This document shows, in pieces, positions 1 to 50,500 of a stretch of 50,500 nucleotides of DNA. The notes under the pieces were generated by a model, which was given only the letters and a program-made list of their open reading frames with translations, did not search any database and was not told the origin of the DNA. The position numbers were made by a program, and so were the translations under genes. The stretch lies in sequence record SRR20825006_1008; one strand, 5' to 3'. Within the stretch, counting starts at the first letter, position 1, and each line of letters starts with the position of its first letter.

Positions 1-83
1 TGCCGAAGCCAGACGGAGCCAGCCGGACGAAACCCCGGCATGCGCCGGAGAAGTGGGGAGAGGAGACTGGCGTCCCACTCCAC

Positions 84-114
84 AAAAAAGGCCGGCTCAG
101 TGGCCAGCCTTTTT
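84..114. terminator. Bidirectional intrinsic terminator downstream of trcR
   Basis: AAAAAAGGCCGGC-tcagtg-GCCAGCCTTTTT hairpin with A tract and T tract on either side. Confidence 0.75.
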
Positions 115-137
115 GGTTTGGGTTTGCGAGGGCGTGC

Positions 138-815
138 CTAGCTGAAATTCTTGAAGATGTCGTCTGCTGACACGTTGCCGCCATTGTCCTCGGCAGGCTT
201 TTCTTCGGGTTCGTAGGCGCTCGCTTCGTCCTGTGCCGGGGCAAGGCCCGGGCCTTCGAACTTCTCGGCCTTCTCGGCTTCCAGTTTGCGGCGCTTGTCA
301 GCCGATTTCGCGATCACTTCATCAAGCTCGATCTGTGTACAGAGGCCGAGCGTCACAGGATCGACCGGACGGATGTTCGGTGAGTTCCAGTGCGATTTGT
401 CCCGCACATTGTTGATGGTCGACTTGGTTGTGCCGATCAGCTTAGAAATTTGAGCGTCAGAGACTTCCGGGTGGTTGCGAATGAACCATGCCACGGCGTC
501 GGGCTTGTCCTGACGGCGGATGACCGGTGTATAGCGGCTGCCCTTGCGCTTTGGCTGTGGGATATGAGCGATCTTGGAAGCAGCCTTCTTCAGCTTGTAG
601 GCTTCATCGCCCTCGCCCTTGCGGATTTCTTCGCGCGACAGCATGCCGCCCGCAATCGGGTCAACGCCGCGCATGTTCTCGGCCACGTCGCCATCGGCGA
701 TGCCTTTGACTTCCAGATAGTGGAGGCCGCAAAAATCTGCGATTTGCGTAAAGGTGAGGCTGGTATTGTCGAGCAGCCAGACGGCGGTCGCCTTGGGCAT
801 CAGAATATCTGACAT
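138..815 (-). CDS. trcR: DUF1013 family cell-cycle transcriptional regulator TrcR
   Basis: N-terminal LMPKATAVWLLDNTSLTFTQIADFCGLHYLEVKGIADGDVA is the DUF1013 signature; start moved to MSDIL (ATG 815). Confidence 0.85.
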   Translation of the reverse strand: MSDILMPKATAVWLLDNTSLTFTQIADFCGLHYLEVKGIADGDVAENMRGVDPIAGGMLSREEIRKGEGDEAYKLKKAASKIAHIPQPKRKGSRYTPVIRRQDKPDAVAWFIRNHPEVSDAQISKLIGTTKSTINNVRDKSHWNSPNIRPVDPVTLGLCTQIELDEVIAKSADKRRKLEAEKAEKFEGPGLAPAQDEASAYEPEEKPAEDNGGNVSADDIFKNFS

Positions 816-950
816 GGGGAACTCCCTGAATGAAATGGCCGCCAGAAATGCAGCCGCCCGACACATCGTGCCGGGCGGTCGGGTTTCAGACGTGCCTTAA
901 ACCTTGCTGGCCTTATAATGCCATGTCTGGGAAATTGAAAGCCGTGTGCT

Positions 951-1928
951 TCACCAGACCAGCACAATCTTGCCGGAATGGCCGCCCTTGGCCATCAGGG
1001 CCTGAGCGGCTTCGGCTTCGGCCACCGGGAACGCCTGTTCCAGGATTGGCCGGATTTTGCCGGAGACGACATGGGGCCAGAAATCCTGCTCGACCGCATC
1101 GCGGATGCGGCGCTTCTCCTCGACCGGCCGGGCCCGCAGGGTCGTGGCGGCAAGGGTCAGGCGTTTCATCAGGACGGGCGCGAAATTCACCTCTGCTGTG
1201 AAGCCGTTCATATAGGCGATATTGATGATCCGGCCATCCGGGCGGGAAACCGAGATATTCTTCTGGATGTAATCCCCGCCCACCATGTCGAGCGTGACGT
1301 CAACACCGCCATCTTCCTTGACCACTTTCTCGAAATCTTCGGTTTTGTAATTGATCGCGCGATCTGCGCCGAGCTCTCTGGAGAGCGCGCATTTGTCGTC
1401 TGATCCGGCGGTTGCGTAGATTTTTGATGCGCCAGCGATCCTGGTCATTTGCAGCGCCATGACGCCGATCCCGCTGGTTCCGCCATGACACAGGAAGGCT
1501 TCACCCTTCTGGAAGTGAACCCGGTCGAATACGTTCGCCCACACCGTCATCAGCGCTTCCGGGAAGCAGGCAGCATTTACCATGTCCATGCCGTCTGGAA
1601 CGGGGAAAAGCGAGCCTTCGTCGACCGCCGCAAACTCGGCATAGCCACCCCCGGCGAGAAGGCCTGCAACCCGGTCGCCGGTCTTGAATCGGCTGGTGCC
1701 ATCTGACGTTTCCACAACAGTGCCGGAAACTTCCAGACCCATGATGGGGGAGGCGCCGGGGGGCGGCGGATAGGCGCCGCGGCGCTGAACCAGATCTGCC
1801 CGATTGAGACCCGAAGCGGCCACTTTGACCAGCACTTCACCCGGCTTCAGGTTCGGTTTCTCAAAATCGCCGAGCTTGAGCGGCGCGCCCTCTTCAACCA
1901 GGACGGCTTTCATCATTTCTGTTGCCAT
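951..1928 (-). CDS. NAD(P)H-quinone oxidoreductase (MDR/PIG3 family)
   Basis: GLNRAD..QR.G.YPPPPG, GGGYAEF and HGGTSGIG motifs; start MATEMM at 1928. Confidence 0.9.
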   Translation of the reverse strand: MATEMMKAVLVEEGAPLKLGDFEKPNLKPGEVLVKVAASGLNRADLVQRRGAYPPPPGASPIMGLEVSGTVVETSDGTSRFKTGDRVAGLLAGGGYAEFAAVDEGSLFPVPDGMDMVNAACFPEALMTVWANVFDRVHFQKGEAFLCHGGTSGIGVMALQMTRIAGASKIYATAGSDDKCALSRELGADRAINYKTEDFEKVVKEDGGVDVTLDMVGGDYIQKNISVSRPDGRIINIAYMNGFTAEVNFAPVLMKRLTLAATTLRARPVEEKRRIRDAVEQDFWPHVVSGKIRPILEQAFPVAEAEAAQALMAKGGHSGKIVLVW

Positions 1929-2021
1929 ATCGCTTGTGTTTTCCCTTCTGACTCCAGAGTCGCATCTAGGCAGCGTTTCTGCTTTGATAAGGGCTGTAAC
2001 ACGAATTGAAGGGTGACCCCC

Positions 2022-2207
2022 ATGGCCGCATCTGATGAAGAGCCAATTCTGGTCAACACACCACAGACGCTGGAGCAGATGTCGGTGCAGGAATTGCATG
2101 AACGTATAGAAGCGCTCCAAGCAGGCATCGCAGCCTGCGAAGCGGAGATCGAGAAGAAGAAGTCGCAGAAATCTGCGGCGGATGCCCTGTTCGGGGGCGG
2201 CAATTAA
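2022..2207 (+). CDS. DUF1192 family small coiled-coil protein
   Basis: LEQMSVQELHERIEALQA..AADALF pattern; typical position upstream of rcdA. Confidence 0.8.
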   Translation: MAASDEEPILVNTPQTLEQMSVQELHERIEALQAGIAACEAEIEKKKSQKSAADALFGGGN

Positions 2208-2270
2208 GCGGGTGGAAAGGCTGGATTGATAAAGTCCAAATTTCCACCCCCGCGTATAGAGGTATCATTC

Positions 2271-2819
2271 ATGGCGGCAGACACGTCACCAGACGATCAG
2301 CTCGACATCCAGGACGGGTTTACCGGCGGCAAGCTGTTTGACACGGTTTTTGCGCGCGGCATGGCACTCGTTGAAGAAACGGCCTCCTATCTGGACGGTC
2401 CGGGTCGCGAGGCTGCGACGACCTTGCCCCGTGAAGCTGGCCTCACCTATTCGGCCTGGAGCATGGAACTGACGACGCGCCTGATGCAGGCGGCGAGTTG
2501 GCTGGTGATGCAGAAAGCTGTGCGCGATGGCGAAATGCGTCGCGACGAGGCTGCGGCTCGCAAGTACCGAATCCGCCGCGAAGAGCCGGCCCTGGACGCG
2601 GCGGCACAGCAAGGTCTGGGCCTGCCGACGCGGTTCCTGGATCTGGTTGCGCGGTCGGAAGCCTTGTTCGAGCAGATTTGCAGACTGGATGACGCGCTCT
2701 ATGGCCAGTCCCGCAAACCGATGGCCGCCAATCCCGTGATCGATCAGATCAGCCAATTGCAACGGGCTGCCGAAACCGGCGCGTTTGACCCGTTGATGGT
2801 GTGGCACCGCGCCAAATAA
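2271..2819 (+). CDS. rcdA: Regulator of CtrA degradation RcdA (DUF1465)
   Basis: GMALVEETASYLDGPGR and SMELTTRLMQAASWL motifs; GAGG upstream of ATG 2271. Confidence 0.88.
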   Translation: MAADTSPDDQLDIQDGFTGGKLFDTVFARGMALVEETASYLDGPGREAATTLPREAGLTYSAWSMELTTRLMQAASWLVMQKAVRDGEMRRDEAAARKYRIRREEPALDAAAQQGLGLPTRFLDLVARSEALFEQICRLDDALYGQSRKPMAANPVIDQISQLQRAAETGAFDPLMVWHRAK

Positions 2820-2835
2820 GGCGCACTTTTTCCAA

Positions 2836-3894
2836 TCAGGCTTCTTCGACCCGGTCGGTGGCTGATCCGATCAGCTGGCCGCCCCGGCTGAGTTCCGCGC
2901 CCTTGAGGCGGAACCTCATCGGTCGACGATAGAGCGCCTTGAGCGGGGTCCGACGCACGAGCCGGTGAAACGCCAATGACAAGGCGATCGCGATCAGGCC
3001 AATCGCCAGGCTGGTAAGGCCGGGCTCTGGTAGGAGACCACTCCGGGCCAGCAGGGTTTGCGCGGCCGTCATGGGCAGGAAATAGGTCAGATAGATCACG
3101 AACTGCGCCCGCCCGATATATTGCATGGCCGCGCCATGCCGCGTGTTGGCCAAGCGTGTCGCCAGGGCGATCAGGGCAAACGCGCCAGCAAAGCCGAGCA
3201 CCAGGCTGATAATGGGCAATGTGGCCGTACCCTGCGCGACCAGGACCGTGTTGATGGCGGCCCAGATGATCAGTGCGACCGGTACATCCGAGAAGCCCTC
3301 GGACAAGCGGGCTGCAAACCGGCGGAACAGGTTTGCTCCGTGATAGCCTGCGAAGAAGAAGACGAAATACTGCGCGAAAGTATCAATTACGAGCCAACCC
3401 GTCTGGATCATGCCGGCCGCATGCGCCGTCTGGAGCAGGGCGGCCACAAGCAGGATTTTCGTCGGTGCGCTACGGCGTGCGAGCCATGTGGTGAGATGAA
3501 ACAGCGCCAGCATGGGCAGGATCCAAAGCCCCGATGTGGGCTGTGCCAGACCGCTCAGCATTGAGCTCGCAATGACAAGCGGGTTTGACGTGACGTGCGG
3601 TGCGTAGAGGATGACGGTCTGGATGATCAGCCAAACGACGTAGAAATAGACGAATCGGAGCACTTTTCGATCGAAAAACGTCGATTTCGATCCGAATAGC
3701 GTACGGGGAAGGAACAAGCCGGACATGATGAACAGCGTCGGCAGGATGATGGGAGCTGCCCAGGCGGCGGCAAAGTGCATCCAGTTGGACTGGCCCGTCA
3801 TGGCGACATACCCGTAGACAGACTGCGCCAGGACAAACCCGATAATGCAAACGCCCTTGGCGTAATCGATCCAATTGATGCGTGTAACAGACAT
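2836..3894 (-). CDS. Acyltransferase family 3 membrane protein (YcfT-like)
   Basis: RINWIDYAKGVCI start, P.LF..SGLF motif, multiple TM segments. Confidence 0.8.
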   Translation of the reverse strand: MSVTRINWIDYAKGVCIIGFVLAQSVYGYVAMTGQSNWMHFAAAWAAPIILPTLFIMSGLFLPRTLFGSKSTFFDRKVLRFVYFYVVWLIIQTVILYAPHVTSNPLVIASSMLSGLAQPTSGLWILPMLALFHLTTWLARRSAPTKILLVAALLQTAHAAGMIQTGWLVIDTFAQYFVFFFAGYHGANLFRRFAARLSEGFSDVPVALIIWAAINTVLVAQGTATLPIISLVLGFAGAFALIALATRLANTRHGAAMQYIGRAQFVIYLTYFLPMTAAQTLLARSGLLPEPGLTSLAIGLIAIALSLAFHRLVRRTPLKALYRRPMRFRLKGAELSRGGQLIGSATDRVEEA

Positions 3895-3950
3895 GCAATG
3901 CCCCCGAAAACTTCAGGAGCAGCTCTGCAAATTTCACGCCATACGCGAAA

Positions 3951-4550
3951 TCAGCTCGCGGCGTACACTTTCAGGAAGTTTGCGGACTGGGCACTACAAA
4001 AGCCCTCCCGCACAGGTGCGCGCATGATCAGAATACGGTGCCAGAGAGGCCCCAGCATTTCTTCAATCGCTTCATCAAGATCGAAATCACGTCGAATCAC
4101 GCGTTTTCCGGCCAATTCGGCGAGGAGCATGCGCATGGGCATACGAATGTCGCGGTTCATCCAGGCGCGCCACAATTCGCCAGCATCCTTGTCGTCAGCA
4201 GCGGCCGTCAAGGCGACCCGCAGAACCGCGTGCCCGGCTCCGGTACGTGCGGCGGCCTCCAATGGCACGATGAGCGTGGTAATCCGTTCTTGCGGATCGC
4301 GCCCGCCATCCGGACTGTCGGGGATCAGGGCCAAAGCCGCATCGACACACATCGCGCCGATTGACGGCCACCATTTGTAGATGGTCTGTTTGGATGCGCT
4401 GGCACGTTTGGCGACGCCATCTACGCTGAAGCCGCGCCAGCCATTCTCCGCCATCTCTATGCGTGTTGCGTCCAGAATGGCGGCCTTGGACGCTTCACTG
4501 CGCGTCGGCCCCTTCCGGGAAGACTTGCTGGTCTCCGAGGGCGTGGGCAT
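3951..4550 (-). CDS. TetR/AcrR family transcriptional regulator
   Basis: AILDAT...FSVDGVAKRASASKQTIYKWWPS helix-turn-helix; start 4550 or 4556. Confidence 0.88.
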   Translation of the reverse strand: MPTPSETSKSSRKGPTRSEASKAAILDATRIEMAENGWRGFSVDGVAKRASASKQTIYKWWPSIGAMCVDAALALIPDSPDGGRDPQERITTLIVPLEAAARTGAGHAVLRVALTAAADDKDAGELWRAWMNRDIRMPMRMLLAELAGKRVIRRDFDLDEAIEEMLGPLWHRILIMRAPVREGFCSAQSANFLKVYAAS

Positions 4551-4701
4551 GAACAACTCCAGTTTCTTGAATGCTGCGCTGCACTAGGTACAGCTTTTGT
4601 CAGCCAAGCATAAGGGTGAAGTAGTAAACAAACTCCCGTTTCCGCTTGCCGCGACTGCAATATGCACTAGTCAGTGCTACAGAGAAACAGGAGTTGTTGG
4701 C

Positions 4702-5325
4702 ATGAATACGGTCGAGGATCTGCTGCAAGGGTATCGCAGCTTCCGGAAGGGAATCTACTCAAAACAGGCTGCATTGTATCGGGAACTGGGCGAAGGCCAG
4801 AATCCGCGCATCATGCTGATCGCCTGCGCCGACAGCCGGGCCGAGCCTTCGGACATTTTCAATGCCGCGCCGGGCCAATTGTTCGTCGTCCGTAACGTTG
4901 CCAATCTCGTGCCGCCCTATCAGCCGGATGACGGCCTGCACGGCGTGAGCGCCGCCCTCGAATATGCGGTCAACGTGTTGAAGATAGAGCACATCGTGGT
5001 GATGGGACATGGCGGATGCGGCGGTGTCGCGGCCTCTTTGGCCGGGGAAGGCACACCGGAAATCGGCGAGTTCGTGACGCCTTGGGTACGCTTGCTGGAA
5101 GCGGCACGCGCGCGCGTTGTGGAAAGCGGATCGGTCAATCCGCAATTTGCCCTCGAATTGGAAGGTGTCGAAACGTCTCTCGGAAACCTGATGTCGTTTC
5201 CATTCGTGAAGCGGGCGGTCGAGGCGGGCGAGTTGGAACTGCACGGCGCCTGGTTTGCGATCAAGCATGGCGAACTGCACTGGCGGAACCCGAAAACCAG
5301 CCGGTTTGAGGTGATCGAGCCCTGA
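4702..5325 (+). CDS. Beta-class carbonic anhydrase
   Basis: GQNP, CADSR, RNVANLVPP and GHGGCGG zinc motifs; AGGAG RBS before ATG 4702. Confidence 0.93.
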   Translation: MNTVEDLLQGYRSFRKGIYSKQAALYRELGEGQNPRIMLIACADSRAEPSDIFNAAPGQLFVVRNVANLVPPYQPDDGLHGVSAALEYAVNVLKIEHIVVMGHGGCGGVAASLAGEGTPEIGEFVTPWVRLLEAARARVVESGSVNPQFALELEGVETSLGNLMSFPFVKRAVEAGELELHGAWFAIKHGELHWRNPKTSRFEVIEP

Positions 5326-5343
5326 TTCGCCCCGGAGTGGCGG

Positions 5344-5967
5344 TCAGTTTCCACTGGTCATAAGCGCCGCGAACAGAGCCGATACCAGCATGGCGGACGC
5401 GGCCAGGCGATTGAACCATTTCGTGAAGACGGGCGACTGGAACCGGCGGTTCATGGCGTCTGCAAGCCAGGCATAGAAGGCGAGGCCGAACATTTCGGTG
5501 ATGGTCACGGTTAGCATGATCAGCAAGGCTTGCTGGACGACCGGCTTGTCCGGATCGAAATAGCTTGGCAGCAACAGGCCGAAGAAGACGAGCGCATTCG
5601 GGTTGAGCAATTGCAGGCCAACGCCGCGACCAAACAAATTGGACTTCGCAGGCGCCTGATCTGCGCGGGCGCGAGGCCGGTGCGGGTCTGCGGTGGCCAT
5701 TGTCCAGGCCAACCAGGCAATGAAGCAGATGCCGGCAATCTTCAGGCCCATCAGCACGAGCGGGGCCTGCGCCGCAAAGGTGGCGATGCCGGTTGCGGCG
5801 AGGGAAATCCAGACAAGATTGGCGGCGGATACACCTGCGGCAGGGACCAGCGCGGTCGGCGCGCCATAGCGCAAGGATGCGCTCATCACCATCATGACGG
5901 CCGGGCCGGGGGTCAGGCCGCCAGCGAAGAACAGCGCCATCAGCGCGAGCCAGACTGACAGGTCCAT
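5344..5967 (-). CDS. LysE/RhtB family translocator
   Basis: TPGP motif, NPNALVFF motif, hydrophobic. Confidence 0.88.
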   Translation of the reverse strand: MDLSVWLALMALFFAGGLTPGPAVMMVMSASLRYGAPTALVPAAGVSAANLVWISLAATGIATFAAQAPLVLMGLKIAGICFIAWLAWTMATADPHRPRARADQAPAKSNLFGRGVGLQLLNPNALVFFGLLLPSYFDPDKPVVQQALLIMLTVTITEMFGLAFYAWLADAMNRRFQSPVFTKWFNRLAASAMLVSALFAALMTSGN

Positions 5968-7140
5968 TCAGCGCGCCTCCAGCGCGGAAAGGGGAATTCG
6001 GGTCAGTTCGACGTTTTCCTTGTTTGCGGTGTAGGCAATGAAGAGGAAATCGCCTGCGACCCAGCTTTTCGGATAATGATAGCCCGGCCGCTTGTAGAGG
6101 CCCTCGGTGCGCAGGGGCTGCAGGTCATCGGCGCCGCGCAGGAGAAAGGCGCGGTCGAACACGTGGCCATCTTCTGACAGCGACAGGACGAGGGGAATGC
6201 GCAGTTTGTCGCCTTTTGGCGCGTGAACGAGAAAGGCGGTGCCACCGGGTAAATTGCCCGCGCTTTGCTTCGTGCGTGCATCAGGCATGGCAGTCAGCTG
6301 CGGATGGCTCCAGCTTGCTCCGCGGTCGCAGCTTTCCGATGCAAGCTGGCGAAAGCTCGACGCCTGATCGCGGAAGACCATGACAAGACAGTCGCCGCGT
6401 TGAAACAGGCTGGGCTCCAGCTCCCGGCTCATGGGCGGGTCAGAGGGAAGGTTCTCGAACGCGCCAGCCTGCCATCCCGTCAATCCGAGCGGGTCGTCGG
6501 TGTAGAAGGGGCGCGCCCGGATACCGGGGCGCACATGGAAGGCGGTGTGAAGGCGGCCGTCATACAGGTGCGGATCCTGCTCGATCACGCCATTCACCGG
6601 CATTCCGTCTGCGCCGAGCACGGGGCGGGGCTCGGACCAGGTTTCGCCGTCATGGCTGAGGCGATAGGCGGTGTAGCCGCCGGTGCGTTTGTGGAAGCCT
6701 TCCGGCCAGACATTGATGAAAGCGACAAGCGTTTCGCCATCGGTCCACCAGCCGCCGCTGGAGCGGATCTCTTCGTCATCAGACGGTGTGGTCAGGGGAC
6801 GCGGCGCGCTCCATTGATCGCCATTGTCGTCGCTGACTGAATAGGCAACCCATGTGTCCGGGGCGTCTTCATCGCGGGCCGAGCTTTGCCATTGAACGAA
6901 GACGCGGCCCTTGAAGGAGATGGGCACGGCGCCATTGCTGAACTGGTCCGTGCCGGGGCCGGGCCGAAATACGGTGATGGTCTTCGCGCCGGGCAGGGGC
7001 GAGAGGCCGAGATCGGGCGCTGAGGCGTCATACAGATCGGCCGCCGGTGCATGCAGCGCCGACGGCCGGTCTTGCAATTGGGTGCAAGCAAAAAGCGGCA
7101 GGATCAGGCAAAGTGCGAACAGGCGTTCAAACATTTGCAT
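5968..7140 (-). CDS. BNR/Asp-box (sialidase-like) beta-propeller lipoprotein
   Basis: Lipobox LFAC; Asp-boxes SDDNGDQW, SHDGETW, SCDRGASW, SEDGHVF; GYHYP motif. Confidence 0.75.
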   Translation of the reverse strand: MQMFERLFALCLILPLFACTQLQDRPSALHAPAADLYDASAPDLGLSPLPGAKTITVFRPGPGTDQFSNGAVPISFKGRVFVQWQSSARDEDAPDTWVAYSVSDDNGDQWSAPRPLTTPSDDEEIRSSGGWWTDGETLVAFINVWPEGFHKRTGGYTAYRLSHDGETWSEPRPVLGADGMPVNGVIEQDPHLYDGRLHTAFHVRPGIRARPFYTDDPLGLTGWQAGAFENLPSDPPMSRELEPSLFQRGDCLVMVFRDQASSFRQLASESCDRGASWSHPQLTAMPDARTKQSAGNLPGGTAFLVHAPKGDKLRIPLVLSLSEDGHVFDRAFLLRGADDLQPLRTEGLYKRPGYHYPKSWVAGDFLFIAYTANKENVELTRIPLSALEAR

Positions 7141-7153
7141 CCCGCCGCTGCGA

Positions 7154-7690
7154 TCAGGCGCCTTCTGCCTGGCCGCGCTTGACGGCGGCTTCGATCAGTT
7201 CGCGGGCTTTCTCGATACCGTACCAGCCTTCGATCCGGGTCCACTTGCCTTTTTCGAGATCCTTGTAGTGCTCGAAGAAGTGCGCGGTCTTGTCGATCAG
7301 GGTCTGCGGCAGGTCGTGATAGGTCGCGATCTTGTCGTAGTATGACGTCAGCTTGTTGTGCGGCACGGCGAGGATCTTCTCGTCCGGGCCCTTGTCGTCG
7401 GTCATCATCAGAACGCCGACGGGACGGGCGCGCACGACCGAGCCCGGCACCAGTGGACGATTGCCGACAACCATCACGTCGATCGGGTCGCCGTCGAGGC
7501 TGAGTGTGTGCGGCACGAAGCCGTAATTACAGGGATAGCGCATCTCGGTGTAGAGATAGCGGTCCACGAACATCGCGCCGGAATCCTTGTCGATCTCGTA
7601 TTTGATCGGGTCGCCGCCGAGCGGGACCTCGATGAGCACATTGATGTCGTCTGGCGGATTGTCGCCGGTTTTGATTTTGGAAAGGTCCAT
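7154..7690 (-). CDS. ppa: Inorganic pyrophosphatase
   Basis: KYEIDK, YPCNYGFVPHTLSLDGDPIDV, HFFEHYKDLEKGKW; start MDLSK at 7690. Confidence 0.95.
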   Translation of the reverse strand: MDLSKIKTGDNPPDDINVLIEVPLGGDPIKYEIDKDSGAMFVDRYLYTEMRYPCNYGFVPHTLSLDGDPIDVMVVGNRPLVPGSVVRARPVGVLMMTDDKGPDEKILAVPHNKLTSYYDKIATYHDLPQTLIDKTAHFFEHYKDLEKGKWTRIEGWYGIEKARELIEAAVKRGQAEGA

Positions 7691-7862
7691 AAGACGGCTC
7701 GCATCTGGCTGGAAGGTTGAAACACGGTGTGGGGTGGCGATGACGCCTGAAACAGATTGCGTCAAGAGTGGCAGTGACGCGGGAGGGTTAATGCAGCTTT
7801 TGTGCCCGAATGCTTCCCACTCGCCCAAATGGGGTTACTCTGCCGTCTGGGAGGTACACCAA

Positions 7863-8273
7863 ATGCATTCAACACTTATTCTTTGTAGCGCGGCGCTGGT
7901 CATTCTGACCCTGTTGCTGGGCTTTTGGGTTTCGATCACGCGGGGGCGCACCAAGACCATCGCCTATGGCGCAGCGACAGATCCGACGGGGCCGATGATG
8001 AAAGCCGAGCGGGCGCATGGAAATGCCGCTGAATATACTGCGCTTCTGGTCGGGCTTTTTGTCATCACCGGCTTTGCCTATGCGGGGCGCGACCTTGGAA
8101 TCGCCGTGACGAGCCTTGTTGTGGCGATCACCCTGTCTCGTTTTCTGCATGCGCTCGGCTGTCTGGTCTGTGCAACGCTGGAAAAGCCGCATCCGCTTAA
8201 AGTCCTCGGTGCGCTCGTCACCTATGTTGGCGGACTGGCGCTGGCGATCATGGTGATTGGAAAAGTGCTGTAG
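7863..8273 (+). CDS. MAPEG family membrane protein
   Basis: RAHGNAAEY motif, R.LH.LG, four TM helices; GGAGG RBS. Confidence 0.85.
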   Translation: MHSTLILCSAALVILTLLLGFWVSITRGRTKTIAYGAATDPTGPMMKAERAHGNAAEYTALLVGLFVITGFAYAGRDLGIAVTSLVVAITLSRFLHALGCLVCATLEKPHPLKVLGALVTYVGGLALAIMVIGKVL

Positions 8274-8280
8274 GCGCCCG

Positions 8281-8895
8281 TCAAACGCGCTTCAGGGCGT
8301 AATTGAAACTGATCGAGAGTCGCGGTTCCTCGCCCATATTGGCGGGGACTTCATGGCGCAGCCAGCTTTCCCACAGGATGGCGTGGCCGACTTCGGGCTC
8401 AAGATAGACAAAGCGACGGCGGTCTTCTGGCGCGTCATCGCGCAATTGCGGCGCGGCCATCATGCGCGACAGGCGCGGGTCTTCCAGTTTCAGCCGAGAC
8501 GCGCCGTCTGGCGTGGAGACGTAATAGGTTCCTGAAATCACGCTGCCGGGGTGGATATGATTGGAGTGGCCAAAGCCGGGCTCCAGAATGTTCACCCAGA
8601 TCGCGTCGAGTTCCAGGGTGAAACCCTCCATGTCCCAGTCGAGTTCCGTCGCAAAGTCAGCCGCGACGGTATCGAGCAAGGCTTTCAGCTCCGCAAATTC
8701 CGGGAACCGGTCCGGCAAGTCGTCGAGAGATGCGTAGGATGTGTACCCGCCATAGCCTTCGGTCTCGCACCACGCATTCCCGGCGGCGTCATCCTCGGCC
8801 AGCACCCAGCAGACATGTTCGAGCCGTGTCGCCAGATCGCTATCGCCAACGGGCTGGGTCCGCACCAAAGTGGGGAAGAGGGTCTTTGTGGTCAT
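8281..8895 (-). CDS. 2OG-Fe(II) oxygenase-like protein (TIGR02466 family)
   Basis: WVNILEPG..H..HIHP.SVISGTYYV, WESWLRHEV, RLSISFNY. Confidence 0.85.
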   Translation of the reverse strand: MTTKTLFPTLVRTQPVGDSDLATRLEHVCWVLAEDDAAGNAWCETEGYGGYTSYASLDDLPDRFPEFAELKALLDTVAADFATELDWDMEGFTLELDAIWVNILEPGFGHSNHIHPGSVISGTYYVSTPDGASRLKLEDPRLSRMMAAPQLRDDAPEDRRRFVYLEPEVGHAILWESWLRHEVPANMGEEPRLSISFNYALKRV

Positions 8896-8923
8896 GGGCC
8901 GCTCTTTAGACGGAGCAAGGCGC

Positions 8924-8963
8924 AAAAGAAAGAGCCCGCCACCTTCTGCAAGGTCGCGGGCTC
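8924..8963 (-). terminator. Intrinsic terminator of the methyltransferase gene
   Basis: GAGCCCGC...GCGGGCTC stem followed on the minus strand by TTTCTTTT. Confidence 0.6.
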
Positions 8964-8983
8964 ATCTTCAGAACTTGGCCGCT

Positions 8984-9883
8984 CTATTCGGCAGGCTTGA
9001 CGAATTTCAGCGTCATGCGGTCGCTTTCGCCGATTTCGGCATAGGCAGCAGCGTCAAAACCGTCCGGAGTGTTGCCTTCCCGGTCCTGCGTGGCGTTGAC
9101 CGGGGGCAGCGTCCAGACCCCAAACGGGTGATCCGCAGTATCGGCCGGATTGGCATTGATTTCGCTTGCTTCGACAAACTCGAACCCGGCCGCTTCGGCG
9201 AGGGATTTGACATAATCCTCATGGACGTAACCCGAAGAGGCCGTCGGGTCCTGTGTGGCCGTTGAAGGCAGGCGATGTTCGACCACGCCCAACACGCCGC
9301 CGGGCTTCAGAGCGGCATAGGCGTCCGTGAAAAATTTCTCGGTGTATCCGCCGCTCATCCAATTGTGGAGGTTGCGGAAGGTCAGTACGACATCGGCTGT
9401 CCCGGCCTCGGTCAGCGGGCCACTCTCGGCCGAAAAGGCGCTGTATTCGATGGTGCCGAATTTCGGGTCGTCATAATTCGCCTGGAATTCTGCAAGGCGC
9501 TCGGCGATGCGGGCGCGACGGTCTTCATCGCCAATATTCGGGTCGAAATAGGCTGCGACCAGTGTGCCACCGCCACTGGCAAGATAGGGCGCGATGACAT
9601 TTGTGTACCAGCCGCCGCCGGGCCACAGCTCGACTACTTTGTCATCCGCTTCCACCCCGAAGAATTCGAGCGTTTCTTTCGGGTGACGCCAGGCGTCGCG
9701 CGCCTTTTCGGCATCCGTGCGGTGTTCGCCAGCGATCGCGGCGTCCAGCGGCGAGGCTTCGGTCGAGGCTGTCTCGACCGGCGGGGTTTCGGGGGCGGGT
9801 GTCTCTGATGCGGGTGTCTCTGGCTGGCCGCAAGCTGCCAGAACCAGTGCAGACAGGGCGATCATCTGGGTCAATTGTTTCAC
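8984..9883 (-). CDS. Predicted class I SAM-dependent methyltransferase, lipoprotein (COG4798-like)
   Basis: RHPKETLEFFG, VVELWPGGGWYT, TFRNLHNW, GESDRMTLKF; lipobox LAAC; GTG start 9883 with GAGGAG RBS. Confidence 0.82.
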   Translation of the reverse strand: MKQLTQMIALSALVLAACGQPETPASETPAPETPPVETASTEASPLDAAIAGEHRTDAEKARDAWRHPKETLEFFGVEADDKVVELWPGGGWYTNVIAPYLASGGGTLVAAYFDPNIGDEDRRARIAERLAEFQANYDDPKFGTIEYSAFSAESGPLTEAGTADVVLTFRNLHNWMSGGYTEKFFTDAYAALKPGGVLGVVEHRLPSTATQDPTASSGYVHEDYVKSLAEAAGFEFVEASEINANPADTADHPFGVWTLPPVNATQDREGNTPDGFDAAAYAEIGESDRMTLKFVKPAE

Positions 9884-9905
9884 AGGGTGTCTCCTCAACA
9901 GGCCT

Positions 9906-9933
9906 CTTGAACCTCTCCTTACGCTACCCACAT
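9906..9933 (+). promoter_or_regulatory. sigma32 (RpoH) promoter of hsp20
   Basis: CTTGAA-N15-CCCACAT, close to the CTTGAA/CCCATNT heat-shock consensus. Confidence 0.7.
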
Positions 9934-9940
9934 AGATCAT

Positions 9941-10084
9941 GTCACGGTGCCGTAAATCGGGCTGTGACCGGTATCTGTCCCAACGCCGAATTCGGGTTGG
10001 TTCTTTTCAGGTGCTGAACATCCATCCGGGCGCTCCCCGAACGGGTTGCCCGCAGTTGCTTGATTTAAGAGGACTGAACACATG
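9941..10084 (+). promoter_or_regulatory. ROSE-like RNA thermometer 5' leader
   Basis: Consecutive hairpins (9941-9968, 9980-10000, ~10027-10052) then UUGCU able to pair with the AGAGGA Shine-Dalgarno of a small HSP gene. Confidence 0.55.
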
Positions 10085-10561
10085 AGCAATATCGACCTTA
10101 CCCCCCTTTACCGTACCGTTGTTGGCTTTGACCGGCTTGCGGGCATGATCGATCAGGCGTCTCGCCTCGACGGGTCACAAGGCTATCCCCCATACAATAT
10201 CGAACGCGTTGACGAAAACGCCTTCGCCATCGAGATCGCGGTCGCGGGATTTACCGAAGATGACCTCGAGATCGAGACGAAAGAAGGCTTGCTGACTGTG
10301 GCCGGCAAGCGCGGCGAGAATGAAGACGGCGAGGGCCGCAACTATCTGCATCGCGGCATTGCCCAGCGCAGCTTCATCCGGCGCTATCAGCTGGCCGACC
10401 ATGTCATCGTGACCGGTGCCAATCTGCAGCACGGCGTGCTGCGCATCGACCTTATTCGCGAACTTCCTGAAGAGAAGAAACCTCGCAAGATCGAGATTGG
10501 CGCCCCGGCAAAGTCGGAGCCGAAACTGATCGGCAAGAAATCGGCCAGCAACGCGGCCTAA
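10082..10561 (+). CDS. ibpA: Small heat shock protein Hsp20 (IbpA-like)
   Basis: DLTPLYRTVVGFDRL, YPPYNIE, YLHRGIAQRSF, KPRKIEI. Confidence 0.92.
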   Translation: MSNIDLTPLYRTVVGFDRLAGMIDQASRLDGSQGYPPYNIERVDENAFAIEIAVAGFTEDDLEIETKEGLLTVAGKRGENEDGEGRNYLHRGIAQRSFIRRYQLADHVIVTGANLQHGVLRIDLIRELPEEKKPRKIEIGAPAKSEPKLIGKKSASNAA

Positions 10562-10584
10562 ACGCCGAGTTCTGATCAGATAAG

Positions 10585-10620
10585 AGAACGGCGCGTCCAG
10601 AGATGGGCGCGCCGTTTTTT
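10585..10620. terminator. Intrinsic terminator between convergent hsp20 and lysR
   Basis: AACGGCGCGTCCA-gaga-TGGGCGCGCCGTT followed by T tract. Confidence 0.8.
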
Positions 10621-10624
10621 GCAT

Positions 10625-11500
10625 TCAGGCCCAGAAGTGTGGTGCCAGGTTTCCTGCCAGCGTGGCGGCGGCCTTTTCTCGCAGGATTTGCAGCGCAGGC
10701 TGGATCGCATCCGTGTCTGACTCTGACTGATAGGCCGCGAACACAGGATAGGCGATGGTCGGGACATCCGGGACTTTGAAAAGGAACCCCTTTGCCAGAT
10801 GGGTTTCGACCAAGCGCCGAGGCAAATACCCTGCGGCTTCACTGGCGATGAGGAAGGACGGCCCGAAGAATCCCAGGGCGACTGTGGTCCTTGGCTCCAT
10901 GAGCTTTGGCAGGATCTGGGCGTGCCGGTCACGATACTCTTCGCCCCAGTCGACATAGACATAACGGTCTTCGAATTCGCCCTTCGGATCGGTGGTGACC
11001 ATGATGAGATCGTCATCCATCAAGTGTTCCACCGCGATATCGGTGCGCAGGCGAGGTTGATGCAGCACTGCGATGTCCAGAAGCCCTTCTGACAAAAGGC
11101 GTGACAGGGAAAGGGGCGTGCCGGCCTCCGCCTTGAAGGCGACGTTTGTCATTTGCTCCTGCATCTCCACAAGTGCCTGGGAGAGGAAGCGGGCCCAGAG
11201 ATTGTACTGCCCACCGAGGATCAGCATATCGTCAAAGGTTTCCGGAATCCCGGCCTGCAGACGACCTTGCTCCCATGCGCGCACAATTGTCCGGGCATAT
11301 CGTTCGAAATGATAGCCGTGTGATGTCAGCCGGGCGCCGGCTTTCGATCGTGCGAACACTCTTTGTCCGAGGCGATCTTCCAGCGTCCGGATCCGGGCGC
11401 TCACCGTGGACTGGGTGACGTGTACCTTGTCCGCCGCACCCTGAAACGTGCCGGTTTCAATGACTGCCAGGAATGTGCGAGCGACTTCAACATCAATCAT
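10625..11500 (-). CDS. LysR family transcriptional regulator
   Basis: TFLAVIETGTFQGAADKVHVTQSTVSARIRTLE helix-turn-helix; 291 aa. Confidence 0.93.
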   Translation of the reverse strand: MIDVEVARTFLAVIETGTFQGAADKVHVTQSTVSARIRTLEDRLGQRVFARSKAGARLTSHGYHFERYARTIVRAWEQGRLQAGIPETFDDMLILGGQYNLWARFLSQALVEMQEQMTNVAFKAEAGTPLSLSRLLSEGLLDIAVLHQPRLRTDIAVEHLMDDDLIMVTTDPKGEFEDRYVYVDWGEEYRDRHAQILPKLMEPRTTVALGFFGPSFLIASEAAGYLPRRLVETHLAKGFLFKVPDVPTIAYPVFAAYQSESDTDAIQPALQILREKAAATLAGNLAPHFWA

Positions 11501-11594
11501 TCAATATTCCGATTTCAATCATCGATTAAATTCGTTATTCGAATTCCATGTAACTCCCTATCTAGGCAGCATGTCAGATCAAGGAGAAACGACA

Positions 11595-11972
11595 ATGAAA
11601 ACCCATCTCATCGCCGGTCTCGCCGCACTCACCCTGCTTGGCGCCTGCGCTTCCGCGGCTGCCGCACCAGCCGTCTCGTCCAACATTTCCATGTCCGATC
11701 TCGATCGGAAGGAGCTGAAGCAGTGGAACAAAGCCGAGAAAAACATTCGCAAGGGTGAGAAGCTCATCGCGGAGGGTAACAAGGACCTTGAAAAGGGCGA
11801 GGAAATGGTCCGCAAGGCCCGTCAGGCGCTTCGCAAGGGCGAAGACAAGGTCGCCGATGCTGAGGCGGATGTCCGAAAGGGTGAACGCCTTGTCGCGGAC
11901 GCGCGGAACGTCCAGACGCGGCTTGAAGTGCTCAACCCTGCGCCCGCCGAAACCGGGTCGCCTGAGTCCTGA
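11595..11972 (+). CDS. Small coiled-coil lipoprotein, unknown function
   Basis: AAGGAG RBS, signal peptide with lipobox LGAC, repeated (K/E)G(E/N)x units; divergent from lysR. Confidence 0.75.
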   Translation: MKTHLIAGLAALTLLGACASAAAAPAVSSNISMSDLDRKELKQWNKAEKNIRKGEKLIAEGNKDLEKGEEMVRKARQALRKGEDKVADAEADVRKGERLVADARNVQTRLEVLNPAPAETGSPES

Positions 11973-11987
11973 TTTAGACAAAACCAA

Positions 11988-12024
11988 AGAAAACGGCGCG
12001 ACCACAGGGACGCGCCGTTTTTCT
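11988..12024. terminator. Bidirectional terminator between the lipoprotein and GST genes
   Basis: AGAAAACGGCGCG...CGCGCCGTTTTTCT. Confidence 0.8.
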
Positions 12025-12046
12025 ATTTGCCAATTGTCTCTGGCGG

Positions 12047-13045
12047 CTAGCCGAAGAATTTCGAGCAACCGGCCTCTGACAGGAAGCCTTTGAGAGCGTC
12101 GTCGCTGAGCGAAGCGCCGACCGCCTTGCGGACGGAATCATAGGCGCGGGCAGCATAGGTTTGCGTGGTCTGTTCAAAGCTGCCGCCCTCGATGGATGCG
12201 GAAACATTCTTGTCACCGCGTTCGGCAGCTTTGGAATTGGCCTTGGCCCAGGGCAGATAGGTTTTCGAGACTTCCTCGGCAAACAGCGGCGTCAGCGTGG
12301 GCGCAAGCGCTTCCAGCGACGCGAAAGGCGCGCCCGGTTTGGGATCTTCCATATTCTCGATCCAGGCAACCACAAAGGGAGCGTGCTTCTTGAGCCATTC
12401 GGCCGGGGTCTTGTCCATCATCATCTGTTGGAACTGCGCGGCGAGGGCGAAATCGGCCGCGGACGGACGACCGCCGAAGATGTAGAGTTGCTCGGTCAAA
12501 TGCGCGTTGAGAAGCGTTGCAAAGCGTTCGAACGAGGCTTTCAGCATGTCTGCATTTGCGCTGTCGGCGCCAACCAGATTCAGACGGTCGGCCATGCGTT
12601 CGGCAATTTGCTTCTGGGCCTTCTTGTAGGCGCGGGGGCGTTTGCCGCCATAGAGCTGGACCAGCACGCGCAGGGCTGCGTCTTCGCGGTCGGGCTTCTG
12701 GCTCCAGCGCTCAAGAAACATGATCTTGTTCAGCCATTCATCCGCATAGTCTTCAAGGATGAGCGCAAGGGTCGACGTGGCAACGTCGTCCGGAACGGCC
12801 GTAGGCTCCGGATGGTCTTCCTCAAGGGCGGAAATGATTGCCGTGGAATCCTGATTGGCCGATCGCGAAGGGGAGACCAGCAGCGGCACAGAGGCCACGC
12901 GCGCCAATGCCTGGAATTCTTCCTCATTCTCGCGTGAGCGGGATACCCAGTCGAAATCAATATTCTTGTAGCGCAGGAACGACCGCACTTTCTGGGAATA
13001 GGGCGAGGTATCTGCGCCGAAGAGGCGATAATCGGACATGGGCAT
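12047..13045 (-). CDS. Glutathione S-transferase family protein
   Basis: SPYSQKVRSFLRYK, VP.L, DSTAII, EDYADEW, GGRPSAADFAL; start 13045 or 13039. Confidence 0.85.
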   Translation of the reverse strand: MPMSDYRLFGADTSPYSQKVRSFLRYKNIDFDWVSRSRENEEEFQALARVASVPLLVSPSRSANQDSTAIISALEEDHPEPTAVPDDVATSTLALILEDYADEWLNKIMFLERWSQKPDREDAALRVLVQLYGGKRPRAYKKAQKQIAERMADRLNLVGADSANADMLKASFERFATLLNAHLTEQLYIFGGRPSAADFALAAQFQQMMMDKTPAEWLKKHAPFVVAWIENMEDPKPGAPFASLEALAPTLTPLFAEEVSKTYLPWAKANSKAAERGDKNVSASIEGGSFEQTTQTYAARAYDSVRKAVGASLSDDALKGFLSEAGCSKFFG

Positions 13046-13173
13046 ACGGCTTTCATTGTGTTTGGCCCTGTCTGTAGGCATTTCAGCACGCACTGCCAAG
13101 GAGCGTTTGCCGCAGCTGGTGATAATGGGTATGCGCTCGGTCAGAACTTGTTGGACATTGAAAGGAGCGGCAG

Positions 13174-14223
13174 ATGCGGATCATGCACGTGATGGCGGGC
13201 GCCCAGGAAGGCGGCGCAGAGAACATCATGCTGGAATCCGTGCTGGCACTGGCAGAAGCCGGTCTGACCCAGCATGTGGTCACACGACCGGACAACCAGT
13301 TCCGCGTCCAGAAATTCCGTGAAGCCGGCATCGGGGTGGATGTGGCCGCGTTCAACAATACGTGGCCCTTCCCGACGCGGCGCGTAATTGGCGACGCCAT
13401 CAAGGTCTTCAAGCCGGATGTTATCGAGTACTGGATGGGCCGCGCCGGGCAATATGCGCCGAAGGAATACCGCAATCGTTCGATTGGTTGGTATGGTGGC
13501 TATTACAAACTTGCGCGCTTCGTGAATTGCGAATGGCATGTCGGCCTGACCATCGATTTGCTGCGTCACATCCGCGAACAAGGTGTCCCGGACGATCGCT
13601 CTGCCATCGTTCACACTTATGCTGATTTTGAAGGCACTGATCCGGCCAGCCGCGCGGCGCTGGATACGCCCGAAGATGCGCCCGTTGCGCTCGCGCTGGC
13701 GCGCCTGCATGAGAAGAAGGGTCTCGACACGTTGCTGGATGCCACGGCCAACGTGCCAGGCCTGTATGTCTGGATCGCGGGCGATGGCCCGATTGAGGCA
13801 GAGTTGAAGGCGCAGTGTACCAAACTTGGGCTGGATGATCGGGTTCGCTTCCTAGGCTGGCGCAATGATCGCGGCGCGCTGCTCGCGGCCTGCGATGTGG
13901 TGGCCTTCCCGTCCCGCTACGAGCCGTTCGGCACGGTGACCGTCGACGCATGGGCAGCGTCCCGTCCGCTGGTTGCGGCAGATGCGGTTGGCCCGGCAGC
14001 CTATGTGAAGAATGAAGTGAACGGGCTGTTGATTCCGAAGAATGATGTCGATGCGCTCGCCACGGCGCTCAGCCGGGTGATCTCGGACAAGGCGCTCGCG
14101 GCAAAGCTGGTCGAAGGTGGCCGAGCCTCATATGAGCAGCAGTTCAACAAGGCCGCGTTCCAGCGCGATTCCGTGGCGCTGTATGAAAAGATCATCGCGC
14201 ATGCCGGGCCATTCACTGGCTAG
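13174..14223 (+). CDS. Glycosyltransferase family 4
   Basis: GGAE, RLHEKKG, PSRYEPFGTV..DAW motifs. Confidence 0.9.
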   Translation: MRIMHVMAGAQEGGAENIMLESVLALAEAGLTQHVVTRPDNQFRVQKFREAGIGVDVAAFNNTWPFPTRRVIGDAIKVFKPDVIEYWMGRAGQYAPKEYRNRSIGWYGGYYKLARFVNCEWHVGLTIDLLRHIREQGVPDDRSAIVHTYADFEGTDPASRAALDTPEDAPVALALARLHEKKGLDTLLDATANVPGLYVWIAGDGPIEAELKAQCTKLGLDDRVRFLGWRNDRGALLAACDVVAFPSRYEPFGTVTVDAWAASRPLVAADAVGPAAYVKNEVNGLLIPKNDVDALATALSRVISDKALAAKLVEGGRASYEQQFNKAAFQRDSVALYEKIIAHAGPFTG

Positions 14224-14675
14224 AGCAGGCTTGCGAAGAATTTTCGGTAAAGTCGGCGGCTCTTGCGCTGGCCAAGCCCGATCCGGACTTCAATTCCAGC
14301 GTCCCTGAGGGCGCGGATGCCCCCATTGGCGACCGGGTGTGGGTCGTCTATGGCGCAGACGACGCGGGCGATGCCGGCCTCCAGCAATTTCACGGAGCAG
14401 GATTTTCCGCCCTGGGATCGCTCGCGGCAGGGCTCCAGTGTGACATAGGCGGTGCCACCTCGCGCAGCGGCTCCGGCCTCATCCAGCGCGACCTCCTCGG
14501 CATGGGGACGCCCGCCCAGACCGGTTACCCCCGCGCCGACGACATGCCCGTCAGAGTCCAGGATGATACACCCAACCGACGGGTTCATCCCGGTGAGGCC
14601 GTGGTTGAGCCGAGCCAGGCTGTGGGCCCGTCCCATCATGCGCCGGTCGCGCCGTCGGGACGGGCGAAAGCTCAT
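14220..14675 (-). CDS. Stand-alone RibD-like zinc deaminase domain (no reductase domain)
   Basis: [21 protein letters not shown]; 151 aa; 4-nt overlap with the gpmA stop. Confidence 0.75.
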
Positions 14676-15385
14676 GGCAGTTCAGGAAGCGGCTTGCTGC
14701 GATCAGAGTCCAAGTAACGAACGGAGACTGGCTTGAGCGTGTCATCCAGATCAATGTAGAGCGGATTACCGGTTGGAATCTCGATCCCGGTAATGGACTC
14801 ATCCAGCACCCGGAACAGATGTTTCACCAGGGCGCGCAGGGAGTTGCCATGTGCTGCAATGACGACGTCCGTTCCGGATTTGAGCACGGGTGTGATCGCT
14901 TCTTCCCAATAGGGCAGCACACGTTCCAGTGTCAGCTTCAGACTTTCGGTGTTCGGGATATCGATGCCCTTGTAGCGGGGGTCGCCTGCCAGATCGAACT
15001 CGCTGCCAGCTTCCATCGGCGGTGGGGGAATGTCGTAGGAGCGGCGCCAGATATGAACCTGATCTTCGCCATGTTTGCCGGCAGTCTCTGCCTTGTTGAG
15101 ACCGGTCAGGCCACCATAGTGGCGCTCATTCAGGCGCCAATGCTTGGTCACCGGCATCCATACGCGGTCCATCTCCGTCAGGGCGATCCAGAGCGTACGG
15201 ATGGCGCGGGTCTGAACGCTGGTGAACGCGGCGCGGAAATCGGCGTCGCAGGCTTTCAGCATTTCACCGGACTTTTTGGCTTCGGCTTCGCCCTTCTCGG
15301 TCAGGTCGGCATCCCACCAGCCGGTGAACCGGTTTTGCAGGTTCCATTCGGATTGGCCGTGGCGGACAAGCGCTAATCTGGGCAT
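14672..15385 (-). CDS. gpmA: 2,3-bisphosphoglycerate-dependent phosphoglycerate mutase
   Basis: [38 protein letters not shown]. Confidence 0.95.
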
Positions 15386-15440
15386 GAAAAATTCCTTTTT
15401 GGTCTGTTGCGGGCCCTTTTCAGCGTAAAAGGGTCCGGGT

Positions 15441-16583
15441 TCAAGCTTCCATCGCCCGGATCAGCTCTGAAAATGCGAGCGTGACATGGTAGCCGGTGGA
15501 CGCTGGCATGTTGGTTGAGACGATGTGGCCATCGCCATCATACTGGTCGATCCACCCGCCTTCTGGGGTGAGATATTCATCCATGAGGATGTCGAAGCTC
15601 TGGCAGGCCGCGGCAGCGATGGCGTCGTCATCAGTCAGATTCAGCATTGCCAGATGCGCTTTGAGCGCTTCGGTCTGCGACCAGGTGCGTCGCCCCGCAT
15701 TGTGGGGTGCGCCATCGCGGGTGACTTCCAGAATGGCCCGCCCGTCTGGATCCAGCGTGCTGGTGGCAAAGCTGTACAAGCGACCGGCAATGGGCGGAAT
15801 TGGCTGGTCGGTTGCGCGGGCGTGCTGGCTCAATAGCCAGATCCACTCGAACTGGTGACCCGGCTCGACAATGCGCGCGGCATCGCCTGCGCCTTCTGCC
15901 CAGTCCGGGGCAAAAAATTCTCCCAGCAGGCCGCCGGGGCCTGCGGTGAATTTTGCTTGAAACAGGGAGATGAGTTCGCTGGCGCGGGTGAGATGGTCCC
16001 CTTCAGGGTCGGCCCGGTGCAGGGCCAGGCACGCTTCCAGCAAATGCATATGCGGATTTTGGCTGCGCTGGGATGGCGGCGGCAAGCTTTCGGCATAGCC
16101 GCCATTGATCCGGTCTTTCATCCGCCCGTCCAGCGCATCCAGCAGCGCCCTTGCCGAAGCGATCGCGCCGCTTCCGTCGTCCAGAGCTTCACTGGCCACG
16201 GCGAGCGCGTAGAGCGTGAAGGCGAGATCATACGTGTCGGGCGTATCGTCGACATATTCGTGGCTATCTGCGTTGAGCGTGCGACCCACGAGGCCATCTT
16301 CCCGCCGAGCCGTACCGCTGAGGGTGCGCACGCCATGATGAACCAGATCAAGTGATATGTCTGGTTTCCAGCCGAGCAGGGCGGCCTGCGCGAAAACATA
16401 GGTTTGCCGGGCCTGCACGCGAATGCGTGTGATCTCGTCTTGTACCGGCGCGTGATCCAGAGACAGTGTTTCTCGAAACAGGCCAGACTCGCCGATTCCG
16501 CGCTCGCTCCAAAGGGGGAAGCACGCTTCAAAAAGCCAGTGACGAGCTTCCTTGGCTCGCCGCCTCAATGCCGCTTTCGACAT
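15441..16583 (-). CDS. AGE-family epimerase/isomerase (type III mannose-6-phosphate isomerase-like)
   Basis: [41 protein letters not shown]. Confidence 0.85.
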
Positions 16584-16714
16584 GGAACTCGCCCCCGTTA
16601 ATTGCATGCATGGCAGCGTCTACGGCTCGCCAAACCGCCCAGCTTCCTGCTAACAGGAGTGCCAGTCCTTGGCTAGCGGGTGCCACCGCCGAACTGTGAA
16701 AGAGCTCCTCGTTC

Positions 16715-17296
16715 ATGAAAGACCGGATCTTCTTCCCTCTGGCCTTCCTGCTGGTGGTCGGCATGGTTGTGCTGGCCATCTGGCCCGCTATTGGCCGCTT
16801 GCCGGATGGCCCCATAACGGGCGATGGCACCAATTATGATCGCGTCACGGTCAGCGGGCAATTTCTGAACAAGATTCTTGCCGGCGGCGACGCCACGACC
16901 GAGCTCGTGCGCAATCGGGGCGACGACTATTTGCTCTATATCGAAGCCCAGGCCGGCTTGCTTGGGCCCGAGCCCGAAGACGGCCCGCATTTCCGCCTCG
17001 CCAGTGATCTTGAAGTGCAATTCTCGGGGCGCCGCGTTCGCTGCACCGTCCGCATGCGTCCGGCAGATCAACGCGGCGCCATGCAGGCCAAAGTGAACTA
17101 TTCCGTGGGTCGGGAAGGCGATTCCGGCTGGCAGGTTTTTGACCTTGTTTCGGGTTTTGAGAATTTCAGTTTCGAATATGTCGTTCCGGAACATATTGGA
17201 GATCAGGGCTTCGATTATTTTGCCATACGTCCGGTTGTGCCTGAAAAGTCACGAGCCCTTCTGGTCGAAAGTGTCACCTTCGAGCGCATTGAATAA
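16715..17296 (+). CDS. Membrane-anchored hypothetical protein
   Basis: N-terminal TM helix followed by a beta-rich soluble domain; codon usage like neighbours. Confidence 0.7.
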   Translation: MKDRIFFPLAFLLVVGMVVLAIWPAIGRLPDGPITGDGTNYDRVTVSGQFLNKILAGGDATTELVRNRGDDYLLYIEAQAGLLGPEPEDGPHFRLASDLEVQFSGRRVRCTVRMRPADQRGAMQAKVNYSVGREGDSGWQVFDLVSGFENFSFEYVVPEHIGDQGFDYFAIRPVVPEKSRALLVESVTFERIE

Positions 17297-17418
17297 GCCG
17301 TTCGCATGACAGAGTGCCGCGCTTGGCAGAGACGTTTGACGATTTAAGTTGATAAGGGTGGGCGGAATTTGTCGCTTTGCCCAGATACGTGACAAGATTT
17401 GTCTTTCATGGAGATACC

Positions 17419-19590
17419 ATGCGCAAGATTTTCGCTCCGCTCAGCTTTTTGGCCCTCGCGGCCTGTGGAACACAAACACCAACGGAGACTCCCTTGGCAG
17501 ACACACTTCCCCCACCCCAGGTTTCTGAGGCAACTGCAGAAGACCCCTATCTCTGGCTGGAAGAAGTTGAAGGTGAGGCAGCGCTTGACTGGGTGCGCAA
17601 TCAGAATGACCGCTCGCTGAAAGAGCTGAAGGCAGATCCTGATTATGCGGGATATGAGGCGGCCGCGATCGAGGCGCTGACCTCGGCAGAGCGTATTCCC
17701 TACGGATCAATTCGTGACGGGATGGTCTACAATTTCTGGCAGGACGAAACGCATGTGCGCGGTCTGTGGCGTCGGACAACGCTGGAAAGTTATGCCAGTG
17801 ACACGCCGGAGTGGGAAACCATTCTCGATTTCGACAAGCTTGCGGAAGAAGAAGGCAAGAACTGGGTCTACAAGGGCGCAGACTGTTTCCGGCCCAAGGG
17901 CAGCGATATTGGCTACAAATGCATGATCTCCCTGTCGAATGGCGGCAAGGACGCGATTGTCCGCCGCGAATTCGATCTTGCGACCAAGCAATTCGTTGAT
18001 GACGGCTTCGTCACGCCAGAGGCCAAGCAGGGCGGTGCCTGGGCCAGCCCTGACACTTTGTTGATCGCAACCGATTGGGGCGAGGAAACACTGACCGCGT
18101 CCGGCTATCCTTTCATTGTGAAACGCTGGGACCGCGGTACGCCACTGGACGCCGCCGAAGAGGTGATCCGCGGCGAGGTGGATGATGTCGGCGTCTGGCC
18201 AATGACGCTGGAGCTTGAGGATGGGCGCATTCTGCAGGGCGCGGCTCAGGCCGACACGTTCTTCACGACGCGCTACTGGTGGTTCCCCGATGGAGAGAGC
18301 GAGCCGGTGCAGTGGCCTATCCCGCCAAAGTCTTCACCAGAAGGAATCCATGAAGGCCGATTGCTTGTTTCTTTGAAGCAGGATTGGACTCCGACGGGTC
18401 AGGAAACGACGTTCAAATCCGGTGATCTGGTCGCCTTCGATGTCGAGACTTTCATGGAGACCCGCGCATTGCCGCCGGTTTCACTTGTGTTTCACCCGAG
18501 CGAAACGCAGGCCTTGAAAGGCGTGTCCACTGCAAAGGGCGCCCTGCTTCTGGGGGTAAGTGATACGGCGGTTGGCAAGGTCATGCGCGCCACCGCGAGC
18601 GATGCCGGCTGGATGCTGGAACCCATTTCCCTTCCCGGCACGGGCCAGGCCAGCGTCGCATTTGCCAGCAACGAAGAGGATACGGTCTTCATCAACTATG
18701 AGGATTTCCTGACGCCAGATTCGCTGCTCTCCTACAGTGCCTCGACGGGGGACGTAAAAGCCCTCAAGAGTCTGCCGCCGAAATTTGATGCAACAGGCCT
18801 GAGTGTCACGCAGCATTTTGCGACGTCGAAGGACGGCACGCGCGTGCCTTATTTCCTCGTAAGCAAAGCAGATCTGCCGCTCGACGGTTCCACGCCGACG
18901 CTTCTATACGGGTATGGCGGGTTCCAGGTCTCGCTGAATCCGTCCTACAGCGCTGTCACAGGTCGTCTGTGGCTGGAACAGGGGGGTGCTTATGTGTTGG
19001 CGAACATCCGCGGCGGGGGCGAGTTCGGCCCCGAGTGGCATCAGGCTGGCCTAAAGCAGAATCGCCAGCGCATCTATGATGACTTCATTTCGGTCGGTGA
19101 GGATCTGATTGCACGAGGCGTTACATCACCGGAGCATCTCGGCATCATGGGCGGCTCAAATGGTGGCCTGCTCATGGGCGTCATGCTGAACCAGCGGCCA
19201 GACCTCTGGAACGCGGTCGTCGTGCAGGTGCCGCTGCTCGACATGATGCGTTACCACTTATTGCTGGCAGGTGCCTCGTGGGTAGACGAATACGGATCGC
19301 CGGAAGTGCCGGACGAACGTGCCTTTCTCGAGACGATTTCGCCCTACCAGAACTTTGATGCCACGAAAGACTATCCGGTGCCCTTCTTCGTTACCTCGAC
19401 CAAGGATGATCGCGTCCATCCCGGTCACGCGCGCAAGATGGCCGCGAAGTTCGAGGCGGCGGGCCTGCCATTCTACTATTATGAGAACATTGATGGCGGG
19501 CATTCGGCAGCGGCGAACCAGAAGGAGCGCGCCAAGCGGTCTGCTCTGGAGTTCACCTACCTGACCAAGCGGCTAGGCCGGACAAATTGA
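17419..19590 (+). CDS. Prolyl oligopeptidase (S9A), lipoprotein
   Basis: DPYLWLEEV, YGYGGF, GGSNGGLL (catalytic Ser), DDRVHPGH, GGH; lipobox LAAC. Confidence 0.93.
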   Translation: MRKIFAPLSFLALAACGTQTPTETPLADTLPPPQVSEATAEDPYLWLEEVEGEAALDWVRNQNDRSLKELKADPDYAGYEAAAIEALTSAERIPYGSIRDGMVYNFWQDETHVRGLWRRTTLESYASDTPEWETILDFDKLAEEEGKNWVYKGADCFRPKGSDIGYKCMISLSNGGKDAIVRREFDLATKQFVDDGFVTPEAKQGGAWASPDTLLIATDWGEETLTASGYPFIVKRWDRGTPLDAAEEVIRGEVDDVGVWPMTLELEDGRILQGAAQADTFFTTRYWWFPDGESEPVQWPIPPKSSPEGIHEGRLLVSLKQDWTPTGQETTFKSGDLVAFDVETFMETRALPPVSLVFHPSETQALKGVSTAKGALLLGVSDTAVGKVMRATASDAGWMLEPISLPGTGQASVAFASNEEDTVFINYEDFLTPDSLLSYSASTGDVKALKSLPPKFDATGLSVTQHFATSKDGTRVPYFLVSKADLPLDGSTPTLLYGYGGFQVSLNPSYSAVTGRLWLEQGGAYVLANIRGGGEFGPEWHQAGLKQNRQRIYDDFISVGEDLIARGVTSPEHLGIMGGSNGGLLMGVMLNQRPDLWNAVVVQVPLLDMMRYHLLLAGASWVDEYGSPEVPDERAFLETISPYQNFDATKDYPVPFFVTSTKDDRVHPGHARKMAAKFEAAGLPFYYYENIDGGHSAAANQKERAKRSALEFTYLTKRLGRTN

Positions 19591-19696
19591 CAATAAGGTT
19601 CCAAATAGGAACTTTCATCGGGTCTGAAAATAGAACTGGAACTCCTGACTTCGGTTTTTCTTGCCTCGATCAGTCTCCGGCCTAATGATCTAAATC

Positions 19697-20287
19697 GTGA
19701 ACCTTGCGGAGCCGCCCCCGGAAAATGACGTTGTTCGCCTGGATATGCTCACAGCGGACCATAAAGAGGTCGTGCTGGCGACTCCGGTGGCTGAATCCAT
19801 GTGGCAGTGGATGCCCGTAATGCCCACTGGCACCAGCCTCGAAGCGTATATGGACCATAGTCTGGACATGAAAGGGACGGACGCCTTCCATCCTTTCTAT
19901 GTGGTCGACAAGGCGACAGGTGAGTTTGCGGGTCTTGCCGCATTCGAGCGGGTGTCGCGCACGCATCGCCGGCTCGAAATCGGCTTTGTCTGGCATCCAG
20001 AGAAGTATCGCGGCACAGCCATTGTGCCCGCAACGCAACTGGCGCTTCTGACTCGCGCCCATGAGGCGCGCTTCCGGCGAATTTCGTATTTCGTACCGGA
20101 ACAGAATGAGCGCGCCATTCGTGCCTTCAGCAAAATGGGCGCCCAGCGCGAGGGCTTGATCCGGAACTATATGCGTACGGCCGGGGGCACATGGGCCAAT
20201 ATGGTTGTCCTCAGCCTGGTCGGAGACGAGATCAAGGCGGCGATTGCCGTGTTGCGAGACCGGGTGCGCGCGCTTCAGCTCGCTTGA
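19697..20287 (+). CDS. GNAT N-acetyltransferase (RimJ/RimL-like)
   Basis: RRLEIGFVW, N.RA..A..KMGAQREGLIRN; start uncertain. Confidence 0.8.
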   Translation: MNLAEPPPENDVVRLDMLTADHKEVVLATPVAESMWQWMPVMPTGTSLEAYMDHSLDMKGTDAFHPFYVVDKATGEFAGLAAFERVSRTHRRLEIGFVWHPEKYRGTAIVPATQLALLTRAHEARFRRISYFVPEQNERAIRAFSKMGAQREGLIRNYMRTAGGTWANMVVLSLVGDEIKAAIAVLRDRVRALQLA

Positions 20288-20311
20288 CGCCGCGGCTCCC
20301 GCATGCTTTAG
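20284..20311 (+). promoter_or_regulatory. Putative housekeeping promoter of ffh
   Basis: TTGACG then GCTTTAG, resembling the Caulobacter TTGACG/GCTANA consensus. Confidence 0.45.
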
Positions 20312-20478
20312 GCGCGCCAACATCTGCGCAAATTTGAAAAGCGCGCTTTGACTGATCCATGAGGTCAGCGAGGCCCCCCGCCCGGCGAAGTGTCGCTCAG
20401 CGGGGCTCTTCTGCTTTGTGCAATGGGTTTGATCGCCTATGTCAGACACATCTGGCAAACGGCAAAGGAGCGACAAAG

Positions 20479-21951
20479 ATGTTCGACACGCTGAGCGAAC
20501 GCCTTGGAGGAATTTTCGACGGCCTGACCGGTCGCGGTGCACTGTCCGAAAAGGACGTGAACGCGGCCCTGCGCGAGATTCGGGTCGCCTTGCTTGAGGC
20601 GGACGTCGCCCTGCCTGTCGTGAAGGATTTCATCGACAGCGTGCGCGCCCGCGCGGTGGGCGAGGAAGTCATTCGTTCGGTCAAGCCCGGTCAGCAAGTC
20701 ATCAAGATTGTCTATGACGGCCTTGTCGAGATGCTCGGCGGCGAAGAGGCCGATACCAGCCTGCGCATCGACAGCCCGCCGGCCATTATCATGATGGCCG
20801 GTCTGCAAGGCTCCGGTAAGACGACCACGACCGGCAAGCTCGCCAAGCGCCTGTCGGAAAAGGAACGCAAGCGCGTCCTGCTCGCCTCGCTTGATACGCG
20901 CCGTCCGGCCGCGATGGAACAGCTCGCGATCCTTGCCGACCAGTGCAACGAAAATGTCAGCGCCCTGCCGATCATTCAGGGCCAGTTGCCGGCTGATATT
21001 GCCCGTCGCGCCCTGAACGCCGCGAAGATCAGCGGCTATGACGTCCTCATCCTCGATACGGCCGGTCGCACGACGATCGACGAGCAGATGATGAATGAAG
21101 TGGCGGAGATCGCGCAGATCGCGAACCCGTCTGAAACGCTGCTCGTGGCTGATGCCCTGACGGGCCAGGACGCTGTTGAAACCGCCAGCCGCTTCCACGC
21201 TCGCCTGCCGCTGACCGGCCTTGTCCTGACACGGATGGATGGCGATGGCCGCGGCGGCGCGGCGCTTTCCATGCGCGCCGTTACGAGTCTGCCGATCAAG
21301 TTCATGGGCGTCGGCGAAAAGCTCGACGGCCTTGATGCCTTCGATGCCAAGCGAGTGGCTGGCCGGATTCTCGGACAGGGCGACATAGTCTCGCTGGTCG
21401 AAAAGGCCGCCGAGCAGATGGACGCCGAAAAGGCCGAACGCATGGCGGAGAAACTCCGCAAGGGCGAATTCGACCTTGAGGACATGGCCGACCAGTTCCG
21501 CCAGATGCAGCGCATGGGCGGTCTTGGCGGCCTGATGGGCATGTTGCCCGGCGCGCGCAAGGCAAAGGCCGCGATGGATTCGGCCAATCTCGACGACAAT
21601 GTGCTGAAGCGCCAGGAAGCGATCATTCTGTCCATGACGCGCAAGGAGCGTCGCAAACCGGCCATCCTGAATGCGTCTCGCCGCAAGCGGATTGCCGCTG
21701 GCGCTGGCGTGACCGTGCAAGAGGTCAACAAGGTGCTGAAGATGCACCAGCAGATGGCTGGCATGATGAAGAAGATGCGCCAGAAGGGCGGCATGAAGAA
21801 CATGATGAACATGGCCCAGGCCGCAGGCATCTCGCCGGGCGACCTTGCCAAGATGGGCGGCGGGGCAGGCGGCTTGCCCGGTCTTGGTGGCGGTGGACTG
21901 CCACCGGGCATGGGCGGTCTTCCCGGCCTCGGCGGAGGGAAAAAGAAATGA
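20479..21951 (+). CDS. ffh: Signal recognition particle protein
   Basis: ALLEADV, GLQGSGKTTT, DTAGR, Met-rich M domain; AAGGAG RBS. Confidence 0.97.
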   Translation: MFDTLSERLGGIFDGLTGRGALSEKDVNAALREIRVALLEADVALPVVKDFIDSVRARAVGEEVIRSVKPGQQVIKIVYDGLVEMLGGEEADTSLRIDSPPAIIMMAGLQGSGKTTTTGKLAKRLSEKERKRVLLASLDTRRPAAMEQLAILADQCNENVSALPIIQGQLPADIARRALNAAKISGYDVLILDTAGRTTIDEQMMNEVAEIAQIANPSETLLVADALTGQDAVETASRFHARLPLTGLVLTRMDGDGRGGAALSMRAVTSLPIKFMGVGEKLDGLDAFDAKRVAGRILGQGDIVSLVEKAAEQMDAEKAERMAEKLRKGEFDLEDMADQFRQMQRMGGLGGLMGMLPGARKAKAAMDSANLDDNVLKRQEAIILSMTRKERRKPAILNASRRKRIAAGAGVTVQEVNKVLKMHQQMAGMMKKMRQKGGMKNMMNMAQAAGISPGDLAKMGGGAGGLPGLGGGGLPPGMGGLPGLGGGKKK

Positions 21952-22265
21952 CCAATGAGCAAAGCGACGCCTTCGCCCTGCTGCAGCTGACCAAGCTGCG
22001 CTCCAGTATCGACAATCTGGATGCGATCATCATCCACACCCTGGCCGAGCGCTTCAAGGCGACGCAGGAAGTCGGCAAGCTGAAAGCCGTGCACAATATG
22101 CCGCCTGCGGACAAGGACCGCGAGGCCAGACAGATCGACCGCCTGCGCCAGCTGGCACAGGAAAGCGGGCTCGATCCCGCCTTCGCCGAGAAACTACTGA
22201 ATTTCATCGTGGCGGAAGTCATCCGCCATCATGAGCACATTCGCGGTCTTGAGACCGACGACTGA
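21948..22265 (+). CDS. Chorismate mutase (AroQ type)
   Basis: [20 protein letters not shown]; usual ffh-CM-rpsP synteny. Confidence 0.9.
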
Positions 22266-22305
22266 GTTACCACCCCGAGACGCCAGACTTACAGGAGATA
22301 CACAT

Positions 22306-22743
22306 ATGGCCCTCAAGATTCGACTCGCCCGTGGCGGGTCCAAGAAACGCCCTTTCTATTCCGTGGTCATCGCGGATGCCCGCGCACCGCGCGACGGTCG
22401 TTTCGTCGAGAAAATCGGTTCCTACGATCCGCGCCTTCCGAAAGATTCGGAATTCCGCGTCCAGATCGACGCCGAGAAAGCGTCCGAATGGCTCCGCAAG
22501 GGTGCCCAGCCGACCGAACGCGTTGCACGCTTCCTGTCCAAGATCGAACTGGACGGCAAGCCGCTCGTAGAATGGGCGCATGGCAACAACCCGAACAAGG
22601 GTGAGCCAGGCAAGAAAGCTCAGGAACGCGCTGAAGAGAAAGCCGAAAAGGCAAAAGCGGCGGCTGAAGCTGCTGCGGCTCCGGCTGAAGAAGAAGCTCC
22701 GGCCGCTGAAGAAGCGCCCGCTGAGGAAGCTGCTTCGGAATAG
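22306..22743 (+). CDS. rpsP: 30S ribosomal protein S16 with Ala/Glu-rich tail
   Basis: [40 protein letters not shown]. Confidence 0.97.
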
Positions 22744-22768
22744 GACTGGCTTGCCAGTCTCGGGATAT

Positions 22769-22800
22769 GGCCGGTGCCCTGCGGGGTGCCGGCCTTTTTC
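22769..22800 (+). terminator. Intrinsic terminator after rpsP
   Basis: GGCCGGTGCCC..GGGTGCCGGCC followed by TTTTT. Confidence 0.75.
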
Positions 22801-22815
22801 GTGGACGCAAGGCCT

Positions 22816-22857
22816 GAGGCTGAATGCTGGGCAACAGAGAACCAAATCACCGTTCAG
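22816..22857 (+). promoter_or_regulatory. Shared upstream motif copy 1 (GAGGCTGAAT-N26-GTTCAG)
   Basis: Same two boxes and same 26-nt spacer as at 24148-24189, at a similar distance from a crystallin start codon. Confidence 0.55.
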
Positions 22858-22900
22858 GTCGCTTTCTCTAGAAAGAACACGACACGAGAGGAGATCCGAG

Positions 22901-23566
22901 ATGTCCAAGGCCAAACTTTTCAGAACTCTGCCCTTTGCTGCACTCGGAATTGCGGCGCTCGCCCTTCCTGCCAGCGCAGACCGGGGTCGCTATCATGATA
23001 CGTCATATCGTGGCGGTGGGAATGGCGTGGTGCTTCACGCTGATTCCGGCTTCTCCGGCGAAGGCCTTCGCATTCAGGGCGCCGAGCCGGACCTTGCCCG
23101 CCTGCGCTTCAATGACCGAGCCTCGTCGATTACCATTCGCGCTGGCGCATGGGAACTGTGTACGGACGCCCATTTCAGGGGGCGGTGCGAAATCGTCGAT
23201 GCGAGCACAGGTCGCCTGAACGCATATCGCCTCAATGACAATGTTTCCTCCCTTCGTCCTGTCGCCTATCGCGACCGGCCGGGGAAAGGCCGTCGCGGAG
23301 GAGGGTATGGTGACCTTGTTCTGTTCCAGGATTCTGCCCAGCGCGGGCAGGCCATCGAAATCAGCCACGATGTGCCGGATCTCGGCCAGTATCGTTTCAA
23401 TGACCGCGCAAGCTCCTTCCTCGTGACGGGCGGCAGTTGGCTGGTCTGCGAGCATGCGAACTATCGGGGGCGGTGCGAAGTGTTGCAGGGCGGCGCGGGT
23501 GATTTGAAGCCAATCCGCATGAACGACAATATTTCCTCCATCCGCGCCTATGACGGCTGGCGCTGA
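22901..23566 (+). CDS. Secreted beta/gamma-crystallin domain protein (two domains)
   Basis: Signal peptide (ALALPASA); NDRASS/NDNVSS/NDRASS/NDNISS Greek-key motifs and W..C....(F/Y)RGRC; GAGGAG RBS. Confidence 0.85.
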   Translation: MSKAKLFRTLPFAALGIAALALPASADRGRYHDTSYRGGGNGVVLHADSGFSGEGLRIQGAEPDLARLRFNDRASSITIRAGAWELCTDAHFRGRCEIVDASTGRLNAYRLNDNVSSLRPVAYRDRPGKGRRGGGYGDLVLFQDSAQRGQAIEISHDVPDLGQYRFNDRASSFLVTGGSWLVCEHANYRGRCEVLQGGAGDLKPIRMNDNISSIRAYDGWR

Positions 23567-23616
23567 TACGGCGCTTGCCCGCTTGCGCTCTGCCAATCGG
23601 CCGTTAGAGAAGCGGC

Positions 23617-24168
23617 ATGAGCGCGAAATCAAATACTGAGAGACAGATCGTCGTGGGCGTTATCAAGGGTGCGCACGGCGTACGCGGTGATGTGCGAGTG
23701 AAAAGCTTCACCGCCGACCCGGATGATGTGTTCACCTATGGTGCGCTGACTGATGAAGCTGGGAAGCCCGTGCTGACGCCGCAATCGGCCCGGCCCGGCA
23801 AGGACCATTTCATTGTGCGTCCCAAGGAACAGAAGCAAAAAGAAGAATGGGACGCGATGCGTGGCACGCTATTGCATGTCCCGCGCGCGAAACTTCCGGA
23901 AACAGATGACGACGAGTTCTACATCGAGGACCTTGTCGGTCTTCAGGTGTTCGCGGGCGGGAATGAGCCTGCGGGCACCGTGAAAGCCGTGCAGAATTTC
24001 GGCGCAGATGATTTGCTCGAAATCCGTTTGGCGGACCGGGGCGATACGGTTCTCGTGCCCTTCACGCTGGCCGATGTGCCGACCGTGGACCTTGCCACAT
24101 CCCGCATCATCATTCCGGATCTCGCCGAATGGACGGCGCCCGGGGACGAGGCTGAATCCACTGATTGA
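23617..24168 (+). CDS. rimM: Ribosome maturation factor RimM
   Basis: GAHGVRGDVRVKSFT, EFYIEDLVGL, NFGADDLLEI, VPFT. Confidence 0.95.
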   Translation: MSAKSNTERQIVVGVIKGAHGVRGDVRVKSFTADPDDVFTYGALTDEAGKPVLTPQSARPGKDHFIVRPKEQKQKEEWDAMRGTLLHVPRAKLPETDDDEFYIEDLVGLQVFAGGNEPAGTVKAVQNFGADDLLEIRLADRGDTVLVPFTLADVPTVDLATSRIIIPDLAEWTAPGDEAESTD

Positions 24169-24189
24169 CCCATGTTGCCGCTTGTTCAG
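24148..24189 (+). promoter_or_regulatory. Shared upstream motif copy 2 (GAGGCTGAAT-N26-GTTCAG), partly inside the rimM 3' end
   Basis: Identical boxes and spacing to 22816-22857. Confidence 0.55.
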
Positions 24190-24234
24190 ACGCCACCTGT
24201 CATAAAGGGTAGGTTAAGAACGAGGTAACTGCCC

Positions 24235-25857
24235 ATGTTTGCCAGATTAATCCGCTTCGGCGCTGCTCTTGCCCTTCCGCTAACTGTAGTGGGCGCTGCA
24301 GCCGCGCAGTATGAAGGCAATGAACAACCGGCGGGCCTGATGTTGTTCAGCGGCGAGGATTTTCGCGGGGAAGTGCGGGAAGTCTTCGATTCCGTCTATT
24401 CCCTGAACGACTATTATTTCAATGATCGCGCGCAATCCGTTGCGGTCCTGTCCGGCGCCTGGGAGCTGTGCGAGCATAGCGATTTCACCGGCCGCTGTGT
24501 CTTCATTCGTGGCGATGTCCAGGACCTCGACTGGTACGGCCTTGATCGCGAGCTAACGTCGGTGCGCCCGATTTACGAGTATACCGAAGCCGAGCACGGC
24601 TTGATGTTCACCCGCGATCAGTCGGGCTATATCCGCTATGCTGACAATGCCCGTTACGGGTACGACAATTACTCACACGGCTATGGCACCAGCACGAGTG
24701 TCAGCGTCTACCATTATGGCTATTCGCCGAGCTATCGATCCCACGGTTATTACAGTCCGCGTCTCGGCCACGGCCCCTATGGCTTCGGCTGGACGCGTCA
24801 TGGCGCGAATCCGCACTATGGGCGTCATTACCGCAAGCAACAGCGCCCGCTGAAAGGGCATTATGGCGCGCGCAATGGCGCGGTGACGCTCTACACGGAT
24901 TCCTATGAACGCGGTGCCTCGCTTGGCCTCAACAAGGGCGTTTCCGACCTCAGTCGCTATCGCTTCAATGACAATATATCGTCGCTGCAAATCCGTTCCG
25001 GCAAATGGGAAGTTTGCGAGCATGCGAACTATAAAGGGCGCTGTCAGATCGTCGATGCCTCGACGGACCGGCTGAATGGTATTCGTCTGAATGACAACAT
25101 CTCGTCCATTCGGCCGGTGGGTGACAGCCCGCGCGGCGGCCGAGGAGATGGTCAACGCGGAGATCGCGGTGTCCGAAATGATGGGGGCCACGCAGACCGC
25201 GGTCGCCGGGATGATGGCCGGAATGGCAATCGTGGCGGCGGACGAAATGGAAATGTGCAGACAGTAGCGCCGACAGCGGCAAACCCGCTTGCGGGCGGGC
25301 CGAAGGCGCGGGACGTGACTCAGCAACGTCGCCCACACGCTCTGCCAGGTCGCCCGCAACGCGCCAATATTGGCTCTGAAGACCGTCCGCGTCCTAATGT
25401 GCGGACCATTCAGCCCAACCGTTCGACCACCCAGAGACCGCAGACGCGCCAGGTGCAACCGGCGGCAACGCAGCGCAACCGCGCGCAAACCGAGCGCCGG
25501 CCCACAGCCACGCCGCGGCCCAGGCAAAAAGTGGACATGAATACTTCGCGGCCCAAGGCGCTGAGGAACACTCAAACGCAACGCCGTGAGGTGCAGCAGC
25601 GCCCTCAAACCCAGACGCGCATCCGTCCCCAACAGCAGACCAGACAACAGGTGAGGCAACCGGCGCGCCCGCAAGTCCGTCCTGCCCCGCAGACGCGCAA
25701 ACAGGCACAGCCGCAACGGCAAGCCCGGCCACAGGCTCAGCGCCAACCGGGTCGGGTAAAGCCGCAGCAACGGTCCGCGCCGCGTCCGCAACCGCAACGG
25801 TCAAATAATATGCCGAAAGCCCTGCGCAATCGGGGTGGAGAAGTTCACAAGGACTAG
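24235..25857 (+). CDS. Secreted beta/gamma-crystallin protein with Y/G/H-rich linker and long R/Q/P-rich disordered tail
   Basis: Signal peptide, two crystallin domains (NDRAQS, NDNISS x2, WE.CEH....GRC), low-complexity C-terminal half. Confidence 0.82.
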   Translation: MFARLIRFGAALALPLTVVGAAAAQYEGNEQPAGLMLFSGEDFRGEVREVFDSVYSLNDYYFNDRAQSVAVLSGAWELCEHSDFTGRCVFIRGDVQDLDWYGLDRELTSVRPIYEYTEAEHGLMFTRDQSGYIRYADNARYGYDNYSHGYGTSTSVSVYHYGYSPSYRSHGYYSPRLGHGPYGFGWTRHGANPHYGRHYRKQQRPLKGHYGARNGAVTLYTDSYERGASLGLNKGVSDLSRYRFNDNISSLQIRSGKWEVCEHANYKGRCQIVDASTDRLNGIRLNDNISSIRPVGDSPRGGRGDGQRGDRGVRNDGGHADRGRRDDGRNGNRGGGRNGNVQTVAPTAANPLAGGPKARDVTQQRRPHALPGRPQRANIGSEDRPRPNVRTIQPNRSTTQRPQTRQVQPAATQRNRAQTERRPTATPRPRQKVDMNTSRPKALRNTQTQRREVQQRPQTQTRIRPQQQTRQQVRQPARPQVRPAPQTRKQAQPQRQARPQAQRQPGRVKPQQRSAPRPQPQRSNNMPKALRNRGGEVHKD

Positions 25858-25869
25858 GGGTGTTGCGGC

Positions 25870-26619
25870 TCAGTTCGCGCGCGGGTCGTGCCATTCGCGC
25901 GCGATGCCGTATCCGCCCCGGCGGATCAGCCAGAACATGCCGATCAGGTCAAAGATGCCTGCGCCAAGCCTGCCGAGGAATCCGTATTTGGATTCTCCCG
26001 CCAGTCGCTTGCGATCATTCACGCGCTCTTCGCGCACATCCCAGCCTGCGCGCTTGATCAGGGCGGGCAGGAAGCGGTGCATCGAGGCAAAGAAGGGCAG
26101 ATCGCGAAAAGCTTCGGTCCGGATCAGTTTCCATCCGCATCCGGTATCCGTCGCATCATCCTGAAGCACGAAGCGGCGTACCCCATTGGCGACGCGGGAC
26201 TGTACCCATTTGAATCCGGAATCATTCCGGCTGTTGCGCTTGCCTGCAATGATGCCGAGGCTGGGGGATGCGCCCGGCACAATGATCTCTTTCCAGAGAC
26301 GGGCCGTATCCGCCGGATCGTTCTGCCCGTCCCCGTCAAGCAATTGTACCCACTGGCCGCGCACAGATTTGAGCCCGGTGAACAGTGCGGCGGACTTCCC
26401 CTTGCGCGCGACATGATTGAACACGACCACGGTATCGGGATGCTTCGCCATCGCTTCGGCAAGTTCCTGCTCTGTCGCGTCGGACGAGCAATCATTCACG
26501 CACACAATCTCGAAACTGATCCCCGCCAGCTGCTCATGGACCTCGTCGATCACGGGGTGCACATTACCCTCTTCATTGAAGAACGGGATCAGGACGGAGA
26601 GGGCGGGGCTTTGGGGCAT
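25870..26619 (-). CDS. Glycosyltransferase family 2 (polyprenol-phosphate mannosyltransferase-like)
   Basis: SVLIPFFNEEGN, VNDCSSD, LDGDGQNDPAD, DTGCG.K, HRFLPAL; start MPQSP. Confidence 0.9.
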   Translation of the reverse strand: MPQSPALSVLIPFFNEEGNVHPVIDEVHEQLAGISFEIVCVNDCSSDATEQELAEAMAKHPDTVVVFNHVARKGKSAALFTGLKSVRGQWVQLLDGDGQNDPADTARLWKEIIVPGASPSLGIIAGKRNSRNDSGFKWVQSRVANGVRRFVLQDDATDTGCGWKLIRTEAFRDLPFFASMHRFLPALIKRAGWDVREERVNDRKRLAGESKYGFLGRLGAGIFDLIGMFWLIRRGGYGIAREWHDPRAN

Positions 26620-26657
26620 AGGTCTGGAGTAGAGGCTGGCGCCTTGGCGGTCCAGTC

Positions 26658-26837
26658 TCATTTGCCCGCTGAAGCTGCACGCTGGCGCAGGGCGGTTTCG
26701 GCCTGGACATCGCCGGCCATGGCGCGGTCCTTCAGTTCGGCGGCGGACATGGCCTTGTAGGCCTCCGGCACTTTCCGGTTCGATGCGGTACGGGGTTTCT
26801 GTCCAAGGAAGGCTGCCACCGATGCGATGATGCCCAT
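26658..26837 (-). CDS. 59-aa small protein not in the ORF track (MGIIASVAAFLGQKPRTASNRKVPEAYKAMSAAELKDRAMAGDVQAETALRQRAASAGK)
   Basis: ATG 26837 with GGGAG RBS, GC3-rich codons, TGA at 26660-26658; fills an otherwise empty gap. Confidence 0.65.
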   Translation of the reverse strand: MGIIASVAAFLGQKPRTASNRKVPEAYKAMSAAELKDRAMAGDVQAETALRQRAASAGK

Positions 26838-26933
26838 GTCACAAAACTCCCGGTTGGAACGTCATGAAACGAGTATGCCAATTGCCAGCCGGTTACGATA
26901 GGTGCAACAGGCGACCAAGCAGGAGAGCGCGGC

Positions 26934-27269
26934 ATGGATATTTATCACGTCTGGTTTGACCTGAAGCCCGGAACGGACGAGCGTGCCTTCGCCAAGGCGC
27001 TACCGGCGTTTCTGGATCATATGAAGTCAGACGGCCGGATCGAATCCTGGCGCATGATGCGCTGCAAGCTGGGCCTGCGGCCGGACGATGTGCGCGAGTT
27101 CCACATCATGATCGAGACGCGCGACCTCGCCCAGCTCGACACCGCTTTTCGCGCCGCCGCCGCGCGGTCCGGTGAAACCGATACGCTGCACTTCAGCGCG
27201 AATGCCATGGTGACCAACATCAAGTTCGGCCTGTTCCGCGACTGGCCGGATTGGGATGGGGCCGCCTAG
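26934..27269 (+). CDS. Small alpha/beta-barrel (Dabb/DUF6614-like) protein
   Basis: YHVWFDLKPG, RCKLG, EFHIMIE..DLAQLD.AF; AGGAG RBS. Confidence 0.7.
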   Translation: MDIYHVWFDLKPGTDERAFAKALPAFLDHMKSDGRIESWRMMRCKLGLRPDDVREFHIMIETRDLAQLDTAFRAAAARSGETDTLHFSANAMVTNIKFGLFRDWPDWDGAA

Positions 27270-28396
27270 GGCGCTTCCATCTTGTCGAGCCACCATTGAT
27301 TGTACTGCCAGATGGCCTTCTCAATTGGAGAGAGGCGGCCTTGCCGTGTCATCGGCGCGTTGAGGCCCTGCCAGACAAGATCATTCGCGCCGATATCCTC
27401 GTGATGGATCGCCGAGACCATCAGGGCCATGCCTTCCGCAATCTCGTCAAAGCCTTCCATCTCGCTGTAAGCGGCTGGAACGCAAATATGGATCTTCAGG
27501 TGCAACTTGCCGGCGCCTTGCGGAAAGACCTGGTACCAGGTGACGACACTGCCCTGAATGCCCAGCAGGAAGTGCGGAAAGATGGCGGTCGCGAACAGGT
27601 CGCGCGCCTGCCAGTCTTCAAGACCTTCAAGCGGGGGCAGGCCAGGCGGCAGTTCCTCATGGGCCGCTGGCATGTGCAGGATGGACCACGGGCCGTCATT
27701 GTCCGGCACGCGGGAGTCGCGGGCATGATAGGCGGGCTCGAACGTCTCGGAATGCGTGGCGATGTGGTGGTAAGCTTCCATAAAATTCTCCACCAGCACT
27801 TTCCAGTTCCACTTGCTGTCGAATTCGAGCGTGTGAACGACCTTCATGTCGGCGAGGCGGAAGTTCTCGAAATACTTGCGAAACGTCTCGACCGGCGGGG
27901 CGAAGGGCGCTGCGTCGGGGTCGAAATTGGCGAGGACAAAGCCCTCCCAGATTTCCGTGCGGAGCTGGGGCAGCCGGCAATTGGATTCAGCAAACTCCTC
28001 TGCGCCATCCATCAGGGGCGCCCGGACAAGCTGGCCCGACGTGTCATAGCTCCAGGCGTGGTAGGGGCATGTGAATAGCTTGCGATTGCCGTTTCCGTCT
28101 GCCAGCAGGGCTGCGCGGTGCAGGCATGTGCGCGACATGACACGGACTTCGCCATCATGTCCGTGAACCACCATGACCGGTTGGCCGAACAGGTCGAGCG
28201 AAACGAAATCGCCCGGCGTGGCTATCTGGTCGATGCGTGCCAGCGGGAGCCAGCTCTTGCGCAGGATCTGGTCGGTTTCGCGCGCGTACACATCCTCGTC
28301 GAGATAGGCGGCTGGGGGCAGGGTATAGGCTTGTCCCAGAGGCTTGCGGACACGGCCAATTTCTTCGGGTGTGAGACCCGCCAATGTTTTTGTCAT
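27266..28396 (-). CDS. Rieske non-heme iron oxygenase alpha subunit (choline monooxygenase/CntA-like group)
   Basis: Rieske CLHR...CPYHAW, NWKVLVENFMEAYHH..TH iron site, ED motif; GGAGG RBS. Confidence 0.88.
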   Translation of the reverse strand: MTKTLAGLTPEEIGRVRKPLGQAYTLPPAAYLDEDVYARETDQILRKSWLPLARIDQIATPGDFVSLDLFGQPVMVVHGHDGEVRVMSRTCLHRAALLADGNGNRKLFTCPYHAWSYDTSGQLVRAPLMDGAEEFAESNCRLPQLRTEIWEGFVLANFDPDAAPFAPPVETFRKYFENFRLADMKVVHTLEFDSKWNWKVLVENFMEAYHHIATHSETFEPAYHARDSRVPDNDGPWSILHMPAAHEELPPGLPPLEGLEDWQARDLFATAIFPHFLLGIQGSVVTWYQVFPQGAGKLHLKIHICVPAAYSEMEGFDEIAEGMALMVSAIHHEDIGANDLVWQGLNAPMTRQGRLSPIEKAIWQYNQWWLDKMEAP

Positions 28397-28552
28397 TTTA
28401 TTCCTCCCAGAAAAAAATGACACACGCGTCAACTTTTGTCGACCGCTGCCGTTTGGCGTTCTACTCTTGGGGGGCAGGAAGACGGCTGGCCATTTGGGTA
28501 ACGGCCTGGCGAGACGTGACGGAGCGCACGCGGTAGGCTAAAGGCTCGGCGC

Positions 28553-29278
28553 ATGTTCAAGGCAAGTTTCATCACCCTGTTTCCCGAAGCGTTTCCCGGC
28601 CCGCTCGGCGTCTCCATCCTGGAGCGCGCGCGTCGCGAAGGCATCTGGGACTATGAAACCGTCCAGCTGCGCGATTTCGGCCTCGGAAAGCATCAGAATG
28701 TCGACGCCCCGCCGGCGGGGGGCGGCGCAGGTATGGTGTTGCGACCGGATGTGACGGCTGCGGCGCTGGACAGTATCGACACAGACGGCAAGCCGCTGAT
28801 CTATCTGTCGCCGCGCGGAGAGCCGTTTTCACAGAAACTGGCGCGGGACCTGGCAGGCGGCCCGGGCATGGTGATGATGTGTGGCCGGTTCGAGGGGCTG
28901 GACGAGCGAGTGATCCGCGCGCGCGGCCTGCGCGAGGTTTCCATCGGGGATTTTGTGCTGGCTGGGGGTGAGGTCGCAGCCATGGCGATGACCGAGGCGG
29001 TTGTGCGTTTGTTGCCCGGAGTTGCGGGGAACCAGGCTTCTCTTGAGGAGGAATCTTTCGAGACCGGATTGCTGGAACACGACCAGTATACGCTGCCCCG
29101 GGAGTGGGAAGGCCACCCGACTCCGGAGGTTCTGCTGTCGGGGGATCATAAACGTATACAAGAATGGCGGTTTAACAGCGCAAAGTCGTTGACAATTGAC
29201 CGCCGCCCCGATTTATACGCCGCTTACTCAGATACCAACGAATTACAACCGCCGGAGACAGGCGATGAACATGATTGA
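28553..29278 (+). CDS. trmD: tRNA (guanine-N1)-methyltransferase
   Basis: [43 protein letters not shown]. Confidence 0.96.
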
Positions 29279-29834
29279 ACAGCTCGAAGCGGAAGAGTTT
29301 TCCCGCGTTGTCGGCGACAAGAACATCCCGGATTTTTCACCGGGTGACACGCTAGCCGTGAACGTCCGCATCACGGAAGGCGACCGTGAGCGCGTCCAGC
29401 GCTTTGAAGGCGTCTGTATTGCCCGCGCAGGCGGTGGCATCAATGAGAGCTTCACGGTTCGCAAGATTTCCTTTGGTGAAGGCGTCGAGCGCGTTTTCCC
29501 GCTGGCTTCCCCGATGATCGAGAGCATCGAAGTGAAGCGCAAGGGTCGCGTGCGCCGTGCGAAGCTCTACTATCTGCGCGATCGTCGCGGTAAGTCTGCC
29601 CGTATCGCTGAACGTACCACCGGCCACGGCATCGAAACGGTCGAAATTGCCGTGTCGAAAACCGAGCGCCGCCGCCAGAAAGATGCAGAGAAAGCCGCCC
29701 GCAAGGAAGCTGCTGCCAAGGCTCGCGAAGAGGCTGCCAAGGCGAAAGCCGCTGAAGAGGCTGCAGCTGCTGCTGCCGCTGAAGCAGAGGCCGCTGCGGC
29801 TGCCTCCGCTGACGAAGGCGCTGCTGAAGAATAG
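29265..29834 (+). CDS. rplS: 50S ribosomal protein L19 with long Ala/Glu/Lys tail
   Basis: [38 protein letters not shown]. Confidence 0.97.
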
Positions 29835-29863
29835 ACGTCCCGACACTTCAGTCAGGAATTGAA

Positions 29864-29900
29864 GAAACGCCCCGCCTCATGGTTGGGGCGTTTTCACTTT
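29864..29900 (+). terminator. Intrinsic terminator after rplS
   Basis: AAACGCCCC...GGGGCGTTTT. Confidence 0.7.
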
Positions 29901-29933
29901 TGGGGCTGGTATTTCTGTGGCACGTTCGGACGC

Positions 29934-30368
29934 ATGAAACGCCTCTGCCTCACACTTTTCGCCGTTTCATTGCTTGCTGCCTGCGAACCCGCCGACGACA
30001 CGCTGCGCCTCACAATGCCGGCTTGTCGCCCGCCTGACATAGCGCAGGGTATTCTCTTCATCGGTGATACCCGCTTTGCACCCTATCAGGTTCAGGCTTC
30101 GGCCGTGACGGATTCGGCGGGTCGTCCGGCGCTTTCCATCCGTATGGACGAGTCCGGCGCATCCAAGCTGGAAGCCCTCACGGTGGCCAATATGGGTGAA
30201 GTCCTCCCCTTGCGGGTGGACGAGGAAACCATCATGTCTCCCAGAGTGCTGGAACGGATCACAGGCGGTGAAATACTCGTTTCCGGCGATTTCGAGATGG
30301 ACGAGCTGAAGGCGCTGGCCGTGCGCCTGTCTCCGCCCTGTGATCAAGAGTCGCCAATCGCCAATTGA
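29934..30368 (+). CDS. Lipoprotein with SecDF P1-head-like domain
   Basis: Lipobox LAAC; GRPALSI.MD..G...L..LT..N.G..L...VD......P.V.E.ITGG.I.VSG pattern. Confidence 0.7.
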   Translation: MKRLCLTLFAVSLLAACEPADDTLRLTMPACRPPDIAQGILFIGDTRFAPYQVQASAVTDSAGRPALSIRMDESGASKLEALTVANMGEVLPLRVDEETIMSPRVLERITGGEILVSGDFEMDELKALAVRLSPPCDQESPIAN

Positions 30369-30428
30369 CCCCTTCCCAGCCGGGCGCGCGCCGCTATGGT
30401 GCGCCGCGATATGACAGGAAGAGGCCCC

Positions 30429-31823
30429 ATGGCTGGCAAGACACTTTACGACAAGATCTGGGACGCACATGTGGTGCACACCGATGAGGGCGGTGAAAGC
30501 CTGCTCTATATCGATCTCCACCTGATTCACGAAGTGACGACGCCCCAGGCTTTTGCCGGACTGAAAGCGGCCGGACGCGGCGTGCGCCGCCGGGACCTGA
30601 CCCTGGCCGTCGCTGACCACAACACCCCGACCGAGAACCAGGCCGCCGGCCTTGCTGGCGTGACAGACCCCGATGCGCGCAACCAGCTGGAAACGCTGAC
30701 CCGCAATGTGGCCGAGCACGATATCGAGTATTTCCCGATGGGCGACATCCGCAATGGCATCGTCCATGTCGTGGGGCCGGAGCAGGGGCGCACCCAGCCC
30801 GGCATGACGATTGTCTGCGGTGATAGCCACACGTCCACGCATGGCGCGTTCGGCGCGCTGGCGCATGGTATCGGCACATCGGAAGTTGAGCATGTGCTCG
30901 CCACGCAGACCTTGCGTGCGCAGAAATCCAAGAACATGGCAATCGAAGTATCTGGCAGCCTGAAAGATGGCGTGACCGCCAAGGATCTCGCCCTCCACAT
31001 AATTTCCGTCATCGGTACGGCCGGTGGCACGGGATACGTCATGGAGTATCGCGGTGACGCAGTTCGGAGCCTCTCCATGGAAGGGCGCATGACGCTGTGC
31101 AATCTCGCCATTGAGGGCGGTGCCCGTGCGGGTCTGGTGGCTCCAGACGAGACAACGTTTGAATACATCAAGGGCCGCCCGGCCGCGCCCAAGGGTGGCG
31201 CATGGGATGTCGCGAAATCTTTTTGGACGACGCTCTATTCCGATGAGGATGCCGTATTTGATGAAGTCGTCCACATCAAGGGCGAAGCGGTCGAGCCGAC
31301 ATTGACCTGGGGCACGAGCCCGGAACAGGCGATTCCGTTGTCGGGTATTATTCCGAAGCCGGAAGATTTCAGTGATCCAATCAAGGCAGGTGCGTGTGAG
31401 CGCGCACTGGCCTATATGGGCCTTGAAGGTGGTACACCGATCAAGGGCACACCGGTGCAGCGCGTCTTCATCGGCTCGTGCACGAACAGCCGGATCGAAG
31501 ATCTTCGCGCCGCCGCTGAAGTCGCCAAGGGCAACAAAGTGGCCGAAGGCGTGCGTGCCATGGTCGTGCCGGGGTCTGGCCTCGTCCGTGCGCAAGCCGA
31601 ATCCGAAGGGCTGGACGAGATCTTTCTCGAAGCCGGGTTTGAATGGCGCGAGCCGGGCTGTTCCATGTGTCTCGGCATGAATCCCGACACGCTGGCGCCG
31701 GGCGAGCGGTGCGCGTCCACCTCCAACCGGAACTTCGAAGGCCGCCAGGGCCGCGATGGCCGCACCCATCTGATGAGCCCTACCCTCGCAGCGCGCGCCG
31801 CGATCCAAGGTGTGATTGGCTAG
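30429..31823 (+). CDS. leuC: 3-isopropylmalate dehydratase large subunit
   Basis: [59 protein letters not shown]. Confidence 0.97.
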
Positions 31824-32593
31824 TGTTTGGACGCAGCCACTTTCTCGATGAGGATGTGGAGGCATTCCATGTTCTGTGTTGGGCATGGCTATTGAAGTGC
31901 ACTGGTGGGCGGGAAGCCCTTCGAGAGACGCCGCTCGTGCTTCCAACCCCGGACTTCTTTCCGCCAACCGATTCGAGTGGGCACGAGCGCGCTGAATTCA
32001 TATTTGAGCATGTGCGTGATCTGGCCGGAATGTCAGAATGGCCAGTCCAATTGGTGCCGCAAGCCGAGCTTGCCGGAAGGGTATCCACACTGGGCAGAGT
32101 TCAACATTCGGGGACAGCGGCAGGAACCTTCTCCCACACCGGAAATTCTGGTCAGATTACGTATGATCCGAGCCATGTTCATACACCGGTAAAGCTGATC
32201 GCAACCTTTGCGCACGAACTCAGTCACTATCTGAATGAAGGATTTCAGGAAGCCCCACCAGGCGGCTGGGAGCTGATCGAGCCGGCAACGGATGTCACGT
32301 CTGTCTTTCTGGGCTTTGGAGTATTCGGGGCTAATTCCGCATTCGAGTTTATCCAAACTCAGGATTTCGAGAGCCAGGGGTGGTCCAGTGAGAAATTCGG
32401 CTATTTGTCGCTGGACGAGTGGGCGTTCAATCTGGCGATCTTTTGTGATTTGACTGGGCGCGATGTCACGGATCTTAAGCCTCATCTGAAGTGGAATTTG
32501 TTCAAAACCTCGAAAGCAGCCGCCAAGTACGTAGAGCGTAGGGAGATTGGGCGGCAAATACTTGAAGACATAAAAGGGCGTGCCGCCGACTAA
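31823..32593 (+). CDS. Uncharacterised HExxH zinc-metallopeptidase-like protein
   Basis: GTG start overlapping the leuC stop; AAGTF, TFAHELSHY, EPATD..SVFLGFG motifs. Confidence 0.65.
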   Translation: MFGRSHFLDEDVEAFHVLCWAWLLKCTGGREALRETPLVLPTPDFFPPTDSSGHERAEFIFEHVRDLAGMSEWPVQLVPQAELAGRVSTLGRVQHSGTAAGTFSHTGNSGQITYDPSHVHTPVKLIATFAHELSHYLNEGFQEAPPGGWELIEPATDVTSVFLGFGVFGANSAFEFIQTQDFESQGWSSEKFGYLSLDEWAFNLAIFCDLTGRDVTDLKPHLKWNLFKTSKAAAKYVERREIGRQILEDIKGRAAD

Positions 32594-32672
32594 ACACATC
32601 CTTCAGTTGCCTCTCGAAGGGTGAGGGCAGATAGTCCGGCCAACCTTGCCCTGCAACAAATGGAGTGGACCC

Positions 32673-33656
32673 ATGAGCAATACTGTCAGCCTGCCCGGAA
32701 ATGTTTCGCTGGATGGCCCGCGCGGTCGTACCTACGCGTCTATCCTCGAAACGGTCGGATCGACGCCGCTGGTTGCTGCGCCGAAGTTCGCCGAGGCCGA
32801 AGGCATCAAGGCGAACCTGCTGTTCAAATGCGAATTCTTCAATCCACTCGCCAGCGTGAAAGACCGGATCGGCCTGAACATGGTGTTGCAGCTGGAAGCC
32901 GACGGCAAGCTGAAGCCCGGCGGCGTTCTGGTCGAGCCGACCTCAGGCAATACCGGCATCGGCCTGGCCTTTGCGGCGGCGAGCCGGGGATACCGCCTCA
33001 TCCTGACCATGCCGGAATCCATGTCCATCGAGCGCCGCAAGATGCTGGCCTATCTCGGCGCGGAGCTGGAGCTGACGCCAAAAGAGAAGGGCATGGGCGG
33101 TGCTATCGCGAAGGCGAAGGAAATCCTTGAGGCGACGCCCGGCGCGGTGATGCCAAGCCAGTTCGACAATCCCGCCAATCCGGCCATCCATGAGCTGACC
33201 ACAGCAGAAGAAATCTGGGCGGACACAGACGGCGCGGTCGATGCTGTCCTGTCCGGCATAGGTACTGGTGGCACGTTTACGGGCACAGGCCGCGTATTGA
33301 AGGCCCGCAAGCCGGGCCTGAAAATGATGGCGATTGAGCCGGAAGGCAGCCCGGTCCTCTCCGGGGGCGAGCCCGGCCCGCACATGATCCAGGGCATCGG
33401 CGCAGGCTTCATCCCCGGCAACGCGGATACGAGCCTGATTGATGAAGTCGTGAAAGTTTCGAATGAGGAATCCTTTGCAACGGCCCGCAAACTTGCGCGG
33501 CTCGAAGGCATACCCGGCGGTATCTCCTCCGGCGCGGCAGCGGCTGCAGCGGTCAAGGTTGGCGCGCGTGACGACATGGCCGGCAAGACCCTCGTCGTCA
33601 TCCTGCCAAGCTTCGCCGAACGGTATGTATCGACAGCCCTGTTTGAGGGTCTCTAG
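32673..33656 (+). CDS. cysK: Cysteine synthase A
   Basis: FFNPLASVKDRIG (PLP Lys), EPTSGNTGIG, GTGGT, HMIQGIGAGFIP, ERYVST.LF. Confidence 0.95.
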   Translation: MSNTVSLPGNVSLDGPRGRTYASILETVGSTPLVAAPKFAEAEGIKANLLFKCEFFNPLASVKDRIGLNMVLQLEADGKLKPGGVLVEPTSGNTGIGLAFAAASRGYRLILTMPESMSIERRKMLAYLGAELELTPKEKGMGGAIAKAKEILEATPGAVMPSQFDNPANPAIHELTTAEEIWADTDGAVDAVLSGIGTGGTFTGTGRVLKARKPGLKMMAIEPEGSPVLSGGEPGPHMIQGIGAGFIPGNADTSLIDEVVKVSNEESFATARKLARLEGIPGGISSGAAAAAAVKVGARDDMAGKTLVVILPSFAERYVSTALFEGL

Positions 33657-33662
33657 GATAGC

Positions 33663-34505
33663 ATGATTACGGGTCTCGACCATTTTGTGCTGGTCTGTCC
33701 GGAGATCAGCTCCGCGACGGCCGTCTATGAGCAATTGCTCGGGCGGCCGGCAGATTGGCGCGCCTCAGCCGACGGTGCCGCAACAGCAATTTTCCAATTG
33801 GAGAATACCAGTCTTGAACTGATGGCCCCTGACGGGGAGGGGACGGTGGCCGATCGTTTGCGGGAAATCATCTCCGACGAAGGCCCCGGCCTGAAAAGCC
33901 TCGCTTTTGGAACGGGAGATATTTCCGCCGCGCATCACAAGCTGACCCGTCGTGGCTTGATGCCGGGCGAGATCGCCGATGGAAGCAGTACAAACGCAAT
34001 CAACGGCGAAACCCGGAAATGGACGCGCTTCCGGTGCGCGGACGCGCAAACTGCTGGCGTGAAGACTTTCATCATCTCGCCGGAACAAGCCTTGCCCGTG
34101 GCGGACGCGCCGTCTGGCTGCGTCACATCGCTGGACCATATTGTCATCAACACGCCCAATCCCGACCGGGCATTGGGGCTTTATGGCGCACGGTTGGGGC
34201 TGGATCTGGCGCTCGACCGGACGCGGGAAGAGTGGAAGACGCGCTTTTTGTTCTTCCGCACAGGCGGGCTGACCTTTGAGGTCATCAACCGCCTCGGGGA
34301 AGATGTTGACCCAGCCGCGCCGGACAGTATCTGGGGCCTGACATGGACCGTGGATGATCTTTCGGCGGCACATGCACGCCTCACGGAGGCTGGCTTCAAT
34401 GTTTCCGAACAACGGACAGGTCGCAAACCGGGGTCTGCCGTTTTCACTATAAGGGATGGCACATTGGGCGTGCCGACCCTGTTCATCGCGCATTCTTCAA
34501 GGTAG
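33663..34505 (+). CDS. VOC/glyoxalase family protein (tandem domains)
   Basis: LDHFVL...Y..LLG and LDHIVI...Y...LG repeats. Confidence 0.85.
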   Translation: MITGLDHFVLVCPEISSATAVYEQLLGRPADWRASADGAATAIFQLENTSLELMAPDGEGTVADRLREIISDEGPGLKSLAFGTGDISAAHHKLTRRGLMPGEIADGSSTNAINGETRKWTRFRCADAQTAGVKTFIISPEQALPVADAPSGCVTSLDHIVINTPNPDRALGLYGARLGLDLALDRTREEWKTRFLFFRTGGLTFEVINRLGEDVDPAAPDSIWGLTWTVDDLSAAHARLTEAGFNVSEQRTGRKPGSAVFTIRDGTLGVPTLFIAHSSR

Positions 34506-34515
34506 GACACGCCTC

Positions 34516-35145
34516 ATGAAAGCCTTTACGCAACTCACCGGAACCGCTGCGCCGCTGCTCGAAAAGGGCAAGCCGATGTCCAATGTCGATACCGACATGA
34601 TCATTCCCAAGCAGTTCCTTAAGACGACCGAACGCACAGGCCTGTCCAAGGGCCTGTTCCACGAACTGAAAACGCTGTCTGATGGCTCGCCTCGGTCCGA
34701 TTTCGTATTGAACCGGCCAGAATACGCCACTGCGAGCATCCTGATTGCGGGCGAAAATTTCGGCTGCGGGTCTTCGCGCGAGCATGCGCCCTGGGCACTG
34801 CTGGACCAAGGGATCACCTGTGTCATCGCGCCGAGTTTCGCCGATATCTTCCATAATAATTGCTACAAGAACGGCATCCTGCCGGTGCGCCTGCCAGTAG
34901 ATGTATGCCAGAAATTGGCAGATCAGGCGGGAGGCTCCAACCATGTCTTCACCGTGGACCTTGAAGCCCAGATCGTCACCGGGCCGGATGGCGAAGTGTA
35001 TGCGTTTGAAGTGGATGCAGGCCGTAAGGCAAACCTCATGGAAGGCCTTGACGAGATTGGCAGTTCGATGACTGCAGCAAGCGAGATCGACACGTTCGAA
35101 GCGCGTCGACGCGTCTCCATGCCATGGCTCGAAAAGGCCAGCTGA
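34516..35145 (+). CDS. leuD: 3-isopropylmalate dehydratase small subunit
   Basis: NVDTDMIIPKQFLK, NFGCGSSREHAPWAL, SFADIFHNNC.KNG. Confidence 0.97.
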   Translation: MKAFTQLTGTAAPLLEKGKPMSNVDTDMIIPKQFLKTTERTGLSKGLFHELKTLSDGSPRSDFVLNRPEYATASILIAGENFGCGSSREHAPWALLDQGITCVIAPSFADIFHNNCYKNGILPVRLPVDVCQKLADQAGGSNHVFTVDLEAQIVTGPDGEVYAFEVDAGRKANLMEGLDEIGSSMTAASEIDTFEARRRVSMPWLEKAS

Positions 35146-35168
35146 CCCGGAAAGCGAAGAGGATGGTC

Positions 35169-35345
35169 ATGAAGAGATTAAGCCTGATAATTCTGGGGGG
35201 ATTGGTGCTGGCGTCTGTCGCGGCCTGTCATACGGATCCATTCGGCACGCAGCCTGAAGTCAATGTCACCTTGCCAGAGGCTCAGTCCGCGCCGTCCGAC
35301 GAAGCGGGCGCCTCAACCGAAGAAAAGCGTGACCCCGAGACCTGA
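35169..35345 (+). CDS. Small lipoprotein
   Basis: MKRLSLIILGGLVLASVAAC lipobox; GAGG upstream; start 35163 or 35169. Confidence 0.6.
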   Translation: MKRLSLIILGGLVLASVAACHTDPFGTQPEVNVTLPEAQSAPSDEAGASTEEKRDPET

Positions 35346-35461
35346 GAGTCGCACGAGCGGGTTTCGTTCTTGTTTGGTGGAGACGTAGAAGGCGTTGCGC
35401 CCGCTGGTTACAACCGTTAGTGGTGGACGCGGTTCTGAAATGCACACTTTGGGAGATAAAG

Positions 35462-35734
35462 ATGAAATTTGCGGGTTCTGTGCTTGCAGCTGGATTGATG
35501 GTTTCTCTCGCGGGCTGCGCCAGTTCAACCGGGTCTGAGGAAATGACATTGGCGGAAGGCGCCGAAAGAGAGTGCCGCTCCATCAAGGAGTTCGGCTCGA
35601 TGCTGCCAAAACGGGTTTGCAACAACAAGGCAACCTGGGCCGACATAGATGAGCGGAACGAAGAACAGGCCAAGGAATTCAAGGACAAGATTGATAGCCG
35701 CTACACACCCATACCACGCGAACCCGGCATGTAG
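35462..35734 (+). CDS. Small lipoprotein with C-x6-GS-x6-C motif
   Basis: GGAG RBS, lipobox [20 protein letters not shown]. Confidence 0.7.
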
Positions 35735-35877
35735 GCCCTTCCACTCTCGGGTGGCTCAACTTTCCCAGGTCGACCTGGCCCGGCCGCCGACCACACGCGA
35801 CAGTATTGCTCGGTTGTGCTGTGGTGGCTACTAGGTGCCACAAAACAAACTTGTCCGAACATGAGTGGAGCGCGGAA

Positions 35878-36930
35878 GTGAAACAGACCTTACTGTTATT
35901 GCCAGGAGACGGGATTGGCCCAGAAGTTGTGGCCGAAGTTCGGCGCCTGGTGGACGTTCTGGCTCCAGATCTCCTGTTGGAAGAGGGGCTTGTTGGCGGA
36001 GCATCCTTTGATGCCCACGGGACACCGTTGAACGAGGATACGCTGGAGCAGGCCCGTCGATCGGATGCGGTTCTGCTTGGCGCGGTTGGTGGGCCGAAAT
36101 GGGCGGGTACGGCGCGCGACAAGCGCCCGGAAGCTGGCCTGCTGGCATTGCGCAAAGGCCTCGATGTTTTTGCGAACTTGCGGCCCGCTTTCTGTTTCCC
36201 GGCATTGGTCAGCGCCTCCAGCCTGAAGCCTGAAGTGGTCGAAGGCCTGGACATCATGATCGTCCGAGAGCTGACAGGGGGTGTCTATTTCGGCACGCCC
36301 CGCGGCATCGATGAGAAAGGCGGACTGCGCCGGGGGTATGACACGTCGATTTATACGCACCCGGAAGTTGAACGTGTTACGCGTGTTGCTTTCGAAATCG
36401 CGCGTGGCAGGGATGGCCGTGTCTGTTCGGTAGAAAAATCGAACGTCATGGAGACCGGCCTGTTCTGGCGTCAGGAAGTCACATTGGCGCATGCCGAGTT
36501 CGGCGCTGGCGTCGAACTCAGCCACATGTATGCGGATGCTTGTGCAATGGAGCTCGTCCGAGCGCCGAAACAGTTCGATGTGATTCTTGCCGGTAATCTG
36601 TTCGGGGATATTCTCTCTGACGAAGCCGCCATGCTGACCGGGTCCATCGGAATGCTGCCCTCAGCGTCCCTTGGAGCGGATGGTACGCCGGGCCTCTATG
36701 AGCCGGTGCACGGTTCGGCGCCGGACATTGCGGGACAGGGTATCGCAAATCCGTGTGCAGCCATTCTGTCGCTTGAAATGGCCCTCCGCTGGTCTCTGGG
36801 GCGTGAAAAAATCGCCGACAGGCTCTTCGCAGCAGTGGGCAAGGCTTTGGAAGATGGCGCCCGTACGCGAGATCTTGGGGGAGAGCTCAAGACTCACCAG
36901 ATGACGGATGCAATTATCGCAGCGCTTTAA
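35878..36930 (+). CDS. leuB: 3-isopropylmalate dehydrogenase
   Basis: [46 protein letters not shown] start. Confidence 0.96.
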
Positions 36931-37724
36931 GCTATGCGCGTCTTCCGTGTCCCGGCCGCTGGTGGCGGCTGCGGAGGGCCCGCAAAGCACTGCGCTTGTG
37001 TCATCCAGGATTGAGCAATATTTCCGGATACGGAAAGACTTGTGTCCGCCACGTTGCGTACCTGCGTTACGACTTGGCAGAATTCTTCTGCGCGGCCTGC
37101 AATCCGCTCATCATCTTGTTCTTCGCCATACGTCCAGATTTCGCCGGACGGCGCGGTAAGGGACAGGAAGGGCATCGGCCCCGGAGCCGGGAGTTTCCGG
37201 TTGGCAAAAGTCCACCCATAGGTGTTCACGCCCAGCACCACGATATTGCGGATACGGTCGCTATTCTCACGGACGACGCCCAGCTGGTCATAGACTTCCT
37301 GACCGTGCGCCCAGGTTTCCATAAGTCGCGCCGTGATCGAAGACCGCGCGCTCATGCTTGGGCCCACCCATTGCAGGCGCTGGGATGGATCGGTTTGAGC
37401 GAAGACATCTGCCGTACGGTCTGCCATGACAAGCCAGTCCTCCCGCAAGGCGCGGCCTGACAGGCCCTCGAAGTACGCATATTCATGGTCTGGAAGTGCG
37501 CCTTCGCGGAGTGCGTCCGTCAGGCCGGATACAAGCGCTTGAAATGCCGCCTCGTCTTTTACCGACAATAGCGCTGCGGTGTTCCAGAAATGCAGGTGGC
37601 GGAGAACCATGTCGATGGTCCAGTCCTTGAATGCGGTTTTCTGCGTATAGTCCGTATCGGACAGGGGTGCGATCAGCTCGGACAGGGCCAGCGATTCATC
37701 GAGGAAGTCTGCGGCTTGTTGCAT
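36927..37724 (-). CDS. TIGR03084-like DinB/MDMPI-family metal-binding protein
   Basis: T....WTI...[31 protein letters not shown]. Confidence 0.8.
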
Positions 37725-37729
37725 GAAGA

Positions 37730-38101
37730 TCAGCTATAATCCGCGATGCGGCAGAGCAGGTTTCCACGAAATTCGAAAAAGCTCGCGCCGCGTACTTTTA
37801 CGGTCTCGCCGGACTTGATGCCATTGGGCAGGTCTACGGCGGCCTTGCCTTCAAATTCGATCTCGGCCGCAGCTTTGCCGCCTCCACTGACAATGTTGAC
37901 CAGTCGCTGACGGCGATAGGAGAAGGCATTTCCTGACAATTCCGCGACCTGACGCATCATGTCCCTGCCATCCAGACGCATGGACTGACCCGTGTTGGAG
38001 ATATTTTCGAACACCACGTCTTCCGTCACGCAATCGAGCATTCCGTCGATATCACGGGCATTGTAACAGGCGAGGTAGCGGTTGATTACGTCATCAAGCA
38101 C
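37730..38101 (-). CDS. NTF2/SnoaL-like protein
   Basis: YLACYNARDIDGM...DVVFEN, RGASFFEF....I.DYS; GTG start with GGGAG RBS. Confidence 0.8.
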   Translation of the reverse strand: MLDDVINRYLACYNARDIDGMLDCVTEDVVFENISNTGQSMRLDGRDMMRQVAELSGNAFSYRRQRLVNIVSGGGKAAAEIEFEGKAAVDLPNGIKSGETVKVRGASFFEFRGNLLCRIADYS

Positions 38102-38223
38102 GAGGGCGGCTCCCAGTTCCGGGTTCAATCCGGTCTGCCTCAGCAGCGACACGTTGGCAACAGGCTTTAAATGGCGTCGAAGATGCGCCATAAGCCCGGT
38201 TCAATCTCAGGAGTAGAAATATC

Positions 38224-39264
38224 ATGGCCACTCGGATCGCAGTCGTTGGTGCAACAGGTAATGTCGGACGCGAACTGCTGAACATTCTGGAAGAACGCAT
38301 GTTCCCAGCCGACGAAGTCTTTGCCGTTGCTTCCCGCCGGTCGCTCGGCAAGGAAGTGTCCTATGGCGACCGCACGCTGAAATGCCACGATATTGAACAA
38401 TTCGACTTCACACAGGTTGACCTCGTCCTGATGTCGGCTGGCGGCGCCACCGCCAAGGAATGGGCACCGAAAATTGCCAAAGCCGGCGCGATCACGATCG
38501 ACAACTCGTCCGCATGGCGGATGGATCCGGACGTGCCGCTCGTCGTGCCAGAGTGCAACGGCGAAGCCGTGATGGGTTACGAAAAGAAGATGATCATCGC
38601 GAACCCGAACTGCTCGACTGCACAGCTCGTTGTGGCGCTGAAGCCGCTGCATGATGCCGTCGGTATCACCCGCGTTGTCTGTTCGACTTACCAGTCCGTA
38701 TCCGGCGCCGGCAAGGAGGCGATGGACGAGCTGTGGAATCAGACACGCGGCGTATTCGTCAATGACGAGCCGACCCCGGAAGTCTTCCAGAAGGAAATTG
38801 CCTTCAACGTCATCCCGCAGATCGACGTTTTCATGGATGATGGTTTCACCAAGGAAGAGTGGAAGATGCGCGTCGAGACGAAGAAAATCCTCGATGAGTC
38901 CATCGAACTGGTCGCGACCTGTGTGCGCGTGCCGGTCTTTGTCGGCCATTCCGAAGCCGTGAATGTCGAATTGGCCGGCCCTTTGAGCGCCAAGAAAGCC
39001 AAGGAAATTCTGCGCGAGAGCCCAGGCATCATGCTGGTCGATGATCCTGAAGACGAGCTCTACATCACGCCGAAGGAATGCGTGGGCGAATGGGCGACCT
39101 ATATCTCCCGCGTCCGCAAGGACCCGACGGTCGAAAACGGCATCGCCTTCTGGTGTGTCTCCGACAATCTGCGCAAAGGCGCCGCCCTCAACGCAATCCA
39201 GATTGCCGAAGAACTCCTCAATCGCGGCGTCCTGAAGCCAGAGAAACAGCCCGTTTCGAGCTGA
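38224..39264 (+). CDS. asd: Aspartate-semialdehyde dehydrogenase
   Basis: VVGATGNVG, IANPNCST, TYQSVSGAG, CVRVPVFVGHS, DNLRKGAALN. Confidence 0.97.
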   Translation: MATRIAVVGATGNVGRELLNILEERMFPADEVFAVASRRSLGKEVSYGDRTLKCHDIEQFDFTQVDLVLMSAGGATAKEWAPKIAKAGAITIDNSSAWRMDPDVPLVVPECNGEAVMGYEKKMIIANPNCSTAQLVVALKPLHDAVGITRVVCSTYQSVSGAGKEAMDELWNQTRGVFVNDEPTPEVFQKEIAFNVIPQIDVFMDDGFTKEEWKMRVETKKILDESIELVATCVRVPVFVGHSEAVNVELAGPLSAKKAKEILRESPGIMLVDDPEDELYITPKECVGEWATYISRVRKDPTVENGIAFWCVSDNLRKGAALNAIQIAEELLNRGVLKPEKQPVSS

Positions 39265-39265
39265 C

Positions 39266-39300
39266 ATAAAGAACCGTACCCTGTGAGGCAGGGTACGGTC
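39266..39300. terminator. Terminator hairpin between convergent asd and the DUF3857 gene
   Basis: ACCGTACCCTG-tgagg-CAGGGTACGGT perfect 11-bp stem. Confidence 0.75.
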
Positions 39301-39311
39301 TGATCGTGTAC

Positions 39312-42300
39312 CTAAAATCGACCCCAATACGTCTTGCTGGCAGTAACGCGGATGTGCCGTGCATGGGTCAGGAAGGCGTCTTCCACCTCTTTTCTTTGTT
39401 GAACCGTGGCAATCCGCTTGTGGAGCTTCTTCTGGTAGGCAGGCATTTCGCCGTCCTTTGTGGCATAGACAAAGCCGTAAAGGGCGGCGTCTCTGGAGCT
39501 GTCGTCGTCAAGTCGGTTGACCATCAGTTCTGCGGCGGCGTCTTCATCTCCGAGACACAGAAGCGTCAGCATGTGAGCAGAGGGGTTGGTATCGGCCAAT
39601 GGCATGAGCTGCTCATTGAGCGCGCTTGTTGCTTCTGACGTACGGCCAAGTTCATGCATCGCACAGACTTTGGCGCTGTAGATGTACATTTCGCCATAGT
39701 CGCTGGCAAAATGATCGTCGAGTTGCTCCAGTGCCTTGCTGGCGTCTAGGGCGTCCTCGAATCGGCCAGCGCTCAGGAACATATGCGCCCGATTGATTGC
39801 CATGCTGATCAATTGCGGATTTTCTTCGATCCCAAGGTCAAGAACACGGTCCATCAGCGCGATGGCCTCATCCGTGCGACCTGCATCTTCCAGAGCGTAG
39901 GCATACTCATTCACGAACCAATAGGCCTCGTCACCCACGGCTTCTATCCGCGCCCAATTTCCGATGAGATCCTCACCGAACACGATGGCGCGGTCATAAA
40001 GTCCAGCCTGCCTGAGGGCGTTTACATATCGACTTTGCACTTTGAAGTCAGAAGTATCTTCGAGAGCTTCCTTCTCGGATTGTTCGACGAACTGGTTCAG
40101 GGCAACTGTGAGGTCTGCACCGTATTTCGCCTCGATGTCGCTCCAGACAGGTTCGGTATCTCGCTTCATCAGAATGTGCGCCAGCATTTCAGGATCTGTT
40201 ATCTCGGTAACGACAGTTCTGGCTGTATCCACTTCCCCAGCCCGGACCAGGGGTTCGATCATGGCTGCATAGAGCCAGCGTTCGACATCTCCTTCCTTGC
40301 GGTTGGCGTATTGCGCCTTGCCCGCAGCGATGACGAGGCGGTCCTGCTCATCTCTTGCGCCAGACTCATCGAGTTCGCGCAGGAGTCCTCTCAACCATTT
40401 CATATTGACGCCTCCGATAGCGGAAGGGTGCTCGGTGAACAGCCGCTCCATGATTGCAGCAGCTTCGACGGGGGAATCCTCGCGAACCATGCCTGCATAG
40501 GAGAAATAGCTGCTGGTCCAGTCCGGCGTCGTAAGTTCGAACGCTTCGCGATAAGCCGCCAAGGCCGCGGAGGAACGTTTCCGCTCATCGAAGATCGCGC
40601 CTCTCAGCAATTGAATGTATCCCCGCACCGGCGTTGGATCGGGATTGGTTTCGAGCAGGGCAGCAAGCATTTCGAGCGCTTCAACGTGCTTCTTTTTTCC
40701 CAGAAGTAAGGAAACCTCCATAAGGGCTGTCTCTGTTTCCGCAGGCAGGGCTTCGGACAGGCCGAGCCGACGGGCAAATGTGGGGGAAGCCCGGTTAATG
40801 TAGACCTCAAGATAACCGATATCATCCAAGTCGTTTTTCAACTCGATGATGTCCATCGCATGTCCAGCCGCGACGGACCGTTCCGTCACTTTCAGTTCGT
40901 AATTCACAATCAGCCATTCGCTTCGCGCTTGATAGGCCTGCTTCACGCTCACCCCGTGAGCCTCGAGTGTGACGCCTTCGGGAACAGCGAGTGTCTTGCC
41001 GGGTACGTGAACTTTCACCGTATGAGCCGTGTAGGTCCCATAGGGTAGCCACATCTCGGCGGTCCGGTTGGCTTCAATGGATGCTGGAATTTCGCCGAGG
41101 ACCGCCGTTGCCCGCAGAGGCATGGATTTGCTCAGCTCGGCGGCCTCATAGGCCTCTTCCGAAATTGCGTACGCCTCGGTGATGGTGATTTCGTTGTGGT
41201 CCAAATCATCGGAGACTTCGATGGGTCGTGTGGCTGTGATTCCGGGATAGTATTCTGAATAATAGTCGAGATACTGACGACCCGTGTGGTCGATGCCATT
41301 ATTGGCGAGGCGAGTTCTTACCCCATCCGCATTACGTCCCCGGTACATGGTTCTTACGTCGAGCTGGGCATGGTCATAGGTGTCTTCTCCTCCCAGGAAG
41401 GTGATGACCTCCTCAATTTCTTCCTCAGGTTGTTTGGGAAACGAGCGCTCGATCAGTTCCAGATCCGTGGTTTCGGCCCGAATGGGCAGGGCATAACCAT
41501 AGTCCGGGATCGATAGCCGGGAGAGTGTTCCGCCCTGATGACTCAGGGTCGGGTCCAGCCAGATGCTTTTTCCATCCAGTTTCACGTGAACAATGGCGTG
41601 GTTAAAGGCCCCGACGATTACCGGACCGCCGGGAAGGGCGAAGCCGTCATATGTGCTGGCTAGCGCCGGTCGGGCATCAATGCCCAATTTCTGGAGGATG
41701 ACGGAGAGCAGCAGACTCTTGTCCTTGCAGTCCCCGTAGCTGCGCGTAAGCGTCACTTCCGGGGTTCGTGGTTTATGGGACCCCAAGCCGGCCTGCAGGC
41801 CAAGATAGCGAATTTCGCTCTGCACAATCCGCAAAGCTTGGACAATGCGGTCTTCCTTGTCCGGATATTGCCGGGCAAGCGCGTCGATGCGCGTTTCAAA
41901 ATCTGCAGGCAGGTCATAGTCCACGTCATACAGTCCCATGGCCCAGTCAACGACGTCGGCCCATTCGTCCATGGAGCTGAACGAGATATAGCCAAATAGA
42001 ACGTGACCATACGCGATGTTGGTTTCCAGCAGAACGGGCTCAGCATCTTGAATGCGGAACGAATAAACAAGGTCTGCCCCCACCCGGCTCGTTTCGACAG
42101 GTGTATCGGTTCCAACCCGCGTAATCGTGAGAGGGGCCTCGGCAGGGGCGAGCAACCGAAAGGATTGCGTCGCCACAGGGACCGACCATTCAACCGCCTC
42201 TGACGTAAAAAACTCTCCAGGCCACAGCGGTGTCGATACTTCTCCATGATAAGCGTAATCGATGATGTCACCGACGCGAACATCTTCGAGTTGGACGATG

Positions 42301-42734
42301 GCTGTTAGGGTGCCATCGAGAATGCCTTCATTCAGTTCGCTTTCCTGCTGGATCAGTTCAATCTCGGTGTCTGCCAGCCGGTCAATCCGTTTACCATCTC
42401 GAATGATATCAAGGCGGCTGAATGCAAGGGTCGTGTCTTCCGGATCGAAAGAGGGGGTAATGCGAGCGGCGGCTTCCAGACCGGTCCGCTCGGTGATCTC
42501 ATAGACCATCCGATCATAGTAATCGTATCCGTCGCCATCCCATTTCTTCTGTGTATCGGTCAGGAGAAACCCAATTCCATCGCGGATGGAGTTGGCGCGG
42601 TCATCTGGCATGTTCGAGATAGGCTGTTCGACCACCCAGTCTGGCGCGGGTGCCTTGATCTCCGCTTCTTCGGCGGCTGCCGACATCCAAAAGCCCGTTA
42701 TGATCGCCAGAAGCGACAGAACCAATACACGCAT
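39312..42734 (-). CDS. Secreted DUF3857 / transglutaminase-like cysteine protease domain protein with TPR-like C-terminus
   Basis: Signal peptide, APDWV, DVRVGDIIDYAY, GDCKDKS (Cys), FNHAI (His), WLDPT (Asp), helical repeats; start MRVLV. Confidence 0.82.
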   Translation of the reverse strand: MRVLVLSLLAIITGFWMSAAAEEAEIKAPAPDWVVEQPISNMPDDRANSIRDGIGFLLTDTQKKWDGDGYDYYDRMVYEITERTGLEAAARITPSFDPEDTTLAFSRLDIIRDGKRIDRLADTEIELIQQESELNEGILDGTLTAIVQLEDVRVGDIIDYAYHGEVSTPLWPGEFFTSEAVEWSVPVATQSFRLLAPAEAPLTITRVGTDTPVETSRVGADLVYSFRIQDAEPVLLETNIAYGHVLFGYISFSSMDEWADVVDWAMGLYDVDYDLPADFETRIDALARQYPDKEDRIVQALRIVQSEIRYLGLQAGLGSHKPRTPEVTLTRSYGDCKDKSLLLSVILQKLGIDARPALASTYDGFALPGGPVIVGAFNHAIVHVKLDGKSIWLDPTLSHQGGTLSRLSIPDYGYALPIRAETTDLELIERSFPKQPEEEIEEVITFLGGEDTYDHAQLDVRTMYRGRNADGVRTRLANNGIDHTGRQYLDYYSEYYPGITATRPIEVSDDLDHNEITITEAYAISEEAYEAAELSKSMPLRATAVLGEIPASIEANRTAEMWLPYGTYTAHTVKVHVPGKTLAVPEGVTLEAHGVSVKQAYQARSEWLIVNYELKVTERSVAAGHAMDIIELKNDLDDIGYLEVYINRASPTFARRLGLSEALPAETETALMEVSLLLGKKKHVEALEMLAALLETNPDPTPVRGYIQLLRGAIFDERKRSSAALAAYREAFELTTPDWTSSYFSYAGMVREDSPVEAAAIMERLFTEHPSAIGGVNMKWLRGLLRELDESGARDEQDRLVIAAGKAQYANRKEGDVERWLYAAMIEPLVRAGEVDTARTVVTEITDPEMLAHILMKRDTEPVWSDIEAKYGADLTVALNQFVEQSEKEALEDTSDFKVQSRYVNALRQAGLYDRAIVFGEDLIGNWARIEAVGDEAYWFVNEYAYALEDAGRTDEAIALMDRVLDLGIEENPQLISMAINRAHMFLSAGRFEDALDASKALEQLDDHFASDYGEMYIYSAKVCAMHELGRTSEATSALNEQLMPLADTNPSAHMLTLLCLGDEDAAAELMVNRLDDDSSRDAALYGFVYATKDGEMPAYQKKLHKRIATVQQRKEVEDAFLTHARHIRVTASKTYWGRF

Positions 42735-42903
42735 TGTAACCCCGCCAGTAAACAAACAGATTTCTTGTCAGGCTCAGTAAGAGCGGTGTCTGATATTCGC
42801 GTCAACACTGAAATGGAAGTTCGTATTGGTTGCGGATCAGATACTCGAGATGGTCGCATAATTCGGGTGGTGCCTGTTTGGAGTGACTGGTAAAGCCCGA
42901 TAG

Positions 42904-43812
42904 ATGAACACTGAAACTCGCCTCGGATTCTTTGCTGGCCTGGGGGCCTTTTTTATCTGGGGGAGCCTGCCGCTCTACATCCGGCTGATGCAGCACATCG
43001 GTGCGGCGGACCTGCTGGCACATCGCGTGGTCTGGTCCATACCGACTGCGCTGATCTTCATTGCGATTGCTGCGAACTGGCGGGACGTTCGGACAGCCCT
43101 GAAATGGGACAAGCTGAAATGGCTGCTTATCTCAGGCGCCCTGATCGGGTCCAATTGGGGATGTTACATCTGGGCGGTAAATGCTGGCCGGACGATGGAA
43201 GCGTCGCTCGGCTATTACATCAATCCGCTTGTGAACGTGATCTTCGGCATGATCTTCTTTTCCGAGCGCCTTCGGCCGGCGCAATGGGGCGCAGTAAGCA
43301 TCGCCGCTATCGGCGTTGCCATCATGACAGTGGCTTTCGGACAGGTGCCGTGGGTCGCCCTGTTTCTCTGCGTAACCTTTGCCTGTTACTCGCTGATCCG
43401 GAAGCAGGTCGCCATTGATAGTCGAGCGGGATTTCTGATGGAGGTTCTGCTGTTGGCGCCCGTCGCCCTGGCCTGGTTGGCCTGGCTCTCGCGCCAACCG
43501 GATGCGCAAGTATTCGGCAATGGGGGATGGGATGTCGCACTATTGATGGCGGCCGGCCCGATCACGTCTGTGCCCCTCATCCTGTTTGCCTTGTCAGCAC
43601 GTCGTCTGAAGCTCTCGACCATCGGCATGATGCAATATATCGGGCCGACCTTGCAGTTCCTGATCGCGGTTCTCGTGTTCCGCGAACCGTTCGGCTGGAC
43701 CCATGCGGCGGCTTTCGGTTTCATCTGGACGGCGTTGGCGATCTTCACCGCCGATAGTGTCATGGGCGACGCCAAGGCCCGGCGGCTCGCCCGCGCAGCG
43801 CGAGTCAGCTGA
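42904..43812 (+). CDS. rarD: EamA-family transporter RarD
   Basis: WG.LPLY, HRVVWS, EASLGYYINPL, QYIGPTLQF. Confidence 0.92.
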   Translation: MNTETRLGFFAGLGAFFIWGSLPLYIRLMQHIGAADLLAHRVVWSIPTALIFIAIAANWRDVRTALKWDKLKWLLISGALIGSNWGCYIWAVNAGRTMEASLGYYINPLVNVIFGMIFFSERLRPAQWGAVSIAAIGVAIMTVAFGQVPWVALFLCVTFACYSLIRKQVAIDSRAGFLMEVLLLAPVALAWLAWLSRQPDAQVFGNGGWDVALLMAAGPITSVPLILFALSARRLKLSTIGMMQYIGPTLQFLIAVLVFREPFGWTHAAAFGFIWTALAIFTADSVMGDAKARRLARAARVS

Positions 43813-43844
43813 AAAAATGCTCCGGGCGGTGAGCACCCGGAGCA
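43812..43844 (-). terminator. Intrinsic terminator (ends the candidate sRNA and the lysE transcript)
   Basis: TGCTCCGGGTG-ctcac-CGCCCGGAGCA-TTTTTT on the minus strand. Confidence 0.85.
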
Positions 43845-43876
43845 GGAAGATGTTTTGCATGATTGGAGTTGCCTCC
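43812..43876 (-). ncRNA. Candidate sigma54-dependent small RNA (~65 nt)
   Basis: Begins at the predicted +1 of a perfect sigma54 promoter; GGAG-GCAA-CUCC hairpin, 20-nt unpaired core, 11-bp terminator stem plus U6. Confidence 0.6.
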
Positions 43877-43888
43877 GATTTCACCTCC

Positions 43889-43903
43889 GCAAGGACTGTG
43901 CCA
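43889..43903 (-). promoter_or_regulatory. sigma54 (RpoN) -24/-12 promoter
   Basis: Minus strand TGGCACAGTCCTTGC matches TGGCAC-N5-TTGC exactly. Confidence 0.7.
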
Positions 43904-43904
43904 G

Positions 43905-44528
43905 TCAGGAGACCGAACGTCCGGTCGAGACGGCGATCCACACGGCGATTCCAAGCAGCATGATGGCAAAGGTGCCGCGCAGGAGGGGAGCGGTCCGATA
44001 AGCTTCCAGTTTTTGGCCAAAACGGGACCCGGCAAGTACAATACTCGTATGGATGGTCGTCGCGACCACCAGGTGGATGACGCCCAGCGCAACAATCTGC
44101 AACCAGATTGGTCCTGCGGTATCGCTGGCGAACTGCCCGACGACGACGAGATAGAACACAAGCGCTTTGGGATTCAACAAATTCGCAGCCAGACCCCGCC
44201 AGAAGCCCGCCGCCTTGTTTCGATTGAGTGGTGAGACGGATCCGGTATCCCGCCAAGCCTCAACGGCGAGATAGACCATGAATGCGACGCCTGCCCATCG
44301 CAGCGTGTCGTAGAGCATGGGCATTCCGGCGAGCAGAGCCGACAGGCCTGTGGCCGCAGCCACCAACTGGGCCGCCAGCCCCAGTGTGATGCCTGCGACA
44401 GCGCGCATTCCCGCTGCGCGGCCCTGCTGCGCCGACAGCGCGGCGAGCCATCCCATATTGGGACCAGGCGTCAATTCCACTGCCCCCATGGCAATCAGGA
44501 ATGCGGCCCAGTCAATATGGTTCAGCAT
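43905..44528 (-). CDS. LysE family translocator
   Basis: ELTPGPNM, NLLNPKALVFY. Confidence 0.88.
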   Translation of the reverse strand: MLNHIDWAAFLIAMGAVELTPGPNMGWLAALSAQQGRAAGMRAVAGITLGLAAQLVAAATGLSALLAGMPMLYDTLRWAGVAFMVYLAVEAWRDTGSVSPLNRNKAAGFWRGLAANLLNPKALVFYLVVVGQFASDTAGPIWLQIVALGVIHLVVATTIHTSIVLAGSRFGQKLEAYRTAPLLRGTFAIMLLGIAVWIAVSTGRSVS

Positions 44529-44531
44529 GGA

Positions 44532-45650
44532 TCAGAGGCAGTCATAGACCGCTTCAACCAGTCGTACCGCACGCGGGTCACCCACGAGAATATTGGATTG
44601 CTTGTTCATGACATAGGCGCACGTCAAACCATTGCGCTGATCAGCTATCGCCATGGAGCCCCCCCAGCCACAATGGCCGAGCGTGGTGGGTTCAGGTCCG
44701 AACATGCCGTGAGTGTTGTGCATGATGCCAGCGCCGAAGCTGGTGATCATGGGCAGAACCAGATCCGGTCCATGTGTTCGCGCCGTGCTGAGTGCCTCGA
44801 AAGTGGCGTTGCTCATGACACCCTCGCCATTGGTCGTGTAGGTCTCATAGAGTTGCGCGACCGAGAGCGCTGTTCCGTGGCCGTTTGCCGACGGAATTTC
44901 GATCTCGCGCCAAATGGCTCCACCGCGATTTGGGGCGGCCCATTTGCTGACAAATGCTGCGCGTCGCGGGGGGGTAATCTCTCCGAGTTCTGCCAATTCT
45001 CGCGGTCGCTGGATGTCGGCACAGCGATCATGCTCGCTGGCGGGTGTGCCGATCATGAAGTCGACGTTCGGAAACAGCAAATTTAGCGTCGTACCGAGCG
45101 TTTCGCCACTGATGCGCCGTGCAATCTCTCCGACGAGATAGCCCCAGGTCAGGGGATGATAGCCATGCGCGCTGCCCGGTGACCACATCGGAGCCAATTC
45201 CGCCAGTGCGGCGGCGCAGGCGGGCGGATCGAGCCAGAGCTCAGGGTCGATCTCTTCCGGAAAGCCGGGCAGGCCGGCTTGGTGACTCGCAACTTCGGCA
45301 ATTGTGACCGCGCCTTTTCCATTGGCTGCAAATTCGGGCCATACATCGGCCACGGGCGTCTCAAAGCCGCCCGGCAGGCGCTCCACCAGATGGGCCAGGA
45401 CGATGGCTGCGATACCTTTGGTGGTCGAATAGACCGGGACGAGGGTGGTGTCTGACCATGGGTGTTCCTTCTTCCGGTCAGCCCAGCCGCCGACCAGGTT
45501 CACGACGACTTTGCCGTCCTTGATGACGGCGAATCCGGCGCCGAGCTCCTCGCCATTCTCGAAGTTTTTTTCGAAGACGCGGCGAACAGATTCAAATCCG
45601 CTGTCGGCATGTCCGGCCATTGGCCAGCTGTCAGATGTTGTATCAGTCAT
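44532..45650 (-). CDS. Serine hydrolase, beta-lactamase class C/esterase family
   Basis: S-T-T-K (SxxK), HQAGL, GYHPLTWG, GHCGWGGS; start MTDTT. Confidence 0.88.
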   Translation of the reverse strand: MTDTTSDSWPMAGHADSGFESVRRVFEKNFENGEELGAGFAVIKDGKVVVNLVGGWADRKKEHPWSDTTLVPVYSTTKGIAAIVLAHLVERLPGGFETPVADVWPEFAANGKGAVTIAEVASHQAGLPGFPEEIDPELWLDPPACAAALAELAPMWSPGSAHGYHPLTWGYLVGEIARRISGETLGTTLNLLFPNVDFMIGTPASEHDRCADIQRPRELAELGEITPPRRAAFVSKWAAPNRGGAIWREIEIPSANGHGTALSVAQLYETYTTNGEGVMSNATFEALSTARTHGPDLVLPMITSFGAGIMHNTHGMFGPEPTTLGHCGWGGSMAIADQRNGLTCAYVMNKQSNILVGDPRAVRLVEAVYDCL

Positions 45651-45688
45651 CGGTGTTGGCTCGCATAAACCGAACTGGCCGACAAGCG

Positions 45689-46204
45689 TTACGGCTGAAC
45701 CAAGGCCCGCACATCGGCGGCAACACGGCTGGTGAGGTCGCTGTCTACGGAGGCTATAAAATCCTCGAGCGCCTGCTGCCATTCGAAGATCTGCCTGAGG
45801 CCGAACTCATCCTCTCCCCTAAAGGAGACGTGGAATCTCACGCATATCCCACTCGGAGAAGGACCCTTTTTCGCGTAGGCGGTTCCGGGGTTGAAGCCCT
45901 CATTCATCTGATTGGCAAGTTCCAGCGTTTCCAGTCGCGAATAACCAGGCAGGTCCCGGCAGGCCGTAAAGCGGGCCGTCTGGCAGGTGCCGTCGATCTG
46001 GGAGCACTCCCGAAGCACGGCCTCGAACCCCTGTTTGTCCATCGCTGCGGACATTGTGGGGTGCGTGTCGATATACCCGATTTTGACGGACTGGAATTCG
46101 CGTATGAGGAATTCGTTGCGAAACTCGATCAGCGTAATGGGTTTCGCAAAGGCAGGCTCGCAAAACAGGAAGATTTGAGCCAGTAAGAGCAGGCGAAACA
46201 TCAT
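45689..46204 (-). CDS. Secreted YbjN-like domain protein
   Basis: Signal peptide (EPAFA); LELANQMN....G.AY and W...L..F pattern; paired Cys. Confidence 0.55.
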   Translation of the reverse strand: MMFRLLLLAQIFLFCEPAFAKPITLIEFRNEFLIREFQSVKIGYIDTHPTMSAAMDKQGFEAVLRECSQIDGTCQTARFTACRDLPGYSRLETLELANQMNEGFNPGTAYAKKGPSPSGICVRFHVSFRGEDEFGLRQIFEWQQALEDFIASVDSDLTSRVAADVRALVQP

Positions 46205-46289
46205 TGATCCATCTCGGTGCAGTGCGGGACGAGTATTCGGCTCGCAATCACGCATCAAATGGACAGTTCAGGTCAAGGAGTTGTCACAT

Positions 46290-47171
46290 ATGTCCCACGT
46301 CCACCGTCCCCGCCGATCCTGCCTCTACATGCCCGGCGCCAATGAGCGCGCCCTGGAAAAGGCGAAAACGCTACCCGCGGACACGGTCATCATGGACCTG
46401 GAAGATGCCGTGGCGCCGGAAGCCAAGGAGACCGCGCGTGATACGATCCGCGCGGCCGTGACCGCAGGGGGTTATGGCCACCGTGAAATCGTGGTCCGGA
46501 TGAACGGGCTGGATACCGAATGGGGCCAAGCCGACCTCAAGATGGCGGTTGAAGCGGGCGCACATGCGCTGCTTGCACCCAAAGTGATTGATGGCAGCGA
46601 CATTGATCGTCTCGACGACGCGATGAGCCGCGCCGGCGCCCCGGCCGAGATGGGGCTTTGGGTGATGATCGAGATGCCCAAGGCGATCCTGAACATCCAG
46701 GACATTGCCGAAGCCGTTGGCCGCACCCGTATGACGACGTTTGTGATGGGAACGAACGATCTCGCCAAGGAATACCGCGCGCGGATGACGCCGGACCGGC
46801 TGGCTTTCCAGACGGCTCTGGGCATGAGCATGGCTGCGGCCCGCGCCTACAACATCGTCGCGATTGATGGCGTCTACAATGACATCAAGAACGAGCAGGG
46901 CCTGATCGACGAGTGTGAACAGGGGCGTGACCTCGGCTTCGACGGCAAGACGCTGATCCATCCCTCGCAACTCGACACGGCCAACCGCGTCTTCGCGCCG
47001 AGCCCGCATGATGTGGAACATGCACAGGCCGTGATTGAGGCGTTCGCAGACCCTCAGAATGCCGGCAAGGGCGTATTGAAGGTAAACGGCAAGATGACCG
47101 AATTGCTCCATCTCGACGAAGCCCGCCGGACGGTCACCATGGATGAAGCCATCCGGGCTTTTGAGAGCTGA
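46290..47171 (+). CDS. CitE/HpcH-family CoA-ester lyase (malyl-CoA thioesterase Mcl2-like)
   Basis: RRSCLYMPGAN.RALEKA, DLEDAVAP, GTNDL, GFDGKTLIHPSQ. Confidence 0.85.
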   Translation: MSHVHRPRRSCLYMPGANERALEKAKTLPADTVIMDLEDAVAPEAKETARDTIRAAVTAGGYGHREIVVRMNGLDTEWGQADLKMAVEAGAHALLAPKVIDGSDIDRLDDAMSRAGAPAEMGLWVMIEMPKAILNIQDIAEAVGRTRMTTFVMGTNDLAKEYRARMTPDRLAFQTALGMSMAAARAYNIVAIDGVYNDIKNEQGLIDECEQGRDLGFDGKTLIHPSQLDTANRVFAPSPHDVEHAQAVIEAFADPQNAGKGVLKVNGKMTELLHLDEARRTVTMDEAIRAFES

Positions 47172-47224
47172 TCCTCAATGCTCTCGGGCATTCATATGGT
47201 AAACCAACACATTCAGGAATACGC

Positions 47225-47572
47225 ATGACCTACACTCTCCTTCACCATTCCGGCTGCAGCACGTCGCGCAAGGGGCTCGCCTTGTTGCAGGAGAACGGCG
47301 TCGAGCCGGAGGTCCGGAAATACATGAATGCTTCCGAGCAACTCAGCCTGGATGAGCTGAAGGACATCGCCAAAAAGATGGGTGCCAGTTCGCCGCGCGA
47401 GTTCTTACGCGACAAGAATGCTGCCGAATTCGGCATCGATGCGACTTCGACAGATGACGAGATCTTCCAGGCGATGGCCGCCAATCCAAAGATCATCCAG
47501 CGCCCCATCGGCATTGTCGGCAAGCAGGCCGTGCTGGGCCGTCCGATCGAGAAACTGCTCGAGCTGAAATAG
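47225..47572 (+). CDS. ArsC/Spx-family thioredoxin-fold protein
   Basis: H...CSTSRK, P.IIQRPI, LGRP.E. Confidence 0.85.
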   Translation: MTYTLLHHSGCSTSRKGLALLQENGVEPEVRKYMNASEQLSLDELKDIAKKMGASSPREFLRDKNAAEFGIDATSTDDEIFQAMAANPKIIQRPIGIVGKQAVLGRPIEKLLELK

Positions 47573-47595
47573 TATTACACGGCTGATATTGCGGG

Positions 47596-47621
47596 GAGAT
47601 CGATGAAATTTCATCGATCTC
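47596..47621. repeat. Perfect 26-bp palindrome GAGATCGATGAAATTTCATCGATCTC
   Basis: The sequence equals its own reverse complement; intergenic. Confidence 0.9.
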
Positions 47622-47661
47622 TCACGCGAAGATTCAATATCTGCATGGCAAGGTTGTGGGC

Positions 47662-47919
47662 ATGATCGTGTTCATGACTCTTGCGGCGGTGTTGATCGCC
47701 TTTTCTGCATTTTGCACTCTTGGGGTGCCGTACATGTTGGCGGGACCACGCATGCTCGATGAGTTCTCCGAGAACCGTGAGCAGCAAATGATGGCTGGCC
47801 TGTTGGGGGCCGCGATCATCGCACTTTTCCTGCTGCCCTTCGTCTCACCCGCCTTGATTTCCTCGCCCAGTGACGGTCAGGTGCTGGCTGATCTGTATAT
47901 GGGGCAAATCCAGGCCTGA
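47662..47919 (+). CDS. Small two-TM membrane protein
   Basis: Two hydrophobic segments; fills the gap between arsC and mch; start uncertain (47656/47662). Confidence 0.6.
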   Translation: MIVFMTLAAVLIAFSAFCTLGVPYMLAGPRMLDEFSENREQQMMAGLLGAAIIALFLLPFVSPALISSPSDGQVLADLYMGQIQA

Positions 47920-47957
47920 CGCCGGGAAGTCTTGCCCCTTTTCCACCTGAGGGGCGC

Positions 47958-49010
47958 ATGACCAGCACATCGAAATCCAATCCCGGCCATTTCTTCGAAG
48001 ATTTTTTCGTGGGCATGCCCCTCGCGCATGCGACGCCGCAGACGCTGACTGAAGGCGACATCGCCCTCTATCGCGCGCTGACCGGCGGCCGGTTTGTCCA
48101 GTATTCCTCATCTGAATTCGCCAAAGCCGCCGGCTATCCCGGCCTCACGATTGATCCGCTACACGCTTTCCATGTCGTATTCGGCAAGTCCGTGCCGGAT
48201 GTTTCGTTGAATGCGGTGGCGAACCTTGGCTATGCCGATGGTCGCTTCTCTCAACCCGTCCTGCCAGGCGATACGCTGAACACGGTTTCGGAAGTGATCG
48301 GCGTCAAAGAAAACTCCAATGGCAAGACCGGCGTCGTCTGGGTGCGCACGCGCGGCACCAATCAGCGCGGCGAAGAAGTCATGTCCTTTGTGCGCTGGGT
48401 CATGGTCAACAAGCGGGATGCCAACTCACCCGCGCCAGACGTGGTGATCCCCGACCTGCCAAAGAGTGTGCCCGGGGCCGAATTGTCCGGGTTTGCCTCC
48501 ATGGAGGCTTGGGATACATCCCTCGCCGGCAGCGAATACATGTTCGAAGACTATGCGGTTGGCGAGAAGATCAATCATGTCGACGGCATGACCGTCGAAG
48601 AGGCGGAGCACCAGATTGCGACACGCCTCTACCAGAACACCGCCAAGGTTCATTTCGATGCGCATGGCCAGAAATCCAGCCGGTTCGGCAAGCGCCTGAT
48701 CTATGGCGGTGTGGTAATTTCCATCGCGCGGTCGCTGGCCTTCAATGGTCTCGCCAATGCGGGCCATATGCTGGCGATCAATGCCGGCAGCCATGTCAGT
48801 CCGCTATTTGCTGGTGACACGATCTATGCCTGGAGCGAAGTGCTTGAGAAAGCTGAGCTGTCCGACAAGGTTGGCGCGTTGCGCTTGCGCCTCGTGGCAG
48901 TGAAGGATCAGGATCCGGGCGCGTTCGCCTATAAGGGCGAGGACGGGAAGTATGCCGATGGTGTTCTGCTCGACTTCGACTATTGGGCCGCCATTCCACG
49001 CAAGCGGTAA
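47958..49010 (+). CDS. mch: Double-MaoC dehydratase, mesaconyl-CoA hydratase-like
   Basis: NPG.FFEDF, VFGKSVPDVSLNAVANLGYA, HVDGMTVEEAEH, YQNTAKVHF. Confidence 0.8.
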   Translation: MTSTSKSNPGHFFEDFFVGMPLAHATPQTLTEGDIALYRALTGGRFVQYSSSEFAKAAGYPGLTIDPLHAFHVVFGKSVPDVSLNAVANLGYADGRFSQPVLPGDTLNTVSEVIGVKENSNGKTGVVWVRTRGTNQRGEEVMSFVRWVMVNKRDANSPAPDVVIPDLPKSVPGAELSGFASMEAWDTSLAGSEYMFEDYAVGEKINHVDGMTVEEAEHQIATRLYQNTAKVHFDAHGQKSSRFGKRLIYGGVVISIARSLAFNGLANAGHMLAINAGSHVSPLFAGDTIYAWSEVLEKAELSDKVGALRLRLVAVKDQDPGAFAYKGEDGKYADGVLLDFDYWAAIPRKR

Positions 49011-49050
49011 GGCGCTTCCGTTTCGGCGCGCGCTCCCTATATGATGCCGC

Positions 49051-49467
49051 ATGAGCGGATATGGGCCCTTTGATGATTTCACGCTGTTCGCCATCGCAAT
49101 TGCGGTGGTGCTGTCGGCAATTGTCAGCCTGATCGGCACGTCCGCTCGCAAGCGGAATGTTGCGCTTGGCGAGGCGACCGTGGCCGATCTTGCGGAGATG
49201 ACCGGTATCCGGGATCCCAAGAAGCTACAGGAAGCCTTTGGCCCGCCCGACATGGGCAGCGTCTGGCGCACGGTCACACTCTTTGATGTGCGGCGCTTCC
49301 GGCAACCTCAGGGGTGGCTGATGTCGAGCGATATCGTCGACTATGCGTGTCTGGGCATTGTGGCGCTCGCCATCTTCGTGTCGCATCCCTTTGTCGGGGC
49401 GGGGCTGGTGGCAGCGCTGGTCATCCAGGTGGCTGGATGGATTGTGTCGTTCGGGCTGCCCAAATAG
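49051..49467 (+). CDS. Hypothetical membrane protein
   Basis: Three hydrophobic segments; co-oriented between mch and dapF. Confidence 0.7.
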   Translation: MSGYGPFDDFTLFAIAIAVVLSAIVSLIGTSARKRNVALGEATVADLAEMTGIRDPKKLQEAFGPPDMGSVWRTVTLFDVRRFRQPQGWLMSSDIVDYACLGIVALAIFVSHPFVGAGLVAALVIQVAGWIVSFGLPK

Positions 49468-49531
49468 ACGCGCGAAATATCTGACGAAGTTCCGCTTTTC
49501 GGGACGGGGGAAACCCATTAAGGGCAGGCGA

Positions 49532-50341
49532 ATGAAAGTCTGGAAGATGAATGGTGCTGGCAACGCGTTTGCCATATTCGACGCCCGCTCGACTGCGTTC
49601 GTGCCGAGCACCGACCAGGTGCGCCAGATTGCCGAAGACCTAAAAGCCGATCAGATCATTGCGCTGGAGCGTGATGTCGCGCGCGACGTATTCATGCGCA
49701 TCTGGAACGCCGATGGCAGCGAAGTCTTTGCCTGTGGCAATGCCTCCCGTTGTGTAGGCAAACTGTTACTGGCTGAAACCGGCAAGGACCGGGTGTCCAT
49801 CCAGACCGAAGCGGATGTTCTGAAAGCATTTGCCGCAGAGGATGGCCAGATAACCGTCGACATGGGTTCGCCCCTGATGGGATGGGAGGACATTCCGCTT
49901 TCCGAGAAAATGGACGTTCGCGGCGTTGATGTGAAAGTCGGACCGATCGACAATCCCTGGCTCTCACGTCCGGCAGTGGTCTCGATGGGCAATCCGCACG
50001 CCGTGTTCTTCGTGAAGAATATCGATGATTACGACATTCCGGCCATCGGGCCGCTCGTTGAATGGCACCCGACCTTTCCTGAGGGGGTGAATGTCGGGTT
50101 CGCGCAGGTCATTGACCGGCAGAACATTCGCCTTCGCGTCTGGGAGCGGGGGGCCGGCCTGACCAAGGCGTGTGGCACCGGCGCGTGCGCGGCGCTCGTG
50201 TGCGCCGCCCGGGCGAAGCTCACCGACCGCCGTGCCAATCTCATCCTCGATGGCGGTACGCTGATCATCGACTGGCAGGAATCCGATGACCGGGTTTACA
50301 TGACTGGACCTGTGCAGCTGGAATTCGAGACCGAAATCTGA
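49532..50341 (+). CDS. dapF: Diaminopimelate epimerase
   Basis: KMNGAGN.F, NADGSE..ACGNASRC, MGNPH, ERGAGLT.ACGTGA. Confidence 0.96.
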   Translation: MKVWKMNGAGNAFAIFDARSTAFVPSTDQVRQIAEDLKADQIIALERDVARDVFMRIWNADGSEVFACGNASRCVGKLLLAETGKDRVSIQTEADVLKAFAAEDGQITVDMGSPLMGWEDIPLSEKMDVRGVDVKVGPIDNPWLSRPAVVSMGNPHAVFFVKNIDDYDIPAIGPLVEWHPTFPEGVNVGFAQVIDRQNIRLRVWERGAGLTKACGTGACAALVCAARAKLTDRRANLILDGGTLIIDWQESDDRVYMTGPVQLEFETEI

Positions 50342-50419
50342 ACTGGGCAAAGGAGTCATCCTGCACAGATCCCTTGATTTGCGGGGCTGACGGCGCGATG
50401 TCCGCTGCAACACATCGCG

Positions 50420-50500
50420 ATGACTGAGACCAAATCCCCTTCCAGCCCGCAGCTGATCACGCTCGGATGCCGCCTGAACACCTATGAATCCGAGGTGATG
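50420..50500 (+). CDS. mtaB: tRNA methylthiotransferase MtaB, 5' fragment truncated by the window edge
   Basis: MTETKSPSSPQLITLGCRLNTYESEVM; TxGCRLNxYESE motif and dapF-mtaB synteny. Confidence 0.8.
   Translation, partial: MTETKSPSSPQLITLGCRLNTYESEVM

What the first reader, a model, noticed from the sequence alone, without database searches (positions are those of the whole stretch)
43812..43903. Complete sigma54-driven small RNA gene hidden in the 92-bp gap between convergent rarD and lysE
Seen: on the minus strand, TGGCACAGTCCTTGC (43903-43889) is an exact TGGCAC-N5-TTGC sigma54 promoter lying just after the lysE stop. Counting 12-13 nt from the -12 GC puts +1 at about 43876. That is exactly where a hairpin GGAG-GCAA-CUCC (GNRA tetraloop) begins. 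It is followed by an unpaired 20-nt core (AAUCAUGCAAAACAUCUUCC) and an 11-bp terminator stem plus U6 ending at 43812. No protein gene lies downstream on this strand, so the only plausible product is a ~65-nt RNA. Established: 5' hairpin + seed + intrinsic terminator is the architecture of Hfq-type base-pairing sRNAs, and sigma54 in Caulobacterales drives nitrogen (NtrC), flagellar (FlbD) and stalk (TacA) programmes. Inference: the CAUCUUCC part of the core could pair with GGAAGAUG-like RBS/start regions. I do not recognise it as a named family.
Basis: partly seen in the sequence, partly recalled or inferred. Interest (0 to 1): 0.8.

Follow-up and report, generated by a model that had tools for sequence, protein, structure and literature searches.

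The report
Conserved sigma-54-driven small RNA gene
The 92-base gap between two transporter genes of this Hyphomonas genome holds a small non-coding RNA gene with its own sigma-54 promoter, kept in over a hundred related marine bacteria and not described before, though its transcript, activator and targets remain untested.

Summary
On the minus strand lie TGGCAC-N5-TTGC (43903-43889), a hairpin starting at the predicted +1 (43876-43865), a 20-nt open linker, and an 11-bp terminator with U6 ending at 43812.

One box in one window is not significant: 17 of 100 shuffles give one. Comparison with relatives settles it.
- In 73 loci found through the neighbouring rarD protein alone, 42 carry the strict box and 66 a relaxed box at this place. 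The background rates are 0.0006 and 0.046 per zone.
- A covariance model finds one strong copy in most genomes of four genera of the family. It is always convergent with rarD, whether the upstream gene is lysE or a beta-lactamase-like gene.
- No ORF is conserved. No Rfam family matches. Four literature searches found no description.

In the nearest genome only two of the four enhancer-binding proteins keep the GAFTGA loop: a TacA-like response regulator and PspF. NtrC and NtrX lack it.

Still open: no transcript evidence, no enhancer site found, no target found. Verdict: a real new sigma-54-dependent sRNA family.

The parts
43889..43903 (-). sigma-54 type -24/-12 promoter box, TGGCACAGTCCTTGC
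   Evidence: Sequence read. It is the only match in the window. The same box with the same spacing is kept in relatives: strict form in 42 of 73 rarD-anchored loci and relaxed form in 66 of 73. In the alignment of 87 distinct sequences the T1-C4 and T12-C15 columns are at least 90% identical (that alignment is model-selected).
43812..43877 (-). predicted small RNA, about 66 nt, from the predicted +1 to the end of the U-tract
   Evidence: +1 is inferred from the canonical 12-nt distance after the -12 C. The covariance model R1 scores this stretch at 50.3 bits, E 3.4e-10. No transcript end has been mapped.
43865..43876 (-). 5' hairpin GGAG-GCAA-CUCC, starting at about +2
   Evidence: A hairpin of at least 4 bp starting between -4 and +4 is found in 82 of 87 distinct orthologues, against 65% of 2610 shuffles. 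Its sequence differs between clades.
43845..43864 (-). single-stranded linker AAUCAUGCAAAACAUCUUCC, the putative seed
   Evidence: Unpaired in the MFE and centroid folds. Among 87 orthologues a CCAUC-like motif occurs in 68, AUGC in 44 and a CU-rich motif before the terminator in 73.
43818..43844 (-). terminator stem-loop, 11 bp with a 5-nt loop
   Evidence: In the alignment of orthologues 91.8% of cells pair, all 8 modelled pairs show changes on both sides, and 0 of 500 shuffles reach the observed values (the alignment was fitted to the model).
43812..43817 (-). U6 tract; its last base overlaps the rarD stop codon
42904..43812 (+). rarD-like EamA transporter gene, the convergent and constant neighbour
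   Evidence: ORF. Pfam EamA, E 1.9e-16. A homologue is adjacent in 30 of 30 model-anchored loci.
43905..44528 (-). lysE-family translocator gene, the variable upstream neighbour on the same strand
   Evidence: ORF. Pfam LysE, E 1.1e-24. Present upstream of the RNA in only 8 of 30 model-anchored loci.
44532..45782 (-). beta-lactamase-family (serine hydrolase) gene, which is the direct upstream neighbour in most other genera
   Evidence: ORF. Pfam Beta-lactamase, E 1.1e-52. Detected in 27 of 30 model-anchored loci.

Best explanation
This is a free-standing gene for a non-coding RNA of about 66 nt.

How it is made (inferred from the anatomy and from conservation; no transcript has been seen):
- RNA polymerase carrying sigma-54 binds the -24/-12 box at 43903-43889.
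- It stays closed until an ATP-hydrolysing enhancer-binding protein opens it. In this lineage that is most likely the TacA-like response regulator, and otherwise PspF. These are the only two EBPs in the nearest genome that keep the GAFTGA loop.
- Transcription starts at about 43877 and ends at the intrinsic terminator (43844-43812).

How it works (weaker inference):
- The 5' hairpin starts at +1 and caps the RNA.
- The open linker carries a CCAUC/AUGC motif and a CU-rich stretch next to the terminator. It pairs in trans with purine-rich ribosome-binding regions of mRNAs, probably with help from Hfq, and lowers their translation.

The RNA would thus be the post-transcriptional output of one sigma-54 signalling pathway.
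For: 1. Anatomy is exact.

2. Promoter conservation measured without selecting on the promoter. In 73 loci found through the RarD protein, the strict TGGCAC-N5-TTGC box lies in the 210-nt zone after rarD in 42 and a relaxed box in 66. The rest of the same loci holds 2 strict and 162 relaxed matches in 746,982 nt, which is 0.0006 and 0.046 per zone.

3. Model R1 hits 67 of these 73 loci. In 151 genomes of the family, 112 have a match at E <= 0.01. By genus: g1 27/28, g12 14/15, g14 28/28, g21 18/19. Most genomes have a single strong full-length hit.

4. The element is independent of the upstream gene. All 30 model-anchored loci have rarD convergent, only 8 have lysE, and 27 have the beta-lactamase-like gene. 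L010/L027 keep the box directly after a different stop codon.

5. The box and its spacing stay constant while the N5 spacer, the 11 nt before +1 and the RNA body vary. Mean column identity is 44% (profile).

6. The 5' hairpin begins at -4 to +4 in 82 of 87 sequences, against 65% of shuffles, and the mean MFE z is -1.37. The terminator helix covaries.

7. No ORF is kept. ATG occurs in 53 of 87 sequences, and only 9 of those have an in-frame stop before the end of the transcript.

8. The machinery is present in the nearest genome, G001: rpoN, hfq, and four EBPs. GAFTGA is kept in the TacA-like protein and in PspF but not in NtrC or NtrX. PspF passes its NCBIfam equivalog cut-off, 474.8 against 443.55.

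9. The same GAFTGA split is reported for Caulobacter. That report assigns sigma-54-dependent control to TacA and says NtrC acts at sigma-70-dependent promoters (passages of bioRxiv 10.1101/2023.06.06.543975).
Against: - No transcript start, strand or abundance could be obtained. Only assembled contigs of RNA libraries were on hand.
- One contig from an RNA library (run X3, 359 nt) runs unbroken from inside lysE through the promoter and RNA region and stops at 43808, 4 nt past the U-tract. Read-through from lysE to the same terminator, or DNA carried in the library, is therefore possible.
- No shared enhancer (UAS) motif was found upstream. The enriched words are coding motifs of lysE and the beta-lactamase-like gene.
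- No stretch of lowered synonymous variation was found anywhere in rarD, including the 3' part of rarD that adjoins the RNA gene.
- No mRNA target stands out. Over 5436 candidate translation-start regions covering 82% of G001, the best duplex is -27.3 kcal/mol, while the best values for 8 shuffled seeds range from -24.4 to -28.8.
- The hairpin statistic is modest, 94% against 65%.
- Related genomes are not independent samples.
- Alignments A1 and A2 were selected by a regular expression or a model that includes the box.
Confidence: 0.72

Rival explanations
1. The RNA acts in cis on rarD. It is transcribed convergently into the 3' end of rarD, so it is fully complementary to any rarD transcript that reads past the shared hairpin. 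It controls rarD mRNA 3'-end formation or stability, or interferes with convergent transcription. This can coexist with a trans-acting role.
For: - Synteny with rarD is strict. rarD is adjacent and convergent in 30 of 30 model-anchored loci although the upstream gene varies.
- The weaker orthologues L150 and L159 also lie against an EamA-like gene.
- The U-tract abuts or overlaps the rarD stop codon.
- The scan lists no terminator on the plus strand after rarD, so rarD transcripts may run into the RNA gene.
- Contigs from RNA libraries extend from rarD to 43868 (run X1) and to 43827 (run X2). Their strand is unknown.
Against: - Cis complementarity needs no conserved primary sequence. Yet the linker keeps a CCAUC-like motif (68 of 87) and a CU-rich stretch (73 of 87), and pyrimidines make up 0.72 of the last 8 nt before the terminator.
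- Complementarity to the rarD translation-start region is not enriched: mean z is 0.07, and 3 of 39 loci have z < -1.5.
- The overlap with the rarD coding sequence is a single base.
Confidence: 0.15
2. There is no separate gene. The hairpin and U-tract are simply the terminator of lysE (or of the beta-lactamase-like gene), and the -24/-12 match is fortuitous.
For: - One box per 50.5-kb window arises in 17 of 100 shuffles.
- Strict boxes in G001 number 6 against 3 for the control.
- The X3 contig bridges lysE and the RNA region and ends just past the terminator.
Against: - A chance box would not persist. The strict box is found in 42 of 73 loci and the relaxed box in 66 of 73 independently anchored loci, against 0.0006 and 0.046 expected per zone.
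- It keeps its distance to a hairpin across four genera, while the adjacent bases and even the upstream gene change.
- H. oceanitis carries two tandem copies, each with its own box, hairpin and terminator.
Confidence: 0.03
3. The RNA works by binding a protein rather than by base-pairing. It would titrate Hfq or another RNA-binding protein through the GGA-containing 5' hairpin or the CU-rich linker, as CrcZ-type RNAs do.
For: - Many orthologues show GGAA or GGAG in or beside the hairpin loop.
- No base-pairing target was found.
Against: - The RNA is short, with only one such motif. Known sequestering RNAs carry several (recalled, not tested).
- The loop sequence is not conserved across clades.
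- The failed target search had low power and is not evidence of absence.
Confidence: 0.07
4. The promoter serves a protein-coding message: either a tiny peptide starting at the ATG in the linker, or a leader whose terminator is read through to express the next minus-strand gene (the 1147-aa DUF3857/transglutaminase protein at 42755-39312).
For: - The window has ATG at 43860-43858, 11 nt after GGAGG.
- A large minus-strand gene lies 1.1 kb downstream.
Against: - ATG is present in only 53 of 87 orthologues, and only 9 of those have an in-frame stop before the end of the transcript.
- The 1147-aa gene is next to rarD in 0 of 75 related loci.
- The terminator is strong and conserved.
Confidence: 0.03

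Closest known systems
Qrr1-4/5 of Vibrio (LuxO-P plus sigma-54 dependent, Hfq-dependent sRNAs)
   Same: A small terminated RNA whose transcription needs sigma-54 and a phosphorylated response-regulator EBP. The Qrr RNAs pair with ribosome-binding sites of targets (review passages, PMC13501541). Gene copies can multiply: H. oceanitis has two in tandem.
   Different: There is no sequence or structure homology, since no Rfam match was found. The Qrr RNAs are longer with more stem-loops (recalled). This RNA is mostly single-copy. The candidate EBP scores far below NCBIfam's LuxO cut-off, 378.6 against 800. The targets are unknown.
GlmY/GlmZ, NrsZ, CrcZ/CrcY and NfiS (sigma-54-dependent sRNAs of Gammaproteobacteria; recalled from memory, not from a call)
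   Same: Free-standing sRNA genes with -24/-12 promoters, each activated by one dedicated EBP (GlrR, NtrC, CbrB).
   Different: Different lineage, size and fold. Several act by protein sequestration or mimicry. In this lineage NtrC lacks the GAFTGA loop, so the nitrogen route is unlikely.
[quoted passage not shown]
   Same: An sRNA output of a sigma-54 programme (review passage, PMC13501541). It also sits at the 3' side of an upstream gene on the same strand.
   Different: According to the review passage, GlnZ is derived from the glnA 3' UTR. The RNA here has its own conserved -24/-12 box after the upstream stop codon, and it persists when the upstream gene changes.
Alphaproteobacterial trans-sRNA families with anti-Shine-Dalgarno motifs, such as AbcR/alpha-r15 (recalled)
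   Same: Short Hfq-type architecture with C/U-rich single-stranded motifs and an intrinsic terminator, in the same bacterial class.
   Different: No Rfam match to any of them. As far as I recall, those families are not sigma-54 dependent. The seed motif here is CCAUC..CUU rather than CUCCCA.

Membership tests
sigma-54 (-24/-12) dependent promoter | GG at -24/-25 and GC at -12/-13, with invariant spacing between the two elements | tested here: met
   TGGCAC-N5-TTGC at 43903-43889. The same spacing holds in all orthologues found. The strict box is in 42 of 73 and the relaxed box in 66 of 73 loci anchored on RarD alone. Variants seen are TGGCAT, TGGCGC, TGGCCT, CGGCAC and TTGT or GTGC at -12.
sigma-54 (-24/-12) dependent promoter | The organism encodes RpoN and at least one EBP able to contact it (GAFTGA loop) | tested here: met
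   Tested in the nearest genome G001, because the window's own genome is not held. rpoN scores 238.5 bits. The TacA-like EBP and PspF carry GAFTGA; NtrC and NtrX do not.
sigma-54 (-24/-12) dependent promoter | An enhancer (UAS) for the EBP within a few hundred bp | tested here: inconclusive
   No shared dyad or word was found upstream beyond coding motifs. No window of lowered synonymous diversity was found in rarD. These methods have low power for degenerate sites.
sigma-54 (-24/-12) dependent promoter | Transcription start about 12 nt after the -12 element, lost in an rpoN mutant | not testable with these tools
   Only assembled contigs of RNA libraries were available. They show no starts and no strand.
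Hfq-type trans-acting base-pairing sRNA | Rho-independent terminator with a U-tail, and an Hfq gene in the organism | tested here: met
   The terminator and U6 are, and are conserved with covariation. hfq is present in G001 at 104.2 bits.
Hfq-type trans-acting base-pairing sRNA | A conserved single-stranded seed | tested here: inconclusive
   The linker is unpaired. A CCAUC-like motif occurs in 68 of 87 sequences and a CU-rich stretch in 73 of 87. Column identity in the RNA body is mostly 40-60%.
Hfq-type trans-acting base-pairing sRNA | Complementarity to mRNA targets beyond chance | tested here: inconclusive
   The genome-scale scan did no better than shuffled seeds. The rarD start region is not enriched. 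EBP gene starts show nothing. No recurrent perfect 12-mer site was found in 41 genomes of genus g14. No comparative (CopraRNA-type) prediction could be run.
Any Rfam 15 family (including Qrr and Caulobacter or alpha-r sRNAs) | Covariance-model score at or above the gathering threshold | tested here: not met
   The best score for the window is 18.3 bits against 112 required, E 1.5. There were 0 matches at gathering score in 10 orthologous loci.

The most novel reading that the evidence does not exclude
This RNA is the so-far-unseen post-transcriptional arm of the TacA developmental phosphorelay in stalked, budding Hyphomonadaceae. TacA is the sigma-54 pathway that controls stalk formation in Caulobacter. 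A single family-wide sRNA would be switched on by TacA~P and would silence a set of mRNAs during stalk or bud morphogenesis. It would also be the first sigma-54-dependent sRNA family defined in Alphaproteobacteria. The PspF alternative, an envelope-stress sRNA of the phage-shock response, would be equally new.
Probability: 0.3. Interest if true: 0.75.

Novelty: new member of a known kind. Interest (0 to 1): 0.62.

Why it matters
Sigma-54-dependent sRNAs such as Qrr and GlmY are the decisive outputs of their signalling pathways in Gammaproteobacteria. My four literature searches and Rfam 15 turned up no such sRNA for Caulobacterales or Hyphomonadaceae.

In the nearest genome only two activators can talk to sigma-54: a TacA-like response regulator and PspF. 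The sRNA is one of very few good -24/-12 promoters in that genome: 6 strict boxes, of which 4 are intergenic.

This makes a clean experiment possible. One Northern blot in rpoN, tacA and pspF mutants would assign a new riboregulator either to a developmental pathway or to an envelope-stress pathway. The covariance model gives over a hundred orthologues for comparative target prediction.

Tried and rejected
1. RNA evidence. Only Logan contigs of metatranscriptomes were available. In run X1 no contig covers 43869-43920, the promoter region. One contig ends at 43868 and another begins at 43921 with adapter letters. An uncovered part proves nothing, so I do not use it.

2. Enhancer search. Enumerating dyads and k-mers in 37 upstream regions against 35 control regions gave only lysE and beta-lactamase-gene coding motifs. 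TCTG-N4-CAGA in 32% against 3% was not followed up. Synonymous-site entropy along rarD in 54 sequences showed no low window.

3. Phyletic test for the activator. PspF-like genes were found in 151 of 151 family genomes, including genera where the RNA was not found, so the test does not discriminate. The same test for the TacA-like gene was not run.

4. Targets.
- rarD start region: mean z 0.07.
- Starts of the four EBP genes: nothing.
- 5436 candidate start regions in 82% of G001: no better than shuffled seeds.
- Perfect 12-mer complement of the g14-clade seed in 41 genomes: 15 matches in 12 genomes. At least two of them (G185, G125) are the sRNA gene itself. The rest could not be inspected.

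5. RNAalifold on the MAFFT alignment found no RNA helices, because the hairpins are not aligned by sequence. Covariation in the 5' hairpin was therefore judged only by per-sequence folding.

6. A relaxed-box scan of G001 gave 163 hits. It was too noisy to define a regulon.

7. Three weak full-length model hits in other families of the order (G189, G224, G193; E 1.6e-5 to 5.7e-4) were not inspected, because no more genome letters could be drawn.

8. Earlier findings of this scan: none.

9. Supplementary tables were closed. Table S10 of PMC3616915 lists 112 S. meliloti TSS with RpoN motifs and may include sRNAs. Tables S2 and S3 of the Caulobacter NtrC preprint were also out of reach.
Full report
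WHAT IS IN THE WINDOW

The gap between convergent rarD (42904-43812, +) and lysE (44528-43905, -) is 92 bp. On the minus strand it reads, in order:
- TGGCACAGTCCTTGC at 43903-43889, starting one base after the lysE stop
- 12 bases
- GGAG-GCAA-CTCC at 43876-43865
- AATCATGCAAAACATCTTCC at 43864-43845
- an 11-bp stem with a 5-nt loop at 43844-43818
- T6 at 43817-43812, whose last base belongs to the rarD stop codon

RNAfold predicts exactly the two hairpins with an open linker. MFE is -27.7 kcal/mol, z = -5.21, and 0 of 200 shuffles fold as well. The terminator scan lists this site on the minus strand only. Pfam confirms the neighbours as EamA (rarD-like), LysE and, further upstream, Beta-lactamase family.

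IS IT MORE THAN CHANCE?

Taken alone, it is not. One box in 50.5 kb appears in 17 of 100 shuffles. In the nearest genome held, G001, the strict pattern occurs 6 times against 3 for the reversed control. The window's own genome is not held. The case rests on comparison with relatives.

COMPARATIVE EVIDENCE

- A DNA search of 41 relatives matched 18 genomes. In every locus that held the orthologous rarD 3' end with enough sequence beyond it (15 loci), the same box sat at the same place. It was followed about 12 nt later by a hairpin, an open stretch and a terminator.
- The RarD protein recovered 79 loci. Their records are titled Hyphomonas (H. atlantica, H. polymorpha, H. oceanitis, H. johnsonii, H. 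chukchiensis and others), Henriciella and related MAGs.
- I counted without selecting on the promoter. Of 73 usable Hyphomonadaceae-type loci, 42 have the strict box and 66 a relaxed box in the 210 nt after rarD. The remainder of the same loci, 746,982 nt on both strands, holds 2 strict and 162 relaxed matches, which is 0.0006 and 0.046 per zone.
- Six loci have no element there: L071, L073, L079, L087, L090 and L093. In these the neighbouring gene abuts rarD. Two loci are truncated.
- A covariance model, R1, was built from promoter plus RNA with only the terminator pairs specified. It hits 67 of the 73 loci.
- In 151 genomes of the family, 112 match at E <= 0.01, and 92 of the 127 good-quality genomes match. 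Single strong full-length matches occur in genus g1 27/28, g12 14/15, g14 28/28 and g21 18/19. Matches in g13 (3/10) and g15 (11/27) are weaker, and none was found in g18 (0/7).
- Two of the weak hits I inspected are true diverged orthologues lying against an EamA-like gene: L150 in g27 and L159 in g15.
- In a sample of the order, 13 of 15 genomes of the family match. Only 3 of 56 genomes from five other families match, weakly, and these were not inspected.
- Related genomes are not independent, so these counts describe distribution rather than significance. The telling point is the pattern within the alignment. Mean column identity is 44%, yet the TGGC and TTGC columns are at least 90% identical while the N5 spacer, the 11 nt before +1 and the RNA body drift. 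Alignments A1 and A2 were selected with the box, so their invariance is partly built in. One search is the unbiased count.

INDEPENDENCE FROM THE UPSTREAM GENE

In the 30 best model-anchored loci, rarD is adjacent and convergent in 30. lysE lies upstream in only 8, and the beta-lactamase-like gene is present in 27, directly upstream where lysE is missing. The box therefore follows different stop codons in different genomes. This excludes a mere lysE terminator with a chance motif. H. oceanitis SCH89 carries two tandem copies, each with its own box, hairpin and terminator.

THE RNA

- Among 87 distinct orthologous sequences, a hairpin of at least 4 bp begins between -4 and +4 of the predicted start in 82, against 65% of 2610 dinucleotide shuffles. 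Mean MFE z of the 5' part is -1.37.
- The hairpin sequence differs between clades: GGAG/CUCC, CAGAU/AUCUG, GGGUUC/GAACCC, GAGUU/AACUC and others. The GNRA loop of the window is therefore not a family feature.
- The terminator helix pairs in 91.8% of cells, with changes on both sides in all 8 modelled pairs, and 0 of 500 shuffles reach the observed values (the alignment was fitted to the model).
- The linker keeps a CCAUC-like motif in 68 of 87, AUGC in 44, and a CU-rich motif in the last 10 nt before the terminator in 73. Pyrimidines make up 0.72 of the last 8 nt.
- ATG occurs in 53 of 87, and only 9 of those have an in-frame stop before the end of the transcript, so no peptide is conserved.
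- The large minus-strand gene 1.1 kb downstream is next to rarD in 0 of 75 related loci, so the promoter is not a distant promoter for it.
- Rfam 15 has nothing. The best score for the window is 18.3 bits against 112 required, and there are 0 matches in 10 orthologous loci.

WHO ACTIVATES IT?

- G001 is 99% complete. It encodes RpoN, Hfq and four EBPs.
- One is a 485-aa response-regulator EBP with receiver, AAA+ and HTH_8 domains. It reaches no NCBIfam equivalog cut-off; for FlbD it scores 355 against 750. I call it TacA-like from recall.
- One is PspF, scoring 474.8 against a cut-off of 443.55. It has no receiver domain and lies divergent from a small ORF-pspA-pspB operon whose promoter is TGGCAC-N5-TTGA.
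- The other two are NtrC and NtrX.
- GAFTGA, the loop that contacts sigma-54, is present in the first two only.
- The same split is described for Caulobacter. Passages of bioRxiv 10.1101/2023.06.06.543975 say that NtrC and NtrX lack GAFTGA and that FlbD and TacA have it. They assign sigma-54-dependent control to TacA and say NtrC acts at sigma-70-dependent promoters.
- The activator is therefore most likely the TacA-like protein or PspF, and not NtrC.
- I could not choose between them. No shared enhancer was found, and PspF is found in all 151 family genomes searched.

TRANSCRIPT EVIDENCE

None is usable. Fourteen of the 18 listed runs that hold part of the stretch are on record as RNA, and all are kept as assembled contigs. 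Of the four I laid, one contig (run X3) runs from 44166 in lysE through the promoter and RNA and stops at 43808. This is compatible with lysE read-through ending at the same terminator, or with DNA in the library. Contigs from runs X1 and X2 extend from rarD to 43868 and 43827. Strand and ends cannot be read from contigs.

MECHANISM

- Shown: the anatomy, its conservation, the lack of an ORF, and the presence of the sigma-54 machinery.
- Inferred: EBP-gated transcription from about 43877 to 43812.
- Weaker inference: trans base-pairing through the CU-rich or CCAUC linker with purine-rich translation-start regions, helped by Hfq.
- Target searches found nothing above background, but they had low power.
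- A cis-antisense effect on the rarD 3' end is the main rival. It would explain the strict synteny, but it does not explain the conserved linker motifs.

COMPARISON AND NOVELTY

The RNA works like the Qrr RNAs (LuxO-P plus sigma-54; review passages) and other sigma-54-dependent sRNAs that I recall (GlmY, NrsZ, CrcZ). It is not a member of any curated family. Four full-text searches found no description of a sigma-54-dependent sRNA in Hyphomonas or Caulobacterales.

I rate it a new member of a known kind. It is well supported as a gene, with its regulator narrowed to two candidates and its function still open.

Noticed in passing
window 3927-3941 (minus strand): A second sigma-54-like box, TGGCGTGAAATTTGC, lies about 32 nt upstream of an ORF beginning MSVTRINWIDYAKGV, which looks like an acyltransferase-3-type membrane protein. 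The orthologous gene in G001 (contig C20) has the same box. Two further acyltransferase-like genes in G001 also sit behind -24/-12-like boxes (L103; C12 near 478734).
   Followed up: partly
L026:3394-3487 and L026:3681-3772 (minus strand; record titled Hyphomonas oceanitis SCH89): Two tandem copies of the sRNA gene lie about 200 nt apart. Each has its own -24/-12 box (TGGCAC.. and CGGCAC..), 5' hairpin and terminator. The copy next to rarD is the more diverged.
   Followed up: partly
L106:925-3447 (G001 contig C19): A phage-shock locus. pspF has no receiver domain and lies divergent from a 43-codon membrane-peptide ORF, pspA and pspB. The promoter TGGCACGGTCCTTGA is at L106:2148-2162, behind a very AT-rich upstream region with repeated AAATACC words.
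   Followed up: partly
L107 and L108 (G001 contig C4, 74-79 kb): NtrC and NtrX of this Hyphomonas both lack the GAFTGA loop, as reported for Caulobacter. hfq lies just downstream at C4:81795.
   Followed up: yes
L156 (G011 contig C2, about 107.9 kb, minus strand): TGGCACGGAGGGTGC is followed by a stretch of about 45 nt and a strong terminator, away from rarD. It could be a second short sigma-54-driven RNA or a chance hit (R1 E = 0.0024).
   Followed up: no
L097 and L098 (low-GC MAGs titled Rhizobiaceae), just after the rarD homologue: A different small element follows rarD here: a hairpin with a C-rich loop (CCCCCC...) followed by a terminator. L097 has a degenerate TGGTAT-N5-CTGC box. This may be an unrelated sRNA at the analogous place.
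   Followed up: no
window 39312-42755 (minus strand): A 1147-aa protein with DUF3857, a transglutaminase-like core and C-terminal TPR repeats. It is not syntenic with rarD in any of 75 related loci.
   Followed up: partly
L101, L102 (G001 contig C12): Two further strict TGGCAC-N5-TTGC boxes lie in intergenic DNA. One is 27 nt before a 274-aa ORF (MSPADTPSVRIDLDDYAYTC...). The other is 43 nt before a family-2-like glycosyltransferase ORF. Both are candidate members of the same small sigma-54 regulon.
   Followed up: no
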